A stretch of 45,879 bases of DNA from an uncultured Candidatus Saccharibacteria bacterium (GTDB taxonomy: Bacteria > Patescibacteriota > UBA1384 > JAMDBS01 > CAYSHH01), in assembly GCA_964430945.1 (NCBI GenBank), contig CAYSHH010000007.1, positions 1 through 45,879 of the forward strand, given 5' to 3'. The notes under the pieces were generated by a model. The model had not been told where the DNA came from and did not search any database. It worked only from the letters and a program-made list of their open reading frames with translations. A program made the position numbers and the translations under genes. Shown one piece after another: positions 1-45,879 of this stretch (position 1 is its first letter; every line of letters starts with the position of its first letter).

Positions 1-620
1 AAATTTTGTCTATACAGGGCAATGTAATCCCATCTACACTCGAAAATATTAAATTAGCGGGAGAACTCAAAAGTGGTCAAAAAATTACTGGAGAAAGAAA
101 GCTTTTTTTAGCTGGTATAAAAAGTGGTATAAAAAAAGTTTGGCTTGTGCCAGAAAATGTAAGGGCCAATCGATGTGCAGTGCAAGCCATTAAAGAAGCA
201 AACACTATAGTTATTGGTCCAGGCAGTCTCTATACTAGCATTATTCCAAACCTACTATTGGCTGAAATTACCAAAACTATACTGAATAACAAAAAAGCAA
301 AGAAAATATATATATGCAATGCTTCTACGGAACGAGGCGAAACACAAGGATTTAGCGTCGATGATCACATTCATGAGTTGCAAAAATATTCTAACAACAG
401 TCTTTTTGATGTTTGTCTTGTGAATAATAAAATCATCTCACGTTCGAAAAAAGAATATAAATTAGGTGAGGTAAAAAATATTATGACTTCAAAAAGCACA
501 ATAGCCGGTTGTCGCATAATTAGTTCTGATCTTATAAAACTAGCAAATCCTTTATATCACGACAAACACAAAATAGCTAAAAAAATTTGGGAGATAGTTA
601 ATGTCAAAAAAACAAAATAA
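1..620 (+). CDS. yvcK: YvcK/UPF0052 (gluconeogenesis factor, CofD-related) family protein, 5'-truncated by the window edge
   Basis: Motifs GNVIPST, IVIGPGSLYTSIIPNLL, KKIYICN; the frame is open at the window start. Confidence 0.85.
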   Translation, partial: ILSIQGNVIPSTLENIKLAGELKSGQKITGERKLFLAGIKSGIKKVWLVPENVRANRCAVQAIKEANTIVIGPGSLYTSIIPNLLLAEITKTILNNKKAKKIYICNASTERGETQGFSVDDHIHELQKYSNNSLFDVCLVNNKIISRSKKEYKLGEVKNIMTSKSTIAGCRIISSDLIKLANPLYHDKHKIAKKIWEIVNVKKTK

Positions 621-1569
621 AATTATTTCGATAGTTGGACCAACCGCATCAGGAAAAAGTAGTCTCGGAATTGAATTGGCAAAAAAGTTTAATGGTGATG
701 TAGTGTCGATAGACTCACGACAGATTTATAGAAATATGGATATTGCTACCGGCAAAGAAGTCGGTAGTGTTGATAATAAAAAATGTATGTTCATCAATCT
801 CGATCAAAAGAGAAAAAGAGTGTGTCCATACGTATCAAAAAATATTAAGCACTGGATGATAGATATAGCTGATCCAAAAGATGATTTTTATTCAGTCGCT
901 CAATTCCAAGACATGTCATATCAAATCATTTTTAAACTATTTCCAAAAAATGTCTTGCCAATATTGGTTGGTGGAAGCGGGCTATATATGGATGCAATAC
1001 TAGAAGGATATCTTTTTCCAAAAACTTCTGTTCGACTAAGAAAAGAATTAGAAAGATTTAAAACAAGTGAGCTACTGGATGAATTAAAAAATAATGATCC
1101 TTCAACTTATGGAAAAATTGACAAGAAAAACCGTCGACGAATACTTCGAGCTCTAGAATCGTATTTAGTCAATAAAAAATCCCATTCGCAAGCTCGTAAG
1201 AAAAAACCTGACTTTGAATATATTACTCTAGCCATCGATTGGCCAAGACAAGAGCTCTATGATCGTATTGATAAGAGAGTCGATGAATGGGTCAAGGGTA
1301 GGTTGATTAACGAGGTATATAAATTGCATGCTTACGGTGTTAGCTATAAAAAACTAAGGGATTTTGGACTTGAGTATAGAAATGTTGCTTTTTTCCTACA
1401 AGGAAAAATTACTCGTTTCGAGATGATAAAAAACATGAAGGCTGAAACTCACGCTTTTGCCCGACGTCAACTTACTTGGTGGAGACGAAATAAAAATATT
1501 ATTTGGTTAAAGCCAGATAAGGATCTTACTAAAAATGCAATCAAAATTGTAGATAAATTTTTGCAATAA
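601..1569 (+). CDS. miaA: tRNA dimethylallyltransferase
   Basis: GPTASGKS P-loop, DSRQIYRNMDIATGK, VGGSGLY, NRRRILRALE, FARRQLTWW. Confidence 0.97.
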   Translation: MSKKQNKIISIVGPTASGKSSLGIELAKKFNGDVVSIDSRQIYRNMDIATGKEVGSVDNKKCMFINLDQKRKRVCPYVSKNIKHWMIDIADPKDDFYSVAQFQDMSYQIIFKLFPKNVLPILVGGSGLYMDAILEGYLFPKTSVRLRKELERFKTSELLDELKNNDPSTYGKIDKKNRRRILRALESYLVNKKSHSQARKKKPDFEYITLAIDWPRQELYDRIDKRVDEWVKGRLINEVYKLHAYGVSYKKLRDFGLEYRNVAFFLQGKITRFEMIKNMKAETHAFARRQLTWWRRNKNIIWLKPDKDLTKNAIKIVDKFLQ

Positions 1570-1596
1570 TTTATTTTTTTTTAGTATAATATTATT

Positions 1597-3129
1597 ATGC
1601 TAGCAAAAGTGAACTCCATGGCCGTTATTGGTCTTGAATCACATCCTATAGAAGTAGAGGTAGACATTTCCAAAGGTTTGCCTTCTTTTAATATTGTCGG
1701 ATTGCCAGATAAGGCTGTCGAAGAGTCAAAAGAGAGGGTTAGATCCGCTATCAAAAACTCTGGTGCAAAATTTCCAATGCAGCGTATCACAATAAATCTT
1801 GCTCCGGCTGATCTTAAAAAACAGGGCCCAGCATATGATCTGGCAATCGCTGTGGGTATACTTATTGCCGATAGACAAATTCCACTCAACGATCTTAGTG
1901 ATAGCTTATTTATTGGTGAACTTGCTTTAAATGGAAACTTAAGGCATGTTGCAGGTATGCTGCCAATTGTTATTGAAGCACAAAAAAAGAAAGTTAAAAA
2001 AATTTATTTACCCAAGGTAAATGCCTCAGAGGCATCATTAATTGAAGACATTGAGATTATTGCTTGTGAAAACTTGTCTGGATTGATCTTGCATCTTAAA
2101 GAAGAAAAGACAATCAAAAAGTATAAACGCAAATATAAATTCGTCGAGGATATAGAAAAATCCGATTACGATTTTGCATATGTCAAAGGGCAAGAGCAGG
2201 CAAAGCGCGCATTAGAAATAGCTGCTGCCGGAGCGCATAATGTGCTCATGTCTGGTCCTCCAGGATCTGGAAAAACACTTCTTGCTAAAAGCTTCAAGAC
2301 AATACTTCCACCACTTAACAAAAACGAGGTTTTGGAAGTAACGAAAATTTATTCAATAGCGGGGATTTTACCACATGATACACCGTTAATATCAACAAGA
2401 CCATTGCGTACTCCACATCATACAGCAAGTCATATTGCACTTGTTGGTGGTGGAGCTTGGCCAAAACCGGGTGAAATAACTCTATCTCATCGAGGGGTAT
2501 TGTTTTTAGATGAATTTCCTGAGTTTCCTCGTTTAGTATTAGAATCTTTAAGACAACCCTTAGAAAATCATGAGGTTACTGTATCTCGTGCCCAAGGAAC
2601 GCTTACTTTTCCAGCAAATTTCATATTTGTTGCAGCACAAAATCCCTGCCCCTGTGGTTATTGGGGAGATCAGGAAAGACAATGTACGTGCACCTCGCAC
2701 CAGATTATAAAATACCAGAAAAAAATATCTGGACCACTCCTAGATCGTATTGATATACATCTTGAAGTGCCACGTATCAAATTTGAAAAACTTTCCAAAG
2801 AAGAGCTGTCTGAATCCTCAATAGATATCAGAAAACGTGTTAAAAATGCTAGGTTAACCCAAGAAAAGAGATTTAGTGATAATTACAAAAAGAATATTCT
2901 TACTAACTCTGAAATGGGTCAAAGAGAAATCAAAAAATATTGCCCACTAGACGATGAGTCAAAAAAGATTCTGAAACAAGCAGTTGAACAGATGAATCTT
3001 TCTGCTCGGGCATATTTTCGGATTATTCGCATTGCAAGAACCATTTCCGACCTAGAAAAGTCAAAAGACATTACAGCCAAACATATTGCTGAAGCCTTGC
3101 AATATCGCCCAAAAGAAAAAGTGTATTGA
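1597..3129 (+). CDS. comM: YifB/ComM family Mg-chelatase-like AAA+ ATPase
   Basis: N-terminal Lon-like domain (IVGLPDKAVEESKERVR, NLAPADLKK), GPPGSGKT, LFLDEF, CPCG..C.C, LSARAYFRIIRIARTISDL. Confidence 0.95.
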   Translation: MLAKVNSMAVIGLESHPIEVEVDISKGLPSFNIVGLPDKAVEESKERVRSAIKNSGAKFPMQRITINLAPADLKKQGPAYDLAIAVGILIADRQIPLNDLSDSLFIGELALNGNLRHVAGMLPIVIEAQKKKVKKIYLPKVNASEASLIEDIEIIACENLSGLILHLKEEKTIKKYKRKYKFVEDIEKSDYDFAYVKGQEQAKRALEIAAAGAHNVLMSGPPGSGKTLLAKSFKTILPPLNKNEVLEVTKIYSIAGILPHDTPLISTRPLRTPHHTASHIALVGGGAWPKPGEITLSHRGVLFLDEFPEFPRLVLESLRQPLENHEVTVSRAQGTLTFPANFIFVAAQNPCPCGYWGDQERQCTCTSHQIIKYQKKISGPLLDRIDIHLEVPRIKFEKLSKEELSESSIDIRKRVKNARLTQEKRFSDNYKKNILTNSEMGQREIKKYCPLDDESKKILKQAVEQMNLSARAYFRIIRIARTISDLEKSKDITAKHIAEALQYRPKEKVY

Positions 3130-3191
3130 TTTTTATAAAAATATTATTTAAGTGTATAATATAATAAATACTTTTAATAAGGAGGAATTTA

Positions 3192-4511
3192 ATGAAAAAA
3201 ATCATATTAGTTTTTTTGCTCGGACTGATTTTACTTCCAACATTTGCCTTTGCTGATGGTGGAATGTTTCCACCGGATAATAATTATATTTACGAAACTG
3301 GACAAAAAGGGGCTATCTACTATAAAAACAAAGAAGAAACCCTTGTCTTGTCAACTTCTTATGAAGGTGACGCAAAAGACTTTTCTTGGATCATTCCAAC
3401 TCCAACCCAGCCGGATGTCACAAAGGTTTCCAAGGATATATTCACTAATTTATCAAAACTCACAGAGTTAGAAGTTAATAAAAGTGCACCGAGTAGTCTT
3501 GGCGGAGCTGGAATGTTGGAAACTGCAGTTGGCGAAGTACAAGTTTTAGAAGAAAAACAAATTGGTTATTATGACGTAACAGTTATCAAATCAACTGATG
3601 AGAATGCACTGTATGATTGGTTTAAAGAAAATGGTTATCAATATCCCGAAGATGGAAAATATATTTTAGACGATTACGTGCGCCTTGGTTGGATCTTCAC
3701 TGCAGTAAAGATTACCGAAGATGCACAATCAAACAGTTCAATTCAGGAAAAAATAAACAGTGGACAAGTAGCCCCGCTTAAGCTTGTTTTTTCTTCAGAT
3801 AATATCGTTTTTCCTCTAAAGATTTCTGGTATATCACAATATTTTTCAGAGTACGAAGACTTAAGAAATGGCAATGACGAAAACTTGTCATTGGACACCG
3901 AACCCATTTCCCCATACTATCCTACTGGTATGTCTATCGAACTGTATGTATTTACAGATAGCAAACAAGAACTTACTGGTTTTACCACGGAATATGCAGA
4001 CTGGGTTAACTCAGATCAAATCAATCGTCTTGCTACAGATGAACAAGGTAACAGTTGGGTCAATGCAGATCAAAAAATGTATCTTACTAAAATGTATAGA
4101 TATACTGAGTTGTCCCAGATGGATGAAGATCTTTATCCACAGAGCGCTAAGGACAATCATACTGTTGGAGTATTGAGTTGGTGGGAGAAAATAATAAATT
4201 GGGCGATTCAGTATATTGTAGTATTCCTGATAATTCTTGTCTTGATGTATTTTGTACCGATATATTGGCAATTCAAGTCAGCTTCAAAAGCATGTCACGT
4301 CATAAGTTGGATATCTCAGACTATTAGTTTCTTGATCATTGGTGCACTACCGCTTATATATGCGCTTATGATCTCATTTGAAATTTTTGGATATGGCTAT
4401 GTAGATTTCTCAATGATCATGGTGGGAATCCCATATATTATTATGCCACTTATGATGCTTGTTCTTCTTATTGCTGAGGGTGTCTGGCAAAAGAAAAACA
4501 TTCAAAGATAA
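3192..4511 (+). CDS. DUF2330-like exported protein with C-terminal transmembrane helices
   Basis: Signal peptide ending AFA-DGG; ETLVL..YEGDAKDFSWIIPTP; W...NGY..P; PLKLVF; three hydrophobic C-terminal segments; SD AAGGAGG. Confidence 0.75.
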   Translation: MKKIILVFLLGLILLPTFAFADGGMFPPDNNYIYETGQKGAIYYKNKEETLVLSTSYEGDAKDFSWIIPTPTQPDVTKVSKDIFTNLSKLTELEVNKSAPSSLGGAGMLETAVGEVQVLEEKQIGYYDVTVIKSTDENALYDWFKENGYQYPEDGKYILDDYVRLGWIFTAVKITEDAQSNSSIQEKINSGQVAPLKLVFSSDNIVFPLKISGISQYFSEYEDLRNGNDENLSLDTEPISPYYPTGMSIELYVFTDSKQELTGFTTEYADWVNSDQINRLATDEQGNSWVNADQKMYLTKMYRYTELSQMDEDLYPQSAKDNHTVGVLSWWEKIINWAIQYIVVFLIILVLMYFVPIYWQFKSASKACHVISWISQTISFLIIGALPLIYALMISFEIFGYGYVDFSMIMVGIPYIIMPLMMLVLLIAEGVWQKKNIQR

Positions 4512-4523
4512 AACCCCATATAT

Positions 4524-4554
4524 AAAATACGGGCAGTTTCTCAGCCCGTATTTT
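4524..4554. terminator. Bidirectional intrinsic terminator between convergent genes
   Basis: Perfect 11-bp inverted repeat aaaatacgggc/gcccgtatttt. Confidence 0.8.
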
Positions 4555-4589
4555 CATTATCAATAGAACTATTAAAATCTCTTATAACG

Positions 4590-4892
4590 CTATATTTCGA
4601 TGTGTAAGCTATCAGCTAATCTTTGCGAAAAATCATCTATAATGTTCGTGGTAGTTCCCAAATATACAACAATAGCTAAAAGCAATACGGTAACTAAAGT
4701 AGCCAAAAGTATTCTCCTCATATCCTTTTTTATCAAATTCGTCTCTGAATTTATAGGTGCTTTAGATCCATGCTCGTTTGAAGTAGTGCTTTTTTCTAAA
4801 GTTTTTATCGAGTTATCTTTTTCTTGTCTTTCAATATTGCTTAGCGCTTCGCCAAGCTTAATTTTATTTTTCTTCTTTTTTTTCTTGCTCAT
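4590..4892 (-). CDS. Small membrane protein (Lys-rich N-terminus, one C-terminal TM helix)
   Basis: ATG at 4892 (MSKKKKKK...); the longer 156-aa call runs into tRNA-Cys so the start was trimmed. Confidence 0.7.
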   Translation of the reverse strand: MSKKKKKKNKIKLGEALSNIERQEKDNSIKTLEKSTTSNEHGSKAPINSETNLIKKDMRRILLATLVTVLLLAIVVYLGTTTNIIDDFSQRLADSLHIEI

Positions 4893-4936
4893 ATTTATAA
4901 TATTATTTATATAATTTAAAATAGTCAAATAGTTTT

Positions 4937-5011
4937 TGGAGGCGCGAGAGGGAATCGAACCCTCGCATCGAGGTTTTGCAGACCCCAGCGTTTCCACTTC
5001 GCCATCGCGCC
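4937..5011 (-). tRNA. tRNA-Cys(GCA)
   Basis: Acceptor GGCGCGA/TCGCGCC, anticodon loop CT-GCA-AA, T-loop TTCGATT, U73, encoded CCA. Confidence 0.97.
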
Positions 5012-5101
5012 AAATTTTTCCAATTAAAACGATTTTATCAAATAAGATACCTGTTTTCAATCTTAACTTGTGTTATTATATAGTAAATTAAATATTTAAA
5101 T

Positions 5102-5809
5102 ATGAAAATACGTATCAATAAATTTGTTTCTCGCTCGCTCGGAATTTCCAGAAGAGCTGCTGATAAACTTATATCATCTGGACAAGTTTTAGCAAACAAA
5201 GAACAAGTAGTCCTTGGTCAAATCGTTGACGATACCAAGGATATAATCGTGGTCAATGGAAAAACATTAAAACAAAAAAATGATTTTGTATATTATGCTC
5301 TTTATAAGCCAGTAGATTATGTAAGTACAACAGACGACAGGCATGCAATGAAAAAAGTTGTTGATCTTGTACCAAGTGACCCAGTGGTTTATCCAGTAGG
5401 CAGATTAGATAAAAATTCTGAAGGACTAATGATTCTTACAAACGACGGAGAATTTGCCAATAGAATTACTCACCCGAGGTATGGACATACAAAAAAATAT
5501 ATAGTTACTCTAAATAGCAAGAAAAATGTTGACGAACATATTCAAAAAATAATTTCAAAAGCATATCGCGGTGTTAGACTTACCGAAGGAATGGCTAAAT
5601 TTGACGATATTAAATCCATCTCTGGTTCACAACTTCAATTTATAGTTACTATCCATCAAGGCTGGAAGCGTCAAATCCGACGCATGTTTGAGCGTATGGG
5701 TTATGAAGTAGTAAAACTAAAAAGAATTTCAATTGGTAATCTTGATTTAAGAGAACTCAATCTCAAAAATTCTAAATTTGTCACGATAAAACCAAAAGAT
5801 GTGGTTTAA
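5102..5809 (+). CDS. RsuA/RluB/RluF family rRNA pseudouridine synthase
   Basis: S4 domain (RINKFVS..LGISRRAAD), YPVGRLDKNSEGL with catalytic Asp, QGWKRQIRRMF. Confidence 0.95.
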   Translation: MKIRINKFVSRSLGISRRAADKLISSGQVLANKEQVVLGQIVDDTKDIIVVNGKTLKQKNDFVYYALYKPVDYVSTTDDRHAMKKVVDLVPSDPVVYPVGRLDKNSEGLMILTNDGEFANRITHPRYGHTKKYIVTLNSKKNVDEHIQKIISKAYRGVRLTEGMAKFDDIKSISGSQLQFIVTIHQGWKRQIRRMFERMGYEVVKLKRISIGNLDLRELNLKNSKFVTIKPKDVV

Positions 5810-5833
5810 GTTCTAAATAAAAAAAACTCAGAG

Positions 5834-5905
5834 AGCGGGTGACCAGACTTGAACTGGCGACCTTTTCCTTGGCAAGGAAACGTTCTACCACTGAACTACA
5901 CCCGC
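5834..5905 (-). tRNA. tRNA-Gly(GCC), CCA not encoded
   Basis: Acceptor GCGGGTG/CACCCGC, anticodon arm TTTCC-TTGCCAA-GGAAA, T-loop TTCAAGT. Confidence 0.96.
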
Positions 5906-6066
5906 TCTCTGAGTTTTTAAACGTACTTCGTATAGAGAATTGTATCTTAGTTTGACTTATCGGCCTCTGTTTTATGTCAATTCTCTATTTACAAATCTTT
6001 TTAAATTTGTAAAATTATTATAGCATCTTGAAAAAAACTAGTAAATACCATATAATTACTCGTACA

Positions 6067-6288
6067 ATGCAAAAAGCTATATCGATCATACAAATAATTT
6101 TATCAACTCTCTTAGTAATTTCTATATTACTTCAACATAGAGGCACCGGTCTTGGTGGAGCCTTCGGTGGCGAAGCCAACGTTTACCGTTCTCGTAGAGG
6201 TGTAGAGAAATTCCTATATTATGCGACAGTCACTATCGCAGTACTATTTATAGGAATTGCAATTTTCAGTTTGGTATATTTATCATAA
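6067..6288 (+). CDS. secG: Preprotein translocase subunit SecG
   Basis: ILLQHRGTGLGGAFGG...RRGVEK with two TM helices; ATG at 6067. Confidence 0.93.
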   Translation: MQKAISIIQIILSTLLVISILLQHRGTGLGGAFGGEANVYRSRRGVEKFLYYATVTIAVLFIGIAIFSLVYLS

Positions 6289-6481
6289 AAATATAAAATA
6301 CAGAGATTTAACTTTCTATATATTCTTTTATGTTCATACTTGTAGCTACAAATATTTTCACAAGTAAGATAAGTATAAATTAAAAAGAATATAGTCAGCA
6401 ATCTTTTAAAATCATAAACTAAAGCTATATTTCATAAAAATAAAATTTATTTAGTTAAGAATTAGAAAGTTGAAATATTGA

Positions 6482-7837
6482 ATGAAAAAAATAGATTTTT
6501 CATATTATCTAAGATGGCTAAAAATATTTTTTGCAAATATTGCCAGTAAATTCAGCAAATGGGAAAAGACCGCAATATTTACCCTAATAATTGTCTGCAT
6601 TACGTCTGGAAGTCTTCTTTTATATAGTAATTGGATATCGCACACCAAAGAGGAACCAAACTACGGTGGTGCATATCGCGAAGGTATTATTCTTGAAAAC
6701 ACTGAGGATTTAACGGATACTATTAATCGGCTTACAAAAATTGGTCTTACTAGATTTTCTGACGACGGAAGCATCGCCAGCGACGTAGCTGAAAGTTGGG
6801 AGATATCCGATGATGTAAATGAATATACTTTTGTTATAAAAGACCAATTCCCGCGCGACGATGTCTTAAAAGAATTGGAAAAACAAAAAGATAAATGGCC
6901 AGGTATAGAGATTACAGCCAAAGACGAGAACAAAATTGTTTTTAAATTTGCCCAGCCGTTTAGTCCATTTCTTGCCACTACTACTGCGCCAGTTCTTCCA
7001 TATGGGCCATATAAGCTAGTTAATAAAGATTCCAAGCAAGTTAAGCTCGAAGTTAATAAAGACTTTCATTTGGGGCGCCCCTATCTTGATGAAATAATTT
7101 TAAAAATTTATCCAGATAAAGAAAATCTTATCAAAGCTTACAAAGAAAAGCAGATTGATGGTGTGTATTATGTTGACGACAAAGCAAATTTTCCAAATAC
7201 CAATTTTTATACATTTGATTTACCTCGATACAACATGATGTTCTTAAATACAGATCGAGAAATATTTAAAGACAAAACCACAAGACAAAAGATTGCCAAC
7301 AATGAGAAGCTAGATAGTGAGACCAAGGCTGTAGTTGTTGCACTCGACAGTGAAGAAAATAGAGCGCTATTGGAAGATCTTTTAAAAAAGTGGAACGATA
7401 TCAATTTCAAAGCCGATATCTATTACAAATCTGCTAACGAGCTTTTGAATAATGTGATACCAAATAGAGATTATGACGTTCTGATTTATGGATTAGATTA
7501 TGGGTATGATCCAGATCCATATCCATTTTGGCACTCAACTCAATCTGGTAGTGCTGGTTTCAACTTATCTAATTTTTCAGATATTGATGCTGATGTGCTT
7601 CTTGAAGATGCTAGAAAAATTGCTGACACCAAGGTGCGAAAGGAAAAATACGACGAGTTCTGGAGTATATTCAATGAAGAGGTACCCGCAGTAATTATTT
7701 CTCAAGATGAATGGGTATTCGGTATTTCTGATAAATTCAAGGGAGTAAAAAAGGGTTATGCAATTTCACCAGAAGACCGATTCTTATATATTTATAAATG
7801 GTATACAAACACCAAGCGAGTTTCCAGAGAAAAGTAA
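6482..7837 (+). CDS. ABC transporter substrate-binding protein family 5 (OppA/DppA-like), membrane-anchored, no permease adjacent
   Basis: N-terminal TM, GG.YREGI, LAESWEISDD..YTF, GPYK, DPDPYPFWHS, NLSNF. Confidence 0.85.
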   Translation: MKKIDFSYYLRWLKIFFANIASKFSKWEKTAIFTLIIVCITSGSLLLYSNWISHTKEEPNYGGAYREGIILENTEDLTDTINRLTKIGLTRFSDDGSIASDVAESWEISDDVNEYTFVIKDQFPRDDVLKELEKQKDKWPGIEITAKDENKIVFKFAQPFSPFLATTTAPVLPYGPYKLVNKDSKQVKLEVNKDFHLGRPYLDEIILKIYPDKENLIKAYKEKQIDGVYYVDDKANFPNTNFYTFDLPRYNMMFLNTDREIFKDKTTRQKIANNEKLDSETKAVVVALDSEENRALLEDLLKKWNDINFKADIYYKSANELLNNVIPNRDYDVLIYGLDYGYDPDPYPFWHSTQSGSAGFNLSNFSDIDADVLLEDARKIADTKVRKEKYDEFWSIFNEEVPAVIISQDEWVFGISDKFKGVKKGYAISPEDRFLYIYKWYTNTKRVSREK

Positions 7838-7861
7838 TCATCAATCAAATTAATTTTTTTT

Positions 7862-7891
7862 AAGAAGACACTGGTTCGGTGTCTTCTTTTT
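7862..7891 (+). terminator. Intrinsic terminator after the SBP gene
   Basis: aagaagacac/gtgtcttctt stem followed by T-run. Confidence 0.8.
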
Positions 7892-8218
7892 AAATAAATA
7901 TTATTTAATTCCTAATGTGTAAATTTAGATTCATGGTTTTGCTAAATTTTTATTACATCAACATATAATGCATTAATTACGGATTGTAATTGTATGAAAA
8001 AACGATGTTTGGCTTTGGATAAAACGTCAAAATCGGTACACGGAAAATTTACCATTGATCTTTTATATTTATCCTTTAACCTGTGGATACAGATAATATA
8101 GAAAAACATTTTGTGGAAAAACAATAAGACAACAGGTTAAAAATATTATGTTGTCATAATATGTATGATAATGTATGATAAATAACACATCGCAAAATAC
8201 TTAACATGGAGGGACGAA

Positions 8219-8446
8219 ATGGTTGGAATTACTAATAGGTTAGAAATTGTCGAAGTATTTAATGACTTAACCAAGGGGTTCGAACCAATAGATTTGGAAA
8301 ATCTTGTTCGAAAATATCCTGCTGATGCTACCACAATCAGATTACGTGGCGAAGGAGGTATTACGCATATAGGAAAATATAGATGCTGCAGAGATGCGGC
8401 TAATAAACTTCATGTATGGGTAATTTCTTCATCTTATTGCAACTAG
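8219..8446 (+). CDS. Hypothetical 75-aa protein
   Basis: ORF preceded by GGAGG SD; no recognisable family. Confidence 0.6.
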   Translation: MVGITNRLEIVEVFNDLTKGFEPIDLENLVRKYPADATTIRLRGEGGITHIGKYRCCRDAANKLHVWVISSSYCN

Positions 8447-8479
8447 CTCTGACTCCAATCGTAGAAAGGAGATGGTTAT

Positions 8480-8704
8480 ATGACAATCTACGGATACGAT
8501 TGGAAAAGGAAGAAATGGATAAAATTTTCAATAAGCAAAGTTGATAAAATCATGAAAGAAGAGGTGAATGCAGTGAGTGATAATTTTTCGAATGCCGGGT
8601 CAGCGTTTGCAGATCTTGTTGATGATTTGCAATCACGCAAACCCGAAGTAACAGACAAAAAAATTCCCGAAGCAGAAGGTGTTCCACAAATTCCCAAGGG
8701 CTAA
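8480..8704 (+). CDS. Hypothetical 74-aa protein
   Basis: ORF preceded by AAAGGAG SD and followed by a terminator. Confidence 0.65.
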   Translation: MTIYGYDWKRKKWIKFSISKVDKIMKEEVNAVSDNFSNAGSAFADLVDDLQSRKPEVTDKKIPEAEGVPQIPKG

Positions 8705-8729
8705 CTATTTGTAGCCAAAATCTTTCACC

Positions 8730-8753
8730 AAGGGGCCAAGCGCCCCTTTTTTT
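8730..8753 (+). terminator. Intrinsic terminator
   Basis: aaggggc-caagc-gcccctt followed by T-run. Confidence 0.8.
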
Positions 8754-8874
8754 ATTTGCATAAAATATATGTTTTGATATGATACAGTATTAATTTATAA
8801 TTGAAGAAGAAGCGCAATCGTTTAAGTACACAACAATTTTGATTTCTTATAGTTTGTAATTTTTATATATTATC

Positions 8875-9723
8875 ATGCATCGACAACGTCTCACCATCAC
8901 CCTTAGGCAAGATCTCTTAAGTCAGGTCGACAAAAAAATCGACGGGGTTCGTATTCGCAATCGTTCTCATGCAATCGAATATTTACTTACTAAGTCTATG
9001 GGATCAAAGATCAATAAAGCTTTCATTCTTGCTGGAGGTGAAGGGCTCAAGATGCGCCCCTTTACCTATGAGATGCCTAAGTCAATGATACCGATTGATA
9101 ATAGACCAATACTTGAATATATCATTGAACTTCTTAGAAACAACGGTATAAAAAACATTTATATTGGTATTGACTATTTGGCCAAAAAAATAAAGTCCCA
9201 CTTTGGTGATGGTGATAAATTTGGTGTTAATATCAAATACATTGAAAACAAAGTTCCACTGGGAACTGGTGGTGCTCTCAAATCTGCTAAAGCATATCTA
9301 AAAGATAGTAATTTTGTACTTATACATGGAGATCTTTTGGTAGATATTGATTTAGTCGATATGATTGATTTTTCCGAAGAAGAAAAAACTATCGCTACCA
9401 TGGCTCTTACGTCAGTCGAAGACCCATCACTTTATGGGTCAGTTCGTCTGCGCGGTGCGGATATTGTTGAATTTTCTGAAAAACCAAAAGTAAATCATAA
9501 TGTCTCTCGTTTGGTAAATGCCGGAATCTATGTGATGAAACCAGAAATATTCAATCATCTTCCTAACAAGAAAAAATTTTCAATCGAAAAAGAAATTATC
9601 CCTAATCTTATAAAAGACAAAAAAATTAGTGGTTATCATTTTGCAGGAGCCTGGTATGATATTTCAACACCAACGATTTATGGAAGAGCTGTCAAAGATT
9701 GGAAAAAGAAAAAGAGTGTTTAA
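8875..9723 (+). CDS. Ribbon-helix-helix domain fused to NTP_transferase (sugar-phosphate nucleotidyltransferase) domain
   Basis: N-term RLTITLRQDLL..VD.......NRSHAIEYLL (CopG/NikR-like); then AFILAGGEGLKMRP, PKSMIPI, PLGTGGAL, HGD, VNAGIY, W.DI. Confidence 0.85.
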   Translation: MHRQRLTITLRQDLLSQVDKKIDGVRIRNRSHAIEYLLTKSMGSKINKAFILAGGEGLKMRPFTYEMPKSMIPIDNRPILEYIIELLRNNGIKNIYIGIDYLAKKIKSHFGDGDKFGVNIKYIENKVPLGTGGALKSAKAYLKDSNFVLIHGDLLVDIDLVDMIDFSEEEKTIATMALTSVEDPSLYGSVRLRGADIVEFSEKPKVNHNVSRLVNAGIYVMKPEIFNHLPNKKKFSIEKEIIPNLIKDKKISGYHFAGAWYDISTPTIYGRAVKDWKKKKSV

Positions 9724-9799
9724 TTCTCTGGACATTTTTGGTATTTTTTGTTAATTTATATTGGAGGCCGGCGTGGTCTAATTTTTTAGGTATAGATAG

Positions 9800-9886
9800 G
9801 CGGACGTGGCGGAACTGGTAGACGCGCAGCCTTGAGGGGGCTGTGGGCGCAAGCCCGTGGAAGTTCAAGTCTTCTCGTCCGCACCA
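9800..9886 (+). tRNA. tRNA-Leu(GAG)
   Basis: GCGGACG/CGTCCGC acceptor, CAGCC-TTGAGGG-GGCTG arm, long variable arm, CCA. Confidence 0.97.
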
Positions 9887-9933
9887 TTATTTTAAAAATC
9901 AATAAACTAAATAACAAGTTTACTAAACAATTT

Positions 9934-10009
9934 GGACGGTTAGCTCAGTTGGTAGAGCATCTCGTTTACACCGAGGGGGTCACAGGTTCGAGTCCTGTAC
10001 CGTCCACCA
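9934..10009 (+). tRNA. tRNA-Val(TAC)
   Basis: GGACGGT/ACCGTCC acceptor, loop TT-TAC-AC, TTCGAGT, CCA. Confidence 0.97.
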
Positions 10010-10019
10010 TTATTGTTTT

Positions 10020-10095
10020 GCCGTGGTAGCTCAGTGGTTAGAGCACAGGTCTGAAAAACCTGGTGTCGGCGGTCCGATTCCGCCCCGCGGCACCA
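10020..10095 (+). tRNA. tRNA-Phe(GAA) with non-canonical T-loop (TCCGATT)
   Basis: GCCGTGG/CCGCGGC acceptor, CAGGT-CTGAAAA-ACCTG arm, CCA. Confidence 0.93.
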
Positions 10096-10120
10096 TTTGT
10101 TATTAAGCGATCAAATACTA

Positions 10121-10540
10121 ATGATTAAATATTTTTCAGCAGATTATATGCTTTCGTCGACTCCAGAAGCAACAAATAGCGTGTTGATCACATATCTTGT
10201 CTTATTTACAATCACGCTTATTTCAGGTATTATACTCTCTACGATTCTTTTAAAAAAATCGAAAAATATGCCGCCTTACAAAACTATACGCGAAAGGATT
10301 ATAAATCATACGCTCGTTACTAGTATACTGGGATTTATATTTACCTTTTTTCTATGGCAACAGATACCATATTTATCAGCCCCGATCGTAGTCTATATAC
10401 TTTTGATCGTATTAGTATATTTACTGATTGCTGATACCTTGTATTATAAAAACACAACAGTAAGTGAACTGAAAAGATACAAACAGGAGCTAGAATACCA
10501 AAAATACTTACCCAAACAATCTAAACAACAATCCAAATAA
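10121..10540 (+). CDS. Hypothetical membrane protein (about 3 TM)
   Basis: Hydrophobic helices, C-terminal KYLPK basic tail; ATG at 10121 preferred over TTG at 10097. Confidence 0.75.
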   Translation: MIKYFSADYMLSSTPEATNSVLITYLVLFTITLISGIILSTILLKKSKNMPPYKTIRERIINHTLVTSILGFIFTFFLWQQIPYLSAPIVVYILLIVLVYLLIADTLYYKNTTVSELKRYKQELEYQKYLPKQSKQQSK

Positions 10541-10557
10541 TATATTAGAAAGAAAAA

Positions 10558-11727
10558 ATGTCAAAAAACAATCTAAAAAACTTTAAATCAATGCAAGATT
10601 TGGTTGAAAAAACCGGATCAAATCTCATTCCCATAAAAAATGGTGAGATGGTTGATGTAAAAATTATTAAGGTTGCCCGTACAAAGATCTTGGTTGATGT
10701 CGCTGGACTAAATACAGGAATAATTCCTGAAAAGGAATTTTCTTCAGATGTGCTTGATCTTAAGACCGACGATATGATACCGGCCTACGTTCTTATGATG
10801 GAAAACGAAGAAGGAAACGTGGTACTTTCATTAAAACGAGCAAGCAAAGAAAGATATTGGCGTATATTAAACGAATCACACAAAGACAGTACTTCCGTAA
10901 AAGTTCGCGTTAAACAAGCCAATAGAGGTGGACTTATCGTTGAATATGGCAACATTGAAGGATTCTTACCAGTATCACAACTTACATCAGATCATTATCC
11001 TAGAGTGGGAGATAGAAAAGATAAAATTCTAGAACATCTCAAAAAGCTTCTCAATAGCTCTCTAAATGTCAAGGTTATTACACTTGAACCAGAAAATTCC
11101 AAAGTAATATTTTCCGAAAAAGAAGCTGGCGATAAGGCACTTGATCAAACACTTGATAAATATAAAGTTGGTCAAAAACTTCTAGGAAAAGTTACCGGCG
11201 TTGTTGATTTCGGTATATTTGTTGATCTAGGTGATATTGAAGGCTTGGTACACATTTCAGAAGTTTCTTGGGATAAGGTTGAAAATCTTAAAAAACTTTA
11301 CAAGCCAGGTGATAAAATTGATGTTGAAGTAATTGATATATCCAATGGTAGAATTTCACTGTCAATAAAAAGACTTAAAAAAGATCCTTGGGTAGACGCC
11401 ATTAAAGATTACGAAGTAAATGACAAGGTAAAAGGTGAAGTGACTAAACTTACCCCATATGGAGCATTTGTACGGATCGATGGTAAATTGAATGCAATGT
11501 TTCACATTTCTGAAATCAATGGCATCAAAGATGAAAACATCAAGAATCTAGAAGATCTTCTTGAAATTGGCAAGAAATATGATTTTAACATCAATAACAT
11601 TGAAAAGAAATCTCATAAGATTAGTCTAAGTTGGCCAACCAAAAAAGAACCTAAATCTCCCGAAAAAACTGAGGCAAAAACCAAGAAGACTAAGGCCAAA
11701 ACTAAAACCAAAATAAAGAAGAAATAA
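10558..11727 (+). CDS. rpsA: 30S ribosomal protein S1 (short, about 4 S1 domains, Lys-rich tail)
   Basis: Repeated S1 motifs GFLPVSQL, FGIFV..GLVHISEVSW, YGAFV..FHISEI; LSLKR/LSIKR. Confidence 0.9.
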   Translation: MSKNNLKNFKSMQDLVEKTGSNLIPIKNGEMVDVKIIKVARTKILVDVAGLNTGIIPEKEFSSDVLDLKTDDMIPAYVLMMENEEGNVVLSLKRASKERYWRILNESHKDSTSVKVRVKQANRGGLIVEYGNIEGFLPVSQLTSDHYPRVGDRKDKILEHLKKLLNSSLNVKVITLEPENSKVIFSEKEAGDKALDQTLDKYKVGQKLLGKVTGVVDFGIFVDLGDIEGLVHISEVSWDKVENLKKLYKPGDKIDVEVIDISNGRISLSIKRLKKDPWVDAIKDYEVNDKVKGEVTKLTPYGAFVRIDGKLNAMFHISEINGIKDENIKNLEDLLEIGKKYDFNINNIEKKSHKISLSWPTKKEPKSPEKTEAKTKKTKAKTKTKIKKK

Positions 11728-11748
11728 TTTTTCTCAACGATTATTTAA

Positions 11749-11778
11749 GAAAAAAGCTTCCATTCGGAAGCTTTTTTC
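11749..11778. terminator. Intrinsic (bidirectional) terminator after rpsA
   Basis: gaaaaaagcttcc-attc-ggaagcttttttc perfect inverted repeat. Confidence 0.85.
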
Positions 11779-11828
11779 GTGTATATTATAACAAATCGCA
11801 ATATGCTTAAAAATGAGGAGTGATTGAT

Positions 11829-13106
11829 TTGAAAAGAAATTTTATTCTTTTCGGGGTTATATTTTTTGTTCTAGCGTTTTCATCTATTTCTTGGTCTGAT
11901 ACTATATATCAGATTGATCCCAAAGAAGGAATTCTGCTGGGAGATGTGAATGGTGTCAAAATCTACGGTGATCCAGATACATATCCATATGGAAGAATTT
12001 CCAATAATTTAGCATATCAATGTGTAGAGCTGGTAAGAAGATATTTTTACCAAAAACATAATATGTTTTTTCCTAATATAAGCACCGGGTGTGCCAAAGA
12101 TATTATTAACGAATATAATGGCATTAATTGTTTAACGCGATGTTTAAACAATGAGACTAGTATAATTCCTGACATTGGAGATATTTTAGTATTCGATGCA
12201 ACTGCAAAAAATATGTATGGACATGTTGCAATTGTCTCTAATGTTGACCGTAATATAAAAACAATTACATTCGCTCAGCAAAATTGGCCACAAGAACCTT
12301 TTGGGCAACTGAAGTTTAGATTTAATCAGGGAAAAATAATGCTTGAAGACTATAAAGGATATAAAGTATTAGGATTCCTAAGTCAGAACAAGTCGAAAAG
12401 TTTAGATATAATCACTGAAAAATGCAATCCGCAGGCCGGTGATGAACTGGAATCGTACAGAAGAGCATGGATTGTATTTTCCAAAAAGCTTGCTCCAAAT
12501 TATAAGGACTATATTGAGATTGCAACTAAAAAATCCCAATATAAGATTTCTAGAAAAGATAGTAAAGAAAGTAGTGAAAATCCAATAACAGTCGTTATCA
12601 TCGATGGGCTTCCTTGGATACCGGAAGATGATATAAAAATAAAAATAAATAAAGAGATTACAGATATTAGTGGAAATCAGATGGAAAATGATTTTCATTT
12701 TAATTTTAAGATCAAAAAACAAGATTTGCCCTTAACTGGACCTTCCGCTCAGCAAAATGAATTTCGCATTGTAAGCACTCAGCCAGCCAATAATGCTAAA
12801 GATATTAACACAAGAAAAAAAGTGATAATTCAATTCAGTTCAGATATTGATACGAATATAGAAAATGATCTGAGCAAATATGTAAATATCAGAATTATTT
12901 GGTTTGATAAAACCAGCTTCCTTTTAAAAACAAAAAAAATTTATCTTCAAGATAAAAACAAAATAGTGATTGAAGATGTATGGCCTTTGAGTCATCCATT
13001 CAGGGGCGATACAAAGGTTATAATTACTATCAACAAAGAATTGACCGCTCTTAATGGTCAAAGATTAAAAAAAGATTTCAAATTGATTTTTTCAACAATC
13101 AAATAA
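11829..13106 (+). CDS. Secreted CHAP-domain amidase/peptidase with C-terminal bacterial Ig-like (Big_5/SbsA-like) domains
   Basis: Signal peptide; YQCVELVRRYF (Cys) and GDILVF..YGHVAIV..QQNW (His); IVSTQPANNAKDI...VIIQFS; GAGGAG SD favours TTG at 11829. Confidence 0.8.
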   Translation: MKRNFILFGVIFFVLAFSSISWSDTIYQIDPKEGILLGDVNGVKIYGDPDTYPYGRISNNLAYQCVELVRRYFYQKHNMFFPNISTGCAKDIINEYNGINCLTRCLNNETSIIPDIGDILVFDATAKNMYGHVAIVSNVDRNIKTITFAQQNWPQEPFGQLKFRFNQGKIMLEDYKGYKVLGFLSQNKSKSLDIITEKCNPQAGDELESYRRAWIVFSKKLAPNYKDYIEIATKKSQYKISRKDSKESSENPITVVIIDGLPWIPEDDIKIKINKEITDISGNQMENDFHFNFKIKKQDLPLTGPSAQQNEFRIVSTQPANNAKDINTRKKVIIQFSSDIDTNIENDLSKYVNIRIIWFDKTSFLLKTKKIYLQDKNKIVIEDVWPLSHPFRGDTKVIITINKELTALNGQRLKKDFKLIFSTIK

Positions 13107-13123
13107 ATACATATATAATTTTC

Positions 13124-13161
13124 CATGCCATCTCGCTAGTTGAGCTGGCATGTTTTTTTTG
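13124..13161 (+). terminator. Intrinsic terminator after the CHAP gene
   Basis: catgcca/tggcatg stem with T-run. Confidence 0.75.
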
Positions 13162-13205
13162 GTAAACTTAAGCTTGTTTAAGGGTAGATAAAATTTAGGA
13201 GTCAT

Positions 13206-13676
13206 ATGATTATTAAAAAACAATCAGATAAGCATTGGATTATTAAAACACAAAAAACTAAAATTGTATTCAACGAAACTTCATTGATAGATGACTTCGA
13301 GATACCTGGTGATGGAGAATACGAAGTTGGTGGAGTACAGGCCGAAGTCTTCAATGGTATTTATACTTTCTATGTAGAAGGTATGCAAATTGTATTTATC
13401 AAACACGATAAAAAACAATTTTCTCAGACCGAAGTCAAGAAACTGGGTGACATCAATATATTATTTTTACCAGTTGCTGGCAAAGATACCATGGATACCA
13501 AATCAGCCCTTAAGCTAATCTCAGACATCGAGCCTGAGATAGTGATCCCAATATATTATGACGATCTTTCTTCATTTACTAAAGAAGAAGGAATCAATGC
13601 CAAAGAAGTAGGCGAGCTCAAGATCAACAAAGAAGATCTGTCCAGTGAGAATAGACAAGTCTATATTTTAAAATAA
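13206..13676 (+). CDS. MBL-fold (Lactamase_B_3-like) protein, degenerate
   Basis: PGDGEYEVGGV, GDINILFLPVAG, EPEIVIPIYY; metal-binding HxHxDH not visible. Confidence 0.7.
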   Translation: MIIKKQSDKHWIIKTQKTKIVFNETSLIDDFEIPGDGEYEVGGVQAEVFNGIYTFYVEGMQIVFIKHDKKQFSQTEVKKLGDINILFLPVAGKDTMDTKSALKLISDIEPEIVIPIYYDDLSSFTKEEGINAKEVGELKINKEDLSSENRQVYILK

Positions 13677-14639
13677 ATGAAAATTGATAAAGTGGTTGAC
13701 GCTATTGCTCATTCCGAAAAAATACTTTTACTCACTCACGAACATCCGGATGGAGATGCGCTTGGCTCAATGCTTGGATTCAGTATTGCACTTGAAAAAA
13801 TAGGAAAACAAGTTGGTTGTTTCTGTTCTGATGATATGCCTCAAATATTTTCTTTTTTACCAAAAATAAATTCTGTAAAAAATGATTTTTTACTTGGTGA
13901 TTTTGATCTGATAATGATTCTTGATTGCGGTGATGCTAGGCGTACGGGTGTTCCGGGCAGAATCAAAAATCTTGCTACACATAAAAATAAAATAATTAAT
14001 ATTGATCATCACCCCAAAAACGATCTTCATAAAATTGCCAAAATAAATTATGTTGATTATAATAGTTCCTCGACAGCTGAGATTATTTATGGCATTATAA
14101 GAAAGTTAAAAATTAAGATAAATAAAGATATTGCACTTTGTCTCCTTTGCGGTTTATATACCGATACTGGTTCGTTTATGCATTCCTGCACATCTCCTAA
14201 AACACTTGAGATTGCTTCTAGACTTCTTCACTCAGGTGCAAGACTGGAGAAAATTACTCAAAATGTTGTGAATTCACACAGTATTTCCTCATTAAAACTT
14301 AAGGGGATTGCTCTATCCAGATTAAGAATAAATAAAAAATATCACATTGCAACGTCATGTGTTGACAAGGAAGATATCAGAAAATGCGAAGCAACAAATG
14401 ACGACGTGGCGGGAATTGTAAATCTTATAAATTCGATACCAGAAGCAGAAGTGGCATTGTTCATGTATCAAAAGGATATAAATACTATAAAAGCTAGTCT
14501 TCGTACTGAAAATAATAAAATCAATCTTACCCGAATGGCCAAGATATTCGGTGGTGGGGGACTCAAAAAAGCTTCTGGATTTTCTATAAATGGCAAATTA
14601 ACAATAAAAGGCAATAATTTTAAGATAAAATATTTATGA
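13677..14639 (+). CDS. nrnA: DHH/DHHA1 phosphoesterase (NrnA-like oligoribonuclease/pAp phosphatase)
   Basis: THEHPDGDALGS, LDCGD, IDHHP, SSTAEI, TDTGSF, KASLRT, GGGG. Confidence 0.88.
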   Translation: MKIDKVVDAIAHSEKILLLTHEHPDGDALGSMLGFSIALEKIGKQVGCFCSDDMPQIFSFLPKINSVKNDFLLGDFDLIMILDCGDARRTGVPGRIKNLATHKNKIINIDHHPKNDLHKIAKINYVDYNSSSTAEIIYGIIRKLKIKINKDIALCLLCGLYTDTGSFMHSCTSPKTLEIASRLLHSGARLEKITQNVVNSHSISSLKLKGIALSRLRINKKYHIATSCVDKEDIRKCEATNDDVAGIVNLINSIPEAEVALFMYQKDINTIKASLRTENNKINLTRMAKIFGGGGLKKASGFSINGKLTIKGNNFKIKYL

Positions 14640-14655
14640 CGATATCTATAATCAT

Positions 14656-14744
14656 GGCGCGGTGGTGGAATTGGTAGACACGCAGGACTTAAAATCCTGT
14701 GGAGCTAATACTCCGTGTGGGTTCAAGTCCCACCCGCGCCACCA
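14656..14744 (+). tRNA. tRNA-Leu(TAA)
   Basis: GGCGCGG/CCGCGCC acceptor, CAGGA-CTTAAAA-TCCTG arm, long variable arm, CCA. Confidence 0.96.
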
Positions 14745-14910
14745 TATATAGATAATAAACGTAAATGTAGTAGAAAATGGGAAAAGAGGCGAGCAACTAT
14801 CATACCTTACTTGACCATAAAAAATCCAAAATACCAAATGTTAAATTTCAATTAAATAATAAGACATTATTTTTAGTAATTTGATTTTTGCAATTTGGTT
14901 TTTTTATTTT

Positions 14911-14986
14911 CGGGGCGTAGCGTAGCTGGTAGCGCGCAGGCATGGGGTGCCTGAGGTCGGGAGTTCGAGTCTCCCCGCTCCGACCA
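14911..14986 (+). tRNA. tRNA-Pro(GGG)
   Basis: CGGGGCG/CGCTCCG acceptor, CAGGC-ATGGGGT-GCCTG arm, TTCGAGT, CCA. Confidence 0.96.
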
Positions 14987-15219
14987 ATAAATATTAGTTA
15001 GACATAAAACGAAATATTTAAAATTAACACTCCCCCACCACTACATTTAAATTAGTAAAATAAATAAAAATTATTTCTTTTATAAAAACAACTGATATTT
15101 ATAGCAATTTCAATAAGTTTAAAATGCTAAAAATCATGCGATAGGGGAGTTTTAGAAAAATACTTCTCCCCTGCTAGTCATATTTACTATTTTAAATTTG
15201 TCTGATATTATAAATTCAA

Positions 15220-15864
15220 ATGCAATTTGCAAAACGTACATGGGTTTATGTTGGTATCGGTTCTCTGGTGGTTATCGGACTATTTATGATCACCTATTTT
15301 TTCTTTCCCCGAATTTTTGGAGATCTCATATATCCTCTTGAATACGAAGAAACAATAATAAAATACTCAAAACAATATGACATTGACCCTGCACTTATCG
15401 CAGGTATAATTTATTCTGAAAGTCATTTCAATGCCAATGCCGCATCTCATGCCGGTGCACAGGGTCTTATGCAGATTATGCCAACAACTGGTCAAGCAAT
15501 TGCTACCAGAATTGGTGAGCCATATGGTGATTTATTCGATCCAGAAACATCTATTAGGTATGGTACGTATTATATTAAATCTCTTGTTGATAAGTATAAT
15601 GGCGATGTAGACGCAGCACTCGCAGCTTATAATGGTGGCGCGGCTGCGGCTGATCGTTATGTCGTCTCTAGGTCTGATGCATCAATACCCGCAGAAACAG
15701 CTGGTTATATTGTCAAAGTTAATGCGGCCTGGGACAATTACGAAAAACTATATGGAAATATTTTAAATGCTGAGAATGTTGCTGAAGCGATCAAAGTCAA
15801 ACAAGAAGAACAAAAGAAGACATGGTTTCAAAAAATACTTGATTCGTTTGGGGCAAGCAAATAA
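15220..15864 (+). CDS. Lytic transglycosylase (SLT domain), membrane-anchored
   Basis: IYPLEY, ES catalytic Glu, GAQGLMQIMP, ALAAYNGG, ET.GY. Confidence 0.93.
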   Translation: MQFAKRTWVYVGIGSLVVIGLFMITYFFFPRIFGDLIYPLEYEETIIKYSKQYDIDPALIAGIIYSESHFNANAASHAGAQGLMQIMPTTGQAIATRIGEPYGDLFDPETSIRYGTYYIKSLVDKYNGDVDAALAAYNGGAAAADRYVVSRSDASIPAETAGYIVKVNAAWDNYEKLYGNILNAENVAEAIKVKQEEQKKTWFQKILDSFGASK

Positions 15865-15940
15865 TCATTACAAATTTTATTAAATAATATTCAGATCTGA
15901 ATATATAAAAAAGATCTGTAGTAGAAATATATAATAAGTC

Positions 15941-17707
15941 ATGACTGCAAAAGAACTCAGAAAAAAGTACATAAATTTTTTTGTCTCCAAAAATCACAAA
16001 AGAATTGCTTCTGCGCCACTAGTGCCAGAAAATGATCCAACTTGTCTTTTTACTACAGCAGGTATGCACCCGTTAGTCCCTTATCTTTTGGGTGAGAAAC
16101 ATCCATTAGGTGATAAGCTTACAAATGTACAAAAATGTCTGCGCACGGATGATATCGACGAAGTTGGCGACGACACACATAATACTTTTTTTGAAATGCT
16201 TGGAAACTGGTCATTAGGAGATTATTTCAAGGAAGAAGCTATCAGTATGAGCTGGGAATTTCTAACAAAGGAACTCAAATTAGACAAAACAAGATTAGCT
16301 GTTTCTTGCTATGCAGGCAATAAATCCAATGGTATTCCGAAAGATACCGAATCAGCAGAAATTTGGAAGTCACATGGAATATCAGAAGATAGGATTGCGT
16401 ATCTCGCTGATAACTGGTGGGGACCAGCAGGTCAAACAGGACCATGTGGTCCAGACACAGAAATGTTTTATTGGGTAGGTGAAAATGAAGCTCCAAAGAA
16501 ATTTGACCCCAGTGATAGTAAATGGGTTGAGATTTGGAATGATGTTCTTATGCAATATAGTAAAACGAGTGACGGGAAATATATTCCTCTCAAACAAAAA
16601 AATATTGATACTGGCATGGGGCTTGAGCGCACACTCAGTGTTCTTGAAAAAAAGGATTCAATATATGAGACAGAACTTTTTTTGCCTATTATGGATTATA
16701 TCAAGGAACATTCCGGAAAATATGATGAAAAATCGTCTCGCATAATCGCTGATCATATACGTGCATCAGTATTTATCATTTCCGACGGTATAGAAACATC
16801 AAATATTGATCAAGGATATATCCTAAGACGTCTTTTGAGAAGAGTTATTAGATGCGCAAACATTATTGAGATAAAAACAAATGATTATCTCTCAAAGTTA
16901 GTAAAAATTATTATTCAAAATTATAAAGATATTTATCCTGAAATAAATAACCCAGAACATATTATTGGTATTGTCGAAAAAGAAGCTAAAAAATTTGAAG
17001 AGGCTTTAAAAATTGGAGAAAAGGAATTCTCTAAAGCTATAAACCAGCTTAAGACGCACAATCAAGACACAATATCCGGTCGTCTTGCGTTTAAACTTTA
17101 CGAATCATATGGCCTACCGATTGAAATGATAGAAGAAATGTCTGTCGAAGAAGGTTTTAAGTTAGATAGAATTGAGTTTGATAAGGCATATGAGAAGCAT
17201 CAGTTACTTTCTAGAAAAGGTGCCGAGAAAAAATTTGCTGGTGGATTGGCAGATCATTCTGAAATTGTAATTCGGTATCATACTGTAACTCATTTACTCC
17301 ACCAAGCGCTAAGACAAGTTCTCGGTGAACATGTCGAGCAAAAAGGTTCCAATATCACATCTGAACGTATGCGTTTTGATTTTGTTCATCCAAATAAACT
17401 TACCGACGAGGAAAAAAATAAAGTTGAAGATATTATAAACCAACAAATTAAAAAAGAATTGCCAGTGAAGATGAGTGAGATGGATCTCAAATCTGCTAAG
17501 GCATCGGGAGCACTCGGATTTTTTGAATCAAAATATGGAAAAATAGTTAAGGTATATACTATCGGACTTTCTGATCGTGATTATTTCTCACGTGAAATCT
17601 GTGGTGGACCTCATGTTAAAAATACTCGCGAACTGGGTAAGTTCAAAATTACTTCAGAAAAATCATCATCTTCTGGAGTCCGTCGTATTAAAGCTGTTCT
17701 CAAATAA
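15941..17707 (+). CDS. alaS: Alanine--tRNA ligase, short form lacking the C-Ala domain
   Basis: LFTTAGMHP, FFEMLGNWS, GPCGPDTE, DTGMGLER, DHIRA, HTVTHLLH, EICGGPHV, SSGVRRI. Confidence 0.97.
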   Translation: MTAKELRKKYINFFVSKNHKRIASAPLVPENDPTCLFTTAGMHPLVPYLLGEKHPLGDKLTNVQKCLRTDDIDEVGDDTHNTFFEMLGNWSLGDYFKEEAISMSWEFLTKELKLDKTRLAVSCYAGNKSNGIPKDTESAEIWKSHGISEDRIAYLADNWWGPAGQTGPCGPDTEMFYWVGENEAPKKFDPSDSKWVEIWNDVLMQYSKTSDGKYIPLKQKNIDTGMGLERTLSVLEKKDSIYETELFLPIMDYIKEHSGKYDEKSSRIIADHIRASVFIISDGIETSNIDQGYILRRLLRRVIRCANIIEIKTNDYLSKLVKIIIQNYKDIYPEINNPEHIIGIVEKEAKKFEEALKIGEKEFSKAINQLKTHNQDTISGRLAFKLYESYGLPIEMIEEMSVEEGFKLDRIEFDKAYEKHQLLSRKGAEKKFAGGLADHSEIVIRYHTVTHLLHQALRQVLGEHVEQKGSNITSERMRFDFVHPNKLTDEEKNKVEDIINQQIKKELPVKMSEMDLKSAKASGALGFFESKYGKIVKVYTIGLSDRDYFSREICGGPHVKNTRELGKFKITSEKSSSSGVRRIKAVLK

Positions 17708-17728
17708 AAAAGGAGCTAAACGCTCCTT
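17705..17728 (-). terminator. Terminator between convergent alaS and hypothetical gene
   Basis: aaggagc/gctcctt stem, with T-run on the minus strand. Confidence 0.65.
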
Positions 17729-17735
17729 ACTTTAG

Positions 17736-18188
17736 TTAATTTTTACTTATTATTATATTCTGAAAATTACAAATATCGATTTTAAAGTTTGTCATTGATG
17801 GTTTATTTTTTCTTAAAGTAAAACGTATTTTATTGATAATGATCTGTACGTCATCTACTTCAATTTTCATATTGTCAATCATAACCGGTTCTAAAATCAT
17901 CAACAGACTGATGCTTATTGCCGGATAAGGACAGTGGTTATCCTGCCAGGCCTCTACAAGTATATAAAGTGTTACATTTGGAATTTCTGGCATCCGTTTG
18001 CCGCCAATTAATAGTTGTGTCCTTGGGTCACTTTCTTCTGAAGTATAGAGGTTAAGTGCCTCTTTTAAGAAAATCACCACGGTGTCGCTGTCATAAAACT
18101 CAAGCATATTATGAGCTTCATGATATGCATAAATTTTTTGCTTTGCTTCTTCAAAATCTAAAATGTTTTTTTCTTTCACGTCCATCAC
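17736..18188 (-). CDS. Hypothetical 150-aa protein
   Basis: Long ORF with GAGGTG SD-like sequence at its start; no family recognised; exact start uncertain. Confidence 0.65.
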   Translation of the reverse strand: MMDVKEKNILDFEEAKQKIYAYHEAHNMLEFYDSDTVVIFLKEALNLYTSEESDPRTQLLIGGKRMPEIPNVTLYILVEAWQDNHCPYPAISISLLMILEPVMIDNMKIEVDDVQIIINKIRFTLRKNKPSMTNFKIDICNFQNIIISKN

Positions 18189-18269
18189 CTCATTTTTAAA
18201 TTATCCCTTGATAAATCAATTTAACATTAATTTTTCAGTAAATCAAATACATGTAATAAATAAATTTTA

Positions 18270-18299
18270 AATAAAATAGAGCCGTTTAAATCGGCTCTA
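18270..18299 (-). terminator. Intrinsic terminator downstream of 18380-18919
   Basis: tagagccg/cggctcta 8-bp stem with T-rich tail on the minus strand. Confidence 0.65.
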
Positions 18300-18379
18300 A
18301 TGTGCAATCGTCAAGCAAGTTTATCTGCCTGACTATTATTGACATAGCTAAATAAAAGAAGCTGACAGGCTCCAGTAAA

Positions 18380-18919
18380 TTAGTTACAGGGAATACCTCT
18401 AAGGGTTAATGTGCCCTCGTTATCAGGGACATCCCCGCCATAGATTTTATCGTCAAGAAATGTGGCAAACTTTTTCAGCGTATCTTCTTTGATATTGCCT
18501 TCTTCACCTTCACCTTCGTCTTCTGTTTTTTTTCGTGTCTCTGGATCAATGCTGGCCATTATTGAATAAACGGCTTTGACTACATCCTCCTTTTCGTCAA
18601 CAATAAATTTCTCGTCAGTACAGTCAAAGACTAATCCTGTTTTATTTTCTATTTTATCTATTATGTTTTCTGGATCAATGTCTAGATCTATAGTCATAGA
18701 TCCTTCTTCATCACAGGTAACTGAGAGTATGTAATGGGCATAACCGAAAGACACCTCAAAAAGATCTTGTGATATTGTATTTCCGGGATTAGTTTCGATT
18801 TCTTTTTGAAAAAGATCCATATTTCCCCTTATTTTTTTTCCGGGAATGTTGAAGATCTCACCAATTATTAGTGATGTTTTTAATGCATGCTCCATGCCCA
18901 GAGATGTTTTTTCTTTCAT
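18380..18919 (-). CDS. Hypothetical acidic 179-aa protein
   Basis: GGAGG SD; about 39 Asp/Glu by manual count. Confidence 0.75.
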   Translation of the reverse strand: MKEKTSLGMEHALKTSLIIGEIFNIPGKKIRGNMDLFQKEIETNPGNTISQDLFEVSFGYAHYILSVTCDEEGSMTIDLDIDPENIIDKIENKTGLVFDCTDEKFIVDEKEDVVKAVYSIMASIDPETRKKTEDEGEGEEGNIKEDTLKKFATFLDDKIYGGDVPDNEGTLTLRGIPCN

Positions 18920-19074
18920 TTCAATTCCTCCAATAAAATGTTTTAGTGCAAAAATGCTTAGTAATCATACTATTTTTTCCTCAGCTAGTCAATGCAGAAA
19001 ATGTGATATAATAATAAAAAATACAAAAACTAACTCAATTACTGGGTTTGTAATTTGCTCTGAGGAGGAATATT

Positions 19075-20331
19075 TTGGGATTATTCGATTTTCTAAAGAT
19101 GGATAAAATGGCGAATTCTGCAATTTCCCTGGACATTGGGACTGAATTTGTAAAATCACTTATTTTTGATGTTAAAGACGACAAAGCAGAAGTTGTCGGT
19201 GCGGGTCGTGCGCGTCAAGGGCTAACTCATATTTCGGCCGGTGCAGTAACGGATATTCACGGTGTAATAAAAACCTGTGAAAAATCTCTTGAACAAGCTG
19301 CCCAAATGGCCGGCAAACTTCCAGACCAAGTAATTATTGGTATCGCAGGAGAGCTAGTAAAGGGTTCTACTACAACAATCAAATATACTCGCCCCAAACC
19401 ACGCACCAAAATTACAATGAAAGAACTCCAGGATATTATTACTCGGGTCCAAAGGAGAGCCTTTGACAGGATGCGCTCGATTATGGCTTGGGAGTCAGGT
19501 CATTCGGAAATTGACGTCAAACTTGTAAATGCTGCGATTGTAGATGTCCGTATTGATGGATATAAGGTTACAAATCCACTGGGTTTTCAAGGAAAAGAAA
19601 TTCAAATCGGAGTTTTCAATGCTTTTGCGCCAATTGTCCACCTGGGTGCGCTTCAAACCATTGCTGAAAATTTAGATTTAGATTTATTATCAATTACGGC
19701 TGAACCATATGCAGTAGCTCGAAGTATGGGGCCAGAAGAGGGTATTGAATTTTCGGCGATATTCATTGATATCGGTGGAGGTACTACTGATATTGCAGTA
19801 GTTTCCAATGGTGGTGTTGTTGGTACTAAAATGTTTGCTCTTGGTGGGCGAGCATTTACAAAGCGTATCTCTAATGCAATGAATATATCATTTTCAGATG
19901 CTGAACAACTTAAACTTGCTTATTCGAAGGGAAAAATATCTTCCGGTGCAAAGAAAAAAGTTATTGAAAAAGCAATAGAAGATGATTGTAAGGTTTGGAT
20001 ATCTGGTGTAGAATTAACACTGAGCGAGTTTAAAAATGTTGATCTGCTTCCTTCAAGAATTCTTATGTGCGGTGGTGGATCAGAACTTCCTCAAATTACA
20101 TCTACACTAAAGAACAAAAAATGGGCGAAGACTATCCCGTTTTCCAGAAAACCTAGTATTAATTTTATTAGACCAAAAAATGTTGCCAATGTAATAGACA
20201 AAACCGGTAAGCTAACGCAAATATCCGATGTAACTCCGATGTCTATGGCTTCACTAGCAATTGAGCTTGTTGGTGAACAACAAGTGGTAGATGGCATACT
20301 AACAAATGTGGCTCGATCACTCAGAAATTAA
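19075..20331 (+). CDS. FtsA-like actin-fold ATPase (not linked to ftsZ here)
   Basis: SLDIGTEFVK phosphate-1, 1C/SHS2 insert (VRIDGYKVTNPLGFQG), AEPYA, IDIGGGTTD, GG..FT, LMCGGGS; GAGGAGG SD. Confidence 0.85.
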   Translation: MGLFDFLKMDKMANSAISLDIGTEFVKSLIFDVKDDKAEVVGAGRARQGLTHISAGAVTDIHGVIKTCEKSLEQAAQMAGKLPDQVIIGIAGELVKGSTTTIKYTRPKPRTKITMKELQDIITRVQRRAFDRMRSIMAWESGHSEIDVKLVNAAIVDVRIDGYKVTNPLGFQGKEIQIGVFNAFAPIVHLGALQTIAENLDLDLLSITAEPYAVARSMGPEEGIEFSAIFIDIGGGTTDIAVVSNGGVVGTKMFALGGRAFTKRISNAMNISFSDAEQLKLAYSKGKISSGAKKKVIEKAIEDDCKVWISGVELTLSEFKNVDLLPSRILMCGGGSELPQITSTLKNKKWAKTIPFSRKPSINFIRPKNVANVIDKTGKLTQISDVTPMSMASLAIELVGEQQVVDGILTNVARSLRN

Positions 20332-20348
20332 TTGTTTGGAGGGCGATT

Positions 20349-22034
20349 TTGAAAGAAATAATCTACTTAGAACCTGATGAAGAAATTACCTCAATTATTG
20401 ATAAATTGAGGGATCTTAAAGATGTAAAAAATGTATTTTTAGTGGCTCCCAAAAATGCTACAATTACTCAAAGTGTAGTAAATCTTAAGATATTAAAAAA
20501 AGAAGCTGAAAGCCTCGATCTCGACGTAGGTCTTGTTTCCCAAGAAGATATCGCTAGAAATATTGCTGGACAGGTCGGTCTATCAGTCTATGAATCAATC
20601 GATTCTCCCCGACCAATTATTGGTCCACAAAAAGATGAGCCAAACCTAAACGATATTATAGAGATCGATATGTCAGATAAAAAACCTGCTACTCCTCCCC
20701 CAGGTGTTAATGTTAACTATTATAGCGCCGAAGATAAGGCCAAGCATGAGGCTTCTGTAAAACAAACAGTAAAAGAAAATCCCCCTACACATAGCCAAGC
20801 TGCTCCGATTGATACAGCAAAATACAACGAGCCAGTCTTTATGAAGCCCAAAAAACCTAGAAAATGGATAACTAAGCTTGCTTTTTCGCTGATTGGGATT
20901 GCTGTTTTTGGATTTTTATTTTATTATTTCTATCCCAAGGCAAATGTTGATTTGGTTGTCAAATCAACACCTATCGAAGAAAACATAGAAATTACTATTG
21001 ACACTTCGATAAACACAATTGATAAAGAAAATGAAAAAATTCCAGGCGAAATACTTACTATAAAAGATGAGGTATCTCAAGATTTTCCAGCAACGGGCAA
21101 AAAAGATGTTGGAGAAAAAGCCAAGGGTAATGTCACACTTTCTAACGGTGCAGGTGCTGTAGTTGATGTTTCATCAGGAACAATACTTGAAAGTTCAGAT
21201 GGATACATGTTCGTTACTACATCGTCTGTTTCTGTGCCCGCAGCAACTGCTTCGGTTGATGCATCTGGGAATGTTCAAAAAAGTCCCGGTACGGCAGATG
21301 TTAGTGTAGAAGCCCAAGAAGCGGGAGACAAATACAATATTGGATCAACCTCATTTAGCGTTGCCAATAATTCCAATGTTTCTGCAGTTAATTCCTCGGG
21401 ATTTTCTGGTGGAGTCAGTAAGCAAATTACTATAATATCGACAGATGATATAACAACTGCTAAAACCAAAATGGAAGAAGACTTAAAAAATCGTATCAAA
21501 GAGTCATTATTGTCTCAATCGTCAGAAAAGAAACTAACCTTACTTGCGGACTCCATCGACTATGCTGAAGCCAAATTCACTACGGACAAAGAGGCTGGTA
21601 CAGAAGCTGACAATTTTTCTGCCACGCTTAGTATAGATGCGAAAACAATCGCATTTACCGAAGATAATTATAAACAAAACATTATAGCAGCACTTGGCGA
21701 TAAAATACCAGCCGACAAAGAACTTATTCTTACATCAGAAGATGAAATTTCCCAAGGTGGATATACAGTAGATTACTCGCAAGGTATTATGAAAATAGAG
21801 GGCACTATAAAAACTAAACTTTCACCAAAAATAAATTACGACGATCTTAAAAATGATCTCAAAGGAAAAAGTGTTGTATCTGCTGAAAAATATTTAGAGA
21901 ACATGCCCCAATTCTCAGATGCCCAAGTCAATATCAATCCTAGTTGGATTAAAAATATTCCTAGACGAACTCAAAACATCAATATTAACCCTACTTACAA
22001 AAATTCCAGTAGTAATAGTGGGGAAAGTAATTAA
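20349..22034 (+). CDS. Bitopic membrane protein with conserved cytoplasmic N-domain and Baseplate_J-like extracellular domain
   Basis: IYLEPDEEITSII..L...NLKILKKEA N-domain, Pro-rich linker, one TM, ATGKK.VGEKAKG.VT..N and A..AGDKYNI, F.GG motifs. Confidence 0.7.
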   Translation: MKEIIYLEPDEEITSIIDKLRDLKDVKNVFLVAPKNATITQSVVNLKILKKEAESLDLDVGLVSQEDIARNIAGQVGLSVYESIDSPRPIIGPQKDEPNLNDIIEIDMSDKKPATPPPGVNVNYYSAEDKAKHEASVKQTVKENPPTHSQAAPIDTAKYNEPVFMKPKKPRKWITKLAFSLIGIAVFGFLFYYFYPKANVDLVVKSTPIEENIEITIDTSINTIDKENEKIPGEILTIKDEVSQDFPATGKKDVGEKAKGNVTLSNGAGAVVDVSSGTILESSDGYMFVTTSSVSVPAATASVDASGNVQKSPGTADVSVEAQEAGDKYNIGSTSFSVANNSNVSAVNSSGFSGGVSKQITIISTDDITTAKTKMEEDLKNRIKESLLSQSSEKKLTLLADSIDYAEAKFTTDKEAGTEADNFSATLSIDAKTIAFTEDNYKQNIIAALGDKIPADKELILTSEDEISQGGYTVDYSQGIMKIEGTIKTKLSPKINYDDLKNDLKGKSVVSAEKYLENMPQFSDAQVNINPSWIKNIPRRTQNININPTYKNSSSNSGESN

Positions 22035-22036
22035 AT

Positions 22037-22441
22037 ATGAAACTATTAGCACTCGACATTGGTAAAAAACGCATAGGGGTGGCTATTTCTAGTTCTGGCA
22101 TTATCGCACGAGAATACGAAACTATCACAAATACTAGTTCTAGCGATGTGTCCAATTATTTATTGTCAATTATCAAAAAAGAAGAAATAAATCAGCTTAT
22201 AGTCGGTTTACCAAAAAGCATGAATGGTAAGGATAGCGACTATACTAAATACGTTCGTGATTTTACTAAAAGTTTAAAAAATAATATTAAAAAACCGATA
22301 ATTTTTGAAGACGAACGACTTACTACCAATGAAGCAAAACGGCAACTTATAAATCTTGGTGCATCAGACGAAGAGATTAAATCGCGAATCGATCAGTATT
22401 CAGCCAAACTCATCCTTGACCAATATTTAGAAAATTATTAA
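22037..22441 (+). CDS. ruvX: YqgF/RuvX pre-16S rRNA nuclease
   Basis: LALDIGKKRIGVAIS, VGLPKSMNG, DERLTT, DQYSAKLIL. Confidence 0.95.
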   Translation: MKLLALDIGKKRIGVAISSSGIIAREYETITNTSSSDVSNYLLSIIKKEEINQLIVGLPKSMNGKDSDYTKYVRDFTKSLKNNIKKPIIFEDERLTTNEAKRQLINLGASDEEIKSRIDQYSAKLILDQYLENY

Positions 22442-22465
22442 TTTTTACAAAAATTTATATATCGT

Positions 22466-23386
22466 ATGAAAAAAGTAATTCTCATTGTTGTCGGGATAAC
22501 TCTAATTATATTTATTGCGATAAGTATCTTTTTTTATTTACAAGTCAACACATCAATTTCTAAAACTGAAAATAACATAGCCGTAGAAGTTAAAGAAAAC
22601 GATTCGACAAAAGAGATAGCCCAAGAATTAAAAGAAAAAGGAATTATAAAATATCCAACAATCTTTAAATATTATTCGTTACTTTCTGGTAGACATATTT
22701 TACCGGGTATATATTACCTAAGTCCCAATCTAAAAATGTCTGAAATAATTGACGTATTGAATGAGGGTAAAGTATCAGAGAAACGAGTTACAATTCCTGA
22801 GGGTTGGCGACGAGAACAAATTGCTGAAAAACTTGCCACAGAGGGAATCATCGAAGCAGATATATTTATATCCAACACGAAAGAATTAGAAGGTTATTTG
22901 TTTCCCGACACCTACCAGTTTGGTATCGAAAATTCACCCGAAGATGTCACTAAAAAGTTTGTTGATGATTTCAATGCGAAGACTACTGGCTTAGACGTAA
23001 CATATGACGACTTGATACTAGCTTCAATTATTGAGCGCGAAGCAAAGCACGATGAAGATCGAGCAAAAATTGCGGGTGTTTATAAAAATAGACTTGCCGT
23101 TGGTATGAAGCTTAACGCTGATCCAACCATTCAATATGCTATAGGGGATTGGAATACTCTCACCACATCTGATTTATCTCTTGATTCACCTTACAATACT
23201 TATATCTATACTGGCCTACCACCAACTCCGATTTGCAATCCTGGGCTAGAGAGTATCAAAGCCGCACTAAATCCTGCTGAGCATGATTACTATTATTTTA
23301 TCAATCTCGCCGATGGGTCTACAATATTCTCTCAAACACTAGAAGAACATGAATCAAATATCGAAAAATATCGTGATCAAATGTAA
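22466..23386 (+). CDS. mltG: Endolytic transglycosylase MltG (YceG)
   Basis: TIPEG, EGYLFPDTY, LASIIEREA, LNADPT, SPYNTY..GLPPTPICNPG. Confidence 0.95.
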   Translation: MKKVILIVVGITLIIFIAISIFFYLQVNTSISKTENNIAVEVKENDSTKEIAQELKEKGIIKYPTIFKYYSLLSGRHILPGIYYLSPNLKMSEIIDVLNEGKVSEKRVTIPEGWRREQIAEKLATEGIIEADIFISNTKELEGYLFPDTYQFGIENSPEDVTKKFVDDFNAKTTGLDVTYDDLILASIIEREAKHDEDRAKIAGVYKNRLAVGMKLNADPTIQYAIGDWNTLTTSDLSLDSPYNTYIYTGLPPTPICNPGLESIKAALNPAEHDYYYFINLADGSTIFSQTLEEHESNIEKYRDQM

Positions 23387-23608
23387 GAAATATCAAATGT
23401 TGACCGTATTACATATTAAACACACTGATGCTTTCGTAATTTAATCTTATATGATATAAATTATTAGAATTACCAACTAAGACATTATTGATGTAAACAT
23501 ATTATTTTATAAACGATTACAATTCATCTAAGCTCTCATAAATATTAAACATACACAATTTGTGTATCAAATTCTAATAAAATAAATAACATTATTCAAA
23601 TATTTAAT

Positions 23609-25231
23609 ATGATTAAAATAAATTCTATTTCAAAATCCTACGGTGGCAACACTGTTCTAGACGACGTTAGTTTTAATATTGCCGATGGACACAAAGTTGC
23701 CATTGTTGGTTCAAATGGTGTTGGTAAATCAATATTACTTAAGATTATCGCATCAAAGATAAAACCAGATTCAGGTACAATAAATATTGACGAAGGCAGC
23801 TCTATTGGATATTTGCCCCAAGAAGTAAAAATTTCAGATACTTACGATACGATCGAAGATTATTTAAAAAAATGTGTAGGTATTTATGACACGGAAAAGA
23901 AAATGTCCGATCTAGAAAAAAATTTGAATAATCCCGAAAATTTATCTTTATATGGTAAACTACAAGATAAGTATATGTCTTTACGCGGTTATGAATTCGA
24001 GGATCTTGCACTTAAAATAAAAAGTGGACTTGGGTTGAAAGATATTTCATTGGATAAGCAAATATCTTTACTTAGTGGTGGAGAAAAGGTCAAAATAGGT
24101 CTTTTGAGCATTCTTTTGAAAGGTCACGATATTATTATTCTCGATGAGCCTACAAATAGTCTAGATTTTAAAGCAATTAAATGGCTCGAAAACTATTTAG
24201 CAAATATTGCAGCTACGTGTGTAATAGTTTCTCATGATAGATATTTTCTAGATAAAATAGTAAATGAAATTATTGAGATTGATTGGTTTACTAAAAAAAT
24301 ATTAAAATTTCATGGAACATATAGCAATTATATTGAATATAAAAAGAATCAATATGACAAAAAAATGATACTTTATAGACAACAACAAGAAAAAATTAAC
24401 AAACTTCAAAAAGCCATTAAAGATAAAAAAACTTGGGGAGAGAAAGCATCCAAACAAACTACTTCTGACAACGATAAACTGATTCAAGGTCGTAGGCGTG
24501 ACAGATCCACCAAATCAGATCGAAGCGCGAAGGCTCTAGAAAAGAGAATTGAGCTGATAGGTAAGATTGAAAAACCAAAATCCAAAGAACGTTTATCTAT
24601 CGGCATAGACTCGTCCAAAAGGATCCCAAATTCCAATATAGACTTAAAAAAATTAATAATTGGATATGATGATTTTAAAGTTGGACCAATTGATCTCTAT
24701 ATCCCATATTCAGAACGTATCGTGATTATTGGTAATAATGGTTCTGGGAAAACTACGCTATTGGACTCTATATTTTTCCAAAAACACATCATTTCAGGCC
24801 AGGTAAAAAACGGCAAACAAATCAATATTGGTTATCTTAAACAAGATAACACACTCAAAAAAGATCAAACAGTTGGAGAATATTTATTGAAAGAAAAAGA
24901 GATGGACATACAATTTTACTTTCATACACTCATCAAATTTGGATTTGATATTGAAGTTTTCAATCAGAAATTTGACGCACTCAGTCCTGGAGAACGATCT
25001 AGGGTTATACTTGCATCCTTTTTGCTTAGAAATGTAAATACATTACTTTTGGATGAACCGACGAATCATCTGGATATTGATGCATTGAATGCTCTCGAAG
25101 ATATGATTGATGAATTTTGTGGTACTATTCTTCTTGTCTCGCACGATCGATATTTTATCGAACGAACAAAACCAGAAAGAATATATCAATTGGACAGAAA
25201 ATTGACCCCAATAGATATCGATCATTTGTAA
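23609..25231 (+). CDS. ABC-F family ATPase
   Basis: Two NBDs: GSNGVGKS/LSGGE/LDEPTN and GNNGSGKT/LSPGE/LDEPTNHLD; SHDRYF twice; no TM. Confidence 0.92.
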   Translation: MIKINSISKSYGGNTVLDDVSFNIADGHKVAIVGSNGVGKSILLKIIASKIKPDSGTINIDEGSSIGYLPQEVKISDTYDTIEDYLKKCVGIYDTEKKMSDLEKNLNNPENLSLYGKLQDKYMSLRGYEFEDLALKIKSGLGLKDISLDKQISLLSGGEKVKIGLLSILLKGHDIIILDEPTNSLDFKAIKWLENYLANIAATCVIVSHDRYFLDKIVNEIIEIDWFTKKILKFHGTYSNYIEYKKNQYDKKMILYRQQQEKINKLQKAIKDKKTWGEKASKQTTSDNDKLIQGRRRDRSTKSDRSAKALEKRIELIGKIEKPKSKERLSIGIDSSKRIPNSNIDLKKLIIGYDDFKVGPIDLYIPYSERIVIIGNNGSGKTTLLDSIFFQKHIISGQVKNGKQINIGYLKQDNTLKKDQTVGEYLLKEKEMDIQFYFHTLIKFGFDIEVFNQKFDALSPGERSRVILASFLLRNVNTLLLDEPTNHLDIDALNALEDMIDEFCGTILLVSHDRYFIERTKPERIYQLDRKLTPIDIDHL

Positions 25232-25250
25232 TAAATATTAAAAATATCTT

Positions 25251-25925
25251 ATGAGGTATTCGTACGAAATAAAATTAGATATCAACAAAGATGCATGGAA
25301 TTGGTGGGATGGATGTAATTACGTTTATGCTGGCTATGATTGGACTCAAAATATCGATCCGAAAATTCTAAAAAAGATTAACGGTAAGAGCAAAAAAGAT
25401 GCTTTTATTTTTTTACAACCATATCTTAAAAAATTGTATTCTCAAAAAAAAGATAAAATTAATCAATCTAAAAATTTTATTGACAATCAATTCAAAGAGA
25501 AATTTGAGAATGGGTGCGACCAGCTTTCTCGTATAATGGGTAAGCCTCTTTATCGCAAAAAATTTATAATATATCTAACAACATTTGATAGAGCCCCATA
25601 TGATAAAAGCGAGGGGTCTATAATGTTTCCAACTACATGGACCGATCCAATGGCAATATTTCTGCATGAACTTTGCCACTTCCAATTTATCCGCTATTGG
25701 CGAGAAAATCCCAAATCCATGGTATCAAAAATATCAGATGACCAATTTGAATATCTTAAAGAATCGTTAACTGTGATTTTAGACGAAAGTTTCATTCCAA
25801 TTATTAGCAAGCCAGATACTGGTTATCCAGCTCATAAGATTTTAAGAAATCAATTAATAAAATACTACAAGCATGAAAAAGATTTCGATAAATTGGTCAA
25901 ATATGGACTCAAAATAATACAATAA
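25251..25925 (+). CDS. Hypothetical protein with HExxH zincin-like motif
   Basis: FLHELCHFQF followed by a distal E (LKESLT). Confidence 0.7.
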   Translation: MRYSYEIKLDINKDAWNWWDGCNYVYAGYDWTQNIDPKILKKINGKSKKDAFIFLQPYLKKLYSQKKDKINQSKNFIDNQFKEKFENGCDQLSRIMGKPLYRKKFIIYLTTFDRAPYDKSEGSIMFPTTWTDPMAIFLHELCHFQFIRYWRENPKSMVSKISDDQFEYLKESLTVILDESFIPIISKPDTGYPAHKILRNQLIKYYKHEKDFDKLVKYGLKIIQ

Positions 25926-25964
25926 TATTTATTTTTGGTATAATAGTATCAAATTACATTTCGA

Positions 25965-26948
25965 ATGATTAAGGAGGAAATGAACTGTAGGAATGTGCGA
26001 CAATCAGGTTCTGCTTTGATCATAACTATTTTATTAGTTACAGTGTTAGCTGCGATTGCTTTTAGTAGTTCTAGACTTACTATCTCTGAAATTGTCCAGA
26101 CAGGGCAACTTGAAGATAGTGAACTTTCATATCAAGCAGCCGAAGGATGTGTAGAGACAGGACTTTTACTATATCGATACAACCGTGATGTCGAAGTGCC
26201 AGCAGATGTTGATGGTGGGATGAGCGATAGTGAAAAACAATATATGTATATTGATATCACAGATGGAAATGAAATATCCCAAGCTGATTTTGACAATCGC
26301 GAACCGAACAAATCATATTGTGCACTGCGCATGTGGCACCACAACGACGCAGGTGTGGCCGAGGAAATAACTACCAGCAAATGCGATCAGAAAAAACTAG
26401 ATGCCGGACTTTGTGTACCAGTACCAGATCAAATCGGTGGCGAACAGACAATAGAAAAAATTTGTGGCACAAATTTGGAAAAATGTTATCAAGATACTGA
26501 CGGTGTGTACTGGGTCGTTCCCGCCATCGGCCAAGATCAAGTGGTGGAATATAATGTTGAAGGTTTAGGCTATATCAAATTAAAATGGGAATATATCGAA
26601 GATCCGGGGGCCGATGAGGATAAATTTAAAATATTGTTTATACCCATTGAGAATACGGGTAATATACAAAACGGCAAACCTCCATTCGAATATAAAATTA
26701 GATCCGGTACAGAACTTTATCTTAACGATGGTACTGCAAAAATTAGACTCAAGCCATTAGGTGGTAATTTATCATATTTGACTATTAATGATAGCGAAAA
26801 TGTTAAATTAGATTCTAAAAATACATATATCGAATCAACTGGATATTATGGTAGTGCGAAAAGAAAGCTAAAAACTGTTATCGACAGAAGAACTCAGTCA
26901 CTTCTTAGCACGTATGATTTCCTTCTCTACTCAGCCGAAGAAAAGTGA
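25965..26948 (+). CDS. PilX-like minor pilin / pilus assembly protein
   Basis: QSGSALIITILLV prepilin-like N-terminus, S..SYQAAEG.E.GL, C-terminal IESTG.YG..KRKL; exact start uncertain. Confidence 0.8.
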   Translation: MIKEEMNCRNVRQSGSALIITILLVTVLAAIAFSSSRLTISEIVQTGQLEDSELSYQAAEGCVETGLLLYRYNRDVEVPADVDGGMSDSEKQYMYIDITDGNEISQADFDNREPNKSYCALRMWHHNDAGVAEEITTSKCDQKKLDAGLCVPVPDQIGGEQTIEKICGTNLEKCYQDTDGVYWVVPAIGQDQVVEYNVEGLGYIKLKWEYIEDPGADEDKFKILFIPIENTGNIQNGKPPFEYKIRSGTELYLNDGTAKIRLKPLGGNLSYLTINDSENVKLDSKNTYIESTGYYGSAKRKLKTVIDRRTQSLLSTYDFLLYSAEEK

Positions 26949-26993
26949 TATATAATGTCATTCTGGATTGTGTAATATATTAAAAGTTGTTTT

Positions 26994-27070
26994 CCTCGCC
27001 GTAGCTTTACGCGTAGGCAGGGTCTAGAATACATCTTCTTTTCGTCATCCTAAATTGATTTTAGAATCTC
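26994..27070. repeat. Two degenerate REP-like palindromes
   Basis: cctcgccgtagctttacgcgtaggcagg (26994-27021) and gtcatcctaaattgattttagaatctc (27044-27070), imperfect inverted repeats. Confidence 0.45.
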
Positions 27071-27094
27071 ATATAATCAATCATTTTTTTGTAT

Positions 27095-27125
27095 AAAAAA
27101 GCCCTTCATCGTAAAGACAAAGGGC
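27095..27125 (-). terminator. Intrinsic terminator of the PEGA lipoprotein gene
   Basis: gccctt/aagggc stem with T-run on the minus strand. Confidence 0.65.
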
Positions 27126-27140
27126 GCGTGTTGTGCTTAC

Positions 27141-28334
27141 TTATAATTGATTGACTTCGTATGATACTGACATATTGCCAGTAATGGGAACGTCATAGCG
27201 ATACATTGCGTACCACCCTGACTTCCAGATGATAATATCGAAAGTTCCACTTTCAAATTTTTCCGGAAATGTCACTTTTCCATCCGAATCAGTAGTCTCT
27301 TTATAAGTTGTTCCATTCTGTGTTACCGATACCTCCGCCCCTACGAGGGGCTTCGTGGTCCCGGCCTGAATCGCAATTACCTCCAGTGTCCACAGGTTGG
27401 TCACTGGAGTAAGAGTCACTGTCCGGATCACTGTCTGTTCGGAGAAAATCTCGATAGTCTCCTGAAACGAATTATATCCGTTCCTGGAAACTTGGTACGT
27501 ATGACTTCCTGGAGACAGTGGGAAAACGTACGGGGTGACTTGTCCACTATCCGAGCCGTCGATCTTGATCATTGCGCCAGTGGGAACTGTGCTTAAATCA
27601 AGATATCCGTTTTTTGGCTCAACAGATGGTGTTGGCGAGGGTGACGGAGACCAAAACGTATGGTCAATAACCGTAGTTTCTCCCCGAACTATTTCCACGG
27701 TTTGATTATACTCTTCACTTTCGTCACTCTCGAGCTTAACTTGATATGTGCCCGGATTAAGCTCTATTTCGAAATATGTTTTCCCCCTATGTATGCCGTC
27801 GATGTAAACATTGGCATTCGGAGGGGTAGAACTTATCTGAAGAAGACCCTTTTCTGAAACCGGGTAAATAATGGTTTGATTCTCTGGAATCACCGTTGTT
27901 TGACCCGACATTACATCAATTCCTACTAAATGTTTCTGGAGAAATCCGTTTTTTGTTACCCAGATTTCCCAACTTCCAACTGGCAGGTTCTCCAAAGAGA
28001 ACATTCCACTGGAATCAGATGTAGTAGAGTGGGTTTCTTTAGTAAGGTAATCGTAGGGGCCTGTAGCTTGTATTATTGATCCCTCAATAATATTGCCACT
28101 AGAGTCCTTGATTACCCCAGACATATTACCCGTTTCTATAGGTGTTATAGTTGGTGAAGCACTCGGCGTTTCTGTTGGAGAAACCGTGGGACTTGATGTT
28201 GGTGTCCATGTAGGAGTCGTTCCTCCTCCTCCGGAATCACTTCCGCCACCTCCACCGGAACACCCGATCAAAAAGGCCGAAATCAGAAAAACCATTATCG
28301 CGAAAATTGATATCCATTTTGCAGTTTTGAACAT
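27141..28334 (-). CDS. Putative lipoprotein with Gly/Thr-Pro linker, carboxypeptidase-regulatory-like and two PEGA domains
   Basis: Lipobox LIGC, SGGGGGS, (TP/SP)n linker, G.ISSTPPNANVYIDG..RGKT and STVPTGAMIKIDG...TP PEGA repeats; ATG at 28334 after AAGGAG. Confidence 0.8.
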   Translation of the reverse strand: MFKTAKWISIFAIMVFLISAFLIGCSGGGGGSDSGGGGTTPTWTPTSSPTVSPTETPSASPTITPIETGNMSGVIKDSSGNIIEGSIIQATGPYDYLTKETHSTTSDSSGMFSLENLPVGSWEIWVTKNGFLQKHLVGIDVMSGQTTVIPENQTIIYPVSEKGLLQISSTPPNANVYIDGIHRGKTYFEIELNPGTYQVKLESDESEEYNQTVEIVRGETTVIDHTFWSPSPSPTPSVEPKNGYLDLSTVPTGAMIKIDGSDSGQVTPYVFPLSPGSHTYQVSRNGYNSFQETIEIFSEQTVIRTVTLTPVTNLWTLEVIAIQAGTTKPLVGAEVSVTQNGTTYKETTDSDGKVTFPEKFESGTFDIIIWKSGWYAMYRYDVPITGNMSVSYEVNQL

Positions 28335-28480
28335 TATGTTCACTCTCCTTATTTCAAATTTTTATCAAAAAAACTGCATGTTTTTTATATCATTATAATC
28401 ACGCGACCTCGCGTGACTTTATCACTTCCTTTCTTGTTTTTAAAGGACAATGTCCTTTTTTTATTTTCAAACGACGTCAA

Positions 28481-28509
28481 ATAGTATCATATCTCATTCT
28501 CTCTGTCAA
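28481..28509 (-). promoter_or_regulatory. Sigma70-type promoter for the PEGA gene
   Basis: Minus strand TTGACA-N17-TACTAT. Confidence 0.65.
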
Positions 28510-28586
28510 TACCAAATTCATAAAATCCCATCTTTTCAACTCAAAATTTCACAATAAACCCACCAACCATACAAATATTAAATATT

Positions 28587-28637
28587 CTTAGGTGTACAGA
28601 TATGCACACCTCCGATGTGTGCATATCTGTACACATC
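28587..28637. repeat. REPIN-like doublet, left copy
   Basis: cttag + perfect 18-bp inverted repeat gtgtacagatatgcacac (28592-28609) / 7-nt spacer / gtgtgcatatctgtacac (28617-28634) + atc. Confidence 0.92.
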
Positions 28638-28647
28638 GGTAAAAAAA

Positions 28648-29316
28648 CTATTCTTGCACTAATTTTTTAATATATTGTAATTCTCGTTGATAGTCTGCAT
28701 TGTCTAGTACAAAATTTTCATATTCTTTTGGATTCTTGAAGTAATTATAAATTACTGATTTATCGAGAAAATTAGAATCCTTGGATGATAAATAATCTGA
28801 ATAACTCGACCACATAAATTTTTTATTATCTTTTGCTGAACACATATGTGAAGAAACTGGATTTAAATGTATATACCTTGATACATGGACAAGCTGCTCA
28901 TCATCTTCAATGCGCACAGATTTGAATGAAGATTCAAATAATGTTCCCTTGCGCTTGTACTTTGTATTAAAATACCTAACATAACCATTCTCAACATTTT
29001 TCAAATAAGTAGATACTCCATTCTCTGATATTTGTTTTACGAGTAAATGGAAATGATTGGGCATTAAACAATAACAAATCAATTCAACTATCTTCTGATG
29101 CTTGTTGTTTAATTTTTTAATAATATTTGTTTTTTCTTTTATGTTAGATCTGTAGTAATGAGAAAATCTCATTGGTAAATCCGCAAATCTATAATAATTT
29201 AAAAGATTAAAAAAACGATAATAATCATTTTGGTGACTAAAAATAATATTACGCAATATTCCCCGATTAATTAGGTGATAAATCTCACCGTTTGCAAGTC
29301 CAACTTCTCGTCTCAT
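28648..29316 (-). CDS. REP-associated tyrosine transposase (RAYT/TnpA-REP, Y1_Tnp HUH superfamily)
   Basis: YHLINRG, YCLMPNHFHLLV (HUH), RKGTLFESSFK, SRYIHLNPV (catalytic Tyr), WSSY..YL; ATG at 29316. Confidence 0.92.
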   Translation of the reverse strand: MRREVGLANGEIYHLINRGILRNIIFSHQNDYYRFFNLLNYYRFADLPMRFSHYYRSNIKEKTNIIKKLNNKHQKIVELICYCLMPNHFHLLVKQISENGVSTYLKNVENGYVRYFNTKYKRKGTLFESSFKSVRIEDDEQLVHVSRYIHLNPVSSHMCSAKDNKKFMWSSYSDYLSSKDSNFLDKSVIYNYFKNPKEYENFVLDNADYQRELQYIKKLVQE

Positions 29317-29338
29317 AAATTTATTATACCAAAAAGTA

Positions 29339-29389
29339 CTTAGGTGTGCAGATATGTACACTTCCGATGTGTACATATCTGCACACATC
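29339..29389. repeat. REPIN-like doublet, right copy
   Basis: cttag + perfect 18-bp inverted repeat gtgtgcagatatgtacac (29344-29361) / 7-nt spacer / gtgtacatatctgcacac (29369-29386) + atc. Confidence 0.92.
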
Positions 29390-29503
29390 TTTACGAGCGG
29401 GATTGATTTAAAAAATATCTATTCATATTATTATATTTTTGAAGAAAATTTGGCAAAAAAAGAGAGCCACAAGGGCTCAAACAAATATATGTAGAATGAA
29501 GGG

Positions 29504-30118
29504 TTATCTTACCCAGGACGGTTTTATCTCTCTGTAATAGCCCAGGGTTCTGAAAATTTTCCACTTATTTTGGTCTCCAACTTTGTGCATACCCATTCCT
29601 ACACAGTCGGAACCATCCATTTTATGATACATTAAAAAGAAAATTCCAGGTTCGTCACTCGATTTAAATATCTTCGTGACATGCCAGTCCTCACTAATTC
29701 GACTGGAAATTATTGGATTTATTTCATTTGGTGAGAAGGGCATATGGGCAAATTTTACACCTTTCTCGTCCAATATGCTTACGTCGCAATATTCTGCAGC
29801 TCGGGCCAGATCTCTATTTCTTAGTGCTTCGAAATAGCCTACTGCTACGGCATCAGGATTGCTAAATTGTATTTCGCTGGCTTCCTGTTTCTTTTTCGCT
29901 AGACACTCGCTGCACAGTTCGTAACTGGTTCGAACTGTGTACTGATATGTTTCATCTTCTTGTACATTTTTGGTCTTGATATCTTCTGAGATTAATTTAC
30001 CGCATTGTTTACAAACCGACCTTTCTCCGTAAGTGACTTTTTCTGTGCACCCGCTGGCCATAAAATACATAGCCAGCATCGTGATTAATAACCAAACCTT
30101 AATACTTTTCACATTCAT
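29504..30118 (-). CDS. Putative lipoprotein with CxxC...CxxC segment and NTF2-like C-terminal region
   Basis: Lipobox ASGC, CKQC and CSEC, PDAVAVGYFEAL...D...A..Y; GGAGG SD before ATG 30118. Confidence 0.7.
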   Translation of the reverse strand: MNVKSIKVWLLITMLAMYFMASGCTEKVTYGERSVCKQCGKLISEDIKTKNVQEDETYQYTVRTSYELCSECLAKKKQEASEIQFSNPDAVAVGYFEALRNRDLARAAEYCDVSILDEKGVKFAHMPFSPNEINPIISSRISEDWHVTKIFKSSDEPGIFFLMYHKMDGSDCVGMGMHKVGDQNKWKIFRTLGYYREIKPSWVR

Positions 30119-30223
30119 TTTAAATTCCTCCATTTTTTTAGAACAAAAATTTCTTTTAATTAAGTTAAAAGATAATTATTTTTAACATAAAATTAACATT
30201 TCGTCAATAAAAATATTTTAAAT

Positions 30224-30248
30224 AAAAACCCCTGCAAACATGCAGGGG
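30224..30248 (-). terminator. Intrinsic terminator of the SH3 gene
   Basis: cccctgca-aaca-tgcagggg with T-run on the minus strand. Confidence 0.8.
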
Positions 30249-30266
30249 AAGTATTGTCTATTCGTA

Positions 30267-31031
30267 TTATTTTATTTTTTTGACCCGGCTTTGATGTACA
30301 AAGCCATTTTTTCCAGTTGGGGTAATTATTTTGCACCATTTACCCCACTTGACGATAGCAAATATCTCACCGTCTCTTATTTTTTCAATTATGGAGTGGT
30401 CTTTCCCGGGCCCCGAACGAACATTGGTATAACCGTCTGGATCGCAGATTATTGCTATCGGGAATCTATTTTCTACTACGATTCCCGAATTATTTATTAT
30501 TTTTAGTAGTTCATAGTTGTCTTTATCGGCATATAGCAATCTTATGTATTTTTGATAATTGCTGTCAAAATTGATATCGATCATTATCCTTCCATCTGCC
30601 CGATATGTCCTATACGTATATCGATCGTCGTAGAAAGAATTATCTGCAATATTAAAATCTGAGAATTCTGGGCCGGGGTCAACACCCAGAAATTTCATCT
30701 TTTTAGTCAAATTTACATATATTTTTCCCATGTAATCATGAGCATCATTTCTGACCTTACTCTTGGAATCGAAAACAACATGGCCAGACTTGATGATGAC
30801 CATCCCAGTCTTTTTGATTCGTGACTGCGTCGTGTAGTTGATGGTCACAGTATTATTGCTTACAAAGCAGTTGTAATTGCTCATAGTTCTGGGCTCTTTG
30901 TCGATGACGACTTCATGCCCATTGATGATCATTCTAAATCCGCTTACGTCGTTTTTGATATCGGTTTTTTGCGAAAAGGCAGGGGCTGCACAAAGAAAAA
31001 GAATTGCGAATACTAAAAAAACTTTTTTCAT
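30267..31031 (-). CDS. Secreted protein with C-terminal bacterial SH3 domain
   Basis: Signal peptide ending AFS; DPDGYTNVRSGPG...IIEKI..GE....WCKI....GFVHQSRV. Confidence 0.8.
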   Translation of the reverse strand: MKKVFLVFAILFLCAAPAFSQKTDIKNDVSGFRMIINGHEVVIDKEPRTMSNYNCFVSNNTVTINYTTQSRIKKTGMVIIKSGHVVFDSKSKVRNDAHDYMGKIYVNLTKKMKFLGVDPGPEFSDFNIADNSFYDDRYTYRTYRADGRIMIDINFDSNYQKYIRLLYADKDNYELLKIINNSGIVVENRFPIAIICDPDGYTNVRSGPGKDHSIIEKIRDGEIFAIVKWGKWCKIITPTGKNGFVHQSRVKKIK

Positions 31032-31281
31032 TTTTCATCACCTCAACAATTTTTTAGGGAGCATCTTAACGATGTACAATAATTTATCAAAAATAAATTC
31101 AAGGGTCAACGACAACAGCATAGCTTGATATCACGATCAAGTAAATTACTTACCGATATTTTTAGCATAATAAAAACGCACATTGTCGTGACTTGCGGTA
31201 GAATTCCACAAAAATACCCAATGATAGTAGTTGAAAAATATCAAAAATTACCCTATTGTAGATAATACATAGGAGATTTTT

Positions 31282-32319
31282 ATGCTAGATAAAATTTGGG
31301 GACTTTTCTCACACGATTTAGGGGTAGACCTTGGTACTGCCAATACTTTAGTATACGTCAAAGGCAAAGGCGTAATTATAAATGAACCATCCGTAGTAGC
31401 AATAAATAAAAAAACTAAACAAGTTCTTGCTATAGGAGAGGATGCAAGAAAAATGGTTGGTCGTACACCTGCTCATATTGTCGCCATAAAGCCACTTATT
31501 GACGGAGTAGTGTCTGATTTTGAAGTTACTGAGCAGATGCTTAAACATTTTATTACTCGAGTTCACGAAAAGAAATTTTCGCTGATTCCACGACCAAGAG
31601 TAATCATTGGAATTCCATATGGAGTAACTGAGGTTGAGCAACGCGCAGTTGAAGAAGCGGCATTGAATGCTGGTGCTAGAAAAGTATTTCTTATCGAAGA
31701 ACCAGTTGCAGCGGCAATCGGTGCCAAACTTCCTATTCAGGAAGCAACCGGATCAATGATAGTCGACATTGGCGGTGGTACGACTGAGGTAGCAGTACTT
31801 TCTCTTGGTGGTATTGTCGCATCTCGTTCGCTTCGAATTGCTGGCAATGAAATCGACGAAGCTATCAAAGATTATGTACGCGATAAACTAAATCTTCTTA
31901 TCGGTGACAGAATGACAGAATCAATCAAGGTAAAAATGGCATCCGTTATTCCGTTTAAAGAAACTATTGAGATGCCGATTCGTGGCAGAGATCTATTGTC
32001 TGGACTTCCCAAGGAAATCGTAATATCTGATGAGCAGGTTCGTGAGGCGATAGAAAAACCAGTTAATCTTATTGTTGAATCAATAAAAACTACACTCGAA
32101 GAAACGCCACCGGAATTGGTTGCTGATATTATGCATCAAGGAATCGTACTAGCAGGTGGTGGTGCGCTACTTAGAGGTCTCGACAAGCTAATTGCCGATA
32201 CTACCAAAACTAAAGTTGTTATCGCTGATGATCCAATTACCTCAGTTGTACGTGGTACAGGTGTAGTCCTTGAAGATTTAGACAACCTTAAGGAAGTCTT
32301 GCTTACTACTGACTATTAA
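31282..32319 (+). CDS. mreB: Rod shape-determining actin homolog MreB
   Basis: GVDLGTANT, EPSVVAI, IEEPVAAAIG, DIGGGTTEVA, LAGGGALL. Confidence 0.98.
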   Translation: MLDKIWGLFSHDLGVDLGTANTLVYVKGKGVIINEPSVVAINKKTKQVLAIGEDARKMVGRTPAHIVAIKPLIDGVVSDFEVTEQMLKHFITRVHEKKFSLIPRPRVIIGIPYGVTEVEQRAVEEAALNAGARKVFLIEEPVAAAIGAKLPIQEATGSMIVDIGGGTTEVAVLSLGGIVASRSLRIAGNEIDEAIKDYVRDKLNLLIGDRMTESIKVKMASVIPFKETIEMPIRGRDLLSGLPKEIVISDEQVREAIEKPVNLIVESIKTTLEETPPELVADIMHQGIVLAGGGALLRGLDKLIADTTKTKVVIADDPITSVVRGTGVVLEDLDNLKEVLLTTDY

Positions 32320-32377
32320 AAATAGTATAGATCAACAATCGTTATAAATATTTGATATTAATTAATTTTATTCATTT

Positions 32378-33151
32378 ATGCGCAATTATCGATTTTTAGT
32401 GATAATCGTAATTATTCTAATAATTGGCGCCATGCTATACCCGATCAAACCAATCAAAAATTTTTTTTATACAATAACATCCCCAATTTCTAGCGGACTA
32501 AATCATATATCTAGCTCTATCGGGGGATTTTTTTCTGATCTCGGGTCTATTGGTAGACTTTCAAGAGAAAATCAAAGTCTTACTGAAAAAAATAATCTTC
32601 TTGAGGCTCAGATCGTAGAGTTAGAGGAATACAAACACGAGAATGAAATTCTAAGGAAAGAACTCGATTTCATCGATAGTAAAAAAGAAAAAGATATGAT
32701 TGGCGCAAAAATAATATCGCGCGAAGTATCACCATTTTTACAAACTATACTTATCGACAAAGGACAAAAAGACGGCATAAAGGTTGGGTCAGTTCTGATG
32801 TCCCAAGGGCATTTGGTCGGTATAGTTTCGCAAATATTTGATGATTATTCACAAGCCGAGCTTATTACTAGTACGCAAACAATTGTCCCAGTAATTTTAC
32901 AAGATTCTCGCGCTACTGGACTCATGAAATCGCAGTTGGACGGACTTTATATAGAAGATATTCCGATAGATCAAGATGTCAAAAAGGGAGAGGCAGTTCT
33001 TACTAGTAATCTTAGTGAAAATATTCCTCAGGATATACCTATTGGTACTGTTGATGAAGTTACCAAATACGAATCACAAATATTCCAAACCATCAAAATC
33101 AAATCACCGATCGAATTTTCCAAACTCGAATTTGTTTTTGTAACTAAATAA
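32378..33151 (+). CDS. mreC: Rod shape-determining protein MreC
   Basis: TM, coiled coil (LSRENQSL..ENEILR), IDKGQKDGIKVG, GLVG.V, P.DIPIG.V. Confidence 0.93.
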   Translation: MRNYRFLVIIVIILIIGAMLYPIKPIKNFFYTITSPISSGLNHISSSIGGFFSDLGSIGRLSRENQSLTEKNNLLEAQIVELEEYKHENEILRKELDFIDSKKEKDMIGAKIISREVSPFLQTILIDKGQKDGIKVGSVLMSQGHLVGIVSQIFDDYSQAELITSTQTIVPVILQDSRATGLMKSQLDGLYIEDIPIDQDVKKGEAVLTSNLSENIPQDIPIGTVDEVTKYESQIFQTIKIKSPIEFSKLEFVFVTK

Positions 33152-33157
33152 TTTATT

Positions 33158-33640
33158 ATGAAAACATTAAAAACAATTTTGCTTATTCTACTAGTTTTTT
33201 TTATTGAAGTTGCAATTGCGCCTAATTTGGGAATATATTCTGTATTTCCGAGCACTATGCTTATTGCCATTATGTTTTATTTATTGAACTTTAAATATGA
33301 AGAAGCTCTTTTATGGGCTGGTATCGGAGGAATACTAATGGATCTTTATTCTCCACTTCATTTTGGTGTATATACGTTCAGCTATCTAGTGGTTTATTTT
33401 ATCTCGTACTTGGTATTTACAAAATTTATATCCGAACAAGCATTCTTTGTGGTAATCCCGTCTTTTTTCATAGGTTATCTTTTGGCTGAAATTATTCCGT
33501 TTATGATAGAACATGGTTCGTATTCTATTTATTTTGCATCAGCACTTTATACTGCAATTCTTGGAACGTTCGTATTTTATATATTTACAAACCGTTTTAA
33601 AAAACGCACATCTACCTATGAGCTATCTAGTAAATTATAA
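33158..33640 (+). CDS. mreD: Rod shape-determining protein MreD
   Basis: Polytopic membrane protein after mreC; GGILMDLYS..FG motif. Confidence 0.85.
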   Translation: MKTLKTILLILLVFFIEVAIAPNLGIYSVFPSTMLIAIMFYLLNFKYEEALLWAGIGGILMDLYSPLHFGVYTFSYLVVYFISYLVFTKFISEQAFFVVIPSFFIGYLLAEIIPFMIEHGSYSIYFASALYTAILGTFVFYIFTNRFKKRTSTYELSSKL

Positions 33641-33661
33641 TAATAATTAATATTTATCATC

Positions 33662-35599
33662 TTGTCTATTTTTGAAAACTTCGACAATTTGGGGAAGATC
33701 AAGCAAGATAAGCTCGACTACGAGCATCCATTGACTGATGATGAGCTTACCAATGAAGATGTCGAAGAAAAAACCCAAACCAGCTCATCAATATATATTA
33801 TTGCAATTGTTATATTCGCAGTGTTTTTTATAGGCAGGCTTTTCAATCTACAGATCGTAAAAGGTAATGAAAATCAGTTTTTAGCCGAAGGAAATAGACT
33901 TCGGGTAGAAGAATCCATCGCACCACGAGGTATTATTTTTGATAAAAACAAACAACCTCTCGTCAAGAATGTTCCACTATATAGTTTGGAAATCTATCCA
34001 GTCGATCTACCTAGAGAAAAATCAGAAAGAATTAAAATATACGAATCGCTCAGTGAGTTTCTAGATGAAGACCTAAAGGATATCATTGATGAAGTGGAAA
34101 ATGACAAGCTCTATTCCAACGAGTCTATGATAGTTAAATCGTCTCTTGAGAGAGATGAGGCTATGAAAATGCAAATTTCTCTTAAAGATCTACCTGGTGT
34201 GAGGGTAAATATAATTCCAACTCGCGATTATAAACTAGATGGCGGACTTTCACATATACTTGGATATATCGGAAAAATTACTCAAGATTTCTTAGCTGAA
34301 CACAAAGACAAATATTCGATAAATGATTATATCGGTCAAAATGGACTTGAACTTGCCTACGAAGAATATCTCAATGGTAAAAAAGGTGCCAAAAGAGTCG
34401 AGGTCGATTCTACAGGAAAAATTCAACGAGAGTTAGAAACCAAAGATCCTGTTGCTGGATACGATCTCGTGACCACTCTTGATGCTGGCTTACAAAAAAA
34501 AGCCGAGGAATCACTCAAAAATGAGATCAAGAAATTAGAAGATGATGGCAAAAAAGATGTTAAACATGGCGTAGTTGTGGCTATTGATCCACGTGACGGA
34601 GGAGTACTGGCTATGGTTAGCATCCCCTCGTACGACAACAATAAATTTGCTCAAGGTATCAAAACAGAAGATTATGAAGCAATATTAAATGATGAGGAAA
34701 ATCCGATGCTCAATCGAGCAGTCTCTGGTATCTATCCATCAGGATCCATTATTAAGCCAGTGATAGCAGCAGCAGCATTAGACAAAGGTGTTATCGATGA
34801 AAATACTACGATCAATGACCCAGGTGAAATAAAAATTGGTGAATGGGTATTTCCTGACTGGAAAAATCATGGGTTAGTTGGCGTTAGAAAAGCTATCGCT
34901 GTATCATGTAATGTGTTTTTCTATGCTATCGGCGGTGGATGGGAAAATATCAAGGGGATGGGAGTTGAAGTAATCGATCAATATTTGGACCGTTTTGGAT
35001 TTGGTAAAACGACAGCTATCGAACTACCTGGCGAAGTTGAAGGTAACATACCAACTCCCGAGTGGAAAGAAGAAGCCAAAGGCGAATCATGGTATTTGGG
35101 TGATACATATCATCTAGCTATTGGGCAGGGAGATTTCTTAGTCACTCCACTCCAGATGGTAAATGCAGTTTCTGCTATTGCCAACGGTGGCACACTTTAT
35201 AAACCACACTTTGTATCACAAGTTGTTGATTCCAAAGGAGATGTCATTAGGAAATTTGATCCAGATAAGCTATCTGATTCGCTGGTTGACAATCAATATA
35301 GTATAGAAGTTGTTAGACAGGGTATGCGAGAAGCAGTAGAATCCGATACTGGCTCAGCGCGTCAACTTCAAGATCTTCCGGTCAGCTCAGCTGGAAAGAC
35401 TGGAACGGCCCAATACGACGCCAATGACCTTTCACGATATCATGCCTGGTTTACGGCATTCGCTCCATATGAAGATCCGGAAATTGCCATAGTTGTACTC
35501 GTAGAAAAAGGTGGAGAGGGCAATGAAGTGGCTGAACCAGTCGCCAATGAAATACTTAAATATTACTTTGAAAATAAAGATAACGAGAATAAAGAGTGA
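33662..35599 (+). CDS. mrdA: Penicillin-binding protein 2 (class B transpeptidase)
   Basis: APRGIIFD, R.Y, G.GLE..YE, SxxK (SIIK), SCN, KTGT, AIGQG. Confidence 0.95.
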   Translation: MSIFENFDNLGKIKQDKLDYEHPLTDDELTNEDVEEKTQTSSSIYIIAIVIFAVFFIGRLFNLQIVKGNENQFLAEGNRLRVEESIAPRGIIFDKNKQPLVKNVPLYSLEIYPVDLPREKSERIKIYESLSEFLDEDLKDIIDEVENDKLYSNESMIVKSSLERDEAMKMQISLKDLPGVRVNIIPTRDYKLDGGLSHILGYIGKITQDFLAEHKDKYSINDYIGQNGLELAYEEYLNGKKGAKRVEVDSTGKIQRELETKDPVAGYDLVTTLDAGLQKKAEESLKNEIKKLEDDGKKDVKHGVVVAIDPRDGGVLAMVSIPSYDNNKFAQGIKTEDYEAILNDEENPMLNRAVSGIYPSGSIIKPVIAAAALDKGVIDENTTINDPGEIKIGEWVFPDWKNHGLVGVRKAIAVSCNVFFYAIGGGWENIKGMGVEVIDQYLDRFGFGKTTAIELPGEVEGNIPTPEWKEEAKGESWYLGDTYHLAIGQGDFLVTPLQMVNAVSAIANGGTLYKPHFVSQVVDSKGDVIRKFDPDKLSDSLVDNQYSIEVVRQGMREAVESDTGSARQLQDLPVSSAGKTGTAQYDANDLSRYHAWFTAFAPYEDPEIAIVVLVEKGGEGNEVAEPVANEILKYYFENKDNENKE

Positions 35600-35695
35600 T
35601 TTGTATTTTCAATAAAAAACTAATTATTTACTTGTTTATTTTTTGATCATCTAAACATTTAATTAAATATTTTCTGTCCAAATAATTTTTCCCCA

Positions 35696-35724
35696 TTGAC
35701 TTGGGGAATTTTTTAATATATAAT
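35696..35724 (+). promoter_or_regulatory. Near-consensus sigma70 promoter for the orphan operon
   Basis: TTGACT-N17-TATAAT; the -35 is flanked by inverted repeat ttcccca/tggggaa. Confidence 0.8.
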
Positions 35725-35797
35725 CGTTTGTACCTCACTAAAATTTTGGTGAGGTAAAATCAAAAAATTCTTTAACAAGAAGGAGGACATTTAAAAA

Positions 35798-36022
35798 ATG
35801 TCGAAAGAAGAAAAGAGAGAAAAGGAATATGGGAAGAAAATGAGGAGGGATATGGAAAAGTGGCAAAAAGAAATCAGAAATTTGCAGGATCGATTAAGCA
35901 AAAACGGCTGTAAGGGGAAGAAAAGGCAGCAATGTATTTGCAGAATCGAACGTCTGGAAAAGCAAATAATAGAAACGGAAAAACGGCTTCCCAAACGGGT
36001 TGCCATTTGCTTATACGCATGA
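35798..36022 (+). CDS. Hypothetical basic 74-aa helical protein (4 Cys)
   Basis: AAGGAGG SD; stop codon overlaps the SD of the next gene. Confidence 0.7.
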   Translation: MSKEEKREKEYGKKMRRDMEKWQKEIRNLQDRLSKNGCKGKKRQQCICRIERLEKQIIETEKRLPKRVAICLYA

Positions 36023-36032
36023 GGAGGATACA

Positions 36033-36428
36033 ATGACTCTTTGTGCAATTGCAAAAAATGTTTGGCGAGAGTCCACATCGCATTGCCTGCGTTGTGGCAA
36101 ATCTCTTCTGGCGAATGTTGACGGTGACATTTGCCATGACTGTATCTGCGCCGGTCTAGAACCATTTCGCAGTGATCTAAAAAAGATCATAAGCGGACTT
36201 GGGTATCCAGGCGGACTAGGCCGCCAGAGCGGACTAGTCAAAGTCAATATGATTGCGGAAGGATTTCAGAGAATCCAGAAATTTAAAAATGGCGAGTGTT
36301 GTGAGACTTGTATCGCTTGCCGATTTTTGGGAAAGGTTGAACGATTCTCCAAAAATCTTCCCGTAAATCCTACCAAATTTTTTGCAGACAGCGAACGTTT
36401 GCGAAAAATTCTATGGGGAGCGAGATAA
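36033..36428 (+). CDS. Hypothetical Cys-rich protein (10 Cys, putative Zn or Fe-S binding)
   Basis: GAGGAGG SD; CLRC, CHDCIC, CCETCIAC. Confidence 0.7.
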   Translation: MTLCAIAKNVWRESTSHCLRCGKSLLANVDGDICHDCICAGLEPFRSDLKKIISGLGYPGGLGRQSGLVKVNMIAEGFQRIQKFKNGECCETCIACRFLGKVERFSKNLPVNPTKFFADSERLRKILWGAR

Positions 36429-36585
36429 CAAAATCACTTCCCGAATCCGGTCAAAAGACCGGAACTGATAAATAAAAAAGAAAAGAGGTGTCAACAATAT
36501 AAATAAACAACACCTTTTTGAGTGTTGTATCGTTGGCACCGACACACTGCCATTGATCAATAAAAAAAATACGGAGGACAAAAAA

Positions 36586-36822
36586 ATGCCAATGACTATT
36601 AGCCCGGAAACTCGCGAATTATGCAGCAAAGAGTTTTTGGAACTTTGTCAAGAAAAGGGGGTAAACTACTTAATCGGTAGTCACCATACTCCCAAACGTG
36701 TCAAGTTGTTTCGAGGCGAAAAGCAAATCGCGGAAATGAGCTCCGAATTTGAATCGCAGCATACTGCGATTCAAGAAATAACGAGAGCGTTTGTTCCGTA
36801 TCTTAAGAGACTGAAAAATTAA
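36586..36822 (+). CDS. Hypothetical 78-aa protein
   Basis: GGAGG SD before ATG 36586. Confidence 0.65.
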   Translation: MPMTISPETRELCSKEFLELCQEKGVNYLIGSHHTPKRVKLFRGEKQIAEMSSEFESQHTAIQEITRAFVPYLKRLKN

Positions 36823-36843
36823 TATTTTCCCAACCCATACCCT

Positions 36844-36929
36844 AAAAAAGCCTGCAGGTGCAGGCATCGTATCAGCGGTCAGACCGCGCGAAGGTAAATC
36901 CTAAGCGTGACTTGACCGCTCTTTTTTTT
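36844..36929. terminator. GC-rich double-hairpin element, terminator-like on both strands (possible ncRNA)
   Basis: gcctgc-aggt-gcaggc preceded by A6; agcggtca...tgaccgct followed by T8. Confidence 0.55.
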
Positions 36930-37096
36930 GCCCGATTTATCTCATAGATATTAAAATATCTCTATATCTGTTGTCTATTTTGTCATATTACAAATTTGCT
37001 AATTTATTTACTGATCATGTTCTTACGTATTGCTCAGTTACACAAATTCTAAGCTTGACTTATATTTTTAAAAATATATAATTTGTATATAATTTA

Positions 37097-37125
37097 TTGA
37101 CAAAGAGTCCTGGTTTATGTATAAT
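37097..37125 (+). promoter_or_regulatory. Consensus sigma70 promoter upstream of greA (second candidate TTGACT-N16-TATAAT at 37055-37082)
   Basis: TTGACA-N17-TATAAT exact. Confidence 0.85.
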
Positions 37126-37292
37126 ACTTGTCATATTTTAAAAAAGCTACTAAATAGTTTTTTAGAAAATTAATACTAAAAATATAGAATCAATATTTAA
37201 AAATTGCCTCCGTATGGGCGATTTTTCTTAATTTTAGGTAATAATAAATTACCTAAAATGAGATGATATAAATACACGAAAGGTATAAATTT

Positions 37293-37748
37293 ATGAGTAC
37301 AATATTAACTAAGGTGGGATACGAAAAACTAAAGAACGAACTTGATAAACTCAAGCACGATGAGAGACCGGCTGTTATCGAGCGCATTAAAAATGCACGT
37401 GAGCTTGGGGATCTTTCCGAAAATGCTGACTATGCTCAAGCACGTGAAGAGCAATCTTTTATGGAAGGTCGCATAAAAGAAATTGAAGCAAAGCTTAAAG
37501 ATGCTCAAGTTGTAGGTGCTGGAAGTGGTCGCAGTGAAGTGGCCGTAGGACACACAATCGATCTTGACTGCTCTGGTAAAAAAGAAACATATGAAATTGT
37601 TGGAGAAAACGAATCTGATCCGATAAACGGTAAGATTTCTGCTACATCTCCAGTAGCTCAAGCCGTTCTTGGTAAAAAGATTAACGATACCGTGAAAATC
37701 AAGATTCCTGCTGGCGTGAAAGAATGCAAGGTTACCAAGATATATTAA
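37293..37748 (+). CDS. greA: Transcription elongation factor GreA
   Basis: LT..GYEKL..EL, ARELGDLSENADY..AREEQ..EGRI, ISATSPVAQA.LG. Confidence 0.97.
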   Translation: MSTILTKVGYEKLKNELDKLKHDERPAVIERIKNARELGDLSENADYAQAREEQSFMEGRIKEIEAKLKDAQVVGAGSGRSEVAVGHTIDLDCSGKKETYEIVGENESDPINGKISATSPVAQAVLGKKINDTVKIKIPAGVKECKVTKIY

Positions 37749-37791
37749 CACGTGATTTTCAAAAACTCGTATTGGAAAACTAAAAATCAAT

Positions 37792-37822
37792 AAACTTCCC
37801 CTTTACGAAACGGGGAAGTTTT
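37792..37822 (+). terminator. Hairpin/terminator between greA and lysS
   Basis: aaacttcccc/ggggaagttt 10-bp stem. Confidence 0.7.
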
Positions 37823-37866
37823 AGTATTCTATAAGAAGAATAAGATAAATTTTGGGGAGCAACATC

Positions 37867-39240
37867 ATGAAACGTTCAGAAGCGTTAACTCAATCAAGAG
37901 TAGAAAAGTTAGACCAAATCAAGCGTTTGGGCATTGACCCATACCCAGCTAAATCGACACGTACTTCAAATGTAGTCGAAGCCAAAAAATCAAAGGATAA
38001 AAATATTCACGTTGTCGGAAGATTGGTCTCAATAAGACTTCATGGAAAAGCAGGATTCGCAAATATTGAAGACGCTTCAGGGAATATCCAAATATATATC
38101 AAACTCGATCTTGTTGGTGAAAAAAACTTTGAATTATTTAAACTTTTGGACGTCGGAGATTTTATCGAAGTGTCTGGCGAAATATTTATTACGAAAACAG
38201 GTGAGGCAACTATCAAATCCAATAAAATTAAACTATTATCAAAATCCTTAAAACAGATTCCATTATCTCACCAAGAAATTAAGAACAAAGAGGAACTATA
38301 CCGAAAACGTTATCTTGACCTTATTTCCAACAAAGATACCAAAGACGTTTTTATCACTCGTTCTAAATTTATTGCCGAATGCAGAAAATTTTTAGAAGGA
38401 AATGATTTTATTGAAGTTGATACTCCAATACTTCAAACTGTTGCCGGTGGCGCACTTGCCAAACCATTTACTACATATTATAACGAATATCATACAGATG
38501 TTTATCTTCGTATTGCACCAGAACTTTATCTCAAGCGACTTATTGTTGGCGGTTACGAACGAGTTTTCGAAGTGGCTAGATGTTTTAGAAATGAATGTGC
38601 TGATTGGTCACACAATCCAGAATTCACTCAAATAGAATTTTATGCAGCATATATGGACTACAATGATCTAATGAAATTTACTGAAGAAATGATAAAAAAT
38701 GTAATCAAAAAAGTTAAAAGTTCATATATTATCGAAAAAGATGACAAAAAAATTGATTTTTCCAAAAAATTTGCTGTCAAAACTTTTGAAGAAGTTTCGG
38801 GTGGTAAGATGACAGATGAGGCTTTCAAAGAAGGTGTCAAAAAACTAATAAATCCAACATTCGTGACAAATCATCCGCTTGATATTTCACCTCTTGCCAA
38901 AAAGAATGATGAAAAGACTGCCCAGAGATTTCAACTTATTGTCGCTGGCATGGAAGTAGTCAATGCTTACTCGGAACTTAATGACCCGATTGACCAAAAA
39001 GAAAGATTTATGGAGCAAGCCGAGATGAGACAAAAGGGAAATAAAGAAGCTACAATGGCTGATGATGATTTTGTAGAAGCTCTCGAATACGGTATGCCAC
39101 CAACAGCCGGATGGGGTATGGGAATCGATAGATTTATTATGCTACTTACCAATAAACATAGTCTTCGCGAAACAATCCTGTTTCCATTTATGAAACCTCG
39201 TGGCAAAAAATCCAATGATCAGCAAATAAATCAAAAATAA
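37867..39240 (+). CDS. lysS: Lysine--tRNA ligase (class II), shortened insertion domain
   Basis: OB domain GRL.S.R.HGK, LYRKRYLDL, GGALAKPF, YLRIAPELYLKRL, FRNE, HNPEFT, YGMPPTAGWGMGIDR; ATG 37867 after GGGGAG. Confidence 0.97.
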   Translation: MKRSEALTQSRVEKLDQIKRLGIDPYPAKSTRTSNVVEAKKSKDKNIHVVGRLVSIRLHGKAGFANIEDASGNIQIYIKLDLVGEKNFELFKLLDVGDFIEVSGEIFITKTGEATIKSNKIKLLSKSLKQIPLSHQEIKNKEELYRKRYLDLISNKDTKDVFITRSKFIAECRKFLEGNDFIEVDTPILQTVAGGALAKPFTTYYNEYHTDVYLRIAPELYLKRLIVGGYERVFEVARCFRNECADWSHNPEFTQIEFYAAYMDYNDLMKFTEEMIKNVIKKVKSSYIIEKDDKKIDFSKKFAVKTFEEVSGGKMTDEAFKEGVKKLINPTFVTNHPLDISPLAKKNDEKTAQRFQLIVAGMEVVNAYSELNDPIDQKERFMEQAEMRQKGNKEATMADDDFVEALEYGMPPTAGWGMGIDRFIMLLTNKHSLRETILFPFMKPRGKKSNDQQINQK

Positions 39241-39320
39241 TGCAATCGTGCATCTCTGAATTTCCTAAATTATTCAAATCGTTAAACTATTAAAATTATC
39301 ATTAGTATTATGGAGCTCAA

Positions 39321-40649
39321 ATGTTGGATATAAATTTTATAAGAAAAAATAAAGCAAAGGTTATTAAAGCAGCAAAAGACAAAAACTTAAAAGTTGATGT
39401 TGAGAAACTTCTCAGTTTGGATGCCGAAAGAAAAGATCTTAATATGCGAGTCGATAAACTTCGAGAAGAAAGAAATAGAATCGCTACGGAGATTGGTAGA
39501 CTTTATGCTGATGACAAGGTAAAAGAAGCTGATAGATTGAAAAAAAAGGCAGAGACGATAAAAAAGATGCTGCATGACCTTGAACCAGAGCTTGCTATAT
39601 ATAGTGAAGAAATTCTAGAAATTAGTTTACACGTGCCAAATATTCCATCCAAAGATACTCCAATTGGACTTAATGAAAGTAAAAACCAAGTAATTTCCAA
39701 ACATGGCACACCTAAAAAATTTGATTTCAAGGCCAAAGATCATGTTACACTTGGGAAAGAACTCGACATTATCGATCTTGAGCGTGGAGTAAAAGTTTCT
39801 GGATTTCGAGGATATTATTTAAAAGGAAAAGGTGCGCAGCTTCATATGGCGTTGATGCATTATGCATTTGATAAAATGACAAAAACTGGATTTACGCCAA
39901 TGATTGTTCCCACCCTAGTACGCAAAGACGCACTTATCGGTAGTGGTCATTTCCCATTTGGTAAAGAAGAGATCTATGAAATTGCCAATCCTGGAAAATT
40001 AGCCGATGGTTCAAAAATCACTGATTCAACATATCTCGTTGGCACTGCTGAACCATCACTTTTAGCCTATAGAATGAATGAAGTAATTGATGAAAAAGAG
40101 TTACCAATCAAAATGTGTGGATTTTCCCAATGCTATCGATCAGAGGTAGGTAGTTATGGTAAGGATACAAAAGGGCTTTTTAGATTGCATGAATTTTCAA
40201 AAATTGAACAGGTAATTATATGTAAAGATGACCCTTATAGCGCAGATAAATTATTTGAAGAACTTCGAACCAATGCCGAAAATATTCTAAAGGATTTGGA
40301 ATTGTCATTTCAGATACTTCAAATTTGTACTGGAGATATGGGTGCAGGAAAATACAAGATGTATGACATTGAAACTTGGATGCCATCACTTGGAAAATAT
40401 GCCGAGACTCATTCTAATTCTAATCTTACTGATTGGCAAACAAGACGCTTAAACATTCGTTATAAAGCTCAAGACGGTAAGAAAGTTTATCCATATGCTT
40501 TAAATAACACCGCACTTGCTTCACCTCGCATACTTATCGCGCTTCTCGAAAACCATCAACAAAAAGATGGTTCAATCAAAATTCCTAAAGCACTTCACAA
40601 ATACACTGGCTTCACCGAGATAAAAAAACGTAAAAGAATTATCATTTAA
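39321..40649 (+). CDS. serS: Serine--tRNA ligase
   Basis: MLDINFIR, VPNIP, GTAE, CYRSE.G..G..T.GL.R.HEF.K.E, LNNTALASPRILIALLEN. Confidence 0.97.
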   Translation: MLDINFIRKNKAKVIKAAKDKNLKVDVEKLLSLDAERKDLNMRVDKLREERNRIATEIGRLYADDKVKEADRLKKKAETIKKMLHDLEPELAIYSEEILEISLHVPNIPSKDTPIGLNESKNQVISKHGTPKKFDFKAKDHVTLGKELDIIDLERGVKVSGFRGYYLKGKGAQLHMALMHYAFDKMTKTGFTPMIVPTLVRKDALIGSGHFPFGKEEIYEIANPGKLADGSKITDSTYLVGTAEPSLLAYRMNEVIDEKELPIKMCGFSQCYRSEVGSYGKDTKGLFRLHEFSKIEQVIICKDDPYSADKLFEELRTNAENILKDLELSFQILQICTGDMGAGKYKMYDIETWMPSLGKYAETHSNSNLTDWQTRRLNIRYKAQDGKKVYPYALNNTALASPRILIALLENHQQKDGSIKIPKALHKYTGFTEIKKRKRIII

Positions 40650-40697
40650 CTTTCGTTGGTTACTAAAAAAATAATTATTATTCCTGGGAGGGAAATC

Positions 40698-41708
40698 ATG
40701 AAAAATTTTTTATTGGTATCTAGCTTACTGTTGACTTTATTAGTTACACCATTTTTAGTAAAAGCAGATGTGATACCGCCAAACGAGCATGGTGTCGTAG
40801 CATGTGTAAAATTAGACAATAGTTTAAACAATAAGCTCAGTGATTTTTATATAGTCGGATATTATGAAGGGCCAATGATAGATGGTCATGAGGCGTATAT
40901 CATAACAACACAAGACGGATCAAGTGACAACACAACAGCTTGTTTGGAAAAAGGTTATAAATTAAATGATTTTCATCTTTTAGCTATTAGAAAAAGTTAT
41001 CTCGACAAAGTGGGACTTGATAAAATCGATACTGGTAATCCAAATGTTTATATAAACGACGATGTCGATTTAAGTCAAGTATATGTTCCAGATTCTGACC
41101 CAACCAAAACCATTACTAGTATCTATAGTATCGACGGTATTTCTGATGGAAAACTTTTTCTGGACAAAGAAAAACAAACTACTGAGTATAGTGATGGTAC
41201 AGTAGAAAAAATAGAAACATTTGAAGACATAAATTGTGTTATTGACTCTTGTCCGCATTTTTCTTCTTTCAAATGCACCTCTGAAGCAGATGTGGATTCT
41301 AGTACTCCTTGTACAGCTATTTACGAAATTGGCGACAACTGTTTACAATACGCAACTTGTAGTAATGGCGGAACGTGCAAAACAGGATCTAGTGAGGAAT
41401 TCACAAAATGTAAAACTTGTATAGAAACTTGCAAAGATCAAAACCTAGAGGCTGTGGAACTAGACAAGTGTGCTACCAAATGTAGTTCTTCTGAAGTTAT
41501 CAATCAAGGAAAAACTATTGAACCAACCTCAGAGCCAACGACATCAAATGAACCATCCCCATCTCCAACTACAACCGAGAATCCTATTCAAAAACTCATT
41601 AATACTGGCCCAAGTTTTTATGTGATTGTGATATTAGCTGTATTGGCGATCATTATCTTTGTAATCTACTTGGTTGACAATAAGGAGAAACACCATCATA
41701 TCAAATAA
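40698..41708 (+). CDS. Surface protein: signal peptide, 12-Cys domain, PT/PS linker, C-terminal TM anchor
   Basis: VKA-DVIPP cleavage, Cys-rich segment, EPTSEPTT..PSPSPT, hydrophobic C-terminus; GGAGG SD before ATG 40698. Confidence 0.75.
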   Translation: MKNFLLVSSLLLTLLVTPFLVKADVIPPNEHGVVACVKLDNSLNNKLSDFYIVGYYEGPMIDGHEAYIITTQDGSSDNTTACLEKGYKLNDFHLLAIRKSYLDKVGLDKIDTGNPNVYINDDVDLSQVYVPDSDPTKTITSIYSIDGISDGKLFLDKEKQTTEYSDGTVEKIETFEDINCVIDSCPHFSSFKCTSEADVDSSTPCTAIYEIGDNCLQYATCSNGGTCKTGSSEEFTKCKTCIETCKDQNLEAVELDKCATKCSSSEVINQGKTIEPTSEPTTSNEPSPSPTTTENPIQKLINTGPSFYVIVILAVLAIIIFVIYLVDNKEKHHHIK

Positions 41709-41736
41709 TTAATTTATATTATAAAGAAAGGCACAA

Positions 41737-42573
41737 ATGAAAAACATCTTTAAAACAGCCGGAATATCATTTATACTTGCTGTAATAATCACAATTATAT
41801 CAATATTTATCGCAGTCTTTTGGGTCGCTACTTACCAAAACATCTATTTTATCTATATATTGGTGCCGATATTGACGATATTGAGTGTGATGTTTTACAT
41901 GGGAATTTTTCAAATTGGAAAAAAATATTCTTCAAATCTCATAATAATTGGCGCAAAAATTCGTATAGCTATAGTTATATTCGGAGCCGTGGCTCTGATT
42001 GGGGTAGTAGCATACTATCAAAAAGATGTGAATAATTTTATTCAAAATACGAAGAACGCGATTGTATCTGCTGAGATGGATTCTAAAGAAAGGTTTACTA
42101 CTCTTCCATCGTCGACCCTATCAATTGACAATAAGACACAGAACAATATTGAAAAAAATATCGAAGACGAGAAAAGCGAAAGCGGACTGGACCAATTGGC
42201 AAAGGATCTGGAGCCAATGAAAAATTACTTTTTGATCTGGATTTTAGTATGCTTATTATTTGCTGTGCTTCCTGATATTATTATGGGTTTTGGGTTTTTA
42301 AAAATTGACGACGATAAACTCAGATATTCAAAAATAACTGGTATCATGGAATTAATTTACGGATTTGGTTCGATCACTCAAATGATACTTTCTATAATAA
42401 TTATTTATGCTCTGACAAATTCTTCGCCGATGCTTATGATTTCTACTGGTTTAATTAACAATTTATTAGGCATGGCAATATCTGTAGTTACTCTTATCTG
42501 GGCAGTATTAATTCTAGTTATTCTCTTTCAGGAAGCTGGAAAATTTGATAAAAAACATATTGAAAATAATTAA
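41737..42573 (+). CDS. Hypothetical polytopic membrane protein (about 6 TM, central soluble loop)
   Basis: Hydrophobic helices; GIFQIGKKY and GFGFLKI half-repeats. Confidence 0.75.
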   Translation: MKNIFKTAGISFILAVIITIISIFIAVFWVATYQNIYFIYILVPILTILSVMFYMGIFQIGKKYSSNLIIIGAKIRIAIVIFGAVALIGVVAYYQKDVNNFIQNTKNAIVSAEMDSKERFTTLPSSTLSIDNKTQNNIEKNIEDEKSESGLDQLAKDLEPMKNYFLIWILVCLLFAVLPDIIMGFGFLKIDDDKLRYSKITGIMELIYGFGSITQMILSIIIIYALTNSSPMLMISTGLINNLLGMAISVVTLIWAVLILVILFQEAGKFDKKHIENN

Positions 42574-42587
42574 TGAAAGGAGAATTG

Positions 42588-42968
42588 ATGAAGTGTACGA
42601 ATGGTTTAAGATATAATCTCAAATCAAAAGGATTAGAATTCTCTGATGTCGACAAGAAGCTAGTTGAAGAGAAAATAATAAATGTAATTAGAAAATACTT
42701 TGATGATACATCTACAGTAGTGGATATTAGCGCACGTGATACCAATGGCCCAAAAGGAGGAATCGATAAGGAAATTGATGTTGTGATTACGATAAAAGGC
42801 GATAAAAACCCAATTAAGATCACCGAACGCGATGAATATATCACCGAAGCTATTAATAAATCAGCCGATAGAGTAGAAAAAATTCTTAGGCGTCAAAAAG
42901 ATAAAATTGTAAAAGCCGGTCGTTTTCCCCGCAAATATTATATCGACGAAAAGTTATCTGAAAAATAA
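42588..42968 (+). CDS. hpf: Short ribosome hibernation factor HPF/RaiA-like protein (divergent)
   Basis: beta-alpha-beta-beta-beta-alpha pattern ending EAINKSADRVEKILRRQKDK; position directly upstream of secA; AAAGGAG SD. Confidence 0.7.
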   Translation: MKCTNGLRYNLKSKGLEFSDVDKKLVEEKIINVIRKYFDDTSTVVDISARDTNGPKGGIDKEIDVVITIKGDKNPIKITERDEYITEAINKSADRVEKILRRQKDKIVKAGRFPRKYYIDEKLSEK

Positions 42969-43091
42969 TGTACTAATTCATTTCATTAGGTAGTAATATT
43001 AGGCAGAATTTTCTGTTGTTATTGGGGTTGGTAAGTGTTACAATCTAGAAGATAAATTAGAAAATAGAATATTGAAAAACTAAATTTATTT

Positions 43092-43115
43092 TTAGAAATC
43101 TAACTAGATTTCTAA
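43092..43115. promoter_or_regulatory. Perfect palindrome upstream of secA (operator-like)
   Basis: ttagaaatcta-ac-tagatttctaa. Confidence 0.45.
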
Positions 43116-43144
43116 TTTAGAATTCTTAATTGAAGGGAGCTATC

Positions 43145-45754
43145 GTGGGACTTTTGAATAAAATATTTGGAGATCCAAATCAAAAAGAAATAAAAAAACT
43201 TGAGCCGATCGTAGCTACAATAAATGATCTCGAGTCAGACTATGAAAAATTTGAAGATAAAGATATCAAGGCAAAGACCGAAGAGTTCAAGAAACGTTTG
43301 TCAAATGGTGAAGAACTAGATAATCTTCTTCCAGAAGCATTTGCGCTCGTAAGAGAGACTGGAAAACGTGTTCTTGGTCAAAGACACTATGACGTTCAGC
43401 TTATGGCCGGAATAGTACTTCATCAAGGAAAGATATCTGAAATGAAAACAGGTGAAGGAAAAACGCTCGTTGCAACTCTGCCATTGTACCTAAATGCACT
43501 TGATGGCAAAGGGTGCCATCTTGTAGCACCCAATGACTATTTATCAAGAGTCGGTGGTGGATGGATGGGAGCTATTTATCATGCACTCGGTCTTAGCGTT
43601 GGAGTAATTGCTCATGATTTTTCTGCGGTATATGATCCTGATTATATAGATTCACATGATCACGGAGATGTTCGGCTTAATCACTGGAGACCAGTATCAC
43701 GTGTTGAAGCATATAATGCAGATATTACATATGGTACAAACAATGAATTTGGATTTGATTATCTTCGAGACAATATGGCAGTTGACAGATCCCAACTTGT
43801 CCAGCGCCCATTCAATTATTCAATCGTTGATGAAGTAGACTCAATACTTATTGATGAAGCAAGAACTCCTCTTATTATTTCTGCGCCAGCAGAAGAATCA
43901 GCATCACTTTATGAACGTTTCGCTCATCTCGTTCCTCAACTCGAGGAAGGAAAAGATTACGAAGTTGATGAAAAGGACAAGGCGGTAACCATAAAAGACG
44001 CGGGTATTAAAAAAATGGAACAGTCTTTGGGTGTAGATAATATTTATAATCGTAAAGGGGTACGATATGTTCACCATCTCGAAGAAGCACTTAAGGCACA
44101 TTATATATTTAAAAAAGACAAAGATTATGTTGTCAAAGGTGGAGAAATAATCATTGTTGATGAATTTACTGGTCGTATGATGCAAGGTCGACGTTATTCC
44201 GGAGGATTGCACCAAGCGATCGAAGCCAAAGAAGGAGTCGAAGTAAAACGCGAATCGGATACTCTTGCAACTATATCATTCCAAAATTTATTTAGAATGT
44301 ATCCAAAACTTGCGGGTATGACAGGTACTGCTGCAACAGAAGCTGAGGAGTTCGGAAAAATATATAACCTCGATGTTGTCGAAATACCTACAAATCGTGA
44401 ATTGGTGAGAATTGATCAAAATGATCAGATATACAAATCGATTGAAGGTAAGTATAATGCAATTGTTGAAGAAGTAAAAAAGAAAAATGCAGATGGGCAG
44501 CCTGTACTTATTGGTACTATATCTATTGAAAAAAATGAATATTTATCAACTCTCTTAAAAAGAAATGGAATAAAACACAAAGTTTTAAATGCAAAACATC
44601 ATGAACAAGAAGCAAAAATTATTTCAGATGCTGGTAAGACTGGAGCAGTAACACTTGCAACCAATATGGCCGGTCGCGGTGTAGACATCGTTCTTGGAGG
44701 CGATCCGCCTGAAGATAAAAAGGACATTAAAAAATGGGAAGAAAATCATAAAAAGATTATTGATCTTGGTGGACTTTGTGTTATCGGTACAGAGCGTCAC
44801 GAATCACGTCGAATAGATAATCAACTTAGGGGACGAGCAGGACGTCAGGGTGATCCAGGTGAAACAAAATTTTTTGTATCTATGCAGGACGACCTAATGC
44901 GTATTTTTGGTGGAGAACGTATCGGTAGTATGATGGAGCGTTTAGGGCTTCCAGAAGATCAGCCCATCACTCACCCATTAATTTCAAGATCTATTGAACA
45001 GGCACAAAGAAAAGTTGAGGGGCATAATTTTGATATCAGAAAGCATCTTGTTGAATATGATGATGTTATGAATAAACACCGAGAGGTTGTTTACCGAAAA
45101 CGCAAAAAAATACTTTATTTAGATCCTACGAAAGAAGATTGGTTACATGAAGAGATTAAATCTATCATGGATGAAAACGAATTAAAGACATATCAGGAAA
45201 AAACATCTCAGATAGGACTTGATAAAACACGACAATTGGAAAAAATGGTATATCTTAGAACTATTGATGTTCTTTGGATAGAGCACCTAAACACTATGAC
45301 TGAACTAAGAGAAGGAATCGGCTTACGTGGTTATGGTCAACGAGATCCTTTGCTTGAATACAAACAGGAAGCTTATCGTATTTTTCAAGATCTCATCGCA
45401 GGTATTGAAAAGAGAGTCATAGAAATGCTTGCAAAAGTTAAAATTAGAGAAGATTCGATTGGACAAAATGAACAAAATACAAATATGCGCATGAATTTTC
45501 AAGGAGCAAGCGAATCGCTTGCTGGCGGAGCTATTCGTCAACCGACTATAGATCAACAAAACCCAGGGCAAACTATTCCGAATCAATCTCAGTCATCAAA
45601 TAAAAATGTTACAGTAACTGTTCGTCAAGTCAGTTCCGATACATCAGAATCAACCTCAAGCGAATCAATAGAAAGAACGAATAAAAAAGTTGGACGTAAT
45701 GATCCTTGCCCATGTGGATCAGGAAAAAAATACAAGAGATGTTGTGGTAAATAA
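43145..45754 (+). CDS. secA: Preprotein translocase ATPase SecA with SEC-C motif
   Basis: [72 protein letters not shown]; GTG 43145 after GGGAG. Confidence 0.98.
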
Positions 45755-45879
45755 AAACAGGTGAAGCTGAGTCTAGCATTTAATTTCTCAAATCAATAAA
45801 AGTATATTTCATTGTAAAAAAATATTATACTAGATTGTTGCAGTATATAAAAAATCATTAATTAATAAAATTATATAAA

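Follow-up and report, generated by a model that had tools for sequence, protein, structure and literature searches.

The closest solved match to the N-terminus described here is the nickel regulator NikR (PDB 1q5v, 2hzv), which combines an N-terminal ribbon-helix-helix (RHH) domain with a C-terminal ligand-binding oligomerisation domain. In E. coli, its operator is the inverted repeat GTATGA-N16-TCATAC, with the half-site GTATGA (PMC7055735). The protein of the present study shares this two-part layout, the R-x-T-I-T-L strand and the NRS N-cap, and its candidate operator is built from the identical hexamer. In comparison, the C-terminus of NikR is an ACT-like NikR_C domain and its ligand is nickel, whereas here the C-terminus is a nucleotidyltransferase fold, a nucleotide or sugar is the presumed ligand, and the repeats are direct with a period of 10 bp. 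Lacking a NikR_C domain and associated with direct instead of inverted repeats, the protein is thus not a NikR.

PutA, BirA and NadR are called “trigger enzymes”, in which a repressor domain joined to a metabolic enzyme fold regulates the pathway of that enzyme. PutA has an N-terminal RHH, and NadR carries nucleotidyltransferase activity. They differ from the fusion in enzyme folds and pathways, none being a sugar-1-phosphate nucleotidyltransferase, and their sequence relation to it is limited to the RHH class. GMPPA and GalF are catalytically inactive or attenuated regulators with a nucleotidyltransferase fold, a precedent for NDP-sugar sensing, and GMPPA is found among the profile matches of the enzyme part. 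Unlike the fusion, they have no DNA-binding domain and regulate a partner enzyme allosterically, not transcription. Literature searches returned no paper on an RHH–sugar nucleotidyltransferase fusion, in line with the initial annotation, which knew of no characterised example; close conceptual precedents do exist, however, in PutA, BirA, NadR and NikR.

The gene lies in a 45,879-nt stretch of Saccharibacteria DNA, called the window. We read its product, with about even confidence, as a self-regulating trigger enzyme, in which an autorepressing RHH domain is joined to a nucleotidyltransferase fold whose ligand state would tune DNA binding. The DNA-reading head of NikR has apparently been reused, and a sugar-nucleotide enzyme fold would receive the signal. 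To our knowledge, almost no transcription factors have been studied in the very small genomes of Patescibacteria and DPANN archaea. The fusion is a regulator candidate with a concrete candidate operator, present in about a tenth of the sampled Patescibacteria genomes and in archaea, and is potentially the first operator–regulator pair for these organisms.

Gene and Domain Architecture

The following features define the gene and its product:
8875–9723, + strand: RHH–nucleotidyltransferase fusion gene (P0001), from the open reading frame list and translation; 282 aa, with full-length homologues covering 95–100%
8875–9009, + strand: RHH domain, residues 1–45; strand RLTITL, helix 12–22, G24-x3-RNRSH N-cap, helix 30–41
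9016–9693, + strand: sugar-1-phosphate nucleotidyltransferase fold without left-handed β-helix (LbH) tail, residues 48–273; Pfam PF00483, E 4.5e-39
9034–9060, + strand: altered pyrophosphorylase G-loop GGEGLKMRP, residues 54–62, with Leu58 and Lys59 replacing Thr-Arg; from the translation and family statistics

The reading frame is open over its whole length and starts with ATG. It is not a chance frame, since full-length homologues exist and the RHH is their most conserved region. The match to NTP_transferase reaches 134.9 bits against a curated cut-off of 21.2. The Pfam search found no hexapeptide/LbH domain in the 282-aa protein and nothing after residue 273. In the translation and alignment, the PK lysine is found in P68-K69 and the HGD motif at residues 151–153. 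In place of the signature loop G-x-G-T-R-(L/M), the protein reads G-E-G-L-K-M. The catalytic PK lysine (K69), the two metal-binding aspartates of GD and WxD (D153, D262) and the EKP motif (E202-K203) are all present, with roles that we assume by homology to RmlA/GlmU-type enzymes. The initial annotation had proposed an N-terminal RHH, an NTP_transferase domain without LbH tail, and a loop in which Thr and Arg are replaced while the PK Lys and GD are kept; all three descriptions hold.

None of the NCBIfam equivalog cut-offs (ManC/GMPP, RmlA, GlmU, GalU, MurU, HddC, RfbF) is reached by the protein. It scores highest with man1P_GTase_Rv (168 bits, cut-off 440), Arch_glmU (162, cut-off 292), rmlA_long (144, cut-off 320) and MurU (140, cut-off 250). 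As all of them lie so far below the cut-offs, the substrate is not defined by these matches. The closest enzymes are the CugP-type UDP-glucose pyrophosphorylase tlr0611 (8x7s), the GMPPB/VTC1 GDP-mannose pyrophosphorylases, MurU and HddC, with profile E-values of 7e-56 to 1e-28, TM-scores of ~0.7–0.78 and 26–35% identity. They share with the fusion an R-x-R-P type loop, PK, PxGTAG, GD, EKP and WxD. In contrast to it, they have no RHH, mostly carry a C-terminal LbH and have Thr-Arg in the loop, where the fusion has Leu-Lys.

A toxin–antitoxin pair (an RHH antitoxin with a nucleotidyltransferase toxin) was also considered. It is ruled out by the GT-A-like sugar fold, which is not of the Pol-beta/MNT type, and by the single, fused and broadly conserved gene.

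Distribution of the Fusion Family

The domain search and taxonomic survey proposed in the initial annotation revealed a conserved RHH–NTP_transferase architecture in many lineages of Patescibacteria and in a single archaeal clade (Altiarchaeota, DPANN). Nearly all of the best 120 database relatives are 269–307 aa long with 95–100% query coverage, the one exception being a 212-aa fragment, and the conserved length of the family is ~278 aa. More than 580 relatives were found in a scan of species-representative genomes. The carriers among Patescibacteria are Saccharibacteria, Gottesman-, Berkel-, Wirth-, Kerfeld-, Andersen-, Doudna-, Buchanan-, Falkow-, Nealson- and Jacksonbacteria and Parcubacteria; among archaea, they are Altiarchaeota and DPANN archaea, together with a Methanobacteriota single-cell genome. 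Of 401 genomes sampled evenly from the window's phylum, ~43, roughly a tenth, contain the full RHH-plus-G-loop segment.

Several clusters of the ESM Atlas have the fusion architecture, with RHH_1 detected in just 18–80% of their members, which accounts for the records being annotated simply as nucleotidyltransferases. For annotators, this means that “nucleotidyltransferase family proteins” of the fusion type carry a DNA-binding domain that is mostly missed at Pfam thresholds. The family tree (FastTree) is unrooted and, thus, no direction of transfer between the two domains of life is claimed. Eight metagenome-assembled records (L012, L019, L023, L029, L038, L051, L056 and L079) are titled “uncultured Gammaproteobacteria bacterium” and contain a gene of the Patescibacteria type. 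These labels are probably wrong, because the sequences fall among Patescibacteria in the tree.

Active-Site Residues and Sugar Context

In RmlA/GlmU-type enzymes, the canonical arginine of the G-loop contacts the NTP phosphates. Among 186 distinct full-length fusions, position 58 is L, V or I in 84% and T in 11%, and position 59 is K in 72%, N in 11%, R in 9% and Q in 5%, with D, S and H also found. On the unrooted tree, position 59 has changed several times independently, and a relative with 87% identity carries Q. This variability could reflect relaxed catalysis. It favours a reading that we regard as possible but rather doubtful, namely a pure sensor-regulator, as suggested in the initial annotation, in which catalysis was lost or nearly lost in the bacterial branch, with an NDP-sugar or NTP acting as co-repressor or inducer for the RHH. 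GMPPA and GalF likewise use this fold without catalysis.

The rest of the active site argues against such a loss. Residues K69, D153, K203, G188 and W260 are invariant in the 186 fusions, and R61, E202 and D262 are present in 99%, a conservation of catalytic and metal-binding positions (99–100%) that is stricter than ligand binding usually needs. Lys59 keeps a positive charge. The archaeal members retain the loop GTRMRP, and in 11 archaeal loci the next gene downstream encodes a phosphohexomutase (phosphoglucomutase/phosphomannomutase). Near the bacterial fusions, genes for a ROK kinase, PFK, TrmB and an NDP-sugar epimerase recur. Besides acting as a regulator, the window copy may thus well have kept its enzyme activity. 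The initial annotation had taken the altered loop as the sign of a switch from enzyme to sensor, and this is not established.

The pure sensor gains from a set of short paralogues of 205–225 aa, present in about a dozen sampled genomes, mostly of the window's class. They have lost the G-loop/PK segment, the HGD aspartate, the YG...EKP segment and the C-terminal WxD, while their RHH is perfect. Some have similar upstream repeats. Catalysis is, by this measure, apparently dispensable in some branches of the family. The series from canonical enzyme over altered loop to dead truncated sensor suggests a route by which enzymes may become regulators. Examples of the short form, here 204–223 aa long and with a degenerate nucleotidyltransferase-like domain behind the RHH, are found in L109 (1001–1642), L110 (962–1633), L111 (974–1627), L112 (1001–1636) and L113 (566–1180, minus strand); some genomes contain the full and short forms together, and one contains two short forms only.

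A wider version of the sensor reading can be put forward tentatively, in which the family is a one-component sugar-nucleotide sensor common to ultra-small bacteria (Patescibacteria) and archaea (Altiarchaeota, DPANN), responding to the NDP-sugar or NTP pool and acting on promoters via GTATGA direct repeats, with bacterial catalysis attenuated or lost and the dead paralogues as end point. If true, the protein would be a NikR-like repressor with the nickel domain replaced by a nucleotidyltransferase fold. It would be among the few conserved metabolic transcription factors of reduced genomes, and its operator code would be common to both domains of life.

The genome of the window encodes ManC-, GalU- and GlmU-N-like proteins with canonical GTR loops and one phosphohexomutase. 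These three canonical paralogues would already supply GDP-Man, UDP-Glc and UDP-GlcNAc, which again favours the pure sensor. With them present and no rhamnose pathway, no missing NDP-sugar obviously requires a fourth enzyme. Two supply roles were rejected. The fusion is not the only UDP-GlcNAc, UDP-Glc or GDP-Man enzyme of the genome, given its GlmU-N-, GalU- and ManC-like genes. A supply of dTDP-glucose for rhamnose is excluded by the lack of RmlC, and of RmlB/RmlD above cut-off, in this 99%-complete genome.

In nine bacterial loci (L029, 4933–5916, and eight others), a protein of ~300–350 aa is encoded directly downstream of the fusion gene. It has a weak DUF6206 match, invariant K, D-x4-N and D motifs, and an AlphaFold2 model (pLDDT 89.8) with a protein-kinase-like fold (Foldseek E ~5e-6, TM ~0.4). 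A possible role is that of a small-molecule kinase which supplies the transferase. Its gene is absent from the window's genome.

The Ribbon-Helix-Helix Domain

The N-terminus of the window protein alone matches Pfam RHH_1 with an E-value of 0.012 and 15.9–16.2 bits, below the cut-off of 20.5. RHH_1 is matched by 20 of 22 homologous N-termini (best E 6.7e-5). A profile of these N-termini retrieves E. coli NikR from the PDB with an E-value of 0.0016, as well as CopG (E 0.08) and P. horikoshii NikR; in this search, NikR QRVTITL...NRSEAI aligns with RLTITL...NRSHAIE of the fusion. AlphaFold2 predicts an N-terminal strand followed by helices 12–22 and 30–41. In a two-copy model of residues 1–47, the strands form an antiparallel ribbon with T7 opposite T7 and residue 9 paired with residue 5. 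The predicted fold has the β-α-α topology, the intertwined dimer and the antiparallel two-stranded ribbon of an RHH.

The two-copy model scores 0.49, and the best control scores 0.00. Among proteins of solved structure, 20 of 30 same-chain pairs and 1 of 23 single chains attained this value. The runs share at least 92% of their contacts, with a partner pLDDT of at least 77. Solved structures include many RHH dimers and, therefore, this pass may reflect likeness to them and is not proof of pairing. Profiles and models together place the N-terminus among RHH domains of the NikR/CopG type.

In the alignment, conservation of the fusion is highest at the RHH residues. Positions D19, D23 and R28-N-R-S-H32 are invariant in the 186 fusions, and the DNA-facing strand residues R5, T7 and T9 are present in 87%, 94% and 99%. 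NikR contacts GTATGA via Arg3, Thr5 and Thr7 of its ribbon, with which R5, T7 and T9 of the fusion align. Predicted DNA binding is well supported and appears to be the constant feature of the family.

It remains unlikely, in our estimate, that the protein is an ordinary enzyme whose RHH is a dimerisation handle, or serves constitutive autoregulation independent of ligand and without metabolic sensing. Such an enzyme would fit an active site that is intact except for two loop residues, and also the sugar-phosphate context of many loci. However, the DNA-facing residues and the RNRSH N-cap are conserved above the enzyme part, a specific repeat accompanies the fusion gene, and the retention of the RHH in enzyme-dead paralogues would make little sense for a mere handle.

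A GTATGA Repeat Upstream of the Fusion Gene

A tandem repeat with the consensus GTATGATAnnGTATGATA is located upstream of the fusion gene. About half of 80 loci have it within 200 nt upstream, whereas it occurs in 1% of background windows; the repeat was first spotted by eye in the 120 nt upstream of 81 loci and was afterwards counted in the same loci. The strict form TATGA-N5-TATGA has 50 matches in 634 kb on both strands, of which 32 are on the coding strand, no more than 200 nt upstream of the gene. With a position weight matrix built from these strict-form sites, 52% of the upstream windows score at least 8, against 1.1% of 2979 other 200-nt windows, a ~50-fold difference. The same score is reached in 22% of the loci left out of matrix building and in 4 of 13 archaeal loci.

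The repeat is very rare at the genome scale. Five other genomes of ~1–1.4 Mb each contain one to three copies at up to one mismatch, and of the five exact copies among them, four are directly upstream of the fusion gene. In the 892-kb genome of the window, the only exact copy is at 8163–8179. With up to two mismatches, 15 sites are found there against 12–20 in shuffled sequences, which is background level. With one exact site and looser matches at shuffle level, no wider regulon can be called in this genome.

The hexamer of the repeat is identical to the half-site of E. coli NikR. Neither the window genome nor the fusion protein contains a NikR_C domain, and no second RHH of the fusion type is found in the window genome. 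The bacterial repeats overlap promoters of the type TTGACA-N16/17-TATGAT, one unit often coinciding with the −10 hexamer TATGAT; predicted binding would thus repress. The idea of a regulator, put forward in the initial annotation, receives strong new support from this repeat at both bacterial and archaeal promoters and from the truncated paralogues that keep the RHH. The fusion most likely represses its own promoter via the GTATGA repeats, and this autoregulation would link sugar activation to gene control.

That the repeat is instead a lineage-specific promoter element or the site of another factor, with the RHH directed to other DNA or RNA, is very improbable: the frequent match of one bacterial unit with the −10 hexamer and the half of the loci without a repeat inside 200 nt would fit it, but the repeat is too rare in genomes, with its exact copies mostly at the fusion gene, is present upstream of archaeal members, whose promoters differ, and equals the half-site of NikR, the most similar characterised RHH.

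Additional copies were seen as single cases. In L084 (~1490–1520; G004:C2:47112–47138), a second genomic site with three tandem units, GTATTATAAAGTATGATGAGGTATGAT, is preceded by a TTGACA box and followed by an orphan reading frame of 98 aa. In L091 (~1501–1517; G002:C1:319710–319726), a one-mismatch repeat is found ~25 nt upstream of the release-factor-2 gene (prfB), which is followed by glmS, and may be there by chance. The glmS product performs the first step of UDP-GlcNAc synthesis. A further site, also outside the window's genome, precedes a P-type ATPase gene. All three are candidate targets, as yet unproven. In an Andersenbacteria-like clade (L024, L030, L036), the minus strand has a repeat in opposite orientation ~870–1010 nt from the start of the fusion gene; it lies shortly beyond the 3′ end, between the fusion gene and a convergent gene for a ROK kinase.

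Promoters and Neighbouring Genes in the Window

The region upstream of the fusion gene is organised as follows:
8151–8179, + strand: promoter-like TTGTCA-17-TATGAT; the second repeat unit serves as −10 box, and the core is identical in L001 and L004
8163–8179, + strand: perfect, operator-like copy of the tandem repeat, GTATGATAATGTATGAT; the site is also conserved in the relatives L001 and L004
8219–8704, + strand: two small orphan open reading frames of 75 aa (8219–8446) and 74 aa (8480–8704), behind the perfect repeat
8730–8749, + strand: intrinsic-terminator-like hairpin between the small reading frames and the fusion gene
8755–8783 and 8774–8801, + strand: promoter-like sites of the fusion gene itself, TTTGCA-17-TATGAT and TTGATA-16-TATAAT; both overlap the weak run
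8767–8793, + strand: weak three-unit run with period 10, ATATGTT / ATATGAT / GTATTAA, ~85–110 nt upstream of the ATG

The distal and proximal promoter regions are both conserved in L001 and L004, the two nearest relatives. The terminator-like hairpin separates the fusion gene from the perfect repeat. At the proximal site, the weaker copy covers the −10 box of the fusion gene itself. Each unit pair of this run has three mismatches, as many as in chance matches within the window, and the run is not significant alone; L001 and L004 share its core, TTTGATA-GATA. As the perfect repeat precedes the small reading frames and a degenerate run the fusion gene, the small-ORF operon is the strongest predicted target in this lineage, and autoregulation is predicted to be weaker.

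In the self-regulating trigger enzyme that we favour, the N-terminal RHH domains would pair into dimers, each reading one GTATGA(T) unit. Two or three dimers would then occupy consecutive units with 10-bp spacing and, thus, the same face of the double helix. The units overlap the promoter −10 region and, thus, binding is proposed to block RNA polymerase. In the window, the targets would be the small-ORF operon promoter (8163–8179) and, more weakly, the protein's own promoter (8767–8793). The C-terminal nucleotidyltransferase fold would join the dimers and bind NTP, sugar-1-phosphate or NDP-sugar. The fusion would probably still make an NDP-hexose, with the ligand state tuning DNA binding. The architecture, the conservation across the family, the location of the repeat and its match to the NikR half-site are observed, and the binding to DNA, repression, control by a ligand, catalysis and the nature of the sugar are inferred.

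The two small reading frames have strong Shine-Dalgarno sites. They match no Pfam family, and no homologues are found behind the same promoter in the relatives; their operon is a candidate second target of the regulator. Unrelated small reading frames follow the conserved GTATGA promoter in different relatives, with 75 and 74 aa in the window (8151–8704), 132 and 42 aa in L001 (4324–4901) and 68 and 53 aa in L002 (5938–6573); in L004, the slot is at ~3470–3540. The arrangement resembles a fixed regulated slot whose small-protein cargo varies.

No riboswitch is found in the leader, the only Rfam matches being tRNAs. The lineage of the window has no sugar-related conserved neighbours, the gene order being SecG, SBP_bac_5, the fusion gene, tRNAs and S1. 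The three tRNA genes (Leu-GAG, Val-TAC and Phe-GAA; 9800–10095) are located directly downstream of the fusion gene, and the cluster is followed by a 147-aa membrane-like reading frame and then by the gene for ribosomal protein S1.

Follow-up and report, generated by a model that had tools for sequence, protein, structure and literature searches.

The 45.9-kb stretch of DNA analyzed here (hereafter the window) carries a single-copy, intact gene for a Y1 HUH nuclease flanked on both sides by related palindromes, a layout that is found throughout a very large family of such genes, mainly from CPR bacteria. We consider it probable that this locus is a resident, single-copy RAYT-type cassette, i.e. 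a 'REPtron/TIRtron' apparently without a REP family, in which the gene of a class-2 Y1 HUH single-stranded DNA (ssDNA) nuclease is enclosed by its own cognate palindromes. The locus is an ordinary member of its family and belongs to a known kind of domesticated-transposase cassette, rather than constituting a new repeat system. Judging solely by the names of the homologues, the chromosome is plausibly of the CPR type.

The nuclease gene lies on the minus strand at positions 28648..29316, with its stop codon at 28648-28650, and encodes a protein of 222 aa. The mechanically delimited reading frame is longer (28648-29388, 246 aa) and begins at an ATG within the right hairpin; because the homologues, of which there are more than 4,387, are 220-226 aa in length and align from the methionine at 29316, the gene was delimited as 28648-29316, and the 24 additional codons at the start of the longer frame are probably spurious. 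The protein displays an HUH motif (H88-F-H90), a predicted catalytic tyrosine (Tyr148) in a SRYIHLNP motif, a WSSY motif at residues 169-172, an NHFH motif, and an LFE motif at the position where most of the family has LFQ. It has the conserved residue in every one of the 34 invariant columns of an alignment of 24 family members; H88-F-H90 and Y148, whose catalytic role is predicted from the motifs, are likewise invariant across the aligned members. The sole Pfam match at E <= 0.01 is to Y1_Tnp (PF01797; 37.3 bits, above the cut-off of 23), and no helix-turn-helix (HTH)-like domain (Bac_DnaA_C, HTH_23 or HTH_28) was recovered in the C-terminal tail, which is predicted to be helical in an AlphaFold model of the 222-aa protein (pLDDT 87.5). 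The NCBIfam model for RAYTs (NF047646, REP_Tyr_transpos) gives 47.9 bits, below its cut-off of 80. This score counts against a RAYT-type cassette, as does the failure to detect in the tail an HTH domain, which many subclass 2.1 proteins possess. PADLOC defence models matched neither this protein nor the neighboring 209-aa protein. A sequence search of the PDB with the single protein returned only a spurious glucanase match, and the family profile matched ISDra2 TnpA (E = 0.003) and 4er8 (E = 0.16) only weakly; a fold comparison was needed to pick the closest known structure. The best PDB match in Foldseek is 4er8_A, the E. coli TnpAREP with its REP hairpin (E = 1.6e-6, target TM 0.70), which outranks the ISDra2, IS608 and IS200 TnpA structures at a sequence identity of ~12%. 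The claim of an earlier note that the locus encodes an intact RAYT-like HUH nuclease is therefore upheld, with the Y---NP and SS tail motifs placing it in class 2 (Quentin 2018, PMC6006769) and the fold being closest to TnpAREP.

The palindrome downstream of the gene, the left copy (28587..28637, minus strand), starts 10 nt past the stop codon and reads cttag-GTGTACAGATATGCACAC-ctccgat-GTGTGCATATCTGTACAC-atc in plus-strand order and gat-GTGTACAGATATGCACAC-atcggag-GTGTGCATATCTGTACAC-ctaag on the gene-sense strand. The upstream palindrome, the right copy (29339..29389, minus strand), reads cttag-GTGTGCAGATATGTACAC-ttccgat-GTGTACATATCTGCACAC-atc and gat-GTGTGCAGATATGTACAC-atcggaa-GTGTACATATCTGCACAC-ctaag on the respective strands, and is the counterpart of an R'-H-R element typical of the family. 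Together with the gene they form a compact unit of ~803 bp, with gene-to-hairpin gaps of 10 and 22 nt. Each 51-nt copy forms a perfect 18-bp stem with a 7-nt loop, having a folding energy as ssDNA of -19.7 kcal/mol (28587-28637) and -19.9 kcal/mol (29339-29389), with z-scores against shuffles of -8.2 and -6.4 and equally good folds in 0 of 200 shuffles; the complementary strands show the same folding behavior. The copies are direct repeats with 86% identity over 58 nt (alignment score of 77 in the direct versus 51 in the inverted orientation) and agree in loop and feet. Their arms differ at positions 5 (A/G) and 14 (C/T), and each difference is mirrored in the partner arm such that pairing remains perfect. 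By our rough estimate the chance of exact compensation for two random one-arm changes is ~7e-4, and alternatively such mirrored substitutions could arise from templated copying inside the hairpin rather than from selection for pairing. In all these respects (two direct doublets, perfect hairpins and mirrored substitutions) the description in the earlier note was confirmed. Because the 18-nt arms are themselves close to palindromic (GTGTRCA-GATA-TGYACAC), either flank also has an alternative fold, a pair of small hairpins side by side. The arm pattern is confined to the four arms of the two flanking copies, with 8 matches in the 45.9 kb (both strands summed) versus 0.03 expected by chance. A covariance model (R1), built from the upstream elements of the homologues with 30 seeds, one of which is the window's own upstream palindrome, gives the latter 38.8 bits (minus strand) and 23.6 bits (plus strand), and the downstream palindrome 31.9 and 27.3 bits, respectively. 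Neither hairpin was called as an intrinsic terminator, with no T-run directly following either stem; no acceptable -10 element of a promoter for the next gene or for an antisense RNA was found in the downstream copy; and tRNAs were the sole Rfam matches in the window.

Similar flanks are a feature of the entire family. Comparison of the two flanks of 69 homologous loci with those of 248 control ORFs recovered related palindromes on both sides, with significant flank-to-flank similarity, in 64 of the former (93%) and 5 of the latter (2%); the earlier note had regarded a lack of similar hairpins beside homologues as telling against its reading, and they are present at nearly all of these loci. 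In 720 kb of the relatives' loci 108 of the 120 R1 matches (~90%), as assigned by our own reading of the match table against the gene coordinates, fall on one or the other flank of the Y1 gene, versus a single match in 703 kb of unrelated genomes. The inner hairpin, H, is changed on both sides in 6 of 8 pairs, and its covariation score (0.382 versus 0.159 in shuffles) was matched in 0 of 500 shuffles. Paralogues from the same genome are 36-45% identical and each possesses different palindromes. The conserved flank of the family is (A)GGTGT / ACACC(T), with the two bases preceding the AG being variable; its motif as a whole comprises H(CAC..GTG) plus TTGACACC / GGTGTCAA, with no GGGGWSAS. The 5' GT[AG]G foot of RAYT hairpins was sought and is absent: the foot in the window is cttag followed directly by GTGT, and the family motif is AGGTGT/ACACCT. 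The TTAG that had been likened to a GTAG-type foot is not conserved in the family, and the absence of the GTAG foot counts against the cassette reading. The orientation of the flanks is direct in 26 loci, inverted in 21 and ambiguous in 17; thus, the direct arrangement, which had been compared to IS200/IS605 ends, holds for the window but does not define the family. The direct hairpins of the window fit the geometry of IS200/IS605 ends rather than that of a classical REPtron, and this too counts against a cassette.

The evidence on inheritance favors a cassette that has long been resident and is passed on vertically over an active IS200-like element. The protein identity to the closest relative is only ~50%, and the window is syntenic over more than 20 kb with one relative (L187), which has a Y1 gene at the matching place. 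The divergence of the Y1 protein between the two (54% identity) is like that of its housekeeping neighbors (PBP2 59%, MreC 53%, YceG 52%, RuvX 50%, MreD 41%), and the hairpin stems of L187 are completely different in sequence from those in the window, with flanks that look inverted. Beyond this one syntenic pair, the case for vertical inheritance draws on constancy at the population level: three homologues (P0002, P0063 and P0029) occur on 6, 16 and 12 contigs, respectively, always in one context each. The active ssDNA-transposition unit envisaged in the earlier note is on these grounds unlikely. In the form of an IS200-like minimal insertion sequence of ~803 bp, active or only recently fixed, the direct, same-strand subterminal hairpins would mark its two ends, left and right, with movement occurring by single-strand 'peel and paste' as in IS608. 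The direct hairpins sharing loop and feet, the short gaps within a compact unit and the fold of Y1 HUH transposases are all in line with such an element, as are a few orphan copies in relatives and the differing genomic contexts of the family in different lineages. We nevertheless regard it as unlikely: besides the synteny, the housekeeping-like divergence and the single context of each multi-contig homologue, neither the window nor any of the collections searched yielded a second copy of the unit, same-genome paralogues are far from the ~99% identity typical of insertion sequences (Quentin 2018, PMC6006769), the tyrosine motif is the class-2 Y---NP rather than the Y---Q of IS200, and 21 of 69 relatives have inverted flanks.

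The same collections bear on the possibility that the 51-nt doublets are genuine REPINs, dispersed elsewhere in the genome and mobilized in trans by a RAYT. Each flank indeed has the shape of a REPIN, being composed of two inverted, individually palindromic 18-mers, the protein is RAYT-like, relatives contain ~1 orphan element per 80 kb, and the flanking 16-mers of Group 1 RAYTs have ~12 occurrences genome-wide (Bertels 2017, PMC5581495). However, the 45.9-kb window, which is the part of the genome that the analysis covered, holds no copies beyond the two at the gene and one marginal, diverged orphan. This intergenic element (36487..36541, minus strand; GGTGCCAACGATA - CAACAC..GTGTTG - TTGACACCTC) scores 13.5 bits with the covariance model (E = 0.037), folds weakly (z-scores of -1.6 and -2.3) and is unlike either copy at the Y1 gene in sequence; its membership in the hairpin system is uncertain. 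A scan of 596 Gb of representative genomes for GTGTRCAKATMTGYACAC gave 95 single matches scattered over unrelated taxa, none of them paired; by our estimate this does not exceed the level of chance, implying that neither the source genome nor a near relative of it is part of that collection. The full hairpin had no match in metagenome contigs or in viral contigs, and the latter contained no relatives of the family, giving no sign of phage carriage. The REP/REPIN family proposed in the earlier note was, in short, not found in the window or in the three public collections. Given also that ~90% of model matches in relatives are at the gene flanks, that the GT[AG]G foot is not conserved and that subclass 2.1 is without a REP family in the survey of Quentin 2018 (PMC6006769), a true REPIN-RAYT system appears quite unlikely.

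It is also conceivable, though again rather improbable, that the locus is a module for ssDNA excision and integration targeted to the hairpin loop, and a living intermediate between IS200 and the domesticated RAYTs. At each end the enzyme would then nick within or next to the loop of inner hairpin H, and the gene unit would be able to exit as a circle; the circle would be resealed as a complete palindrome, and so would the empty site. Tandem duplications of the 'distal flank plus 5' half of H' recur in the upstream flanks of at least 11 of 68 relatives and terminate within or at the loop of H. If correct, loop targeting would explain these duplications, the full R'-H-R orphans as empty sites, and the easy flipping of flanks between direct and inverted; the two complete, direct palindromes of the window would in that case be the excision-competent form.

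Regulation of the gene provides a further perspective on the hairpins. A consensus scan predicts a sigma-70-type promoter at 29323..29350 on the minus strand: the predicted -35 element (TGCACA, 29350-29345) is contained within the gene-proximal arm of the upstream palindrome, and a 16-nt spacer separates it from a predicted extended -10 element (TGgTATAAT, with the -10 at 29328-29323). The ATG at 29316 is 6 nt downstream of the predicted -10, which implies a leaderless mRNA; both promoter and leaderless start are inferred from these consensus matches. The same geometry recurs family-wide, with TTGACA(CC) situated 35-36 nt ahead of the ATG in most loci, and the overlap of the upstream hairpin with the -35 suggests autoregulation of the Y1 gene. 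Alternatively, the hairpins might serve the host as common regulatory elements (terminating or insulating the upstream gene, acting as an operator and stabilizing the 3' end) and lack any catalytic tie to a Y1 protein that targets other DNA. This reading accords with the position of the upstream hairpin between the terminator-like site of the upstream gene and the Y1 promoter, its overlap with the -35, the position of the downstream hairpin in the 3' untranslated region, and the greater conservation of the R motif upstream, where TTGACA doubles as the -35, than downstream (37 versus 14 of 69 loci), but is very unlikely given the shared sequence of the two flanks in 64 of 69 loci versus 2% of control genes, the palindrome pair particular to each paralogue, the retention downstream of the reverse complement of the -35 motif, which has no promoter role there, and the lack of a canonical T-run or a terminator call at either hairpin.

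For the resident cassette that we favor, TnpAREP and IS608 TnpA suggest a mechanism. By analogy with these two enzymes, the nuclease might recognize the palindromes when they are extruded as hairpins in ssDNA, and nick and rejoin the DNA nearby by means of Tyr148 and the HUH metal site. Such nicking, or hairpin-templated repair, might maintain the two copies alike and perfectly paired, which would account for the mirrored substitutions. Binding of the protein at the upstream palindrome, over the -35, would repress transcription of its own gene, and the downstream palindrome, at the 3' end of the transcript, could act as a stabilizer or a terminator. Mobilization would be rare at most, with the occasional orphans being potentially its products or, alternatively, scars of gene loss between direct repeats.

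What is new here is a variant, occurring mainly in CPR bacteria, of a known RAYT-type cassette, and the novelty is modest. The RAYT literature consulted concerns mostly Proteobacteria, Cyanobacteria and Bacteroidetes, and hairpins beside subclass 2.1 / Group 1 genes are not reported there; the present family, with over 4,000 members mainly in CPR, has hairpins that are nearly universal, paralogue-specific and covarying, and that seem to be integrated into the promoter of the gene itself. It offers a large natural series of matched nuclease/hairpin pairs for testing the co-evolution of Y1 HUH enzymes with their targets, and could illustrate the transition from transposase to resident gene in very small genomes. 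HUH enzymes with new ssDNA specificities are also useful as covalent DNA-protein tags.

Among known systems, the IS200/IS605 family (subclass 1.1, including the TnpA proteins of IS200, IS608 and ISDra2) has the HUH/Y1 fold in common with the window protein, direct, same-strand subterminal hairpins at both ends and, in the case of IS200, a compact unit of ~0.7-0.8 kb with tnpA alone. It differs in its Y---Q motif (versus Y---NP), in its core-only proteins of about 150 aa (versus 222 aa), in its multiple ~99% identical copies as opposed to a single-copy, syntenic gene, and in its short, imperfect hairpins as opposed to perfect 18-bp palindromes, whose counterparts in many relatives are moreover inverted. 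The E. coli TnpAREP (RayT/YafM) REPtron of subclass 2.2 (Ton-Hoang 2012; Messing 2012, PDB 4er8) provides the best structural match and the class-2 Y---NP, and is similarly a single-copy, vertically inherited gene with cognate hairpin flanks, for which co-evolution of protein and hairpin is expected. In contrast to it, the window protein has a greater length, differs in both its N-terminal insertion and its C-terminal tail, is only ~12% identical and falls below the NCBIfam equivalog cut-off; the flanks are direct rather than inverted, there is no GTAG foot, and no genome-wide REP/BIME family was seen in the 45.9-kb window. By motif comparison, the closest systems appear to be the subclass 2.1 / Group 1 RAYTs and the TIRYT 'TIRtrons', names that correspond to one another (TIRYT/'TIRtron' in Di Nocera 2013, PMC3733652; TnpAY1 subclass 2.1 in Quentin 2018, PMC6006769; RAYT Group 1 in Bertels 2017, PMC5581495). 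The window differs from these in that the tail of its protein gave no match to Bac_DnaA_C or an HTH domain, in that its flanks are complete, direct palindromes rather than terminal inverted repeats, and in that they contain H(CAC..GTG) with its accompanying motifs in place of the GGGGWSAS of many TIRs. Furthermore, in the survey of Quentin 2018 (PMC6006769), which names no CPR phylum, REP-like structures were not found in the vicinity of subclass 2.1 genes, whereas 93% of the loci in the clade of the window protein have palindrome flanks. The window nevertheless has the subclass 2.1 motifs NH[YF]H, an F-Q type motif replacing W-Q, Y[IV]HLNP and the SS tail (Quentin 2018 Table 1, PMC6006769), and a comparably long protein (222 aa versus a median of 238). 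As in the TIRtrons, some of whose described TIRs are 'double palindromic', the gene has repeats of its own on either side; as in TIRtrons and Group 1 RAYTs, these repeats are, to judge from the window and the relatives' loci, rarely or only moderately dispersed, and the gene is of low copy number with divergent paralogues in the same genome.

The Y1 HUH nuclease gene lying between the two 51-nt hairpins occupies window positions 28648-29316 on the minus strand and encodes 222 aa, its start being set by homologs of 220-226 aa that align from the methionine at 29316. A mechanical ORF call places the start codon within the right hairpin. This longest ORF is the 246-aa protein recorded in the database for the contig, and its start was probably miscalled, because the 24 additional residues (window 29317-29388) are translated hairpin and are missing from all homologs. 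The window protein scores above threshold with the Pfam Y1_Tnp model, and an alignment of 24 family members shows an invariant HUH motif (H88, H90), SRY148IHLNP signature and W169-S-S triad. PDB searches by sequence alone gave weak matches; an AlphaFold model from this alignment was confident (pLDDT 87.5), and the best fold match of the predicted structure was E. coli TnpAREP with its REP hairpin (4er8_A, E = 1.6e-6, target TM 0.70), followed by the ISDra2, IS608 and IS200 TnpA proteins. By motif comparison, the combination NHFH, LF(E/Q), YIHLNP and SS tail agrees with one row, that of subclass 2.1, in Table 1 of Quentin 2018 (PMC6006769). The identification of the protein as a RAYT in the earlier note is hence favored by the nearest fold and the class-2 motifs, but its match to the NCBIfam REP-associated tyrosine transposase model, at 47.9 bits, falls below the cut-off of 80.

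Re-reading of the window sequence bore out that note's description of both flanks: in plus-strand reading the left copy (28587-28637) is cttag-GTGTACAGATATGCACAC-ctccgat-GTGTGCATATCTGTACAC-atc and the right copy (29339-29389) is cttag-GTGTGCAGATATGTACAC-ttccgat-GTGTACATATCTGCACAC-atc, each with a perfect 18-bp stem and a 7-nt loop. The substitutions at arm positions 5 and 14 are indeed mirrored in the partner arms, a pattern that selection for pairing and templated copying would explain equally well. Since a single arm is nearly palindromic by itself (GTGTRCA-GATA-TGYACAC), "REPIN-like doublet" is a fair name for the hairpin shape. As single-stranded DNA the hairpins have folding energies of -19.7 and -19.9 kcal/mol (z = -8.2 and -6.4), with no shuffled sequence being equally stable, and in the 45.9-kb window the arm pattern is confined to these four arms (0.03 matches expected by chance). 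The two copies are direct repeats, sharing loop and feet, with an alignment score of 77 direct versus 51 inverted.

Similar hairpins are also found beside the homologs, as the earlier reading demanded: the upstream flank significantly resembles the downstream one in 64 of 69 loci, versus 5 of 248 control ORFs from the same loci. In gene sense, the plan common to the family has, upstream, the small hairpin H (xCCACC-loop-GGTGGx) and then an element R (TAGCTTGACACCT..GG), and, downstream, an element R' (CC..AGGTGTCAAGCTA) and then H. Six of the eight H pairs change on both sides, yielding a covariation score of 0.382 versus 0.159 for shuffles, none of 500 shuffles reaching it, and the score drops sharply when the partners are shifted by 1-3 columns. 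In the alignment of flank elements the window element fits this plan, its peculiarity being that R', H and R are merged on both sides into one perfect 18-bp hairpin. At L187, the locus syntenic with the window, the flanks of the gene at 9900-10000 and 10670-10780 both hold perfect palindromes of 20-21 bp, with a stem TTACC(C)ATAATCACACACC... unrelated to that of the window and a compensated insertion/deletion (CCC/GGG vs CC/GG) between the copies. The stems of the two loci are thus entirely different while the copies within each genome are ~90% alike, a sequence signature of concerted evolution in which copies stay alike within a genome and drift between genomes.

Certain flanks carry further duplications. 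At least 11 of 68 relatives (listed loci: L111, L126, L107, L120, L138, L148, L154, L159, L171, L173, L184 and L185) have, just upstream of H, a tandem duplication of the distal flank and the 5' half of H with a period of 13-20 nt, its junction lying in or at the H loop; downstream, the mirror-image duplication is seen at L111 and L126, and the window has none. The duplications may have been left by nicking or joining at the loop, or may be iteron-like sites for binding. The Y1 gene of L158 is bracketed by an exact direct repeat of 63 nt (~830-880 and 1555-1620) that ends in CCCATG and so may be a copy of the promoter and start region; this duplication may be genuine or an artefact of assembly.

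The direct orientation had been likened to the ends of IS200/IS605 elements, and together with the compactness of the unit it might suggest an active IS200-like element. The copies in the window are indeed direct, but this is weak evidence alone: the flanks of relatives include 26 direct and 21 inverted pairs, with 17 too palindromic for a call, and those of L187 appear inverted, with the central base as the sole criterion. Direct orientation is not a family character because relatives mix both states. An active IS200-like element is further countered by the single copy, the class-2 motif and synteny with a relative, and we regard it as unlikely. The contig of the closest homolog (P0002, 54% identity) is syntenic with the window across >20 kb, and its neighboring products show comparable identities (MreB 83%, PBP2 59%, MreC 53%, a 561-aa protein 53%, YceG 52%, RuvX 50%, MreD 41% and an SH3 protein 33%). 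The Y1 gene has thus diverged at the pace of its housekeeping neighbors while keeping its chromosomal place, which points to a resident rather than a jumping gene. The window itself is ordinary chromosome, encoding MreB, PBP2, SecA, a class II aminoacyl-tRNA synthetase, an ABC-F protein and seven tRNAs. Two other homologs, P0063 (16 contigs) and P0029 (12 contigs), each retain one genomic context across many samples, and no homologs were found in the viral collection. A second Y1 copy within 10 kb is rare (3 of 83 sequences searched, i.e. 82 loci and the window), and such copies are paralogs, 36-45% identical, each with its own different palindromes. Two such genomes, L148 (9992-10636 and 13510-14160) and L155 (72-716 and 9992-10657), carry two paralogs 3-9 kb apart that are 42-45% identical and surrounded by distinct palindromes. 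In four loci (L146 5043-10612, L156 5839-10624, L187 and window 28648-35599) a PBP2 gene is found at most a few kb from the Y1 gene, and three of these also have mreB nearby, in differing arrangements, which may reflect old linkage or mere chance.

A true REPIN system, with hairpins dispersed elsewhere in the genome, is less probable again, as neither the 46-kb window nor the flanks of relatives support it. A covariance model of H and R matched the two flanks, each on both strands, and otherwise recovered a single marginal orphan in the window (36479-36548, minus strand; GGTGCCAACGATA - CAACAC..GTGTTG - TTGACACCTC; 13.5 bits, E = 0.037, weak fold). It is intergenic, ~7 kb from the Y1 gene and closer to the family consensus than to the window hairpins, and could be the relic of a lost paralog or a solo scar. 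Of 120 matches in the relatives' loci (720 kb), 108 fall at Y1 flanks, judged by eye from the hit table against gene coordinates, and the other 12 in nine orphan places; 703 kb of unrelated genomes gave one match. Family elements are therefore dispersed, but thinly, with about one orphan in every 80 kb. Solitary elements away from Y1 genes occur at L108 1388-1446 (~90% identical to the downstream copy of that locus's Y1 gene), L100 657-712, L185 20350-20392, L184 6123-6166 and L140 2997-3028.

The upstream palindrome also appears to house a promoter. A consensus-like site on the minus strand (29350-29323; TGCACA, 16 nt, TATAAT preceded by TG) ends 6 nt before the Y1 ATG, which lacks a Shine-Dalgarno sequence, and in most family loci the TTGACA(CC) of R is found 35-36 nt upstream of the ATG, with a -10-like hexamer ending ~6 nt before it. 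From these spacings we infer a leaderless mRNA and a -35 element lying within the upstream palindrome, so that a protein binding the palindrome would repress its own gene. R is conserved upstream in 37 of 69 loci and downstream in 14 of 69, which fits a dual role of the upstream copy; retention of its reverse complement downstream, without a promoter role, argues for an additional role of the motif in recognition. Purely regulatory hairpins are the least probable reading, as they leave unexplained the cognate pairs that differ between paralogs. Both cassette neighbors lie on the same strand, namely a gene for a protein of 209 aa, with a terminator-like site after it (29478-29464), and a CarboxypepD_reg/PEGA protein gene with a promoter-like site (28509-28481). 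Downstream of the latter site, the putative 5' leader holds two further structures (28399-28416 and 28442-28458) unrelated to the Y1 hairpins, namely the perfect, GC-rich palindrome TCACGCGA-cc-TCGCGTGA and a hairpin that resembles a terminator and has a T-run.

Thus, the cassette is most likely a resident RAYT-type unit. By analogy with TnpAREP and IS608 TnpA, the nuclease would bind its own flanking palindromes as hairpins on single-stranded DNA, and then nick and rejoin nearby; such nicking and rejoining, or hairpin-templated repair, might keep the copies alike in each genome and let them drift freely between genomes.

Units of this kind are already known as REPtron and TIRtron cassettes, and the window instance is an ordinary member of its family; the interest is moderate and lies at the family level. 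The family has >4,387 members, those named being nearly all CPR Microgenomates (e.g. Daviesbacteria, Levybacteria, Curtissbacteria and Gottesmanbacteria). The literature searched yielded no papers on RAYTs in CPR, which are absent from the discussion in two family surveys (Bertels 2017, PMC5581495; Quentin 2018, PMC6006769). Subclass 2.1 of the latter corresponds to Group 1 of Bertels and most of the TIRYTs of Di Nocera 2013 (PMC3733652). Conserved, covarying hairpins adjoin the subclass-2.1-type proteins described here, whereas none were found for that subclass by Quentin 2018, and the flank motif is other than the GGGGWSAS of the TIRYTs. Unlike the known REPtrons and TIRtrons, this clade belongs largely to CPR bacteria, combines direct and inverted flanks within one family, and apparently embeds the promoter of the nuclease gene in the repeat itself.
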